Source of the DNA: Octopus vulgaris | Lineage: Eukaryota | Length of the DNA: 64,000 nt | NCBI GenBank assembly: GCA_951406725.2 | Contig: OX597814.1 | Location: 196,726,001-196,790,000, forward strand | Reading direction: 5' to 3' | Part shown: positions 1 to 64,000 of the stretch, one piece after another | How the letters are laid out: each line of letters begins with the position of its first letter | Position numbering within the stretch: position 1 is the first letter of the stretch | The notes under the pieces: model-generated | What the model saw: the letters and a program-made list of their open reading frames with translations, nothing else | Databases searched by the model: none | What the model was told of the DNA's origin: nothing | Translations under genes and position numbers: made by a program

Positions 1-187
1 GCTTAGTTTTTCCTTGAGGCTGGCCGCGTTGGAGCAAATATCAGAATTATTCAGCCGAAATTTGCTATGATTATCCGGTTTCTGACTGAAGATTAAAGGC
101 TTCGAATGACCCGTCTGTTTTCTGTGTTCGTCCCTTTGTGTATTTCACGTTCTTGTTTCTTTATATATAAATTTTATTCATATATTC

Positions 188-266
<79 letters not shown>

Positions 267-271
267 CATAC

Positions 272-316
<45 letters not shown>

Positions 317-400
317 TAAATTTATAAATAAGGATAATATCGATATTTTCAAGTGTGCAGCATGGGAAAAAAATACCATACAAAGGTAATAATTTTTTAC

Positions 401-562
401 AACTAAAAATAAGGGTGTCTGAGAGACACCACCATGCCGAAATAGCAGTCAAATCCCTGACTCTAAAAACCACGATATGAACATTTAATGTGGTTTTTAG
501 AGTCAGGGATTTGACTGCTATTTCGGCATGGTGGTGTCTCTCAGACACCCTTATTTTTAGTT
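401..562. repeat. Perfect 73-bp inverted repeat with 16-nt spacer
   Basis: 401-473 (AACTAAAAATAAGGGTGTC...AAAAACCAC) is the reverse complement of 490-562. Confidence 0.95.
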
Positions 563-581
563 ATGTATATATATATACGTA

Positions 582-965
582 GGCGCGGAAGTGGCTGTGT
601 GGTAAGAAGCTTGCTTCTCAACCATATGACTCCGGGTTGTTGAGTCCCACTGCGTGGCACCTTGAACAGGAGCCTTCTACTATAGCCTCGGGCCGACCAA
701 AACCTTGTGAGTGGATTTGGTAGACGGAATCTGAAAGAATCTCGTCGTATGTATATGTGCATGTATGTGTAATTGCATATGTGTCTGTGTTTGTCCCCCA
801 CCATCTCTTGACAACCAATTTTGTCTACGTCCCCGTAACTTGACGGTTCAACAAAGGAGAACGATAGAATAAGTACTAGGCTTACAGAGAATAAGTCCGG
901 GGTCGATTTGTTCTACTAAAGGCGGTGCTCCAGTATGGCTGCAGTCAAATGACTGATGTGAAAGA
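582..965 (+). mobile_element. tRNA-headed SINE, family A
   Basis: A-box-like TGGCTGTGTGG head, body GGCCGACCAAA...GGATTTGGTAGACGG, internal microsatellite, 3' half AAGGCGGTGCTCCAG; ~20 related copies in window. Confidence 0.85.
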
Positions 966-1019
966 ATATCAGAATATATATCTGTATTTATATATATATG
1001 TTCATGTGTAGAATATGTA

Positions 1020-1198
1020 AGCAGTAAGAGTGGCTGTGCGGTAAGTACCTTACTTACTAACAGCATGCTTCCGGGTTCAGTCCCACTCCGTGGCAACTTG
1101 GGCAAGTATCTTCTACTATAGCCTTGGGCCAACCAAAGCCTTGTGAGTAGATTTGGTAAACGGAAACTGAAAGAAACCTGTCGTATATATGTATATAC

Positions 1199-1266
<68 letters not shown>

Positions 1267-1486
1267 ATGTGTTTGTCTGTGTTCTTGTGTTTGTCTCACC
1301 AGCATCGCTTGACAACTGCTGCTAGTGTGCTTACGTCCCCGTAACCTAGCGGTTCGGCAAAGAAGACCGATAGAATGAGTACTAGGCTTACAAAGAATAA
1401 GTCCTGGGGTCGATTTGCTCGACTAAAAGTGGTGTTCCAGCATGGCCTTAGTCAAATGACTGAAACTATAAAAGAGTAAAAGAGTA
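1020..1486 (+). mobile_element. SINE family A
   Basis: A box TGGCTGTGCGG, B box GGTTCAGTCCC, internal (TA)n(TG)n, AAAAGAGT tail. Confidence 0.85.
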
Positions 1487-1675
1487 GATGTGGTTTCATC
1501 AACTAACGTAAAGTAAAACGTGTGTACCATGAATGTTCAGTTGGGTTCATCACTAAATCTCCGGCTAGGACTTAAACTGAACTTGTGGTGTTGAGACTGC
1601 GTATCAGCGACGACTAGAAGAGATATTTCGTTGAACTGGTAGATATAGATTAAAATAAAAACGAAAAAGGAAAAT

Positions 1676-1812
1676 TACTAACCACATGGCTCCGGGTTCA
1701 GTCCCACTGCGTGGCACTTTGGGCAAGTGTCTTCTACTATAGCCTCGGGCTGACCAAAGATTTCTGAGTGGATTTGGTAGACGGAAACTGAAAGAAGCCC
1801 GTCGTATATATG

Positions 1813-1864
<52 letters not shown>

Positions 1865-2086
1865 TGTGTGTGTTTGTGTGTCTGTGTTTGTCCCCTTAGC
1901 ATTGCTTGACAACCGATGCTGGTGTGTTTATGTCCCCGTTACTTAGCGGTTCGGCAAAAGAGACCGATAGAATAAGTACTGGGCTTACAAAAGAATAAGT
2001 CCCAGGGTCGAGTTGCTCGATTAAAGGCGGTGCTCCAGCATGGCCGCAGTCAAATGACTGAAACAAGTAAAAGAGTAAAAGAGAGA
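1676..2086 (+). mobile_element. SINE family A, 5'-truncated
   Basis: Starts just before the B box; same body and tail as other copies. Confidence 0.85.
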
Positions 2087-2418
2087 GTATCACTTGAAAC
2101 GGACATTTAATTTACATAGAGAATACATTCATATATACATCCCCCACCCCATAGACACGCATATTTATACATATATATATATATATATATATGAATATAT
2201 ACATGCGCACACACTAACACGCACTCATATATTAATGTCTGTTTTCACGTTAAGTTATAAAATTAAGTTTTCATTAGTCTGATCGGTTTCTCTATAATTT
2301 TGTAAAGTAAGAATTTATTAACTAAAACTAATGATATTTACGATGGATTAGAATTGTCGAAAATTCGAAGTTACTCTCAATAATATTCTTGTTTAATTAT
2401 ATACATATATATACATAC

Positions 2419-2515
<97 letters not shown>

Positions 2516-2516
2516 C

Positions 2517-2557
<41 letters not shown>

Positions 2558-2562
2558 TGTAT

Positions 2563-2606
<44 letters not shown>

Positions 2607-2733
2607 CTAAATCCAAGTATATATATATATATATACATATACATATACATATACTTATACATATATACACATACATATACATATACCTATACATATATAT
2701 ATATATATATATATATAAATTCTAAATCCAAGT

Positions 2734-2764
<31 letters not shown>

Positions 2765-2805
2765 CATATACTTATACATATATACACATACATATACATA
2801 TACCT

Positions 2806-2858
<53 letters not shown>

Positions 2859-2883
2859 CATATACATATATATATATACATAC

Positions 2884-2967
<84 letters not shown>

Positions 2968-3811
2968 ATGAGAGCAGGCGAACTATTATATAAGTGAAAT
3001 AATGAATTTAATCTATTAATGTTTAGAAGAGAAATGTGAGAATCATAGAGACACCAGCTATATAATCTACTCCATTTCAGAGGTTTTATTAAATAAATGG
3101 TAATATAAAGTTGATTAGTTTAGTAATAAGAGACTTGTCATTTTGTTTTATTTTTCGCAGGGTGTCAAGTCTGAAGTATTGTCTATGCTCTTCAAAAAGC
3201 CGTTCAAAATAGGTGATGCGTAAGCTATTGTATCTCGGGAACTGCAGGGAAAAATAAGAAGAGAAGTAGGTCAAAAGGGTTTGGAAAGATTTGTGGAAAT
3301 TGAAAGCTTGAGTGAGGAGAGTAGAAAGGAAGAGTGTTTGTTCTTCTCTGGAAGTGGTGCAAGTTTAGCCAGTTCAGAAGAACTAGAATCATTCTGTTAG
3401 TGGTAGAGAGACAGCGAGAGAAAGAAAGAAAGGTTAGATAGCCTGGTAGAGAGCAGGAGGTAGGACCCTGTCGAGCGGATGTCCTGTAACAATCATCGAG
3501 TTTCTTCGTCGAGTATTCTCTGCAGCTCCAAATTTGTGAGCAACATTCGACTAGGGGCCTCAGTATTTCTTATTTACAAAGAGAAAATTATGGAGATTTC
3601 TTCCATGCTTACAGTTCGGTACACCTCTATAGAACAACAGAAACTGAAAGGATGTATTTGCTTTAACTGGGCATTGAAATATCTAAATAAAAAAAAAAAT
3701 TTTTAACTACTTTCAGTTTCTGTCTACCAAACCCACCCACTACGCTTTGGTCAGCCCGAGGCTACAGTAGAAGGCTCTTGCACAAACCGCCACGAACCAT
3801 GTGGTTGGTGA

Positions 3812-3871
<60 letters not shown>

Positions 3872-4060
3872 AGGAAGAATTCACAAAAAAACAAACGACG
3901 AAGATATGTGGTGTAGACAACAAAGAGTTGTATGAGTATAACGTTCGGGAAGTGAAAATGTCTTTAAAGTTTCGAGCCTACGCTTTTCCACAGAAAGGAA
4001 CACAAAAAGAAACAAGGAGAGAAAATAAAGAATGTGTAGTGGCTAGCGATCTATCATGGC
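3872..4060 (-). mobile_element. Putative PLE terminal-repeat remnant with hammerhead-like motif at 3962-3997
   Basis: Homologous to 35493-35700 and 46448-46630; abuts (TA)n. Confidence 0.6.
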
Positions 4061-4100
4061 GAATGCCGGACATACATGCATAGTTTATGTGAGTGTATAT

Positions 4101-5053
<953 letters not shown>

Positions 5054-5130
5054 TTCTGTGGAAGTAGTGGGAGTGTTGGCACAAAGCATGCTATGTAAGT
5101 GGTAGCAGGGGCTGAAACGAATAAATAATT

Positions 5131-5880
5131 AGAAAGAAGTAGGAAGAAAGAAAGAAAGAAAGAAAGAAAAAAAAAAAAGGAAGAAGGAAAAAAAGGAAGA
5201 AGGAAAGAAAGAACGAAGGAAAGAAAGAACGAAAGAACGAAAGAAAGAAGGAAAGAAAGAACAAAAGAAAGAAAGAAAGATGGGAAGAAATAAAGAAAGA
5301 ACGAAGGAAAGAAAAACAGAAAGAACGAAATAAAGAAAGAATAAACGAAAGAACGAAAGAAAGAAAGAAGAAAGAATGAATGAAAGAACGATTGAAAGAA
5401 AGAAAGAAAGAAAGAAAGAAAGAACGAAGGAAAGAAAGAAAGAACGAAGGAAAGAACTAAAGAAAGAAGGAAAGAAAGAACAAAAGAAAGAAAGAATGAT
5501 GGGAAGAAATAAAGAAAGAAGAAAGAATGAATGAGAGAATGATTGAAAGAAAGAAAGAAAGAACGCAAGAAAGAAAGAAAGAAAGACCGAAAGACTGAAA
5601 GAAACAAAGAACGAAAGAAGGAATGAAAGAAAGAAGGAAAGAAAGAACGGAAGAAAGAACGAAAGAAAGAACGAAAAAAGAAGGAAAGACTGAAAGAACG
5701 AAAGAAAGAACGGAAGAAAGAACGAAAGAAAGAAAGAAAGAAAGAAAGAAAGAACGAAAGAAAGATCGAAATAAAGAAAGAACGAAAGAAAGAAAGAACG
5801 AAAGAAAGAAAGAACGAAAGAAAGATCGAAAGAAAGAAACAAAGAAAGAACGAAGGAAAGAAAGAGACAGACAAAAAGAG
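5131..5880. repeat. Degenerate (GAAA)n polypurine tract with an internal ~220-bp duplication
   Basis: GATGGGAAGAAATAAAG recurs at ~5279 and ~5498. Confidence 0.9.
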
Positions 5881-6194
5881 CTTAGATGAATCGTGGTCGT
5901 GATGCTTGAGCATGTCTGGGCCAGCCTGTCAATGAGACCCGCATATTAGTTCAACACTAAGTGAAAATGGGTGCGTCAGCCATATTAAATGCCGATACCT
6001 CCACGGAATCAGTGTTGCCTTACGTGAATTGGTTTTATCATTGAAATCGCTGCTTTTTAAGACACGGTAGAAAAGAACTGCTTTGTCAAATATTCGCCTT
6101 TGTTTTTCCTTTGAACACAAATTCGAAATCTTTTTACTTTTGTTATTAATAAGGTTCGTCGAAATTCTGGGATGGTAACATGATGCTCTTTTAT

Positions 6195-6390
<196 letters not shown>

Positions 6391-6809
6391 TCGATTTTCC
6401 AGGCCTTTTGTAAATGTTTTTCTATGAATATTAATGATTAATTTTGGCCAAAATGATGCAACTAAACTGTAGAAAAAGTAGAATTATTAATTTCATTTAT
6501 CAAATATTTACACAACTTCACAGAAACGAGTACATTTTCTCCAATTCATCACTATATAAAATTCAGCCGTTATATAAATGGGTCCGAGGAAGTTTCGAAA
6601 AGATTTGGAGCGCAAATTTACAGGTGATGTATAAAATGTTGCTTCAAGTCCTTTCTGTGGATATCACGTACTATATTATTATTCTTGTTTAAAGCATTGG
6701 AGTAAAACCACAGCGGTGTACAACTCTGCATGCTTATAACTGAAGATAGTGTCCAGTAATGTCATATGAAGGACTTTAATTTATTGGTTTGAAGATGAAG
6801 AATTTCGGG

Positions 6810-6987
6810 GTAGGCGGTAAGATGATTACATTAACCCCAGTGTGCAACTGGTACTTATTTTATCGACCCTGAAAGGATGAAAGGCATAGTTAACCGCGGT
6901 GGAAATTGAATTCAGAATGCGACGACAGATGAAATGCCACTAAGCATTTTTCCCTGCCTGCTAACCATTCTATCAGCTCAACGCCTT
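6810..6987 (-). mobile_element. SINE family B, diverged
   Basis: CTGGTACTTATTTTATCGACCCTGAAAGGATGAAAGGC core shared with other B copies. Confidence 0.75.
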
Positions 6988-7013
6988 AATAATTTTAATA
7001 AATGATATATATT

Positions 7014-7424
7014 TTTTCTACTCTAAGCACAAGGCTCGAAATTTTTGGGGAGTGGGCCAGTCGATTAGTTCAACCCCAGTACGTAACTGTACTGAGAGGA
7101 TGAAAGGCAAAGTTGAACTCGGCGGTATTTGAACTCAGAACGTAAAGACAGAGGAAATACAGTTAGGCATTTCGCACGGCGTCCAAACGTTTCTTATTTC
7201 TTTATTGCTCACAAGGGGTTAAACATAGAGGGGACAAACAAGGACAAACATAGGGATTAAGTCGATTAGATCGACCCCAGTACGCAACTGGTACTTAAAT
7301 CAACAACTCTGAAAGGATGAAAGGCAAAGGCGATCTTGCGGAATTTGAACTCAAAACGTAAAGATAGACGAAAAACTGCTAAGCATTTCGCCCGGCGTGC
7401 AAACGTTTCTGCCTGCTCGCCGCC
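7014..7424 (-). mobile_element. SINE family B dimer with 19-bp target-site duplication
   Basis: TTAATAAATGATATATATT at 6995-7013 and 7425-7443; two B-box/core units. Confidence 0.85.
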
Positions 7425-7561
7425 TTAATAAATGATATATATTATTATATATTAGATGTAGTTCTATCCTATTGCGTGGAATCTTGGGCAAGTGCCTTCT
7501 ACTATAACCTCGGGCTAATCCAAAATTTTGTGAGCGGATCTGGTGGACAGAAACTGAAACC

Positions 7562-7785
7562 GAGTATACGTGTGGAGACAGCCAAAAGAAGTATTTGACC
7601 CAGACTACCTTCTTCCAACTGTTAAACATGGAGGAGGATCTGTGATGATCAGAAGGGCGGTTACATCTTGGAAATCCACAGGCCCAATGGTTTCCCTTCA
7701 TGCCAGAATTAATAGTCAAGACTATTTAAGCATTTTATCTGATCAAATTCATCCTATGGTTGCGGAACTGTTTCCGAAGGGAAGC
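7562..7785 (+). pseudogene. Tc1-family transposase fragment
   Basis: VWRQPKEVFDPDYLLPTVKHGGGSVM...INSQDYLSIL matches the Tc1 catalytic-domain motif. Confidence 0.9.
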
Positions 7786-8534
7786 GAAACCTTGTCATTT
7801 CGCCCGGCGTGCTGACGTTTCTGCCAGCTTGCTGCCTTTTAGTTTAGAATATTGATAAGAAATGTCATTTTAGATTTAGCATTTAAGCATCGAAGACATT
7901 CTCCGCACCAGTACATTCTTGTGCCCTAGTAACCAATAAATATCATAACATATCGATCTTTGGTTTTAAATGCATTCTAGAAACACCTTGCTATTTATCA
8001 AATTTTCAATTTGGGCAACGGCATGTAACCTTCATGATTGATTATACATTTTAGGAGTACATTGCAGGAAATGTACTTCAATAGGCTTCGGTTAGCCGTA
8101 TAAGAAACCGTCGATATACTCATATCAAGTACTCATAGATAAATGATTCCACGCATTCATTAATTTAATTCCTAAAAAAAATAATATCTACTAACTTAAA
8201 TACGGTTAATACTTTAGATAAGCTCTTAATCTCAGGACATTTAGAAAAATGCAATGTGAAAAGTCAGAAGAAAAAGCCACCATATTTCTATAAATAACAC
8301 ACAAGTAGAATGATTTATTATAGGACCGCAAATAAAATCTTTAATAGAAACACCTACCACATCAATGACTTACGAGCCAGCTGATTCAATGACAAGATAA
8401 ACTCCTCATCTAACCCAATCTGTAAAAGAAAAAGGAAAATGAGTTTTATTATCAGAAGGATTCACTTGATGCCAAATATATCAGAGAATCGTTTCAAGCT
8501 AAATTATATATGCACATATATATGCACATATATA

Positions 8535-8957
8535 GGCGCAGGAGTGGCTGTGTGGTAAGTAGCTTGCTAACCAACCACATGGTTCCGGGTTCAGTCCCAC
8601 TGCGTGGCATCTTGGGCAAGTGTCTTCTGCTATAGCCCCGGGCCGACCAATGCCTTGTGAGTGGATTTGGTAGACGGAAACTGAAAAGAAGCCTGTCGTA
8701 TATATGTATATATATATAAGTGTGTGTGTATATGTTTGTGTGTCTGTGTTTGTCCCCCCCCCCCAGCATTGCTTGACAACCGATGCTGGTGTGTTTACGT
8801 GCCCGTCACTTAGCGGTTCGGCAAAAGAGACCGATAGAATAAGTACTGGGCTTACAAAGAATAAGTCCCGGGGTCGATTTGCTCGACTAAAGGCGGTGCT
8901 CCAGCATGGCCGCAGTCAAATGACTGAAACAAGTAAAAGAGAGTAAAAAGAGAGTAA
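8535..8957 (+). mobile_element. SINE family A, full length
   Basis: GGCGCAGGAGTGGCTGTGTGG head through AAGTAAAAGAGAGTAA tail. Confidence 0.9.
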
Positions 8958-9584
8958 TTCTAAACAACTATAAATAGTATAAAGCAATTTCAAAGACACA
9001 ATCTTAAATTTACCTATAAGTGCTTTAATAATAAAATATCCCATAAAAATATCTGAATCATGGTATATAAATATCAACTCATGCCCATCCTTTTAAACAA
9101 AAACAACTATATAGGAAAGAGTGTAACCCTGCAAGTGGAATGAATGCGACGTAACACATACAATTTAGATATGTTTAGCTCAATGAAAGTCTACTCATGG
9201 ATAATTCAAACCTGCTTTTTTTCTATACAGCTATGAAAGCTGGACTGTTTAGTGAAATACATCTGGCTACCAAAATTATTTCCATATACATATATCAAAC
9301 AAAGATCCATCGAATGAGGTAAGACTTTCACAAATATTGCGAGAAGACGAAATCCTGTTACAGCACATAAGTAGCTCGTGCAAAAAAACATCTACGTATC
9401 CTCCCATGATACGTATTCCATCACCAAATCAGCGCCTTTGGGGAAATGTAGACATTTAGAAAAATACCTGCTATACAATTATATGATACAATTTTTCTTT
9501 CATAAAATATATTAACATATCTATAGTTACTATGAGTATTCACATACATACAGACTCACATACATACATACATACATACATACA

Positions 9585-9650
<66 letters not shown>

Positions 9651-9688
9651 CATGCATACATACATACATACATACATACATACATACA

Positions 9689-9850
9689 GGCGCAGGCGTG
9701 GGTGTGTGGTGAGAAGCTTACTTCCCAACCACATGTTTATGGGTTCAGTCCTACCGCGTGGCATGTTGGACAAGTGTCTTGTATTATAGCCTTCGGCCGA
9801 CCAAGGCCTTGTGAGTTGATTTGGTAGAGGGAAACTGAAAAAAGTTTGCT
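9689..9850 (+). mobile_element. SINE family A, 5' half
   Basis: Head and B box, ending in (TA)n. Confidence 0.8.
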
Positions 9851-9920
9851 GTGTATGTATATATATATATATATATATGACATATATATATCTATATATA
9901 AAACATATATATATGACATA

Positions 9921-10302
9921 CTAGCAGTATCGCCCGGCGTTGCTCGGCTTTGTAAGGGAAATAACTATAAAGCATTTTTAGAGAGTTATAGCCAAAAAAA
10001 TAGCCAAAAAATGGGGAAAAAATGATGGTAAATTTTTTGAGAGTTAAAAAGGTCGAGTTGCGTCCCCCCAGACAGTCTGTGGTTTGTGTTTCTGATTCTC
10101 GACCCCATGTCGAATTTATCGATTTTTTTCAGAACTGGGGGAACTTTTCAAAATTTTCGCTGCGTTAGTTTTGAATTATAACATTGGGCTATGTGTGTGT
10201 CAAGTTTCATCAGAATCGGTTGAAAGCCGTGGTCAGGGTGAGGGTACAACCAAACAGACACACAGAAACACACACAGACAAACTGCCGTTTATATATAGA
10301 GA
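9921..10302 (-). mobile_element. Non-autonomous Helitron
   Basis: Minus strand begins A|TC, has subterminal hairpin CCGAGCAACGCCGGG, ends CTAG|T. Confidence 0.8.
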
Positions 10303-10319
10303 TATATATATATATATAA

Positions 10320-10377
<58 letters not shown>

Positions 10378-10379
10378 AA

Positions 10380-10416
<37 letters not shown>

Positions 10417-10939
10417 GATGAAATGTATAGACGCGTGGTGTTATATAAAGTCGTTGACTCGAATTTGATGTTTGCTCTCTAGTCAATTTCCTGTAAGCAC
10501 TTCTTTTTTGCAGTCTTATAAACTCATTTGACTCCATAAAAAGTGGCAAAAATTAATTTCTGTCCTAGATGTATATATTTGTGTGTGCGTCTCTGTATTT
10601 TTTTTCCCTCCGTCGCTTGCCAACCAATGCTGGTGTGTTTAAGGTAGGGCTCCAGCATGGCTGAACTCATATGACTGAAACATGTAAAAGAAAAGAATTT
10701 TTAAATGCACACACCCATACACACATATATATACACACACACACACATATACATACATATAAGTATGTATATATACATAAATATATACATGTATATGTAA
10801 ATATACACTTTTCGGACTCACCGTCGAAGATGACGTGTGAACATTCAACTTTTGCCGAACAACTGCACAGAGGATTTGCTTAGAGTGATCCAATTTTGGT
10901 GGTGCACATTAGCACAAACTCTCCATCAATTTCGACCTT

Positions 10940-11073
10940 GTCTGAACAGATGCACTGTGTACCACGTGTGAAGTGTCTTGCTTTGCTTAAGAACACAGCG
11001 CATCGCCTAGTCTGGGAATTGAAATCACGATCTTGCATTCTTGAGTACAACACCCTAACCACTATGCCATGCG
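10940..11073 (-). mobile_element. Diverged tRNA-headed SINE head
   Basis: Minus strand GCATGGCATAGTGGTTAGGG...GATTTCAATTCCCAGAC resembles the family C head. Confidence 0.6.
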
Positions 11074-11613
11074 CTTTCAAACACACAAACACACAAACAC
11101 ACAAACACACACACACTTTATAATAACTTTATACTTTGTAATTTTCTTCCCTTCCTTTGGATTTTTACTTTAAACTGTCCGCGGTTTTCATCTCGGGATT
11201 TCATAAACTGAATGCTTTTTAATATTCCTTTGTATATATAAGAGCAATACTTCATTTATGCCATCGAAAGATTTAACGGAAACGGAAACAGGGAGAATTT
11301 CCCAATTCGTGTACTTCCTTTAATTTTTACTAAATAAATGTATATGAGTTTATTGCATGTTCCTACACACACATAATAATTGCTCTCGTGTATTTTTCTC
11401 TCTCTCTCTTTCTCTCCTCTCTCACTATATATACATACATATATACATATGAATATACTCTTGTATATATATATATATATATATTTTAATAAATTTTCAT
11501 TTCTTGTTTCATGGCACTCACTTTTCAACATTTGTGTTTACTTTTACTTTCGTTATCCTCCCGTACATGTACTTTCATATCTATCTATATCTATATATCT
11601 ATCCATCTATCGT

Positions 11614-11733
<120 letters not shown>

Positions 11734-13438
11734 GTATATATACATACATATGTATGTACATGCACATTTATATGGGTGTACGCTTGCATGTGCTTGTGCA
11801 TGGCTATGTATGTGTGTATATCCTGCACACAACCTTTTCTACACAAAATTTTCCCTTCTTCTAAAGTAGTATCAACTAAACAGGAATTACATGATTAGAA
11901 AGCGGGCTGCTAAACCGCAAAAGCGTTCTAATCCTCAGATCCGTTGACGTTTTGAATCGTCGGTGTGAAATTCACGCAAAAGTTGAAGTAAAATATATAT
12001 CCAGCTAAACAGAAAAGAAAAGGCAGGAAAAGGTATAACGGTTTTGCCAAAATTCTTTTACCTAGATTGATGTTTTACTTAAATGCAACACAAAATTTTA
12101 AAAGGTGAGAGAAATAAATTACACATTAATGGCTTAATCAAATTGAATTGGTTTCTAACGTTAAATATAAGCCAAAGTTTAAATTTTTCTGTAAAGAAGT
12201 TTGCTTGTGAGCGTAAGTGTTAACGAAACTTCAAAAGCAGAAGAAGAAGAAAGGGTTACAGCTAAAGAATATTTTTAGTGTGAAAATATTATTTTAAAAT
12301 GTTTCAACCATTTATAAACAAGTTAACTTCTTAAATTTACCAAAAAATAACAAAAACAAAAGAAGAAGAAAACAGCAGCTTAAGAAAATTTCATTTGACA
12401 TTGCAAGACTTTTAATCGTTAAAAATCTTTTGATTCAGTTAGACTTTTTGAAGCAATAGACGAACACATGAACTGTTTCATTTTCGTTACTAATGTTAGG
12501 GTTTCCATTTGAAGAGATTAAGGCAGGTTAAGACGAATGTATTTCTAAATGTCATTCACAGAAATTTGTCAAGATTTCCTGTACTTTAAAACGTACTTTT
12601 TATATAATTTCGAAAAAAAAAAAAAAAAAAATCTTTTCACATTCATATCTTTTTTTTTCTTCATTTCGTTTACTTTATATTTCCGCTTGCTTAAGCATAT
12701 AACATACGCTACACATACACATAGAATCACACACACATCACTCTCACTCTCTCTCTCTCTCTCTCTCTCCACACACACACACATATATATATGTGTAGTT
12801 AGATAGATAGATAGATAGATAGATAGATACTCTCTTTAGCGTAACCCTGTTCATTATAAACTTATATCACATATACGTATGTTCACAAGTATACGGTCTT
12901 TCCAAAAATATCATGGAAATACGTATGTATACTGACTCTCTTAGATACATACATATAAGCAGACTATTGATTATACGTACACCTGCATACACTTACAAAC
13001 CTGTAAGAGTAGGTATATCTGTAGTGAAAGGGACTTCATCCTATATTGTTAGTAGTAAACTCACTGCTTGTTACAAGGGGACCAGTAACCATTACAATAT
13101 GTAGCGGCGATAGGTCAACACGTTGTTCTGAGACTGACCAAAGAATTTTTATTTTTAGATATAAATGATGTACTTAAATGTAGTTGTTTTTAGCTTCTGC
13201 TTTTTCCATGATCACATGTGAGTATTTTATTTATATTCCCTCGTAAGCTCTACGGAAGAAGAATGTATCCTTTATAGGGATTAATTCCGAAATTGATTCA
13301 ATATAGAGATAACGAAATTTAAATTTTCTAAAGGTTAGTTGCCCGCTTTCAGCTCAATTTTCCTGTAACAAGTGGATTATAAGTGGATAAATCAGTGTAT
13401 TGGCTTTAGAATAACCTTCTTTAGCCCTTAATTATAAG

Positions 13439-13542
<104 letters not shown>

Positions 13543-13827
13543 GTATATATATGTATGTATATATATATATATGTATGTATGTATCTATGTATGTATCTAT
13601 GTATATATATATGTATGAATGTGTATATATATATAAACATACATGCATATACATACATATATACATATATGTGTGTGTGTGTGTATTTGTATATGAATAT
13701 ATATGTGTATAAACATATGTATATATGTATATATGTCTGTATATATATGTATATGCATATATATATATATATATATACATGCACACTCACCCCTTACCCT
13801 TAAATATATATGCTTGTAAAGTGTCTA

Positions 13828-13858
<31 letters not shown>

Positions 13859-14284
13859 GCGCATGTATATGTATATGTTTATGTAAATACATATCCATAT
13901 AGCAACGCAACGGTACGACTAAATTTCAAATCCAAAATTTTGGTTAAGTGTAAACATATGGGCAAATTTTCCTTTGTTGAACTGGAAGACACGACCCTTT
14001 TCGGATTAAGCATACAGTCTCACAGACTTCGAGTCCCTCCCCATTCAGTTAATTTTTGGCAACCATATTATTTCTCATCATTACGGACATTCGGACGTAA
14101 TTCTTGATTTTCTTTTTTTTAATTTTTACCTTTACTTCTCTCTCCCGCTTTCTCGTATTTTCCCAAAGACCAGCGTCCTTACTCGTTTCTCGGAGTTTGG
14201 CTTTTCAAAGACCAGCCATATTGTGAATTGACCCTAAGAAATTTTTTGGAAACATAAGATTTCATATATAAGCCTGCCATTAAA

Positions 14285-14675
14285 TCTATATATGTAAAGC
14301 TGAAGTTGTCTGTGTATGGCAGGTTTTGTAGCCTTCAACTAACACTATCTTCTCCGAGACCCTGCGGCGCAAGTTGACCAAAATTGAGAGTAGGATAGAA
14401 GAAGGCTTCCTCTTCCTTCCGTAGTAGAAAAAAATTCAAATCGGGCCATGTTAACACCAAAAATTATTTACATCAAAAAGGTGCTTTTTTTCTATGAAGA
14501 TCCCTATTTTTTACGATTTTTTGACTGCTGTGTCGACATTTTTCGGTGTATTTCAACCAGAAAAATGTTCACTGAAAGAGACTAACAAGCTACATAATGC
14601 AAAATTTTTGCTTTTCAAAAATTCCAATTCTAAAGGATCGAAACAAACCCGAGCAATGCCAGGCGATGCTGCTAG
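14285..14675 (+). mobile_element. Non-autonomous Helitron
   Basis: A|TCTATATATG start; hairpin CCCGAGCAATGCCAGG; CTAG|T end; 3' end similar to the 9921 element. Confidence 0.8.
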
Positions 14676-15190
14676 TAGTGTATATTACACCAAATTTATC
14701 ATTCACAGGATGAAGTATCTTTTTGTCTATCCACCCAATACAGGTGTATCTAATTTTCAAACTGCGTATGTGTGTGTGTTTTTATATATCTGAAGGCATA
14801 CAGATAATATTTATATATACGGAAGCGCATATGGACAGAAATGCATATATTTCTGTCCGTGTGTGTCCGCCCAGATACCTCTCTACGAATAGGATTCTCT
14901 GTCTCTCTTTCTCTCTTAAATCTCTCTTTCTCTCTCCCTCTCTCACAACTTATTTGTGCATAAGTGAGTGTATTTCTTTATGTATTTTCTGTAAACATAT
15001 ACATATACAAATAAATGTATAAATACATATGATCATCTAAATCTGTACCTCTAAATATATAAACACACACATATAATACACACACAGACTCACACTCACC
15101 CATCCGCACACATACACAAACATATTAATGTGTTGGCATATTGTATATGTTTTAATGTCTCTGTCTGTGTTTGGGCGTGGGTGAATCCAC

Positions 15191-15261
<71 letters not shown>

Positions 15262-15274
15262 AATATATACATAC

Positions 15275-15323
<49 letters not shown>

Positions 15324-15583
15324 CATATACACATACTAACATATAGGCACTAAAATAAACATACGCCCACAGAGATCTATAAATTTACGCAATCAGAATA
15401 CGTCTCACATCGCTGGACTCTGTGTAGTCAATCGGTGCACCAGTGATTGTAAACTGTTTATTCCACGTCAAAGTCACTTCAAAAAACAGTAAATTTTGTG
15501 AGAGCAATGTTTTCACTGGAATCAAATAGTCTAAATCAAAGTACTTGTATAAGCGTGTGTATGTGTGTATTTATATGTATGGG

Positions 15584-15656
<73 letters not shown>

Positions 15657-16130
15657 GCATATGTGTATATAGAGATGTAGATATATAATAACTGTGCTGA
15701 TATGTAACCAAACCCAATGTATTTAAAGTGAGTAAAAGGCACTAAGTATGTTCGAATTACTGATATAACTGTTATTTAGTTATTTAGTATATTTTTGGTA
15801 TTACAACATCTAAAGAATATAGAGTCAAATGCGCTGTTGAGATATACGACTTTTGGTCATTTGCAATTTTGAAATAATATCAATGTTGTTATTCACCAAC
15901 ATTTTCAGGCAGTAAGTTTTAATGGCCTAAAATATTTCGGGTGTATGTAAAATATTTATATCTATCTTTTGTCCTCTAGCTTTTAGTTCATAAATTTATT
16001 TATTGCTGCGTTGGAGTATACATATAGCGCACTCCAGATCCTTTAAACGAATTTTATTTCGTGAACTACCAGTTGGCTCTCTGACACGTGGGAGATCAGA
16101 GAAGAGAAACGCTAAACACTTTACCACTTT

Positions 16131-16375
16131 TGCTCTTTTACTTGTTGCAGTCGTGTGACTGTGGCCATGATGGAGCATCGCCTTTAGTCGAGCAAATCCA
16201 CCCTAGGACTTATTCTTTGTAAGCCTAGTACTTATTCTATCGGTCTCTTTGCCGAACCGCTAAGTTAGGGGACGTAAACACACCAGCATCGGTTGTCAAG
16301 CGATGTTGGCGGTACAAATACAAACACACAAACACAAACACACACACACATACACACACACATGCACATATATAC

Positions 16376-16421
<46 letters not shown>

Positions 16422-16573
16422 GGCGGGCTTCTTTCAATTTCCGTCTACTAAATCCACTCACAAAACTTTGGTCGTCCCGAGGCTATAGTAGAAAAAACTT
16501 ACCCAAGGTGCTACGCAGTGGGACTGAACCCGGAACCATGTGGTTGGCAAGCAAGCTACTCACCATACAGCCT
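16131..16573 (-). mobile_element. SINE family A
   Basis: Reverse-complement match to 8535-8957. Confidence 0.85.
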
Positions 16574-16920
16574 GTGAAAGTGAAACTCATCGCAGTCGAC
16601 TTGGGGACGTTTCGCTCAAGATCGCACACTGTGGTTTGGTGCTATATGCTCAGGAGTAGAGCAGTCAGAATCAGTTAAAATCAGAGAAGATAAATAAATG
16701 AATGATATTTGGAAAGAAAGTGGTGTGCCAGGACACGAATTTTTTTCCCCCACGTGAGTTCCGGATACCAGTTATGAACTCATTTTCATACAGCCAATCA
16801 GAGCTCAACTATTAAAAACTAATTTATGAATGCATAACAAGTGATGGGTGATAACATAAGGTCACTTGTGTAAGGAATGACCAATCTTCTTTTCTCATTT
16901 AATAATGCTTCTTGATCAAA

Positions 16921-17488
16921 GCGGCGAGCTGCAGAATCGTTATCACGTCAGGCGAAATACTTAGCGATATTTCATCTGCCGTTACGTTCTGAGTTCAAAT
17001 TCCGCCGAGGTCGACTTTGCCTTTCATCCTTTCGGGGTCGATTAAATAAGTACCAGTTATGCACTGGGGTCAATGTAATTGACTTAATCCATTTGTTTGT
17101 CCATGTTTGTCCTTTCTATGTTTAGCCCCTTGTGGATAGTAAAGAAATAGGTATTTCGTCTGCCGCTACGTTCTGAGTTCAAATTCCGCCGAGGTCGACT
17201 TTGCCTTTCATCCTTTCTGGATCGATTAAATTATGCACTGGGGTCAATGTAATCGACTTAATCCATCTGTTTGTCTATGTTTGTCATTTCTGTGTTTAGT
17301 CCCTTGTGGATAGTAAAGAAATAGGTATTTCGTCTGCCGCTACGTTCTGAGTTCAAATTCCGCCGAGGTCGACTTTGCCTTTCATCTTTTCGGGGCCGAT
17401 AATTTAAATACCAGTTGGATACTGGGGTCGATCTAATCGACTGGCCCCCTCCACAAAAATTTCGGACCCTGTACCTAGAGTAGAAAAG
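16921..17488 (+). mobile_element. SINE family B trimer with 16-bp target-site duplication
   Basis: One head plus three ~180-bp units (GAGTTCAAATTCCGCCGAGGTCGACTTTGCCTTTCATC); AATA(A/G)TGCTTCTTGAT at 16901-16916 and 17489-17504. Confidence 0.9.
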
Positions 17489-18159
17489 AATAGTGCTTCT
17501 TGATTATGTTCTTGTTTCAACTATGGTTGCCTCTGCGTAGTTATTTCTGTTATTTCTGTTATGTAAAACAGTAAGGAGAGAGGGTTGCTAGAACATTACC
17601 CTCTACCCACATTTTCTCCATCCACATCTTTACCATATGAGGCCTTAAAAAAATCCGATAATAGGTACAGATGCAGATCTTTCTAATCACATGTCTCCTT
17701 CTAAAATCAGTCATAACTTGGCGATCGGTCGACTTACAACACCGCTCTTCGTCTTGAGTATACTTGGAAGAGTGTGTTTATTTACTTGACTACAAGGTCA
17801 AGGTAAGCTCTGATGGGCCATATGCAAATGAGTTCATTACTGGGGTCAAGAACTCCCGTGGGAAAACAAATTTCGCCGCCGGGACCAGGCGCTACTTTAA
17901 CGTTCCCTCATTACAACTGAAGATTTTATCCCAGTATTATTCAAATAATCCTCCAGTGGATTCTCAAATTTCAAAGATGCTAATTTGGTCATCTTCAGAG
18001 ACACGAAGGAAGACGATCATCATCCATACAAACATATTCAAATAATATATATATATATCGCCAGCCTGCATAATCTTGTATTTTTCCACGAGAAATCGTT
18101 ATATATAGTTAAGTGTAACGGTTTTCTTTATTTTTCTTTTTTCTTTATTCTCTTTTTTC

Positions 18160-18540
18160 TTCTCTTTTACTCTCTTACTTGTTTCAGTCATTTGACAAGG
18201 CCATGCTGGAGCACCGCCTTTAGTCGACCAAATCGACCCCAGGACTTATTCTTTGTAAGCCTAGTACTTACTCTATCGGTCTCTTTCGCCGAACTGCTAA
18301 GTAACGGGAACGTAAATACACCAGCATTGGTTGTCAAGCGATGTTGGGGGGACAAACACAGAGACACAAACATTTACACACACATACATACATATATACA
18401 TATATATGACGGGCTTCTTTCAGTTTCCGTCTACCAACTCCACTCACAAGGCACGAGGCTATAGTAGAAGACACTTGCCCAGGGTGCCACGCAGTGGGAA
18501 TGGACCCAGAATCATGTGGTTTGTAAGCAAGCTACTTACT
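18160..18540 (-). mobile_element. SINE family A
   Basis: Match to other copies. Confidence 0.85.
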
Positions 18541-18695
18541 CCTGTTGTACCTGCATTTGAAAGAACCAGCCTTGTCACACTCTGTGTCAAGCTGAATTAC
18601 GTTAAGGGTACACATGTCTGTGGAGTGCTCAGCCACTTGCACGTCAATTTCACGAGCAGGCTGTTCCGTTGAATGGATCAACCCTCGACGTCGTA
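18541..18695 (+). mobile_element. SINE family C, 3' fragment
   Basis: GTTAAGGGTACAC...GTGGAGTGCTCAGCCACTTGCACG shared with 33212 and 57265 copies. Confidence 0.8.
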
Positions 18696-18698
18696 ATA

Positions 18699-18749
<51 letters not shown>

Positions 18750-18780
18750 GTGCTTACAGTTATCAAGTATCCACCCTGAA

Positions 18781-18828
<48 letters not shown>

Positions 18829-18877
18829 CATATACATATATATACATATATATACATATACATTTATACATATACAT

Positions 18878-18934
<57 letters not shown>

Positions 18935-19011
18935 CATATACATATATATACATATACATTTATACATATACATATACATACACATATATATATATATATA
19001 TGTGTATATAC

Positions 19012-19058
<47 letters not shown>

Positions 19059-19141
19059 CATATATATATATATATATATACATATACATTTATACATATA
19101 CATACACATATATATATATATATATATATGTGTGTATATAC

Positions 19142-19185
<44 letters not shown>

Positions 19186-20841
19186 GTATGTATATATATA
19201 TATATACGTTGGTGTCCCTGTGTTGTTTAGTACATGTGTTTTTCAGTTCTTTCTTCAGCTCTGTCGTTTGTTTTTTCGTTGATTTTACGTGATATTTTTG
19301 TGTGGTTTTTCCATTTCTTGCTATATAGGTGCTTTTTATTAAATTTCTTTATGGTTTGTTAGAGCGTTGGAGATGGGGTTTTCTGTTTGTTTACTTATAT
19401 ATATATGTATTTATTTGTATATTCATCTATTTTTTTTCATTTCACTTGTGTGTGTATATATGTACGTAGGTTTATTTTTAAAATAGGCTTATTTGAAAAG
19501 GGAATTAAAGCTGCTGTCCGTTAGTTAAATTTCTAGCAGTTTTTTCACACACACACTTACACATACGCATTTATGTACACGCACACACACACACTCACAC
19601 ATGCACACACATAAGCACGCGCACTGTAAATTTTAATGATGAACACCGCTGGGAAATCATAACAATTAAATTATACAATTGTGTGTTTAATTAAAATGTA
19701 ATTTATATTGACGAAGATAACATCTATATTTCCCTTCTGTCAATCTATCCATCTATTTTCATATTCATATATGTTTGTATATATATATATATATCTATAT
19801 ATGTGTGTGTGTACTAACTACATATCAAATTAAACATATTCACTCAGACAGAAACGAAAGAATGATTAGACGACGATCTTTTCTTGTAATGCCAAAGTTC
19901 ATTTAACTTAAACGAAAATAAAAAATAAAGATCGGGTTTATGTTTAGTGATTAAGAAATTGTTTCCTTCAGTCATTAAGGCATTTGTTCGTTTAAATGAA
20001 GCAATTAATTTTTTTAATCATCTGCTGTAATGAATAAGCTGACTCGTTTCTACCGTTCTCATTTGTCTTGTACACTGGTCTTGCGCATACGAAGTCAGCA
20101 TTGTTTTTACACCATGAAACCAAGGTGGATCTCTATCTCTCTCAATCTCTCTCTTTGTTTGTCTCTCTCTATCTATTTATCACTCTCTGTTTATCTCTCT
20201 CTATCTCTATCTCACTCTTTCCCCCTTTCTCTTTCTCCCACCTTTAATTAACAAAGCACGTGTTTTGTGTTTTCTCACCAATAAAACGGGAGAAATGAGT
20301 TCAGTCTTTTCTTTATTGATCTAACGACTAATGCGGTCTCTATTGTGTTTGTTTTGGCATTTTAGTTGCAGTAATTGATGCACAAACTCTGCTTTCTACA
20401 AGTTCAATAAAAATAACCAATATTCTCGTGGGTTTAAATCATTAAATGTTGGGAAACCAATCAAGTTCTTACTTCATTTGTTTGTGGAAGATTGATTCTG
20501 TCTCCTTGTAAAATTTTTCTTCGCTATCCTCACTTTAGACATCATCTATCACTTAGCTTTTATTTGCTTCAGCCCTGAGAATAGGACCAGGCTCTGGCGC
20601 ACCCTTCCAGGGATAGTCGAACAAATGTACAGTAAGTTTTTTTTACGTCTACCAGGGAGTGATGGAGATCAAACACAAGCACAAAGAAGCACACGTATGG
20701 ATACATGTATAGATACATACTCATATATATATATATATTTTTTCATTGAAACGTCTTCACTGTTCTCGTTCTGTTAATGTTTTGGCGTTCAGACGAGTGT
20801 ACTGGCATAGATGTTGCAACATTTGAAATTTTGTCTAGGTA

Positions 20842-20914
20842 AATGCAGCTGATGAAGACTAATCAAATCTACCTTGTCAAACGAATTTGAAGAGTCAGAA
20901 ACCGGTTCTGCATT
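20842..20914 (+). ncRNA. Type-I hammerhead ribozyme motif
   Basis: AATGCAG-CTGATGA-aGACT...AGTCa-GAAA-CCGG-TT-CTGCATT: 7-bp stem I, palindromic ACCGGT stem III, A.A mismatch at base of stem II. Confidence 0.75.
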
Positions 20915-21095
20915 ATCCGATTCTAGGTTTTCCATTTATCAGATGTTTTCCTAGAGGTAAGACAAATTTTTTTCATGTTTATTGCACACACGCGTCTTTG
21001 CTAGTATATACGCAGTGAAGCTATACAATGGCGTCATATTTATTACGATTGTTATTTTCCAGTAAATATCGGTGCCTCGTTGTACCATTTATTTA

Positions 21096-21185
<90 letters not shown>

Positions 21186-21578
21186 TAAATTGCAAATTAA
21201 ACCCCTGGTTGTTGCAAAAGTTTACAACGTCCATGTCAGCACAATCTGTCGCCTGTAACAGCGATACAACAACACCAACAGCACTGCAGACTGCACCCGC
21301 AGATGGCGTCCCCGTGTGACCACATGCAGACAGGACTGTTTCATCCACCTGCAACACCTCCGTGATCGCTAGCGTTACAGCTCGCTAGCGTTACAGCTTG
21401 CGAGATCATTTGCTCTGAACAGCGACCCATCACCAACGACGGTACCACGTCGACTGACTGCCAACAGCCTGCGTTGCTGTCGTACTGCTCCATGGCCTGT
21501 CCTCAGCATCCGCCACCGTCAGGCCCGACTACAGTTGGCTACATTATCTGGAATATTACACCGCCTAACTTTGTCCTA

Positions 21579-21870
21579 TGGAGGCGCAATAGCCCAGTGG
21601 TTAGGGCATCGGACTCGCGCTTTCGATTTCCAGACCGGGCGTTGTGTGTGTTTAGTGAGCGAAGACACCTAAAAGCACCACGAGGCCCCGGCAAGGTGAG
21701 TTGACCCCTGTTATACTCTATCGCCACAACTTTCTCTCCCTTTTTCTTCCTGAGCAACGCTGCGATGGACTGACGTCCCGTCCAGCTGGGAGGAACACAT
21801 AGGACATAGAAACCGGGAAACCAGGTCCTGATCCTGGCTAGGCTTGAAAAGGCCGCATAAATAAAAACAT
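21579..21870 (+). mobile_element. SINE with family C head and alternative body
   Basis: GGAGGCGCAATAGCCCAGTGGTTAGGGC head; body GCGATGGACTGACGTCCCGTCCAG...GAAACCGGGAAACC. Confidence 0.75.
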
Positions 21871-22965
21871 AAGTTTGTCCTAGACAGAGAGCAGCTGGTC
21901 CTCATTTTCAGTCTACACTCACAGCAATTATCATCATGTGGATAGGAAGAACATGTAGCGGAGAACATCGTTAGATTTGCTAACTCAGTTGAGTCATCTT
22001 AATCTTCGTCCCAGCACCGACCTCAGTCTCAAAGTTGCCAGTAATCTACCTGAAATCATCACAACCATCTCTTGAGCCAATGATATACTGTGTGGTCTTG
22101 AAATCCGATGGCTTATTCTGCTTCTTGAAATGCAAGAAATACATGTATGTTTTGAGCATCAGCATCAAATTGGCTACATTAAAAGTTTTGGTGTAGATTC
22201 AATGATGAAGGCATTTATGCAAGTCGTGGAGTATCTCGGAAACCCGACTACTCACTTCACGCAAATATAGCAGAACATAATCTGTGTAATAAAGGTAGAA
22301 CCGGGCGAAATGTTTAATCGAGGCAATTTCTTTTGGCACCAATAATCCTATCTGCTGGTACAGCTTCACTGTAAATTTATAGCTGGATTATATCAATAAC
22401 GTATCCTCCATGAAATCAAGGCATGCTATGAATACATAAAATATAAAAATGTATGCAAATACAAATCCGATTTCAGCCTTAATCTTTCGTTTCATGGGAG
22501 ACACCTTGAAAGAGATACATATATTAAATTTTATTTAAAATGCACGCTCAGTTTTAAGTACCCGGAATCGAAAATCAATTATATTCGAGATACGTGTTTT
22601 CCTTTCTGGAGTAAGAATTATTGTGGGTTTGGTGTTTTCTAGGAACTTATTTTGCAGATTGTATGATGACAAAGTGTTTGACAATGACAAGTGATCGGGT
22701 AGTGAGAGGAAGTCGCTTCAGTTTTCGTTCACGTTACATTGACGTCAGCTCTACCAGTGATACGACATTCAGTTTTTGGAAACAGCTGAAAAGAATCTGC
22801 CAGTGTTCTACTGAAATCATACGGCCAGTGCTGTATTCTCTCTGCAATCCGAAATATCAGTGCTTCGGGATATTTCTACCATAGTCTACTTGCTTCTGTC
22901 GTGGTGAGTTGTTACTGTTGCATTTCATTTTGTTGCAGAGACAAGGCGAGCAATTCTTCGAGATC

Positions 22966-23336
22966 TGTTTCTTTATTACCCACAAGGGGCTAAACAAGGA
23001 CAGACAAACGGATTAAGTCGATTACATCGACCCCAGTGCGTAACTGGTACTTAATTTATCGACCCCGAAAAGATGAAATGCAAAGTCGAACTCGGCGGAA
23101 TTTGAACTCAGAACGTAACGGCAGACGAAATACCTATTTCTTTACTACCCACAAGGGGCTAAACACAGAAGGGACAAACAAGGACAGACAAACGGATTAA
23201 GTCGATTATATCGACCCCAGTGCGTAATTGGTACTTAATTTATCGATACCGAAAGGATGAAATGCAAAGTCTACCTCGACGGAATTTGAACTCAGAACGT
23301 AACGGCTGACGAAATACGGCTACGCATTTCGCACGG
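22966..23336 (-). mobile_element. SINE family B dimer
   Basis: Two tandem units sharing TCGACCCCAGTGCGTAA.TGGTACTTAATTTATCG. Confidence 0.85.
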
Positions 23337-24589
23337 CAGTTTATCAGGTTTCTTGAAGTTGAAAAATTATCGCCAGCTTCACTTAGACCAGGAAGATCAA
23401 TATTATCGATGATTTTAAGAAACTTTCGTTAGTCTTCTTTCCACCTACTTCTGCTCTCTATGTTAGGCGTATTTCTCATTACAACGACAATTCTCTGAGT
23501 TTGTTTGCATTTTTGCTCCACATAACAGTAATACTGTTTCACCTGGGGACATTTTGTTTTTACAGTTCTCTGTTCTTTTACGCTGACCCATCTCATTATA
23601 TTTCAGTATTTAAGAAATGGTATTATCTTCCACCACTGAAAATATCAAGAATTAAAATCTAATAATAATATGGAATCTCGTTACAAAAGTATTCATTATA
23701 GAAATATTCTTATGGGAATGTACACAATTTGCATTTAAATTCAATACTTGGAAACTGATAGAGTACATTTACAACTAGATAAAAAAATGGGATCAACCAG
23801 TTCCAGACTAAATGTTTTGTTTAGCAATATATATAGGATATCGTAGAGAACAATTCCACGGGAGCTCATTTTCGTAGTATTTTAAGGACCATTTACACTG
23901 AGTAGAGAGTGATTTATATGAATCAATACAACTTCCTTTATAAGTTACTTTTAACAGATAAAATAAAGAAATTGTTATAAATCAGTCAAATTTCATTTAC
24001 AGTTACTTTATATTTCAGGTTTGCGCCCAAATCGTCTCAAGATTTTGTCAGTTGGAAAAATTATACAATGAAATTAAATCGATTTTCACGTAAAGTTATT
24101 CTCTAAATTTCAATTTTTCAAACTCACTATTAAAAAGACTCATTGTAATATTTGTGCATGTGTGTGTGTGTGTGGGGGGGGGGGGGTTAAAACTACTACC
24201 TCAGTTTATATTTTAAATCTATATTTAACATTATTATAAGAGACTACATGTAGCTATTTCGTTTTTCCTTAGGACTGTTTCACTTTTTAGAATGTCCCTT
24301 CAATTTGTCAGTCATAGAAATGTTATGAATTTGTATGTGAACATTCAAGCAGTCAACAAATCTCAGTCACGGGCTCAAGAATTTTTCGTCACGTGATCGA
24401 ATACGTCATCTGTTAAACATTTTCATCTGTTAAACATTCTGTTAAACATTTTCGAGAATATGCAAATAAAAGTTATTTACGAAATAAATAATTCTCAGTC
24501 ACGAGTCACGTGGTCAAATACTTCATCAATTATTCTGTTAAGCATTTTCGAGAATACGTAAATGAAAGTTACTTAATAAATAAACAAAT

Positions 24590-24900
24590 ATTGGTTTCAA
24601 ATTTTGACCCAAGCTATTTCGAGGGAGTGGGGTAAGTCGGGTACATCGGCCCCAGTACTTATCTGAACAAAATAATTTGATATTAAATTAATATTTGATA
24701 TTAAATTAAAAAATATTTTTGTTGTTTTTGTAAAATCTCAGAAAATAATTAAAAATTCACATTTTTATCAAATTATTTTGTTCTCGAACCCGGATAGATA
24801 AAAGGTAAATTCCGACTGCGGCGGAATTTGTACTCAGAGTGCAAAGATGGACGAACTGCCGCTAAGCATTTTGCTCGGCGTTCTAACGATTCCGAGAGCT
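24590..24900 (-). mobile_element. SINE family B, diverged and interrupted
   Basis: GGCGGAATTTGTACTCAGAG...GCTAAGCATTTTGCTCGGCG head; tail near 24600. Confidence 0.6.
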
Positions 24901-25278
24901 CACTTCATTAATAAATCAATGAATAAATAAATAAATGAATAAATAAATAAATAAATAAATGTTGAAATAGCTTTAACTTAGATCAAGTCACTTAAGTGAC
25001 CCACACCACCCGTATTTTTTATTAAACATTCATAAGAAACACGGAAACAAATATACTTCAAATATATTGAAATTACGATGTAACATTTGTCAGAAATATC
25101 AATATGTGTGTGTGTGTGTGTGTGCGTGTGCATACATACGTACATACACACACATACATATATATATATACATACACATATATATATATACATACACACA
25201 CACATATATGTATGTACGTAAGTACGTATGTATGTATGCATGTAAGTATGTATGTATATATGTATGTATGTATGTATG

Positions 25279-25331
<53 letters not shown>

Positions 25332-26264
25332 GTATGTATGTATATATATGTATGTATGTATGTATGTGTGTATGTATGTATGTATGTATGTATGTATGTA
25401 TGTATGTATGTATAGAGTAAAATAACTTTGATCGAAAGTTATTGAAATATGAAAGGGAAACGAAAACATTAATGAAATAACTTTTAAACATTTAGAAGCA
25501 AAATCGAAATTAATAAATAGTGAAATAACTTTATGAAAGGCAAAAGGAAAAAAATACATATATGTCATACTTTTAAAACGTTGAGCATTATAAAATAGTC
25601 TTTCCGAAAAACATTAATAATAACTATTGAGAATTATTATAAAATAGTGAAATGTCGTAATACTTTGATTTGCTCTTCGAAATTTTATAATTACTGTTAA
25701 GCAAAAGTAGAAATTATAATTGATATATATATATATAAAATGCGTACATAACAAAAAAAAGGCAGTTGAAATTAAAATGGCAGCCGGAAGTGTCAAAGTG
25801 AGTTAGACATGGAGTCAAAAAGGAGAGGGGTATAAACGCGGTGAATGACAGCTGTAAAGAGTTTGATGTAGACTAGTGCCTAAGAAAATGTTTCTTTTTT
25901 GTGAAGTATAAAATATATTGAAATTCAAATGTTTGATATTTTACGATTGTTATAGATTGATTAAAGCATTTGTTTAAATTTGTGTTACATTAAACTTATG
26001 GCTTTGCACTCATAATAATGATATACGTGTTGCCTGCACACACGAGCCCCTCCCTCCGCATATAAGTATAGTATATGTATGTATATATATTATATATATA
26101 TACATGTATATATGTATATAAACACACACATATATATGCGTGTATATATACATTATATACATATATTTATATATATATATATATGTATATATATTATATA
26201 TATTATATATATATATATAATATATACATGTATATATATATTTGTATATATATATGTATTTATA

Positions 26265-26320
<56 letters not shown>

Positions 26321-27324
26321 GGGGTGTATACATTGTAAAAACAGCCAAAGATAGAAATAGGTAATGAGAATGGAATAGTATTTGAGGCATCGAGGCTACG
26401 CTCTTCTACAGAAAGCAATGAGGATAGAAAACATGGAAAGAGTTTTAAAAAAAGGACATGATAAACGTGCCTGGATTTACAGTTGCACTTGTTATATACA
26501 TGCATACATACATACACACATACATACATACATACATACACACATACATACATACATACATACATACATACATACATACATACACACATACATACATACA
26601 TACATACATACATACATACATGCATACATATACATATATATATATCTGTATGTATAGAGAGAGAGATAGAGATTTGGTGTACTGTTTCCTGAATGTAAGA
26701 TAAAAAAGAGTACTCTCTCTATATATAGTGTACTGTTCTCTGAAGGTAAGATAAAAAGTAATCCATTTGTTGAGAGATAAATATTATTTCATAAACACAA
26801 TGTATATTTTTATGAGCTATAATTTTCTGTTATATTTTTCGTTTTCCGGTTTTTCATCCCTCCCCATTTTATATGTACCTCCTTCTCGCCTTTTCTTGTT
26901 TTTAATCTCATCACATGGTTCTGCTTTAAGCTTGTTATGCCATGTGAGCATTGCCTAAGGATTGCCTGAAGGCACCAGGCGTGTCAAAAATTCCGTCTGA
27001 ACTTCTTTTATTGCCTGAAACTAATAGTAGCTCATAAAAAAATATATATAGTTTATATTAGATTATATGTATGTATGTATTTATGTGTCTCTCCTAATTT
27101 TCAGTTATTATGAATCTTACACTGAGGAGGTGCTCGGTTTCCAATAAAGATACAAGGCTCCAACTTTGCGATGTAGTTAATACAGGCAAATTCACAATTG
27201 GAACTTGAGAAAATCTTGCATATTTTAACTGTTCCACTCACAGGTTGCACTTGCAATGTACGGATTAGCCAGTCGATTTTCTCTGTTTGAAAATTCCATT
27301 TTATCCAGATTCTCATTTAAGCAT

Positions 27325-27760
27325 TTACTAACAAAACCTAGTGCTCCAATTATTATTGGCATGAATATGAATTAGTTGTCTGGATATAGAAGCTGGAGGT
27401 TTCGAAGTAGCTGTCCATAGATGTCCCCTTTTTCTTTGATTTTCAAAGATATATTTATATCTGTAGGGCAGCTGACCTCTATGATGGTACATATATTTGT
27501 CCCTCTGTCCCAAACAACAATATCCTGCCTGTTATGTTTACATATGACAGAAGTTTTAATGAGAATATTCCACCGGTATTCCTTGAGTTGGTGTTTATGA
27601 ATGTATTCCATAGCAGAAGGATTTTTAAGGTTTATTTCAGGACATTCTTTCTTGCGGATGGCATTGTAAATTGTTTTGGCAACAACATCGTGCCCCATAG
27701 GGAGATAGTACCGTGACGAGATTTTAGGACAGCTGCTAATCACATACGTGACATCATCCA
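27325..27760 (-). pseudogene. Non-LTR retrotransposon C-terminus, restriction-like endonuclease (R4/Dong-like)
   Basis: VISSCP..RYY..HDVVAK...HNRQDIVVWD...IIEVSCP.D...EK..Y, followed by PIIIGALG. Confidence 0.85.
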
Positions 27761-27797
27761 GTATGTATGTATGTATATATGTATGTATGCATGTGTG

Positions 27798-27831
<34 letters not shown>

Positions 27832-28447
27832 TGTATGTATGTATGTATGTATGTATGTATGTATGTATGTATGTATGTATGTATAAGAGCATACATAATA
27901 GAGCATTACTGTAGCAAGAAATGATATGTTTCATTCAGCTTTGCGACTTGGAAGTCAACGATAGATGTTGCACTTTCAAGTGGTTCAGTTCTGTCATAGA
28001 TTGTGAACAACATCTTCATATTATTTACAAAGGTTACTCAGATTTCAAAATTATTCATTATTTATAATTCCAAATATTACAAAATGACAGCAGCCACTTT
28101 TCATGACGACAATAACAATTGTCTTGAGTAACCGAAATTTCATAAAAGCCAGGTGAAGCAAAGAAAAAAAAAACGAAAAAGAAAAACTCATATATTCTGA
28201 AATATGTTTGCGCTTGTATGTGTCTGCATAAATATATGAGACCAGAAATTCAGTCTCCGGGAACGTATACGAGAAAAATAAAAAAAAATGAATAGAAATT
28301 GAAGGACTATACAATATTCCATAGTATGATGTAAGACAAAAAGGACCCAACATGAGCCAAATTCTACAAAAGGGCACCATTCCAAAATATAAAAGACATC
28401 CCAAATCAATGAAAAAATACTAACCCAGACCAAACTATATATATATA

Positions 28448-28657
28448 CGAGCGCGTGCTGAAAAGAACCTGGCTTTGGGTGAGAGAAACTACAAGAGGAT
28501 CGGTTTATTATGATTTTATTCAGCATATGTTCCTCTCGGATTCACATTTATTGCAGTAGCCCTTTAGTAAACACGGCCTTATGAATTCGAAATGTTCGGC
28601 GACCAGCCAGGCTTTTTGCTATGCCCTTCAAGCCAGGTACTTTTCAGTGTCCCCACG
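28448..28657. mobile_element. Mariner-type MITE
   Basis: TA|CGAGCGCGTGCTGAAAAGAACCTGGCTT ... AAGCCAGGTACTTTTCAGTGTCCCCACG imperfect ~28-bp TIRs. Confidence 0.7.
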
Positions 28658-28665
28658 TGTGTCAC

Positions 28666-28993
28666 TTAGGGCAAGTCATTTCTACTATAACCTCGGGCAG
28701 ACTAAAACTTTCTGAATGGATTTGGTAGGCAGGAACTGAAAGAAGTCCATCCTATATATATATATGTGTGTGTGTGCATCTTTGGGTCTGTGTTTGTTCC
28801 AACACATCACCACTTGGCAACTAGTTTTGAGGTGTTTACATCCCCGTAACTTAGCGGTTCGGCAAAAGAAACGACAGAATGAGTACTCGGCTAGAAAAAA
28901 TAAGTCCTGTGATTGATTCGCTCGACTAAAACCCTTGAAGGTAGGTAGTGCTCCAACATGGCCGCAGGCAAATAACTGAAACAAGCACAAGAT
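28666..28993 (+). mobile_element. SINE family A, diverged, 5'-truncated
   Basis: Match to family A body and tail. Confidence 0.75.
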
Positions 28994-30205
28994 AACAATA
29001 TATTATCTTATATGCTGCGGTCGCTAATTCCCTTGGTAGTATATTTAAATCATTTCTCTTTCTTCTCTATTCAAAGAACTCCCCGTCTGCAAAAAGAAAT
29101 TGATATTTCTTTTTTTTTGCGAAAGGGTAGTATTTAGATACATTTTAAATGGGTTCATAGAATTTTGGTATTGATATGCAGAATATTGCTACGAGATAAT
29201 TCAATTTCAACGTTCTATTCCACACATAACGTGTGCACACATATAGAATATGATTTGAATAAATCATTGTTCATTCACTTAACATTGGTCATGTATATAG
29301 CTAATGCACATGCATATATATTTCCAGCATTTGATCATTTCAAATCCACGCTTCTGCACTAATTTTATGCTTAGCTTAGTCTCTATTGAGGCAACAAGAG
29401 CTGTCAGTTAAGAAAATAACTTGGAGCAGAAATTTAGGATGTACATTCAGAGAAGTAAACGCGTTTATCCTTGTTAATAAATGAGTAACAATCTGGAAAG
29501 CATTTGATCATTTGTATGGTGGACGTAGAATTTATGTTTTTGCTAGAATAACTAACCCGTCGTCACATTGGCATTTAGAAGACTAAGAATTTCTCTATAT
29601 GTGCTCGATAAATCAGAAAAGGAAACGGAAATTTATGCATAGTCTTGTTTCTAGAAATTTAGATTACATTGGAGAATCCAATATTGATCGAAGAATAAGC
29701 CATTCAGAATATTCTCTACTCACTGACGATGAAATTCTTTGGAAACTTAATTCTTTTGAGAAACATTTCTGACATAGTTCCAGGTAGAATATTCTAATTT
29801 TAGAAAAATTGGCACAACAACAGTGCTTCTGGTTAAATCTGAAAAATACTTTGGTATAATGTATAATACACAGGGAAATCAAGTGGAAAATAATATTGTG
29901 TTGAAGAAAATAGGAACCGTAACTTTGTTCATTAGAATGATGATAAAAGAAAATATATTGGGGATGAAGCTACTCTACCGTGGTGGAGACGTTCGTGACG
30001 TTATATCGATGCACGTGTATATACATCATTGATCTGTTGCAGATTTTTATGACGGGTGTTCCATTTTTCGATGAAGAGGAATTTTCTACACAGAGATTTT
30101 ATAGAGTAAACGGCTGAGTATCCCACAGATAGTTTCAATTTTACTAAGCAGAATGAGCGCGGAGCAATGTGTCAAAAGATTTGATTTCTGATCTACTCAT
30201 CACAC

Positions 30206-30510
30206 ATTCTGTTGTGTCTGGGGAGAGTCATTTTCTTTTTGTGCCTTATAATGTAACACACACACCGGTAAAATTTCCACTTATTTCTTATTTTTATTTT
30301 CCTAAAATTTTCGTTGCGTCTTGCAACCTTTTCAATAGTCTTGACTCTTAGGAAAATAAAAATAAGAAATAAGTGGAAATTTTACCGGAGAGTGTGTTAC
30401 ATGATAAGGCACAAAAAGAAAATTACTCTCTCCAGACACAACAGAATATGCTTCAACACAAGAACTCATATAAAGAATCTTGCAAACCAAATTCCAAAAA
30501 CGAAATACTG
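30206..30510. mobile_element. Fold-back element, ~100-bp arms, hammerhead-like motif (minus, 30302-30338)
   Basis: 30206-30305 inverted against 30348-30447; one-armed homolog at 56560-56704. Confidence 0.8.
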
Positions 30511-30672
30511 ATTTTCACTCTAAAAGGTTGTATCGATACGAAAATAAGGTAGAGGACAATTCCTCAAAGAATTGAGCTTATTAATCTCTCGGTCCATACA
30601 CAAACACACACACACACATACAGAAGCGCGCGTGTCCACCAGTATTTACACCTCCCGGCGAGCTGGCAGAAA

Positions 30673-30907
30673 AGGCGGCGAGCTGGCAGAAACGTTAGCA
30701 TGCCGGGCGAAATGCTTAGCGGTATTTTGTCTGCGTTACGTTGTGAGTTCGAATTCCGCCGAGGTCGACTTTGCCTTTCATCCTTTCGGGGTCGATAAAT
30801 TAAGTACCAGTTACGCACTGGGGTCGATGTAATCGACTTAGTACCTATGTCTATCCTTGCTTGTCCCCTCTGTGTTTAGCCCCTTGTGGGTAATAAAGAA
30901 ATAAGTA
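30673..30907 (+). mobile_element. SINE family B monomer
   Basis: GGCGGCGAGCTGGCAGAAACGTTAGC head (stuttered from 30655), B box GAGTTCGAATTCC. Confidence 0.9.
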
Positions 30908-31179
30908 TTTACACCCCCTCATGCATTCTATTACTTGCTTCAGTCATTGGAATGCAGTCATGCTGGTCACCACCTTGAACGCTTTAGTCTAACAGATCGG
31001 TATCAGTTCTTATTTTCTAAAGTCTGGTACTTATTCTATCGGGCGCATTTTCAGAATCGCAAAATTACAAGGGTGTAAACAGGCCAACAACGGCAGGCCG
31101 GGTACAGACACAAGCGCCAAATGAAAACTCTTGAATATATATGTACATGTATATATCTCACTTTATGGATACACACATA

Positions 31180-31273
<94 letters not shown>

Positions 31274-31415
31274 ACACATCGATATATATAGCTATAAATA
31301 TATATACCATATATATATATATATATATGTGTTTGTGTGTGTGTGTCTGAGTGTGCAATTGTGTATGTGTGTGTTTGTGTATACATATATAAGTATATAT
31401 ACCCATAAATAAATA

Positions 31416-32325
31416 CAGGGTGCAATGGGTAAGTTATCGTCATATTATATTTTTAATTTCGCGGATGCGCAATGTTTGTTTTTGAGTTTGTCAACTACAC
31501 CGTATAGTAGGGTCAATTGGGCACAGCCTGAAAGAAAAACAGCTCTATGTCTCAATTTCCTCAGCCAGGGATTTGGAAACGACATGCTGTACTGCTTGGT
31601 ATTCGCGCCAAGTGTTTGGGTGTCAATCTGAGGACAAAACGCAATCTGAGGACATGTAACGAGAGTGATGAAAACTACTTTCCATTGAATATCATGATAT
31701 TTGGAATGGTCACTAGTGATGAGGACGTTATGCCTCCATTCCCTCTTCCCATATGGCCTCAGACTCAATACAATACTGAGACCTACAACAAGTACCTGGA
31801 GGAGGTAGTGCTATCCTGAGTAAAGAGGGTGGCTACTGGAAGATTATGTCTGGCAACAGGACTCTGCACGATGCCACTCAAGCAGGAGAACCTAGTCATA
31901 GCTATCAGACAATTTCTGCAACCACATCAATCCTAATATCTAGCCACATAACTCTCAAGACTCTAACCACCTTGAGCAAGTGTTTTCTACTATAGCCTCG
32001 GGCCGACCAAAGCCTTGTGAGTGGATTTGGTAGACGGAAACTGAAAGAAGCCCGTCATATATATGTGGTGATCCCTGCTGTACTCTTTCACCACTCTGTC
32101 TCCCACTCTTTCTTCTGTTGGCCTGCTCGCTTAGCCAGCGGGGTGGCGTCATTCGAAGGCTAAAACAATGCGAACGCATTGTGACCAGCGATGTGTAACA
32201 ACATCTGATGGTCTGGTCGGCCACGTGATCACGTGATGTGATATACATATTTATTATGTGTGTGGGTCAGTTGAGCGTGAGATCAACAAAACTCCTTGTA
32301 ACACGAAGTATGAACTGAAGGCTGC
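31416..32325 (+). mobile_element. Deleted maT/DD37D-like mariner, interrupted by SINE fragments at ~31968-32245
   Basis: TA|CAGGGTG start; IMIFGMVTSDEDVMPP, WQQDSA, then YYVCGSVEREINKTP after the insertion. Confidence 0.8.
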
Positions 32326-32644
32326 TATAATCGGTTTTCCAACGGATTTTGTTATTTCAGAAGCGTATCCGCAGTGGCCTCGCCAAGCTCCTTCCAGAAA
32401 TCGTCATGAGAATTGTTTGAGGTCGGCCATGTCTCAATCTCGTGTGTGCTGGTACATCCGTAGCGCTGCTTCTAAGTTATGTGTTATATCTGCAACTTCC
32501 CCTTTTTAACTTCACCTTTTTTTTCTCCCTCTTGATTACCAGCCTCCAGCCTGTTGTTAATTTGGGACCCTAGTGCGTCTATGAGTATAGCTTCCTTAAT
32601 GCTTAAAATACCCAAATTTCTTTCATTGCCCTAAATTGTGACTG

Positions 32645-32647
<3 letters not shown>

Positions 32648-32730
<83 letters not shown>

Positions 32731-33033
32731 CGATATATATAGCTATAAATATATATACCAGATATATATATATATATATGTTTGTGTGTGTGTGTCTGAG
32801 TGTGCATGTGTGTATGTGTGTGTTTGTGTATGCATATATAAGTATATATACCCATAAATAAATACGGGGTGCAATGGGTAAGTTATCGCCATATTATATT
32901 TTTAATTTCGCGGATGCGCAATGTTTGTTTTTGAGTTTGTCAACTACACCGTATAGTAGGGTCAATTGGGCACAGCCTGTAAGAAAAACAGCTCCATGTC
33001 TCGATTTCCTCAGCCAGGAATTTGGAAACGACA
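32648..33033 (+). repeat. Local direct duplicate of ~31190-31583
   Basis: Shared CACATCGATATATATAGCT through TTTGGAAACGACAT; ORFs 31425 and 32874 nearly identical. Confidence 0.9.
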
Positions 33034-33211
33034 TAGGGATATCTGAAGAAAGAATTTTATCCCAAAATATCATATCAGACTATGGATGATTAAATTACCA
33101 CAGTTATTATGGTCCATTATTCTTATTATGGTGTATTGTTCTGCCATGCAAAATATTTTATTCTTTATAAATAACACACAATACTTCAAGCGAAGTACAA
33201 TACTCTCATAT

Positions 33212-33590
33212 GGAGGCGCAATGGCCCAGTTGTTAGGGCAGCGGACTCGCGGTCGGAGGATCGCGGTTTCGATTCCCAGACCGGGCATTGTGAGTGTTTA
33301 TTGAGCGAAAACACCTAAGCTCCACGAGGCTCCGGCACGGGATGGTGGTGAACTTTGCTGTACTCTTTCACCACAACTTTCTCTCGCTCTTTCTTCCAGT
33401 TTCTCTTGTACCTGTATTTCAAAGGGCCATCCTTGTCACATTCTGTGTGTCACGCTGAATATCCTCGAGAACTACGTTAAGGGTACACGTGTTTGTGGAG
33501 TGCTCAGCCACTTGCACGTTAATATCACGAGCAAGCTGTTCCGTTGATCGTATCAGCTGGGACCCTCATCGTCGCAACCGACGGAGTGCT
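33212..33590 (+). mobile_element. SINE family C, full length
   Basis: A box TGGCCCAGTTG, B box GTTTCGATTCCC; homologous to 57265-57660. Confidence 0.9.
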
Positions 33591-33617
33591 CCTACTTTCA
33601 TATATATACATATATAT

Positions 33618-34003
33618 TCTTTTACTCTTTTACTCTGGGGCACCGCCTTTAGTCGAGCAAAACGATACCAGGACTTATTCTTTGTAAGCCTAGTACTTAT
33701 TCTATTGGTCTCTTTTGCCGAACCGCTAAGTTATGGGGACGTAAACACACCAGCATCGGTTGTCAAGCGAAGTTGGGGGCACAAACACAGACACACAAAC
33801 GTATACACACACACACAATAATACATAAATATACATATATATGACGGGCTTCTTTCAGTTTATGTCTACCAAATCCACTCACAAGGCTTTGGTCGTCCGA
33901 GGCTATAATAGAAAACACTTGCTCAAGGTGCCACGCAGAGGGACTGAACCCGGAACCATGTGGTTCGTAAGCAAGCTACTTACCACACAGCCACTCCTAC
34001 GCC
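33618..34003 (-). mobile_element. SINE family A
   Basis: Match to other copies. Confidence 0.85.
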
Positions 34004-34005
34004 TA

Positions 34006-34102
<97 letters not shown>

Positions 34103-34104
<2 letters not shown>

Positions 34105-34513
34105 TTACTCTTTACTCTTTACTTGTTTCAGTTATTTGGCTGCGGCCATGCTGGAGCACCGCCTTTAATCGAGCAACTCGACCCCGGGACTTATTCTTTT
34201 GTAAGCCCAGTACTTATTCTATCGGTCTCTTTTGCCGAACCGCTAAGTAACGGGGACATAAACACACCAGCATCGGTTGTCAAGCAATGCTACGGGGACA
34301 AACACAGACGCACAAACACACACACACACATATATATATATATACATATATACGACGGGCTTCTTTCAGTTTCCGTCTACCAAATCCACTCACAAGGCAT
34401 TGGTCGGCCCGAGACTATAGTAGAAAACACTTGCCCAAGGTGCCACGCAGTGGGACTGAACCCGGAACCATGTGGTTGGTAAACAAGCTACTTACCACAC
34501 AGCCACTCCTGCG
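34103..34513 (-). mobile_element. SINE family A
   Basis: Match to other copies. Confidence 0.9.
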
Positions 34514-35077
34514 TATATACGTATATACAGACAGACAGACTGACTGACAGATAGATGGATAAAATTGAGATCTGCTGAATAGATCGATCAGATCAAATTG
34601 AATCACGCCACTTATGATGCCTAGACAGTATGAGACAAATCGTCACATTAAACAAATCCATTCAGTTAGTCTGTGTTAGTTGCATCGATGAAAGACTGTT
34701 CACCGCCATTTATTATCCACCAAATTCCCGAGTAACCGATGTTAAGTGGAAATTTATGCGTGGCGTAATATTATAATAAAACTGTCGAATGGATTTCATA
34801 GTATATCATACAAACTTCTTAAGTGCATTACGTAAAGAAAATTAATTAGTTTTAGGACTAATTATATGTAATTAAACCAGTTCAAAACTTTGAAATCATT
34901 ATATTATAGCAACACTATTTATGCTATCAACGTTATATCCTTTCAACATTCTCGAATTCTCATTATAGTCTCTCTATAGTTTTAATTATTTCGCTCTCCT
35001 CACCCATGCCATGCAATGCTTTGTATATTACCGACTGCTTAAAATGGAGTCACACACAGTATATACATTCTTTCTAT

Positions 35078-35280
35078 TATTCTTTTAATTGTTTCAGTTA
35101 TTTGACTGCGGCCATGCTAGAGCACCGCCTTTAGTCGAGCAAATCGCCACCAGGACTTATTCCTTGTAAGCCTAGTAGTCATTCTATAGGATTCGTTTGC
35201 TTAACCTCTAAGTCACGAGGACTTAGACACACCAGCATTGGTTGTCAAGCGATGTTGGAGGGACAAACACAGACACACAA
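35078..35280 (-). mobile_element. SINE family A, 3' half
   Basis: Tail half ending in microsatellite. Confidence 0.8.
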
Positions 35281-35348
35281 ACATATACATACATACATAC
35301 ATGCATACATACATACATACCTATATATGTATATATACATATATATAC

Positions 35349-35383
<35 letters not shown>

Positions 35384-35404
35384 CATACATACATATATAT
35401 ATAC

Positions 35405-35461
<57 letters not shown>

Positions 35462-35492
35462 TATATACATATATATATATATACATATATAT

Positions 35493-35795
35493 AACGGGAA
35501 GCTTTATGAAAATAGACAAAAGACGAAGGCAGGTGGAAAACAAACAAACAATTGTATTAGTATGGCGCTCAGGAAATATAAATAAAACAAGTCTTTAACG
35601 TTTCGAGCCTACGCTCTTCAACAGAAAGATACACAGAGAGAAAAAAAAACACAGAAAGAAGGAGAGAAAAAAAATGCGTGCAGTAACTAACGAATCAACA
35701 TGGCGATCTGATTTCGGCCAGAAGTCAAAGATCAAACATGAGACGCGAGAGCGAAATAAGGGGAGATAATAGGGTTGATAACAGGGTTGAATGAC
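35493..35795 (-). mobile_element. Putative PLE terminal-repeat remnant with hammerhead-like motif at 35592-35629
   Basis: Minus: TCTTT-CTGTTGA-a-GAGC-GTAG-GCTC-GAAA-CG-TT-AAAGA. Confidence 0.65.
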
Positions 35796-35797
35796 CA

Positions 35798-36260
35798 CCT
35801 ATTAGTGCGTAGGAGAGGTCTGGACGTGTGTATGTATAGGGTTGGTGTATGTATTAGTATGTATAAGGGTGTGTGTGTGTGTGTATGAGAGAGTATTAGT
35901 GCGTAGGATAGGTCTGGACAGGCGTATGTATGGGGTTGGGTGTATGTATTAGTATGTATTAGTATGTATTAGTACGTATTAGTATGTATAAGCATGTATA
36001 AGTGTGTGTGTGTGTGTATGAGAGAGTATAAGTGCGTATGAGGGGTCTGGTCGTGTGTATGTATAGGGTTGGTGTATGTATTAGTATGTATTAGTATGTA
36101 TTAGTACGTATTAGTATGTATAAGTATGTATAAGTGTGTGTGTGTGTGTGTATGAGAGAGTATAAGTGCGTATGAGGGGTCTGGACGTGTGTATGTATAG
36201 GGTTGGTGTATGTATTAGCATGTATTAGTATGTATTAGTACGTATTAGTATGTATTAGTT
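35798..36260. repeat. Minisatellite, four ~95-130-bp units
   Basis: AGTGCGTA...GGTCTGGAC...GGGTTGGTGTATGTATTAG recurs four times with variable (TATGTATTAG)n and (TG)n. Confidence 0.9.
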
Positions 36261-36268
36261 GGTGTAAT

Positions 36269-36382
<114 letters not shown>

Positions 36383-36763
36383 ATATATATACATATATAT
36401 ACATATATATATATACATACATACGTGTATATATGTATATATATACAAGATAATGGCAGAAGAAAAATTCTAATGCCAGAAACGCCGAATAAAAAAATTG
36501 TCGATAACCATTAAATTTATGCGTATTGGGCCAATTTCGGGGTTAATTCACAAGAAATGTTCCCCTCTTCAGCGGCACATACGCGAGATTTAAATGAAAT
36601 ACTTATTCATACCCATGGAAGAAGCAAACACCAAGTCCCGAGCAGACTTAAGTACCCCAAATATATCCAAATAGAAAATTCTTCGGCGCACCTCGAGACA
36701 CGTGTGATTCGAACGAGAAACTTTCACAGAGTGATAGAATCCGGAAGTGAACATTAATCTATT

Positions 36764-36886
36764 TATAATTGATATAGGATAACATTTTTTTCGGGAGTAT
36801 AAATTTTACCTTTACAGGCATTTTTTGATATGCTAGCCATTGATAAAATTTTTTCCCGAAAAAGATTTTATCCTATATCAATTATA
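36764..36886. repeat. Imperfect inverted repeat, ~33-bp arms, abutting (TA)n
   Basis: TATAATTGATATAGGATAA...TTCGGGA versus TCCCGAA...TTATCCTATATCAATTATA. Confidence 0.8.
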
Positions 36887-36906
36887 TATATATATATGTA
36901 TATTTA

Positions 36907-36964
<58 letters not shown>

Positions 36965-37499
36965 CAGCAACACAATTAAGATTCAAGTGAGTTCCAATGA
37001 TTTCAAATGAATATGGTACTTAACTTAGATGCATCAGAATTCTTTATGGTATTACCATAATATAATGTGGGGTGATTATAACCAAGAAAAGAGCAACAAG
37101 AATGGATTAATAGTTTAGTACAATTGTTTCATACTAAGAACAATTTTGTTTAAAGCTGCAAATATTGCAGCAAATACAAATGTCCAGTATTCATCAGCTA
37201 AATCACATATATCTTTTTCAGACATCCTAGAGAATGTCACTATCCTCATGAAGTATTAGGAGTGAGTTTTATGAAATTTAAAGTCAAATTATAAGCAGAC
37301 TTAAAATGCTTTCTAATGATGTACAGTTTTATAAAAAAATTTTTAAAAGATTGTTAACTTCCCAGAGAAGGTGAATCCATCCATAAAATTGCAGATATAA
37401 TTTCCGGGGATATGAGTAAAGCTGTTGATCACATAGCGGTTCATTTCACAACTAAACTGTTGCAAACGGACCTTGCTCTAAGCTGCATTACCCATTTAG

Positions 37500-38066
37500 A
37501 AAGGAAGGTGAAATCACTAGATACGTAAATAAATTATCCAATCATCCCCCAAATATAATAAAATCTTTGGTTAGAAATATTTCCCTAAGAATTTCCAAAT
37601 TGTCATCTAATAATGATATATTTAACTCTCACTCTAAGCATTATAATACAGCATTATCTAAAGAAGGATATAACCAAGAGATTACCTTTATTGGTAAGGA
37701 GAGCTTACATATTCCTAATAATGGAGTGAACATTAACTATGTAAACAAGAATATAGATCGCGCCCGTAATAAAAATAAAAATAGATTTACGGTGACAACT
37801 AATCTAGCGTCCAAACCAAATCGTAAGAATAAAAATATGGACCAGAGTATAGGTAATTTTGATAAAACTAATTTAGATAAATCTAAAAAGGATACAAATA
37901 ATAGTAATAAGAATAATGACTCTGATGGGATCAGTATTAATTCAACTAACCCTAACTCTAATTTTAGAAAATATAATAAGGAATATATAATCTGGTTGAA
38001 TGTTCCTTTTAACTGTGTGATATTATCGGATATATACGGCAAATTCAAATTAATACTAGAAAAAAA
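37500..38066 (+). pseudogene. Penelope-like element RT C-terminal/linker fragment
   Basis: RYVNKLSNHPPNIIKSLVRNISLRISKLSSN..F......Y..AL...GY and IIWLNVPF are PLE-type motifs. Confidence 0.85.
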
Positions 38067-38178
38067 TTCTACTAACAAGGCTTTGGTTGTGCGAGGCTGA
38101 AGTAGAAGACATTTGCCCAAGGTGCTGCTCAGTGGGACTGAACCCGGAACCATGTGGTTGGTAAGCAAACTACTTACA
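38067..38178 (-). mobile_element. SINE family A fragment truncating the PLE ORF
   Basis: GGGACTGAACCCGGAACCATGTGGTTGGTAAGC. Confidence 0.8.
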
Positions 38179-38241
38179 CTTATTCCTGGAAAAATAGAAG
38201 TTGAAAATGCACTGTGAATAGTTAAAATATTTTTTATTAAA

Positions 38242-38299
38242 CTATTTGAAGCTTTAACCGGTTTCACAGTTTAAGCTGGTTTTCAAAAAGTTCAAATAG
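38242..38299 (-). ncRNA. Hammerhead-like motif, U3-A8 core
   Basis: CTATTTGAACTTT-TTGAAAA-cCAG-CTTAAA-CTGt-GAAA-CCGG-TT-AAAG(C)TTCAAATAG. Confidence 0.65.
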
Positions 38300-38497
38300 A
38301 AAGCTTGTTTTTCAAGCTTTACTCAAAGATGGAAAAATCGCAAAGACTGAAACCGGTACTAAAATACTCCCCATGATAAAATTACTGTAGCATTTTCTAC
38401 CTTATCTTATTTTCCTTATACATATGAACTCGCGTGTTCCTCTTCAACCTTCTACACACACACGCACACACGTACACGTACGCATACACACATATGT

Positions 38498-38532
<35 letters not shown>

Positions 38533-39048
38533 TATAGATAGATAGATACATACATACATAGATAGATAGAGATCAACCGGCCTCTTATTCAACATAACCT
38601 TGGCGTATGATTTATGCTTATACTAGTTTAAATGATAATTGCCCTAAAAACAGGGAAACATGAGTTATGTTGTTATCTTCCTAAATGTGTACTTGTCTCC
38701 AAAATATGAAGCCCTGAATTACAAAACCATTTGTTACTTCAATTTTCTGAGACTGATTTGATAAAGACCCGAAATAATAACAAGATCAAAAATATAATTG
38801 CATAACAAATTTAGGAAGTTTTGTTTAAATCAAATCTGTTTATCGTACATGAAAGTAATCTTGTATAATTTACTAGTCTTACAACTAATCAGGTTATATT
38901 ATTGTACCAAACAACATATATACATACACAAGTATAGACATAAATACATATAATTATATATATACATACATGAATATATATATATATATATACATATATA
39001 TGCACGCTTGTATGCACGTGTATGTGTAGAGTTGTATTCACGCAGACG

Positions 39049-39116
<68 letters not shown>

Positions 39117-39186
39117 GGAGTAAACACATAAATGTGAAACAAGGTGGAAAAAAAGAGTACTCAAATACCAGTGGTAGAGTAATATG

Positions 39187-39326
39187 CTTTATTTTAAGCA
39201 GCAGAAAATTCAACAAAATCTGTTACACTGAGTTTCTCGTTGCCGTTCATCAGACAGTTTTTGATGAACGGCAACGAGAAACTCAGAGTAACAGATTTTG
39301 TTGAATTTTCTGCTGCTTAAAATAAA

Positions 39327-39327
<1 letters not shown>
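39187..39327. mobile_element. Fold-back element, 66-bp arms, hammerhead motif
   Basis: Minus CTGT-CTGATGA-aCG-GCAA-CGa-GAAA-CTCAG(T/A)G-TA-ACAG; 9-nt spacer; (TA)n on both sides of the block. Confidence 0.8.
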
Positions 39328-39373
<46 letters not shown>

Positions 39374-40570
39374 CAGGGTGCGTAATGTATTTGAGAGCAT
39401 ATTTTTACTAGGCCCTTTGCTGCATTTTTTGCTTACAGTGTATAAACTTTCTTTCTGAAAATAATGCTGATAGACAATCAGCTTATTCAAGAAATGAAGA
39501 GGCATGCTGTTATAGTGGTTATAAAGGCTGAGCATAGCGATTTAGAAATATCTCGCTTTTTGAAAGTTGCCACATCTTTCGTCCACAAAGATTGTAAAGA
39601 GCTAGAGACTGAAGATGGAAACGTATCACCAGTGTCAAAGCATAAATAACATTCTAAACGCTCTGAAATCATCAGAACAACTTATTCTATCAAGCAAGGT
39701 CAACAAACCATTGATTACAATCCCAGCAGGCCCATGAGGTCAATTGCAAAAGATCTCCATGTTTCAGAAGGAACAGTCAGAAATGTTGCCCACGAAGACT
39801 TCAGATATACGTTTTATATTATGAGGAAAGGTCAATTTGTCAGAGAAAGCACAACAAATATAAAAATCACTACACCAGATCTAAAAGGCTCTTAAACAAA
39901 CTGAAAAGTCCAGCAGAGGAAGATTTGACTTGTTTTTTCTCAAACGAGAAACGTTAACGGAATAAATGACAGATGGTTATGTGCAAACCCTTCTGAAATT
40001 CCAAGTGCTATGCATACAAAATTTCCTGCAACTGTCATAGTTTTAGGTGTTGTCAGCAATGAAAGCCATTTGATGCCTCCTTACTTCTTTTTACAACGCC
40101 TTAGAGTTAACTCTGCCGCCTACATTGAGCTCCGGGAAATAATTGTTAAGTCCTAGATAGACAACGTATGCAATGGAAAACCATATGTGTTTTCGTAAGA
40201 CTCTGCACTATCACACGTGGTTTTAGTAACAGAGGAATGGATGGCTGAAAATTTTCATTACCAAATAACCCCTAACATTTGGCTATGTAATTCCCCAGAT
40301 CTAAATCCATTGGACTATTAAATGCGGAGCGTTGTTGAGAGACAGGTCAATAAACACGCTCATAACACCAAAGATTCTTTGAAAGCTACTATAGTCAGAG
40401 TAATGTCAAAAATGAACCAGGACCACTTGATTCGAGCATGTAGATGATTTAGATCTCATATAGAAGCTGTTATTGAAGTTGAAAGTGGTTTTATTGAATA
40501 ACTTTATAGAAAAGAATTTCTTTTTATCGTCATATGATTTTTTGATAAATTTATTACCTGTTATTATATA
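39374..40570 (+). mobile_element. Degenerate near-full-length maT/DD37D-like mariner
   Basis: TA|CAGGGTG start; MKRHAVIV...LEISRFLKVATSFVHK HTH-like N-terminus; KFPATVIVLGVVSNE; NSPDLNPLDY; several stops; right end replaced by a SINE. Confidence 0.85.
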
Positions 40571-40575
40571 TCTGG

Positions 40576-40712
40576 TTTCAGTTACCGTCTACCAAATCCA
40601 CTCACAAGGCATTCGTCGGCCCGGGGCTATAGCAGAAGACACTTGCCCAAGATGCCACGCAGTGGGACTGAACCCGGAACCATGTGGTTGGTTAGCAAGC
40701 TACTTACCACAC
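40576..40712 (-). mobile_element. SINE family A, 5' half
   Basis: Match to other copies. Confidence 0.8.
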
Positions 40713-41311
40713 AAATATATATGTATGTGTGTAAGTGTTTGCATACCACATCATTGACCTATACAATTGCTCTTGAGTAACGATGGGTTTTCTGACGCTG
40801 GCACCATTCAGTTTTTCATGTCAGTTCTAATTCATTACTTTCTTGCACTTTTCGTTCGCTTTCTCTCTTTCTGCTGCTGACACAACACCTTGTTTCGCCT
40901 TCCCTTTCTTTCTCCCTCCGTCCCTCCCTCACTATCGTGCTTCTACCGTAAATTTATCGCACGTGACATTTGTCTTTTATATTCAATATTTGCAATTGCT
41001 CCCGTACACAATCGTTGTTGCTTGAAGAGGATTTTGTAACGAAACTATTTACATTCTCTTAACTAAATAACTATAAAACATTTTGCATTTTAAATGCAGT
41101 ATCTTCTAATATTTAAATTGGGAATCCATTGCCGTTTTCGAGCATATTCACACACACGCACACACCCTCACACACACACACATACACATATGGGAGTATC
41201 GGTCTTAATGTGCCTGTGTTTGTACGTACGCACATTTAGATATCTATATATACGTGAATAGATGGTTTTCTGTCTACCGCATACATACATAAAGCATATA
41301 TACATACACGC

Positions 41312-41405
<94 letters not shown>

Positions 41406-41465
41406 ATAACAGTGTAGCGCAAAACGGTGGTATATCAGCATGGCCGCAGCTCTGAGCTGAAACTT

Positions 41466-41571
<106 letters not shown>

Positions 41572-41753
41572 ATCTATATCTACATATATATATATATATA
41601 TACATACATACTTATATTGATGGATGTGTACGTATGGATATATCTATGTGTGTGTGTCAATATTTTTACAAAAACACACATACAAACAGACGCATGCATG
41701 AGTCTATGCATCAATCAATATTTATCTATCGATGGGGATATATACATATATAT

Positions 41754-41899
<146 letters not shown>

Positions 41900-42261
41900 T
41901 TCTGTGTATACATTTCTGAACCATTGTTCTTACGCGTGAATGTATTGACGCTTGTGTGGCGCATGCAAATGTACCTGTATAATAGTTACATATTGCAGTA
42001 ACATATTTATATAGAAATATCAAAGGAAAACTTTCTCATTGAATATTGAAAATTGCTTTTAAGTAGTTTCCAACCATTAGATAAGGGAAGTTCGATGCCT
42101 CAGTTATATTCAATGTTGGATTCTTAAACTAATTTCAAACTTGAATATAACGAACATTCTCAAAATAATAATGATACAAATCAAATTTGATGAATTTTAT
42201 TCATGCCGACTCGACAAAATTAATTGTATACCAAACATGTTTTTACTACCACTATCATCAT

Positions 42262-42327
<66 letters not shown>

Positions 42328-42495
42328 TACTACTACTACTACTGAAATAACTTGGATCTTCCACAAGATCAAAAACTTGGTAAACAGATCAAATTCGGGA
42401 TGTACTTAAATTACAGTAATTTAAAGCATATTTTACGAGGAGTGTGTATAATATATACATATACATACATACATACATACACACACACACTCACA

Positions 42496-42560
<65 letters not shown>

Positions 42561-42689
42561 TCCTATTTATACATATATATATGTATATATATATTGTATA
42601 AAGGATCGTGGGTAATGCCAAAATAATGCGAAGTACATGCAAGTTAAATCACAAGAAAACAAATATGTGATTTCATATAGACTTACCTT

Positions 42690-44568
42690 GTATTCAATAT
42701 TTCGGGGGTAATGACCACATTTTCAAGAAATAGACGAATATACTTCTTATATATATATATATTTTATTTGCAGCTTCTTTGCTCTTTTCAGAACTAATTG
42801 TTGCGGAGCAAGGCTTTCACGCGAGAACTTCGGGTTTACTTGTTTGAGGATTTACCTGGCTCTGCAATATATGCATTTGCTTTTATTTTATTTTTTTACA
42901 TTTTAATTTTTTCATCTACTCCAAGTAGGGATATAGCTATACATCTTCTAAATTCTCTGATTTTATTATTTCAACCAGTTGATTCTTTGTAAACAATATA
43001 TGAATTTAAAATTGATAATCCTAACATCTCTGTTCCGAGTTTTCTGTACCATTTGATACGTTTTTCTTAGAATTGTAACATATGAAGCTAACTGGTCTGA
43101 GGTATCTATTCCTACTTTACCTTTATTATAAGCGAATACTATCTCTGGTTTCCTGACAGATCCTGCAATTTGTCTTCTTTTTCTTGGAGGTTCTGAAGAA
43201 GGACCAGGCATGTTTGGAGGTCTGCTAGCTCGTTTATTTTGTATTTCCACCATATTCATACCATGCTAAGTTGATAACATTCTTACATCTCGTTTATCTT
43301 TCAATTTCAAAATGACTATTCCATTGTCATCATCAAGTGCGGACATCTCACTCTTTTTTAATGTGCCATTCAATACTGCGTTTGGATTATTTTTTAATAT
43401 TTTTTCTTACTGTTCCAACAATGTGTGTCGTTTTTGTCAAAGAATGTTTTGGCTAAGTCGTAACGCGTGAGAAAATTATCTACAGAGAGTGTTCTTCCTC
43501 CATTCATCAAATGCTTTTCTAAGTTCTCACAAACATTGTACACCAATCCTTTGTCTTTTTCGCCGGATTTGTTCTGGCCACTATAAACTGATAATTTGAA
43601 TGTATATCCATTTAGAGCACAAAGCTTGAATAGCTTTATTACATATTTATGGTTTTATTACGGAAAAAAATTTGTTTAAATATTAGGCGACCCCTCCACG
43701 CGGCCATTGTTTCGTCAACAATTATTTCCTCTCCTGGAAAGTAGATCGCCATATAAATTTTCTTCAAAGCATCAATCAATGGCTGAATTTTAGCTAGTCT
43801 GTCATCTTTGTCTGCTTGTTCATTATCTGAAAAGTGAAAAGAGTTTAGCAGAAATTGAAACCTGTTTCTAGATAGTGGTTTCCCTTTCGCGGTTATTGGG
43901 GTTATAAATAACAGATCCGTAAAGTATACTAGCCATCTCAATATGGCTAACCACTAAGGGTGGGTGTTACTGTAGCTTTTAGCCCCAGGAGATCATCGTC
44001 TCCAGCTGGCTTTAGACACACTTTCCTGGGGCTAAAAGCTACAGTAACACCCACCCTTAGTGGTTAGCCATATTGCGATGGCTAGTATACTTTACGTTGT
44101 CGTGCAGTTACTGTTTACATCTCATTCAGAGATTTATTATTGCTTAAATAACAGATCATTTGTCCAGCATTCAGGCATAGCACCTTTATTCAACCCGATC
44201 CATAGTAGTAAACCTAGCAATACCGTCATTTTTTGTGCAGTTGTATTTACCCATCTATTTATTCTGGACTTGGGTTTTATCGGTCTTTTAGCGTTTGGTT
44301 GACTTCTTCTTATCTTTTCTTGAGCAGCAAATAGGTTAGTTTGTTCAACAGCCATATCAAGCATTTTATCATTTACAAATAAATTGAAAACCTCTATCTG
44401 TGTGATATCAGGTTGCAGAGGTATTTGAATACCATTCTTCCTATAAATGGAAATGCTTTTTGTCTATTATTAAATTAAGTCCAATTTGGCATTGTTTCTA
44501 AAGCACTTACGTCTAAAGCACTTACGTCGTCGTCTTCTTCTTCTTCTTCTTCTTCTTCTTCTTCTTCT

Positions 44569-44607
<39 letters not shown>

Positions 44608-44695
44608 TCTTCTTCTCCTTCTTCCTCTTCCTCTTCTTCCTCTCCTTCTCCTTCTTCTTCTCCTTCCTCTTCCTCTTCTTCTTCTTCTTCCTCTC

Positions 44696-44726
<31 letters not shown>

Positions 44727-44830
44727 GGCATCATCCATAAACTTCAGTTCTTGTACAGAATTACCACTGTCTTCAACATAAGGATAATCTTCACTTCCAG
44801 ATTCTTCGGAATTTTCCCTCAAACTTTTGC
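42690..44830 (-). pseudogene. piggyBac-family transposase, frameshifted
   Basis: LSRNRFQFLLNSFHFSD, RLAKIQPLID, IIVDETMAAWRGR, TLSVDNF, YNKGKVGIDTSDQ catalytic-triad motifs; acidic N-terminus. TIRs/TTAA not located. Confidence 0.9.
43918..44144. mobile_element. 227-bp fold-back insertion in piggyBac with 13-bp target-site duplication
   Basis: TAAATAACAGATC at 43905-43917 and 44145-44157; arms 43918-43990 and 44024-44096. Confidence 0.9.
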
Positions 44831-45070
44831 TAATTTTTGAAGAAGTTAAATAAAATTTTTCCGTTCATTTCTTGTTCTTTCTAAATTGTATTTTATTATT
44901 GTTATAACAAAATAATCTGCAAAACAAGAATAGAAACAAATAAAATAAGCATATTCGTATATACTGATGATTATTTATTTGACGTTTTTACACAGGGAGG
45001 AGTGTGTATACAATATGTGTATAAATGGCACACATGTAAGAATTTTTACCAATTTCTACTATCATCAATA

Positions 45071-45459
45071 TCTATAACGCTGTAATGCGAAAAAGTTGTT
45101 TGATTTCTTGGTTATTTGTCTCATTTGGGGATGGAAATGGTGTAAGGGGCAGTAGATGGAGTCGGATTGGCGCCAAGATTTACTCTGGGGGTAAAATGGG
45201 GCGGGCAATGGTGTGAGGAGGGTTGCAAGTCGCTCGGGTCTACCGTTTGGTTGCCATGGTGAGGAATATGGGAAAATTGAGTTTTAAAGAATATAAAGAC
45301 GAAGAGAAATAAAAAAATAAGAAAAAAGAAAAAAGAAAAAGAAAAGGGCAATAAAAAGAACCAGGCAAAGACGACGAACAAAAAAAGGTAAAAGGAGACA
45401 ACACACACAAAACAACACCACTACCAAAACCTGAGCGAAGCACGGGTCAAAATAGCTAG
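45071..45459 (+). mobile_element. Non-autonomous Helitron
   Basis: A|TCTATAA start; hairpin CCTGAGCGAAGCACGGG; CTAG|T end. Confidence 0.7.
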
Positions 45460-45923
45460 TCCAAATATTAAAACTGACATACTAAGCATTTGGAAAAAAA
45501 CCACGTCTGGCACATGGGACCGATTTACACATTTGCCATTGGCACTCAACATGTTAAGCGGTGGAGGTATCATTATCAAATACGTCAGATTAAGCTTAAA
45601 TAGAATAAAGGAAAATGTAAAGAAGCGTGTAGAATTTGGAGAGAGAAAAATTAAAAACAACTGAAGATATGAAATATAACAAGTGAGAAAAGAGAAAGAT
45701 GGAGCTATAAAGTGAAAACATGTGGGTACGAAGAGCGAGGGATAAAGAGAGGGGAATAAATTAAGATCGAATGAAGTAGTGAAGGTAATCGGAAAGTATA
45801 ATATATGAATGCTAGTAGGAGAAATTAAAAGCACAGGAATGATATGAAATAAGAACAGCAAGGAAGAAAAGGAGAAATGGGTAAAGTATATAGGGAAGCG
45901 TGAAGATAAAAGCGAGAGAAAGA

Positions 45924-45961
<38 letters not shown>

Positions 45962-45973
<12 letters not shown>

Positions 45974-46293
45974 TTCGAGACAAAACCACTATTTTGCAAA
46001 ACAAACAAGGAAAGACTTAATCAATACATAAAAAAATTTTAATATAAAGAAATAAACCGCCACTACAATCGTTTCATGTCTTCAATGACATTCGTCAGGT
46101 GGATTTTCGATCTCTAATCTGTTTTAATTTATGACTTCATAAATTAAAACAGATTAGAGATCATGTCATTGAAGACATGAAATGATTGTAGTGGCGGTTT
46201 ATTTCTTTATATCAAACATTTTTTATGTATTGATTAAGTCTTTCCTTGTTTGTTTTGCAAAATAGTGGTTTTGTCTCGAATTAATATTATATA
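45962..46293. mobile_element. Fold-back element, ~150-bp arms, between (TA)n tracts
   Basis: AATATTAATTCGAGACAAAACCAC... mirrors ...GTGGTTTTGTCTCGAATTAATATT; centre TTATGA-CT-TCATAA. Confidence 0.9.
46060..46102 (-). ncRNA. Canonical minimal type-I hammerhead ribozyme
   Basis: CCAC-CTGACGA-ATGTC-ATTGAA-GACAT-GAAA-C-GATT-G-TA-GTGG: full core, all three stems, GUA triplet. Confidence 0.85.
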
Positions 46294-46371
46294 ATATTTT
46301 ACTATAAAATTGGATTTAATCCTAAATCTGATTTTTTCCCTGTAAATTTGGATTTATTCCCTAATATTTAT

Positions 46372-46430
<59 letters not shown>

Positions 46431-46447
46431 CATATATATATATATAT

Positions 46448-46630
46448 GGGGAGAATTCCTACACAAAAAAAAAACGAAGACAGGTGGTGTAGACAACAAA
46501 CATATATTGGCTTAACGCTCGGGAAGTGGAAATTTTTTTAACGTTTCGAGCCTACGCTCTTCCGCAGAAAGGAACACAGAAAGAAAAGGAGAGAAACTAA
46601 AGAATGTGTAGTGGCTAACGATCTATCATG
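46448..46630 (-). mobile_element. Putative PLE terminal-repeat remnant with hammerhead-like motif at 46536-46571
   Basis: Minus TTT-CTGCGGA-a-GAGC-GTAG-GCTC-GAAA-CG-TT-AAA. Confidence 0.65.
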
Positions 46631-46633
46631 TTG

Positions 46634-46678
<45 letters not shown>

Positions 46679-47052
46679 GTATATATATATATACATACAT
46701 ACATACATATATATTTATATATATTTATATTTATATATATCTATATAAGGATAAGGTCGTTATTTAAATTAAAGGCAAAGCATTTCTTATGCAGAGTCAG
46801 AAATCCGGGATCTGGAATTATCCAGTAAGTTTTTTGCTAGATTACTTTCTCTCCTGATACTGTATGAACTGTTAATGCGATTCCAGAGTCAAGTTTTGGC
46901 TGCTGTTTCTAGCATGGTGGGGTCTCTTAGATACCCTGAATTATAATTTTAATTATTAATTATTACCTTTGAGGTTTTTATTCCCATGCTAGCCACGTGA
47001 TAAGATCGATATTTTAAATAACGATTTCAACCTTATATATATATACATAGAT

Positions 47053-47096
<44 letters not shown>

Positions 47097-47143
47097 ATAG
47101 ATAGATAGATAGATACATACATAGATAGATAGATAGATGGATG

Positions 47144-47207
<64 letters not shown>

Positions 47208-47675
47208 TACATACATACATATATATATAGAGAGAGAGAGGGGGAAGGAGGAAGAGTGGGAGGGAGGGAGAGAGAGGTTGATAGGAAGTGAGAGATCGAA
47301 TATTGAGAAAATGTATATTAAATGAGCTTGAAAAAAGTATGAAACAAGAAAAACTAGTGAGTCAAGTATCAGTCCTACTTAAAATAGGATTTCGTTAATG
47401 TCAACATCTCAAGTACTGTTGATGGTGTGCGGTCGGTTAGCGGTTCGGTTACATTAATTTGCAAACAGTAAGTGTGAAACGATAAGGTATGTCGCATTTT
47501 TTAAAAGAGTAAATACGGTACAGCTTATTTGAAAGTGAATTCAGCCATATGCAAACGTGTGTATGGAGGAGGATCGTTCGGAGCTCGACACCCTATTCTG
47601 TATTGATTTACTGCTACTGACATTTCACCAAACTAATTTTCGTTCATGATTTAGAACATTAAAATTCAAATAGTC

Positions 47676-47884
47676 AATAATAATAATAATAATAATAATA
47701 ACAACAACAGCAACAAAAATAACAGCAATAACAACAACATCAATAACAATAATAATAATAATAATAATAATGATAATAATAATAATAATAATGATGATGA
47801 TGATGATGATGATAACAACAACAACAACCATAATATAATAATAATAATGATGATGATAATAACAAAAACAACAACAACAACAAC

Positions 47885-47936
<52 letters not shown>

Positions 47937-48185
47937 GACGATGACGATGAGGAAGATTCCGATGATGATGATGATGATGTTGAAGATGATGATGATGATG
48001 ATGATGGTGATGATGATGGTGATGATGTTGGTGATGATGATGGTGATGATCATGATGATGAAAATAGTAACAACTCGTATACCATCACCACCACCACCAC
48101 CACCACCACCACCAAGAACAACAACAACAATAACAATAGCAACAACAACAAAAATAACAACGACAACAACAACAACAACAACAAC

Positions 48186-48223
<38 letters not shown>

Positions 48224-48300
48224 CAACAACACCAACAACAACAACAACAATAATTTAATAACAGTAATAAGAACAACATCAATAATAATAACTGTGGCGA
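47676..48300. repeat. Compound trinucleotide microsatellite (AAT/AAC/GAT/CAC)
   Basis: Direct reading. Confidence 0.9.
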
Positions 48301-49287
48301 TGGTGATAAATAACTATACAGCGAGGCAGTAAATAAAATTAGCAAAAAAACAAAAAAACTAAGAAGCAAAACGAAAAACAATAATTATTACTGGCAGCGC
48401 ATGATTAAAAAATGTGAGGAGGAAATTGATTATGGCCTTGTAACTACAGCAACAACAACATGAACATCGATATCTATGACAGCGACAATAGAAACAGCTC
48501 TTATAAGACCAACAAATGTAATAAAAATAAGTGTAAAAGCAGTAGTAATAACAAGTCTCAGTAAGAGACATTGGTGAAGTGACTGCCATGGCGTGTTAGA
48601 TGTAAGACCCTAATCTCAGTCAAAGTTAGTCTTTATGCTTTACTCGTTTCAGTCATTTGGTTGAAGGTGGAGGGTAATGCCTTGAAAAGGAAGAGTGGGA
48701 CAAATTGCCCTCTGGCATTTTGCTTAACAAAATAATCATATTTAGAGTTTATCCTATTTTCTCTTTTAGCGAACCGTTAAGATAGGGGGAAACTAAACTA
48801 ACCAACACAGGTTCCCAAAAAATACACACATTCACATACATACATACATACATACATACATACATACATACATACATACATACATACATACATACATGCA
48901 TGCATGCACGCATACATACATACATACATATATGCATGCATACATACATACATACATGCATGCATACATACATACATACATACATACATACATACATGCA
49001 TGCATACATACATACATACATACATACATACATACATACATACATACATACATGCATACATGCATACACACATACATACATATATACATGCATACATACA
49101 TACATGCATGCATGCATGCACGCATACTTACATACATACATACATACATGCATACACACATACATACATACATACATACATACATACATGCAGACACACA
49201 TGCATGCATGCATACATACATACATACATACATACATACATACATACATACATACATACATACATACATACATACACACATACATAC

Positions 49288-49610
49288 ATGATGGTTGCCC
49301 CCTCGTTATCGAGTATGGCCACTGCACGAAGCTTAACTGTTATTGGTGCTGTGATCGAATGTGACTTTTTAGCCCAGCTAAAGATCTACAATGTCTTGTA
49401 CAGAATTGGCAACTAAAACCTTTACCGGTAATAGCCGGCTGTAGTTGTAACTGGGCTTCATGTCGTTTAAGTCCTCCTGCCGAATTACACTCTCTTCCAC
49501 ATGCCCGACAGATATGATTAGTATGGTGTGTAACACCACCACCAGTGGCCAGGTTGTCATTCATCTGTCTCGCTTTATGATTACGAAGATGACTCTTGAG
49601 TCCAGCTTTA
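49288..49610 (-). pseudogene. LINE 3' end (RTE-like) with C2H2 zinc fingers and (TATG)n tail
   Basis: CRACGRECNSAGGLKRH and CQFCTRHCRSLAGLKSHIRSQH, stop, short UTR CGAGGGGCAACCATC, then the tetranucleotide array 48834-49288. Confidence 0.7.
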
Positions 49611-50091
49611 CACACATGCATACATACATACATACATACATGTTTACATGTATACATACATATATACATACATACATACATACATACAAGGACTAGAACA
49701 GGTAATGCATGGACTACATTTGTTTCATAGTAAAGTGAAACTTGTTACATAAGTTGTAACAAACACAAAGGCAGCGTAGCAGCTAAGCTAATCTTCAGGT
49801 GCTTGTTACCTGAAAGATGTTTACATTGGCAGTCAGATTGATCAGTCTAAACTAGAAAAAGAGAAAACAAAATCAATATTAGATGACCAATGAAAATATG
49901 AATTAGCGGGAAGGTCCCTCCAAATGCAAAATATGGTGGTTGTGGCCAAATATAGAGGGAAAATGGGGGTGGTTTGGATTTACAATAAAGATCCTGTTTT
50001 ATTGTATATTGTTCACATTTTGTCATCTGTATTATCCTCATTAACTATGTATCTGGCTCAGAGATTTATTATTGATTATACACACACACAC

Positions 50092-50151
<60 letters not shown>

Positions 50152-51028
50152 TCAGTATATACGCGTGTGTATGTGTTTATGTTTTTCAGTTTTCATCGCT
50201 CGACAATAGATGTTGGATTCCTTATGTTCTCGTAAATTCCAGTTCAGCAAAAACGACTGACAATATAATTTACACTTAAATAAAAACGAAATGCATAAAT
50301 AAACCGTGGGGAATATCCGCTTAAGTAAAACCGTTCAAGGTGGTGCTCCAGCATGGGCGCAGTCCAATGGTTTCAAGAAAGAGTAGGCTAAATGAAAAAT
50401 ATCAACACCAGCAACAAGATTGTCAACAATAATGAGTCAAGTGGAGAAAATTATTGTGGCAGCTCGATCTGCTAAAAAGAGCAGCGAAAATTCACACCCA
50501 AATTAAACCTCACCATTTTAAAATGAGGGACAGGTTGAATAATGTCCACCGAGACATGATTTTTAACAAGCCATGGCCGTGATTCTCGCTTTAATACAAA
50601 TGATATCCGTTTGACTCAACCAGAGTTGGCCTGGTGCTAAACAACAACAGGATCTAGAAGCGGGGAGTGTACTTGAATAGTATGAAAGGAACCAGCACAC
50701 ATCGCTTCGATTTCTGCCTGACTCAAATAGTTTATATGTTCGTTGCGAAACCCCTGTAGGTACACATGAAAAGACTGCACTGTTTGTTTCCGCTTCTTTT
50801 ATACACATCTAAGACAATCTATGACAATGATGAGTCAACAAGGAAGGAAGCCTGTACGTGATCACAAGACCTGCTGGAAAAAGCAAGCAAATTTCTCTTA
50901 AATCGCACAGGGCTGTCTTACAAAAGAGAGATCACACGAACTAATGTTGTTCCTGATCTACGCAAACTCTTTGATCATTAATTGATTAGTGGTGAAGTGA
51001 GGTGGTGGCGATTGCGGTGTTGGTGCTC

Positions 51029-51068
<40 letters not shown>

Positions 51069-51517
51069 GCTGTTGTTGTTGTTGTTGGTGTTGGTGTTGG
51101 TGTTGTTGGTGTTGGTGTTGTTGTTGTTGTTGTTGTTGTTGTTGGTTTTGGTGGTGGTGGTGAACAAAAATCATCAACAGCAATGGCTGCTACAACAACG
51201 AGAATTATTATTACAACAACAACAACGACATTAAGAACAAGATTAACAAGACAAATAGGCAAACAATGGTAGAGAGTAATAAAATAAACAACAGCGTGAA
51301 TAACAAGAAGAATAACACCAAAAAACATAAGCCAATCAAGCTCAGCGACAGCAGTAACGATGTTGCATACAATAGCACTAACAGTGACATAAACAGCAAC
51401 AACAACATGAATAATAGTAACAACAGCAACAAAATAGAAAAAGGCTGAAAGCATTTATGAGACAACCACGAAGATGTGAAACTGTGAGTGTGATACTGTA
51501 ATAGCGAAACATTACTG

Positions 51518-51982
51518 TTCCTTCTCGAGCCACGCCTGGTTCATAAGGGCCGGTTTCCCGGTTTCATTGGCGTATAGGTTCCCCACCTGCGACGGGCCAT
51601 TACCTATTTCTTTATTACCCACAAGGGGCTAAACACAGAGGGGACAAACAAGGACAGACATAGGTATTAAGTCGATTACATCGACCCCAGTGTGTAACTG
51701 GTACTTAATTTATCGACCCCGAAAGGACGAAAGGCAAAGTCGACCTCGGCTGAATTTGAACTCACAACGTAACGCAGACGAAATACCGCTAAGCATTTCG
51801 CCCGGCGTGCTAACGTTTCTGCCAGCTCGCCGCCTTAGAAGTTGGCCATTACCTTCTGCTGGAGCAGCGTGGAGCTTAAGTGTTTCTCTCATAAACATAC
51901 TCATCACCCGGGCTGAGATTCGAACCTGAGATCCCCCGACCGCTAGTCCGGTGCTCTAACCACTAGGCCATGTACCTCCATT
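51518..51982 (-). mobile_element. tRNA-headed SINE with 12-bp TSD hosting a nested family B SINE
   Basis: GAAACATTACTG at 51506-51517 and 51983-51994; head TGGCCTAGTGG...GGTTCGAATC. Confidence 0.85.
51606..51843 (-). mobile_element. SINE family B monomer, nested
   Basis: GGCCATTACCT duplicated at 51595-51605 and 51844-51854. Confidence 0.85.
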
Positions 51983-52044
51983 GAAACATTACTGACGACA
52001 TTTGTAAGACTGTAATACACAGTTAATTCCAGGAGCCTATACTT

Positions 52045-52312
52045 GTTCAGATTAGGCGAAGGAAATGGAGATGGATCGGGGACACACTGCGGAAAGAACC
52101 CTCAAATGTGACACGACAAGCACTTGACTGGAACTCGCAGGGGAACAAGAACCGAGGACGCCCGAAGCAGACATGGAAGCGGAGCGTTTTGGACGAGCTC
52201 AGGACCACCAGCCTGACATGGGAAACAGCCAAGAAACATGCCAATGACCGCAAAAATAGGGAAACAAATGTTGAGGCCCTTATGCTCCACAAGAGGTAAA
52301 AAGGATTAAGAA
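52045..52312 (+). pseudogene. RTE-clade LINE 3' end
   Basis: IRRRKWRWIGDTLRK...RQALDWN.QG...RGRPKQTWKR...W..A...A.DR. Confidence 0.85.
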
Positions 52313-52354
52313 GAACCTAACAAGAATTCACAGTTAAACGACATTATCGATATT

Positions 52355-52517
52355 GGTTTCAACTTCTGGCAAGTGGTACTTATTTTTTCGATCCCGAAGC
52401 GATGAAAGGCAAGGTCGTCCTTGACGGGATTTGAACTCAGAATATAAAGATGGACGAAATACCGCAGGGCGTTTCGCCCAGTGTGCTATGCTAACGATTC
52501 TGTCACTCCAACACCTT
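52355..52517 (-). mobile_element. SINE family B, diverged
   Basis: GATGAAAGGCAAGGTCG...ATTTGAACTCAG. Confidence 0.65.
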
Positions 52518-52591
52518 AAACAACGTTATCAATAATTGAGACGGGTGACGGTTTGGGAAACCTAGGTGCTGTAAGCGTCACTCACTAATAT

Positions 52592-52753
52592 GCGCAGGAG
52601 TGGCTGTGTGGTAAGTAGCTTGCTTACCCACCACATGGTTCCGGGTTCAGTCCCACTGCGTGGCACCTTAGGCAAGTGTCTTCTACTATAGCTTCGAGTC
52701 AACCAAAGCCTTGTGAGTGGATTTGGTAGACGGAAACTGAAAGAAGCCCGTCG

Positions 52754-52833
<80 letters not shown>

Positions 52834-53046
52834 TGTGTGTGTGTTTGTGTGTCTGTTTTTCCCCCAAACATCGCTTGACAACCGATGTTGATGTGTTTAT
52901 GTGCCCGTAACTTAGCGGTTCGGCAAAAGAGACCGATAGGATAAGTACTAGGCTTAAAAAGAAGAAGTCCTGGGGTCGATTTGCTCGACTAAAGGCGGTG
53001 CTCCGGCATGGCCGCAGTCAAATGACGGAATCAACTAAGAGAGTAA
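52592..53046 (+). mobile_element. SINE family A, full length
   Basis: Match to other copies. Confidence 0.9.
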
Positions 53047-53082
53047 TTCAGTTCTGCATTTATGAGATGAGGAACTAAGTAC

Positions 53083-53240
53083 ATTGTTTACATTATTTAC
53101 ATTTGACGGATATACGTCCTCATCTTTGTTGTTAACACACCGTTTCGGCTGATTTACTTTTCAGCCTTCATCAGGTGTATTGGGGAAATTTCGAACCTGG
53201 GGATTCATTCCTAAGGTATATGGCGTAGTGGTTAAGTGAT

Positions 53241-53315
<75 letters not shown>

Positions 53316-53506
53316 TAATAATGATAATAATAATGATAACAACAACAAAAACAACAACATAGAAAAATACCATAAATATGTGAACACAGGTTTGAAATTT
53401 CCCCAAGACACCTGAAGAAGGCTGGAGGGTATATCAGCCGAAACGTTGTGTTAATAACAAACAAGATGAGGACAAATATCCGTCAAATGTAAATAATGTA
53501 AATAAT
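53083..53506. mobile_element. Inverted pair of hammerhead-bearing repeats flanking (AAT)n
   Basis: Plus 53407-53452 GACAC-CTGAAGA-a-GGCTG...CAGCC-GAAA-CG-TT-GTGTT; minus 53134-53179 CTGATGA copy. Confidence 0.85.
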
Positions 53507-53789
53507 AAAAGAATTAGAGTAAAACGCAGACTTACAACACTGAAAAGAATTATCTTTCACTTGTTTCATTCATTGGATAGCGGCCATTCTAGGGCACAGC
53601 CTTCAGGAATTTTAGTCGAATGAATCAACACCAGCACTTCCTTTTCTTTAAGCTAGGTATTTTTTTATCGTTTGCTTTTGTCGGACTGCTAAGTTATTGC
53701 GAGAGTGTCGCTCAGTAGTGAAGGAGCTGGACAAACACAGACTCAAAGACGCACGTTCACACACACAAACACGCACGCACACACGCAGA

Positions 53790-53918
53790 CACACACATAT
53801 ACATAAACATGTATATATATTCTACACACATATACATAAACATGTATATATATTCTACACACATATACATAAACATGTATATATATTCTACACACATATA
53901 CATAAACATGTATATATA
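53790..53918. repeat. 33-bp tandem repeat x4
   Basis: ACACATATACATAAACATGTATATATATTCTAC. Confidence 0.9.
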
Positions 53919-53926
53919 TATTCTAT

Positions 53927-54157
53927 GGAGGCGAGCTGGCAGAAACGTTAGCACGCCGGGCGAAATGCGTAGCCGTAATTCGTCTGTCGTTACGTTCCGA
54001 GTTCAAATTCCGCCGAGGTCGACTTTGCCTTTCATCCTTTCGGGATCGATAAATTAAGTACCAGTTACGCACTGGGGTTGATGTAATCGACTTAATTCCT
54101 TTGTCTGTCCTTGTTTGTCCCCTCTGTGTTTAGTCCCTTGTGGGGTAGTAAAGAAAT
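53927..54157 (+). mobile_element. SINE family B monomer
   Basis: Match to 30673-30907. Confidence 0.9.
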
Positions 54158-54944
54158 ATATATTTTACACCGTCCTTACGAATCTTTGGTTTCATGACAA
54201 ACTTTCGTCGAAAACTAACTCTAAAAGCATTGTCTTCATTGGTTCCTTTGCATTTCAAGAAATATAGGAATTGTTTTTCTCTTTTCTCAAATTAGCATAT
54301 GCACGTGACTCAAAACTAGATATTATTTATGCATTTTCTATTTAATATTTCTGTTTTATGTCTAGACGGATTGTTTCTGCATATTGCGAGAAACCATTAA
54401 AAGGCAACAGATGGTGAAATCATTTATATTATATTCACGAATTATATTCAAATAATACAGTTTTGTCCTTGTAAACAGAGTGAGTATGCAGCAGCTTATA
54501 CTACTTAGCTCAGTTTTTCTATTTTCGTTACACTTTCAACAAAAGAATAACCATCTTCCAGCCACGAAGTGATTACCTGCTTATAGTTATATATATATTA
54601 AACACGATCATTGAAACACAGAGAAATTGCTTTATCTATTTTGTGTTGCTGAGACCGAACCGACAGCCTAGATTAATTTTATGCTGCTCACTTTGGTTGT
54701 TGGTCCTTTATGCCTAGCCTGTTTTGAACAACTAGACATCGGTTTAACTGGAACGAAACAATGCTGTTATTAATAAGAAGTGTACGAAGAAGAACAGTAG
54801 AAAAGACTGTGACTTTTGATAAACAAATTTTTATTCTTTTTGTGCACAAAAACAAAAACAAACACTGTAGTTCGTACAAACAGCAGAATATCGTGAGGGA
54901 ATATTATTGTTCTTGGTGTAATTGTCATAGTAGTGAAACACCAT

Positions 54945-55380
54945 ATGGCTCAGTGGTTTGAGCATCGGTCTCAAAAATATGAGGTAGTGTGTTCGATTCC
55001 TGGACCGGTATCTGTGTTGTGTTCTTCAGTATGGCATTTTATTTCACATTGCTCCAGTTTAATCAGCTGTAGAAATGAGTTGCGACGTCACTAATGCCAA
55101 CCTGTATCGGCCCCTTTGCATTTCTCCTGGGCAACATCGGTGACGTAGAGAGAGGAGGCTGGTATGCATAGGTGACTGCTGATCTTCCATAAAAATAATG
55201 TTGCTCGGGAATGCAATGTCCGAACGAAAAATTCTGTTACATATTTTACAAATATATTTTTAAAATGTCCGCCGGAGAAGTTATTAAGAAAAGATCGTGA
55301 ACTATAAACTACAAAATTATTCGTGCTCTTTCATACTAGGTGCAATCCCATGGTCATTCATGACCGAAGGAGGTCTTTGT
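54945..55380 (+). mobile_element. tRNA-headed SINE interrupted by a 140-bp duplicated segment
   Basis: A box TGGCTCAGTGG, B box GTTCGATTCC; 55202-55341 duplicated at 56146-56285. 3' boundary inferred. Confidence 0.65.
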
Positions 55381-56521
55381 TTTTTAAGTCGAAGCTGATG
55401 ATCTTTGTGTTGTTATCGGCGATCGTTCATTGTGGTTGTTGTCAACTCGGATCACCAACTGTCTACGTCTACTCATCTTCTACCTGTCGTCTCGTCTCTG
55501 CTGTCTATCAATGCTCTCTCTGCTGCATCCAAAACCTCGCCGTCAAATAGTCAAGTCAAACTGTGCCGAATTTATACTGATGGATAGACTCAGAAGGAAG
55601 CGGCAAAAGGCTAATCGTCGCTAAGCCTATTCTATGCAAAGTCGTGATAGGTCAGATTTTGTTGGCTACGTGTGTTATGTTCGAGCGAATAGCGGCAACG
55701 TGTGTATTGATGTGACTGCTGAACATTCTCCCTGCAGAAGTGTGGAAATTAATCCATGTGAGACTTCACGGCTCTAGCATCTCTCCTTCATAGTCAGCCT
55801 ATGAACTTCTCAACGCATCTTCATGACTTTCACTCTTCGCGTTTGTTGCTTTACTTCTATATCAGAACGCTTCAAACAAGCTACAACGTTTTTTTACGTT
55901 TTAAATATAGATACTAGGCACAGTTTTTTTTTATAATAAGTGTGAAAGTTTAGTCATCTTATTTGTTGAAACTTCAGTAGGCAGACAATTATTGATTGGG
56001 TGCGCGTTTATCTTTGTACAACACAATTTGGCAACTGGTGTTGGTTTTTTTTACTTCGTGCAACCTAGCTGTTCATCAAAGGAACAGATAGACTAAGCAT
56101 CAGACTTCAAAAATAAATATTCTCGAAATATGCGCTTTAGTTTTCTGCTCTGGAATGCAACGTCCGAACGAAAAGTTCTGTTACATATTTTACAAATATA
56201 TTTTTAAAATGTCCGCCGGAGAAGTTATTAAGAAAAGATCGTGAACTATAAACTAAAAAATTATTCGAATTTTTTCATACTAGGTAAGTATACATATATT
56301 TATGACTTATCCACAAAGAACATCTGAGCCCACCTCCCGTAGCAAGATATTTGAATTTAGAACTGCTGTCATCTGTCACTCTGCGACCTAACAGCGTGGT
56401 AAAAGAATCAGCAATTTGTACAATCAGAAACAACTACAACAATAACGGTTATAAGATAAGCAGCAAAATTACGTCAACATATGCAACGTTGGATGCAAAA
56501 ATTACACTAACACACACACAC

Positions 56522-56563
<42 letters not shown>

Positions 56564-57264
56564 TTGGTTTTGGGATTTGGTTTGCAAGTTTCTTTATATG
56601 AGTTCATGTGTTGAAGCATATTCTGTTGTGTCTGGGGAGGGTCATTTTCTTTTTGTGCCTTATAATTTAACGCACTCGACGCTAAAATTTCCACTTATTT
56701 CTTATAAACATTCTTATAAACATTCCCCTTAGAATCACTTTATGTGAAAAACACACCATTATACTATGCGACGCTGCTTAGTTCCTCTCTATGTGCTTAG
56801 TGACATTAAGCAACCACTCCGAATAAGATGGCTGACAACGATAAAAATGGTCACCAAACCTATAGCCAAAAGCCGTTGTTCACAATCCAGGGATATGTGT
56901 TCCACATTTATTGTTTATAAGGAAAATTCTTTTGTCTCGAGAAAACGTTTGCAGTGTGTCTTTCCATATCCATGCGCACACTAATTTGTTATATACGATC
57001 TTACACGCCTATATTTCATTGAGTGTTGCTTGCTACGGCTTCAATTAATTAAATGCAGATCCACAGAGGTTTGCGCACATCAGCAAATGTATAGTTTGTT
57101 TTTCTAATAAAGAGAAAATGTGTTCTGTGCCACCATACCAGACGGCTCGGTATCTGTTACAGGCGAGACTCAGCGTCGTAGAAATACAGGTGTTCTACGG
57201 TACAATGACTTCATTGAGAGTCCAATGTTATTGTTGCTTCTTCATATATATATAGTCTATAACG

Positions 57265-57660
57265 GTGGAGGCGCAATGGCCCAGTGGTTAGGGCAGCGGA
57301 CTCGCGGTCATAGGATCGCGGTTTCGATTCCCAGACCGGGCGTTGTGAGTGTTTATTGAGCGAAAACACCTAAAAAGCTCCACAAGGCTCCGGCAGGGGA
57401 TGGTGGTGATCCCTGCTGTACTCTTTCACCACAACTTTCTCTCACTCTTACTTCCTGTTTCTGTTGTGCCTGTATTTCAAAGGGCCGGCCTTGTCACTCT
57501 CTGTGTCACGCTGAATATCCCCGAGAACTACGTTAAGGGTACACGTGTCTGTGGAGTGCTCAGCCACTTACACGTTAATTTCACGAGCAGGCTGTTCCGT
57601 TGATTCGGATCAACCGGAATCCTCATCGTCGTAACCGACGGACTGCTTCCATTCCATTCC
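57265..57660 (+). mobile_element. SINE family C, full length, 13-bp TSD
   Basis: ATAGTCTATAACG at 57252-57264 and 57661-57673; (TTCCA)n tail. Confidence 0.9.
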
Positions 57661-58831
57661 ATAGTCTATAACGAGAAGTTTTCTCTCGAGACAATTTCTG
57701 CAGCGTATGTCTTTCCATATTCCGAATACGCACGAACGTGTTAAATACGATATTACACTCTTGTAAATTATTCAAGGATGATTAATGTGCCTGTAATTCA
57801 GCAAATGTTTAGTATTTATTTGTTTTGTAGCTAGTTGTTTAGCTCCAGGTCTGCCCCTCGTTCACCAGACGTAAGACGAGATACGTTCCAGCTCGTAAAA
57901 CACAATTCTGTTTGTTTTACTTTTTATTCTTGTTCGTACGTCAGCCTTTTTATCGACAACATATGATCATATAAATGCTTGTTTACTGTTTCTCATATAT
58001 CCTGCACTTACATAGAAACAGTTCACATCGGTCGGTTGAATGTGCTGCATATCTCATGCCGATCTATATACTTATTAAAATATGTACAAGAGAGGTGCAG
58101 TCGTCTGCCTTTAAGCTACATACTTCGATTTTAATATTTCACTTCGACAAATACTTGGAACAAAGCGGGGTATAGGTCAAAGATAGAAACTATGTATGTA
58201 AAATATATTTGACAGATATTTTTGCCAATATGTTGCTCTGAGCAAAACAGCAATATTTTCTATAATGCAGATTTTTCGTTCCTCCATATTCAACAGAGTA
58301 TTCGGTCTCAGCCATTGATTTATATATCTGATAGAAAATATCAATTAACTTGAGTCTATCGAACATAACTGGAAAGCATTAGACATATTGTAAAAAAAAA
58401 GTTTAATTTGATAATATATATAGCTACGTAAACATACATACATGTATGAGCATATCCATGTGTATACATATACACACGTACATGAATATGTTTATGAATG
58501 CACATTCATATATGTATGTATAAATATATATGTCTCTCTCTCTCTCTATCTATATATATATATATATATGTATACATATGTGTATATATATATATTTGTA
58601 TGTATATTCAAGTATGCATGTGTGTGTATATATATATGTATCTGTGAGTGCATTGTAATAATACATACATGCACACCCACACAAATATATGCATATATAC
58701 ATCATTCACTTGTGTATATAGACACTTGTATACATGCATGCTTGTGCAGTGAATATATCTTTATATATATATATGTGTATGTATATGTATATAATTGTAT
58801 GTGTATGTATATATATATATATATATATGTG

Positions 58832-58904
<73 letters not shown>

Positions 58905-58927
58905 ATATACACGTATATGCATATATA

Positions 58928-58963
<36 letters not shown>

Positions 58964-59084
58964 TGTCTGTATGCAGATACAAGTACTTATCAATGCTACA
59001 ATGAACTTTTTAGCTCACAGTTGTTTCTGCTATAAACTGCAGTGCAATAATGCATGTATGTACGCATGTCTATGTCTATATATT

Positions 59085-59136
<52 letters not shown>

Positions 59137-59237
59137 TGTAAGTGTGTGTGTGTATGTGTGTGTGTGTGAGAGAGAGAGCGCGTGAGAGGGAGAGGAAAAA
59201 TTACTTGTGTGGATGTGTATGCTTCAGATTAAAGCGT

Positions 59238-59430
59238 CAGGTGAGTATATAGAGCCTAGTATGAAATTAAATGAATGACAAAGGAACAGGAAATGATGTT
59301 ATGATCATTTGAGTGCCCTGGGTGCACTGCATCCTGTAACCGAAACAGCTGTAAGATACCGAAGTTAATTACCTCATTTCAAGTTCCTTTGTCATTTAAT
59401 CAATTTCGTATTAATCTCCATACTCACCTG
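59238..59430. repeat. Diverged fold-back with hammerhead 3' half in spacer
   Basis: CAGGTGAGTAT...AATGACAAAGGAAC versus GTTCCTTTGTCATT...ATACTCACCTG; GAAACAGCTGTA at 59342. Confidence 0.7.
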
Positions 59431-59633
59431 TCCTATTTCTCTGATGTATATGCATATTCTGTTTTAAGACTTGGTTATTTGTATCGTTATGCCTTTGCGG
59501 AAATTTAACCCGCACACGCACACACACATATGCATATATATATATTTTTATATATATGTCTATATGTGTTTGCATATGTATTATATATATGTGTGTGTAT
59601 ATGTTTATATATATACATACATATATATATATA

Positions 59634-59669
<36 letters not shown>

Positions 59670-59671
<2 letters not shown>

Positions 59672-59740
59672 TTTATTTAAAGCAACAGAAAATTCAACAA
59701 AACCTGTTACTCTGAGTTTCACGTTCACATTCGTCGGATA
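59670..59740 (-). mobile_element. One-armed homolog of the 39187 element
   Basis: CAGAAAATTCAACAAAA.CTGTTACTCTGAGTTTC shared. Confidence 0.75.
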
Positions 59741-59825
59741 CGGTATATATATATATTTAGAAGGTTTGGAGATGACGTACCGGTATTATATATTAGAAGA
59801 AATGAGGCACTCAGAAATCCGGATG

Positions 59826-60023
59826 GTTTTATAGTTACAGATATTTATTAATATGTCACATGTTTTTATACATCATACATCATATATTAGCTCTTTCGTC
59901 TATTCTAGTGGAGTCTTCAAATATACAGATCAATTTGAAGACTCCACTAGAATGGACGAAAGCGCTAATATATGACATATGATGTATAAAAACTTACTAA
60001 TAAATATCTGTAAATATAAAACC
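59826..60023. mobile_element. Fold-back element, ~90-bp arms, hammerhead-like motif
   Basis: TTGAAGA-cTCCA-CTAGAA-TGGAc-GAAA-GCGC-TA-ATATA with palindromic AGCGCT stem III; mirrored copy at 59883-59925. Confidence 0.8.
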
Positions 60024-60098
60024 GTCGATTTCTGGATTTCTTTTATATATATATATATATTAAAAATATATATATATATGAGTACCTTATTTCTTCTT

Positions 60099-60161
<63 letters not shown>

Positions 60162-61366
60162 TATGTATGAATGCATTTATGTTTGTATGCATGTGTACAT
60201 GTAGAGACACCAGTTCCTTCTTAAGAGGAAGAATTGAAAAAATTAAAAATGGAAGTGAACATACATGTATATCCATAGTTGCATGTGTAGATATGTACAA
60301 GCGCATGTATACACGCAGGATTCAAGTAGTCAGTGGAATCGACGTTCGTAAAGGATTCGCTAAAAACGTCATTGTTTCCTCAAAATTAAAACGTGAATCG
60401 ATCCCAGCCGCTTCTGACTTTCTTCAGATATAAAGAAAAAAATTTAATACCGTAATTAAAATGTTGAAACGAAAGTCATTACTAAATGCAACATAACGTA
60501 ACATTAGGAAGGGATTGGACGTACATAGAGAGCATCACAGCTACATATGTTGTTTACTCTAGTCTTTGTGGAGTTAATTGCAATACAAGTTGGAAGCTTT
60601 GCACGAATTGTTACACTGCATGTTATGGCCATTTTTGTTATTGTTCTCGTTGTTATTGCTCTTGGTGTTGGGTTTGTTTTATATGTTGATCCTTAATTAT
60701 TTCTATAGTAACGAGCGACTCCACCGGCCCAAAATAAATCACACGAAAATCACTAAATATGATGCGATGAACATAAAACAACAATTCAATTAAAAACAAT
60801 CTTTAAATTACAGGAGTATTCATGGATTTATTTTCAGCATATCATGTTGAAATATTAAACCTTAGCAATCATATTTTGATGTTGCTGAGAGTTAATTACT
60901 TAATTGTAATAGCAAAGAAATACAAGATATATCAGAAGGAAAAAAAATTACAACGTAGAAAAGAGGGGAAAAAAAAATGTTTCGCATTTTGAACATACAA
61001 ATGAATTGTTTGGTGATATTACGTGGTGAAATCAATAATGACGTCATCAGTGCGAGGGCGCCTAGCAAGTGTGATTGACCCTACTCCCACGGGTAGGGTT
61101 TAATAACGATTTATATTAAGGGAAATACAAACACACATATACATATACACAGACATATATACACGAACATGTGTATGTATATACATGTGGATGTATGTGA
61201 GTGTGAGTACGTAAAATATGCGAGTAAAATACATTTGCACACGTACACACTCATATACACACAAATAAATATACATATATTTGCATACATACTTACACAC
61301 ACACACAAACATATATATATATATGCATATAATATATATAGAGATGCATGTACTCACATATATAAT

Positions 61367-61468
<102 letters not shown>

Positions 61469-61680
61469 CATATATATATATACACACATACACGCACACA
61501 TAAATACATTCATGCGTACATGCCTACATGCATGTATATATATATATATGCATATATATATATATATGTATATATATACGTATATATACATATGCATATA
61601 CATATATATATATATACACATACACGCAAACATACATACATGCATGCCTACATACATACATGCATGTATATATATATATA

Positions 61681-61744
<64 letters not shown>

Positions 61745-62163
61745 TATATGGATGTGCATATATGCATGCGTGTGTATGAACACGTGCAAAAACATAGTAA
61801 AACACATTTACATAACAAAACATACACATATGTATATGCTAAGAAATAAATTCTTCACGTCAGATTAACAGAACTAGATGTCGGGCTGTGAGAAAATTCT
61901 TGATTGCAATATTGGGGAGAGAGGTGACTACATGGAACTTGAACTTGGATAAATAAAATAATAAGGGAAATACAACCCTAATAATGGAATCCTAGAACAT
62001 AATTTAATTAGAGGGATATCGTGCAATAGTGCACAAATTAACAATCAATACTCAGTGAAGGTTCCAATATTATTGGGAAAATAACGATATCGGAATGGAT
62101 ATTGGCTGCCACACGCATATCTTAATCTGCAGTTATGTTCTGTTTTACGGCTCCATATATATA

Positions 62164-62588
62164 CTCTTTTACTCTTTTACTCTTTACTCTTTTACTTGTT
62201 TCAGTCATGTGACTGCGGCCATGCTGGAGCACCGCCTTTAATCGATCAACTCGACCCCGGGACGTATTCTTTGTAAGCCTAGTACTTATTCTATCGGTCT
62301 CTTTTGCCGAACCGCTAGGTGACGGGGACATAAACACACCAGCATCGGTTGTCAAGCGATGTTGCGGGGACAAACAGCCATACAAACATACACGCACACA
62401 CATATATATATATATACATATGTACGACGGGCTTCTTTCAGTTTCCGTCTACCAAATCCACTCACAAGGCTTTGGTCGGCCCGAGGCTATAGTAGAAGAC
62501 ACTTGGCCAAGGTGCCACGCAGTGGGATTGAACCCGGAACCATGTGGTTGGTAAACAAGCTACTTACCACACAGCCACTGCTGCGCCT
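62164..62588 (-). mobile_element. SINE family A, full length
   Basis: Match to other copies. Confidence 0.9.
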
Positions 62589-62589
62589 A

Positions 62590-62649
<60 letters not shown>

Positions 62650-63189
62650 GTGTGTGTTTATATGCGTAAATATCGAATGATGAAAATGAGTGCTCAACAC
62701 AGCATTGGTGGGTTTATTTCTTTATTGTGATTCATTGGTTTCATGTTAAGAGAAGTAGCAAAATATCCTAGTATCTTAACTATTTTTCAAGCCGATCGAA
62801 AGGAAAAGGTTTTCACATCTATTTTGGTAAATATTCGCGTTTAGTTCACGGGGTTTCCCGTAAATTCATGTTTATAAATCAATGAATCAATGAATCAAGA
62901 AACGTTACTCCTAGGTAGCATCTTTTGAGCAAATCTTTGTGTGGTCAATTTGTTTGCAGCATTTTAGGTTTTAGGTTTGGGTATGGTGTTTTTATAGTTG
63001 GGTGCTGAGGTGGTTCGTCATTGGAGAATATTTCTTCTTTGTGTGGAGTTTGTGTGCTATGTGTATCCAAGTTCGGAAAGGGGCTCTCCTGCTGGGGTTA
63101 CCGTTGCAGATAGGGGCTCTTCTATGAAATATTTTAATGTAAAACGTTGCTTGCGTATACTCATATATATATATATACATACATATATA

Positions 63190-63353
63190 CGACGGGCTTC
63201 TTCTAGTTTTCCGTCTACCAAATCCACTCACAAGGCTTTGATCGGCCCGCGGCTATAGTAGAAGATAATTGCCCAAGGTACCACGAAGTGGGATTGAACC
63301 TAGAACCATGTGACTGGGAAGCAAGAGTCTTACCACACACCCACCCCTGCGCC
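63190..63353 (-). mobile_element. SINE family A, 5' half
   Basis: Match to other copies. Confidence 0.8.
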
Positions 63354-63759
63354 TATAGATATATATACTAATTCCTAGAAAAGAACGTCTTCGAGGTTTC
63401 GGCTAAGCCAACATCGGCTGGTCAAAATTTCGAAGTCACAGTCAAGAATAATAAATTTGCCAAATATGGAATCAGTATGAACCAGAAATCACGTGGTTGC
63501 AAAGTGAGCTTCTTATTCACAAAGTCTTTCTGTTCATGTATATAAAGATTTTGAAGGAATTAAACTATTGTGTTCCTATCCCCCAGTTTAGCGAAGAGTA
63601 CACGTACAGTTAGGCCAGATTTGAAATCGCTCATACACATGAATGTACACCAGCGTCATGGAACACGGACAGAATTAGACGTTTCAGAAAATGGCGGATA
63701 CACAATGCTTAGTCGACAGTGAGAGGGGGACAGAGAGAGAGAGTGAGTAAGAGAAGAGG

Positions 63760-64000
63760 CCATGACTAACCGGCCAGATATTGATGTCAAGAACTGCATC
63801 GTAAATGAAGTATCAGTCCCAACAGATGATAACGTATAACAGAAAAGAGAGATTATTCAAATATAAAGATCTGGATAGAGAGATAATCGCAAAGTGGCGA
63901 CTGAAAACTGAAACAATCGCTATAATAATTGGTGCTTAGGGAATAATAAAATCTCATGCATCAAAATTCCAGATTTATAAATCTGAACAACATAGAGGGA
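63760..64000 (+). pseudogene. Degenerate REL-type LINE C-terminus (R4-like)
   Basis: Across frameshifts: RPDIDV, EVSVPTDDNV, KYKDL.REI, WRLKTETIAIIIGA.GII. Confidence 0.7.

Follow-up and report, generated by a model that had tools for sequence, protein, structure and literature searches.

Hammerhead ribozymes in which U3-A8 replaces C3-G8 are already on record. Cervera & De la Peña (2014) describe the pair in hammerheads of Cercyon, a group of Penelope-like elements (PLEs) in Schistosoma mansoni, among about 1,300 hits, and in the cited passages PLE minimal hammerheads cleave weakly and only as dimers (PMC4209133). Perreault et al. (2011) treat U3-A8 as a natural covariation "already proven active in vitro"; among mismatches they find U10.1.U11.1, a natural exception, to be the one tolerated best (PMC3088659). 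For Poseidon PAc of Anolis, the cited passages report a 3-8 pair demonstrated by compensatory mutation, a PLE hammerhead that is protein-assisted, and insertion in vitro that hammerhead mutants leave unimpaired (PMC11167929). Whether cleavage is what maintains Penelope hammerheads is a question raised in passages of three papers (PMC4209133, PMC8557442 and PMC11167929). The novelty implied by an initial annotation of the present locus therefore falls away, U3-A8 being known from Penelope minimal hammerheads (PMC4209133) and from other natural hammerheads (PMC3088659); what is new here is the scale of its use and a natural test set.

The locus lies in a 64,000-nucleotide stretch of Octopus vulgaris DNA (the window). 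It comprises the following features.

38242–38299, minus strand: minimal type I hammerhead with a U3-A8 core, belonging to a repeat family that we call A (from sequence, fold and energies, and family tallies)
38286 and 38281, minus strand: U3 and A8 of this hammerhead, with the predicted cut between 38256 and 38255
38280–38286, minus strand: core U3-U4-G5-A6-A7-A8-A9 (read from the sequence; U3 in 47 and A8 in 49 of 52 family copies)
38299–38287, minus strand: 5′ arm of stem I
38255–38242, minus strand: 3′ arm of stem I, with 13 pairs and one bulged C
38278–38276 and 38269–38267, minus strand: CAG/CUG arms of stem II
38266–38279, minus strand: stem-loop II, here a C10.1.U11.1 mismatch and 3 bp (in the family a U.U mismatch, 4 bp and a GUAA loop)
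38265, minus strand: G12
38257–38262, minus strand: ACCGGU palindrome, through which stem III is predicted to arise only when two copies pair (cofold of the natural copy L002, double-hammerhead topology)
38256, minus strand: U17
38188–38303, minus strand: 5′-truncated 3′ fragment of Penelope-like family A, host of the motif (similarity, and RT/GIY-YIG remnants in L131–L134 and L136–L138)

The minus-strand coordinates bear out the anatomy first proposed—UUGAAAA at 38286–38280 in place of CUGANGA, a 13-bp stem I with one bulged C, a CAG/CUG stem II and an ACCGGU palindrome—with the thirteenth stem I pair private to the window copy. Between stem II and ACCGGU the strand reads GAAA, and the type I core positions U4 G5 A6 N7, A9, G12 A13 A14, A15.1-U16.1 and H17 are all present, each being kept in 28–30 of 30 copies of the family A alignment. 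Positions 3 and 8 are Watson–Crick-compatible as U3-A8, both in the window copy and as the family state. Stem I has 13 bp here versus 12 in family A, and stem II 3 versus 4. The usual G-C at 10.1-11.1 is absent, replaced by an unpaired C.U in the window copy and by U.U in family A (U10.1 in 29 of the 30 aligned copies), a mismatch missing from the initial annotation.

This is a real hammerhead motif, not a chance match, given that the core-plus-GAAACCGGT pattern occurs once in the window and in none of 100 dinucleotide shuffles, and that the genome-wide pattern gives 8,993 matches against 43 for its reversed control. No hammerhead family appeared among the 150 of 353 matches listed from an Rfam scan of the window (E≤1), the top listed matches being microsatellite artefacts. 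A near-perfect inverted repeat around a (CA)/(TA)/(TG) microsatellite at 4483–4668 gives spurious microRNA matches. Canonical hammerhead-like motifs stand on the plus strand at 20849 (CUGAUGA, 42-nt stem II, 6-bp stem I) and 53412 (CUGAAGA, ACGU, 5-bp stem I).

The fragment at 38188–38303 is a high-copy repeat, with 40 copies scored among 2,104 first-look candidates. Thirty loci picked by similarity to the window were aligned, and an additional pattern search left seven positions free (3, 7, 8, 10.1, 10.2, 11.2 and 11.1). Among its 52 matches, U stands at position 3 in 47, C in four and G in one; position 8 is A in 49, with G, C and U once each; and with both positions free, the C3-G8 combination is found in none. 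U3-A8 is thus the inherited state of family A rather than copy-specific decay: the family consensus is U3-A8, not CUGANGA, and these motifs fall outside the CUGANGA pattern, as had been anticipated for standard searches. Positions 3 and 8 are altered in 5 and 3 of 52 copies, a rate close to that of the other free positions (2–4 of 52) and in line with neutral decay of inserted copies.

Family A is presumably Neptune-like. At L131–L134 and L136–L138 a decayed frame with RT, Cys linker and GIY-YIG lies upstream of the motif, which follows several hundred nucleotides downstream and in the same sense; L135 and L139 retain only inverted pieces of the frame. Piece by piece, these remnants share 36–71% identity with the long L147 and L148 frames, which match RVT_1 (E 1.6e-9), with GIY-YIG (E 2.2e-4) below the cut-off. 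The order of RT followed by a C-terminal GIY-YIG is that of EN+ Penelope-like elements. The CX2-5CxxC linker visible in the translations between RT and EN is common to Neptune and Nematis (PMC8557442, in the part cited), and so is not diagnostic of the Neptune clade. Nine extended loci held neither a full pLTR-ORF-pLTR copy nor an intact family A ORF; inverted truncated pairs do occur. The host is a coding element, and the window holds a single copy of it, not a unit of a non-coding tandem non-LTR retrozyme. Family A is also present in the run labelled organism D.

The window copy is worn. Five of its 116 nt depart from the family A majority, and three of these lie in stem II, which has lost one pair and the GUAA loop and now carries a private loop. 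The 5′ truncation at 38303 leaves four bases ahead of stem I. At 38242, 38274 and 38275, about 93% of the depth in run X15 carries another letter. The 58-nt strand folds better than its shuffles (z −3.35; 2 of 200 as good), and its monomer minimum-free-energy (MFE) structure differs from the hammerhead. The two-strand MFE structure of the natural copy L002 is a double hammerhead. In the window copy a competing hairpin is 4.9 kcal/mol more stable than that fold, so that the dimer is predicted to misfold. In the 28 of 30 family A copies evaluated (two were skipped for indels), the median gap between the hammerhead dimer and the MFE structure is 8.7 kcal/mol, the dimer being the less stable. The private stem II changes, the truncation and the predicted misfold argue against reading the window copy as intact; these 116 nt are likely a dead fragment.

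A second fragment adjoins the first.

38305–38500 (end approximate), plus strand: 5′-truncated 3′ fragment of B2, a second Penelope-like family, lying head-to-head with family A (RT/EN remnants in L034 and L037)
38321–38363, plus strand: decayed B2 hammerhead with core A3 U4 G5 G6, holding GAAACCGGTA at 38349 (alignment of 20 loci)

Alignment of the 20 loci shows that the supposed sense-strand 3′ half at about 38349 is a complete, decayed hammerhead of B2. The family (1,207 candidates at first look) has a U3-A8 majority in these loci, with stems different from those of family A; its window copy has lost U3, A6 and one stem II pair, and about 95% of the X15 depth carries an A>G change at 38337. 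Families A and B2, both found by similarity and not by the core pattern, have the same core majority without blastn-alignable flanks. In the runs labelled organisms C and D, contigs with the B-family motif have no listed change at position 3 or 8 at a level of 3% or more. One base separates the fragments, which meet at their truncated 5′ ends, A (38188–38303) on the minus and B2 (38305–38500) on the plus strand. Fifteen head-to-head pairs occur in 75 loci, 14 within one family group, and only that of the window is mixed. This mixed join could be a two-template insertion, given that in vitro a PLE enzyme can extend both strands of DNA (PMC11167929, in the part cited); nesting is the alternative.

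Exact patterns with an 11–18-nt spacer followed by ACCGGT or ACGT were counted genome-wide, with the reversed pattern as control. With ACCGGT, U3-A8 gives 8,993 matches (control 43), C3-G8 172 (21), C3-A8 264 (34) and U3-G8 170 (26); with ACGT, C3-G8 gives 9,579 (387) and U3-A8 1,696 (1,264), the last near background. U3-A8 therefore marks one large class, about equal to the canonical class. We rejected the wording that it is the dominant core of the genome: the canonical ACGU class is equally large, U3-A8 with ACGU is near background, and motifs with a long stem II are uncounted. A survey confined to CUGANGA would overlook roughly half of the short hammerheads that these two classes contain. 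By eye, most listed U3-G8 matches derive from U3-A8 families by mutation. A repeat with a C3-A8-like core and GAAACCGGT, lacking a clear stem II, accounts for L170 and at least 20 listed C3-A8 matches and inflates the C3-A8 count.

The stems, whose pairing was no part of the search pattern, vary more than the core. Of 84 U3-A8 motifs in the fetched loci, 82 sort into eight groups, all with a pair-compatible 3-8 state. Stem I arms form 4.5 of 5 pairs with their own partners versus 1.8 across groups, a value reached by 1 of 40,320 permutations; for stem II pairing within groups, 10 of 40,320 reach the observed value. These permutation values are optimistic, the groups being related and most having been found by a pattern that demanded the core; for the same reason the invariance of the core is circular except in A and B2. 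Covarying stems hence appear to support a conserved structure more than they prove selection on the core. Groups A, B and C share a link to one kind of ORF (RT/GIY-YIG). Groups D and F have a weak stem II (2 of 4 pairs), and the DNA fetched for groups D, E and F (L171–L179 and L190) contains no PLE frame; these are possibly non-autonomous or very truncated elements. The same-strand pair at L145 is a 3.5-kb tandem duplication without a PLE frame.

The initial annotation saw in U3-A8 a selected variant rather than decay. That the state is not copy-specific (52 copies) agrees with this, and a constant core alongside stems I and II that differ between families in a compensated way lends indirect support to selection on the master lineage.

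How strictly the 3-8 pair is needed can be approached through a related lineage. Most of the listed C3-G8 matches with ACCGGT belong to a 359–360-bp tandem retrozyme-like family, which contains U3-A8, C3.A8 and C3-G8 subfamilies (L149, L150, L151, L153–L156, L093, L099 and L102–L105). The C3.A8 subfamily occurs in tandem and at several loci and has thus spread in the genome, which would speak against a strict need for the pair. Together with the unimpaired insertion of PLE hammerhead mutants in vitro, this spread leaves a need for cleavage unestablished. A 20-row tree built with positions 3 and 8 masked places the U3-A8 rows outside a C3.A8/C3-G8 clade (99/97), and under the midpoint root this suggests that U3-A8 is the older state in the lineage. 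C7-G8 is a CpG, and C3.A8 could also stem from deamination. Searching the retrozyme pattern with positions 3 and 8 free and loop length fixed gave one match, and a further search six (U3 in three, C3 in two and A3 in one, all with A8).

We consider it probable that the locus holds an inherited U3-A8 hammerhead from the 3′ end of a high-copy Penelope-like family, present as a truncated, likely dead fragment that came to lie beside another family's ORF by chance. From the established anatomy, inheritance, host linkage and covarying stems we infer how an active master element might work. Two copies, in tandem pLTRs or on two RNAs, would pair through ACCGGU to create stem III, with U3-A8 standing in for C3-G8 in the active fold. 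Self-cleavage of the RNA after U17 would follow, at a low rate and probably assisted by the element's protein, trimming the precursor. Selection would act on the master lineage, and inserted copies, the window copy included, would decay neutrally. A counterpoint is that C>U and G>A are the commonest transitions in an AT-rich genome.

It seems unlikely that the motif is instead retained for its structure or as a binding signal for protein, or that its cleavage depends little on the 3-8 pair, with U3-A8 a tolerated state reached through two transitions and fixed by descent. Such an account is consistent with the anole PLE, for which in vitro insertion is reported to be unaffected by hammerhead mutations, with no RNA-seq ends observed at the cleavage site (PMC11167929, in the part cited), as it is with the tandem, multi-locus C3.A8 retrozymes, the loss of G10.1-C11.1 in family A and the weak stem II of groups D and F. 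It sits poorly with the rarity of the mismatch classes beside ACCGGU (C3-A8 264 and U3-G8 170 versus U3-A8 8,993), with pair-compatibility in 8 of 8 groups and with the reported in vitro activity of U3-A8 (PMC3088659, in the passage cited).

We give little credence to a second account, by which AT-biased mutation ruined the motif in the master element, which then copied it as a dead passenger. C>U and G>A are the changes expected of decay, in a window with a GC content of about 28–42% per 2 kb, and family A has lost its G10.1-C11.1 pair; yet the sequences of stems I and II vary between groups while remaining paired, and A and B2, with unalignable flanks, both retain G5, G12 and CCGG.

Our preferred reading separates the U3-A8 hammerhead from the ORF beside it, around which four features are arranged.

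37469–38066, plus strand: part of the interior of an ORF from a different Penelope-like family, which does not host the U3-A8 motif (87–88% identity to L140–L144; no tblastn cross-matches with families A, B or C)
38065–38177, plus strand: SINE-like fragment of an interspersed repeat, truncating the ORF (8 of 20 unrelated 9.9-kb loci contain matches)
36899–37451, minus strand: inverted 3′ end of the adjacent ORF's family
37114–37202, minus strand: that family's own canonical hammerhead, with a CUGAUGA core, a 60-nt stem II and palindromic ACAAUUGU (same motif in L140–L144)

The ORF runs from 37456 to 38100, its stop lying inside the insert, which we assume to be a SINE. The ORF's motifs and the inverted-end structure lead us to take it for a PLE, presumably of a Nematis-like family. 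Pfam gave no match for the window ORF or for the long copy L142, and tblastn no cross-match of this family with families A, B or C at E≤1e-6. Long copies of the family are 92–95% identical, with open stretches of more than 500 aa, and long Asn-rich insertions lie between RT and the Cys linker in L142 (2242–3165) and L143. The hammerhead, with its unusually long 60-nt stem II, recurs in all five long copies, L140–L144 (6 of 7 motifs C3-G8, one U3-G8).

The U3-A8 motif had been placed about 180 bp after this PLE ORF and tied to it in antisense. The distance is right when taken from the end of PLE homology (38066; 176 bp), not from the ORF stop in the SINE-like insert. The tie to the ORF gives way, the ORF being of another family (87–88% identity to L140–L144) with a C3-G8 hammerhead of its own. 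On that ground the antisense relation is a matter of chance nesting: the motif is sense to its own family A frame, and the U3-A8 pattern is absent from the fetched flanks of 19 of 19 other loci of the ORF family, where the sequence continues without it. That the motif is an antisense ribozyme of the adjacent element, working with the sense half at 38349, is barely credible: proximity (176 bp) and an ACCGGU in both motifs speak for it, against the 19 of 19 loci, the family's own C3-G8 motif, the intervening SINE-like insert, the opposite strands of the two motifs and the two core mutations of the sense one.

Extending the preferred reading of an inherited family A hammerhead, we offer a broader scenario as a speculation more doubtful than probable. 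One PLE branch may have switched once to U3-A8 and kept it through about 50% protein divergence, until it came to provide about half of the short hammerheads counted (8,993 versus 9,579). Family A, with its U.U, would cut as a protein-assisted dimer, and the head-to-head join would record one insertion templated by two RNAs. Natural C3-G8, C3.A8 and U3-A8 forms in near-identical retrozyme backgrounds offer an easy test of whether cleavage is why Penelope hammerheads are kept.

A literature search judged by titles and the starts of abstracts listed no paper on such motifs in octopus, and the words "octopus" and "cephalopod" do not occur in the main text of PMC7229834. Two traits of minimal hammerheads recur here, a palindromic stem III that would permit a dimer fold (predicted from the MFE of the L002 dimer) and a PLE-terminal location sense to the ORF (L131–L134 and L136–L138). 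A close counterpart is Cercyon as described in the cited passages of PMC4209133: its type I minimal motifs sit at the ends of PLEs, are numerous, show the U3-A8 covariation and belong for the most part to single truncated copies; opposite-strand pairs occur, and palindromic stems III imply dimers. Unlike Cercyon, family A has a short stem II, U.U for G10.1-C11.1 and no extra base after A9; its stem I is long and bulged, its roughly 9,000 exact copies are about as many as the canonical ACGU class, and its host group is another. With the natural variants of PMC3088659 it shares both U3-A8 and U10.1.U11.1, here combined in one predicted ribozyme, a combination that the cited part of that paper does not state; the C.U of the window copy goes beyond its passage on U.U.

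Poseidon PAc likewise has a hammerhead in a PLE pLTR, and its enzyme extends both DNA strands (PMC11167929, in the part cited). Its C3-G8 core overlaps the start of the ORF, whereas the U3-A8 core of family A lies several hundred nucleotides downstream of the ORF. Like animal non-LTR retrozymes, as the cited parts of PMC7229834 and bioRxiv 10.64898/2026.07.22.740005 present them, the locus has type I hammerheads in PLE-related repeats, and the 359–360-bp family here carries the same ACCGGU. Those retrozymes are non-coding tandem units of 150–400 bp with one hammerhead each; the family A motif, in contrast, forms the 3′ end of a coding PLE.
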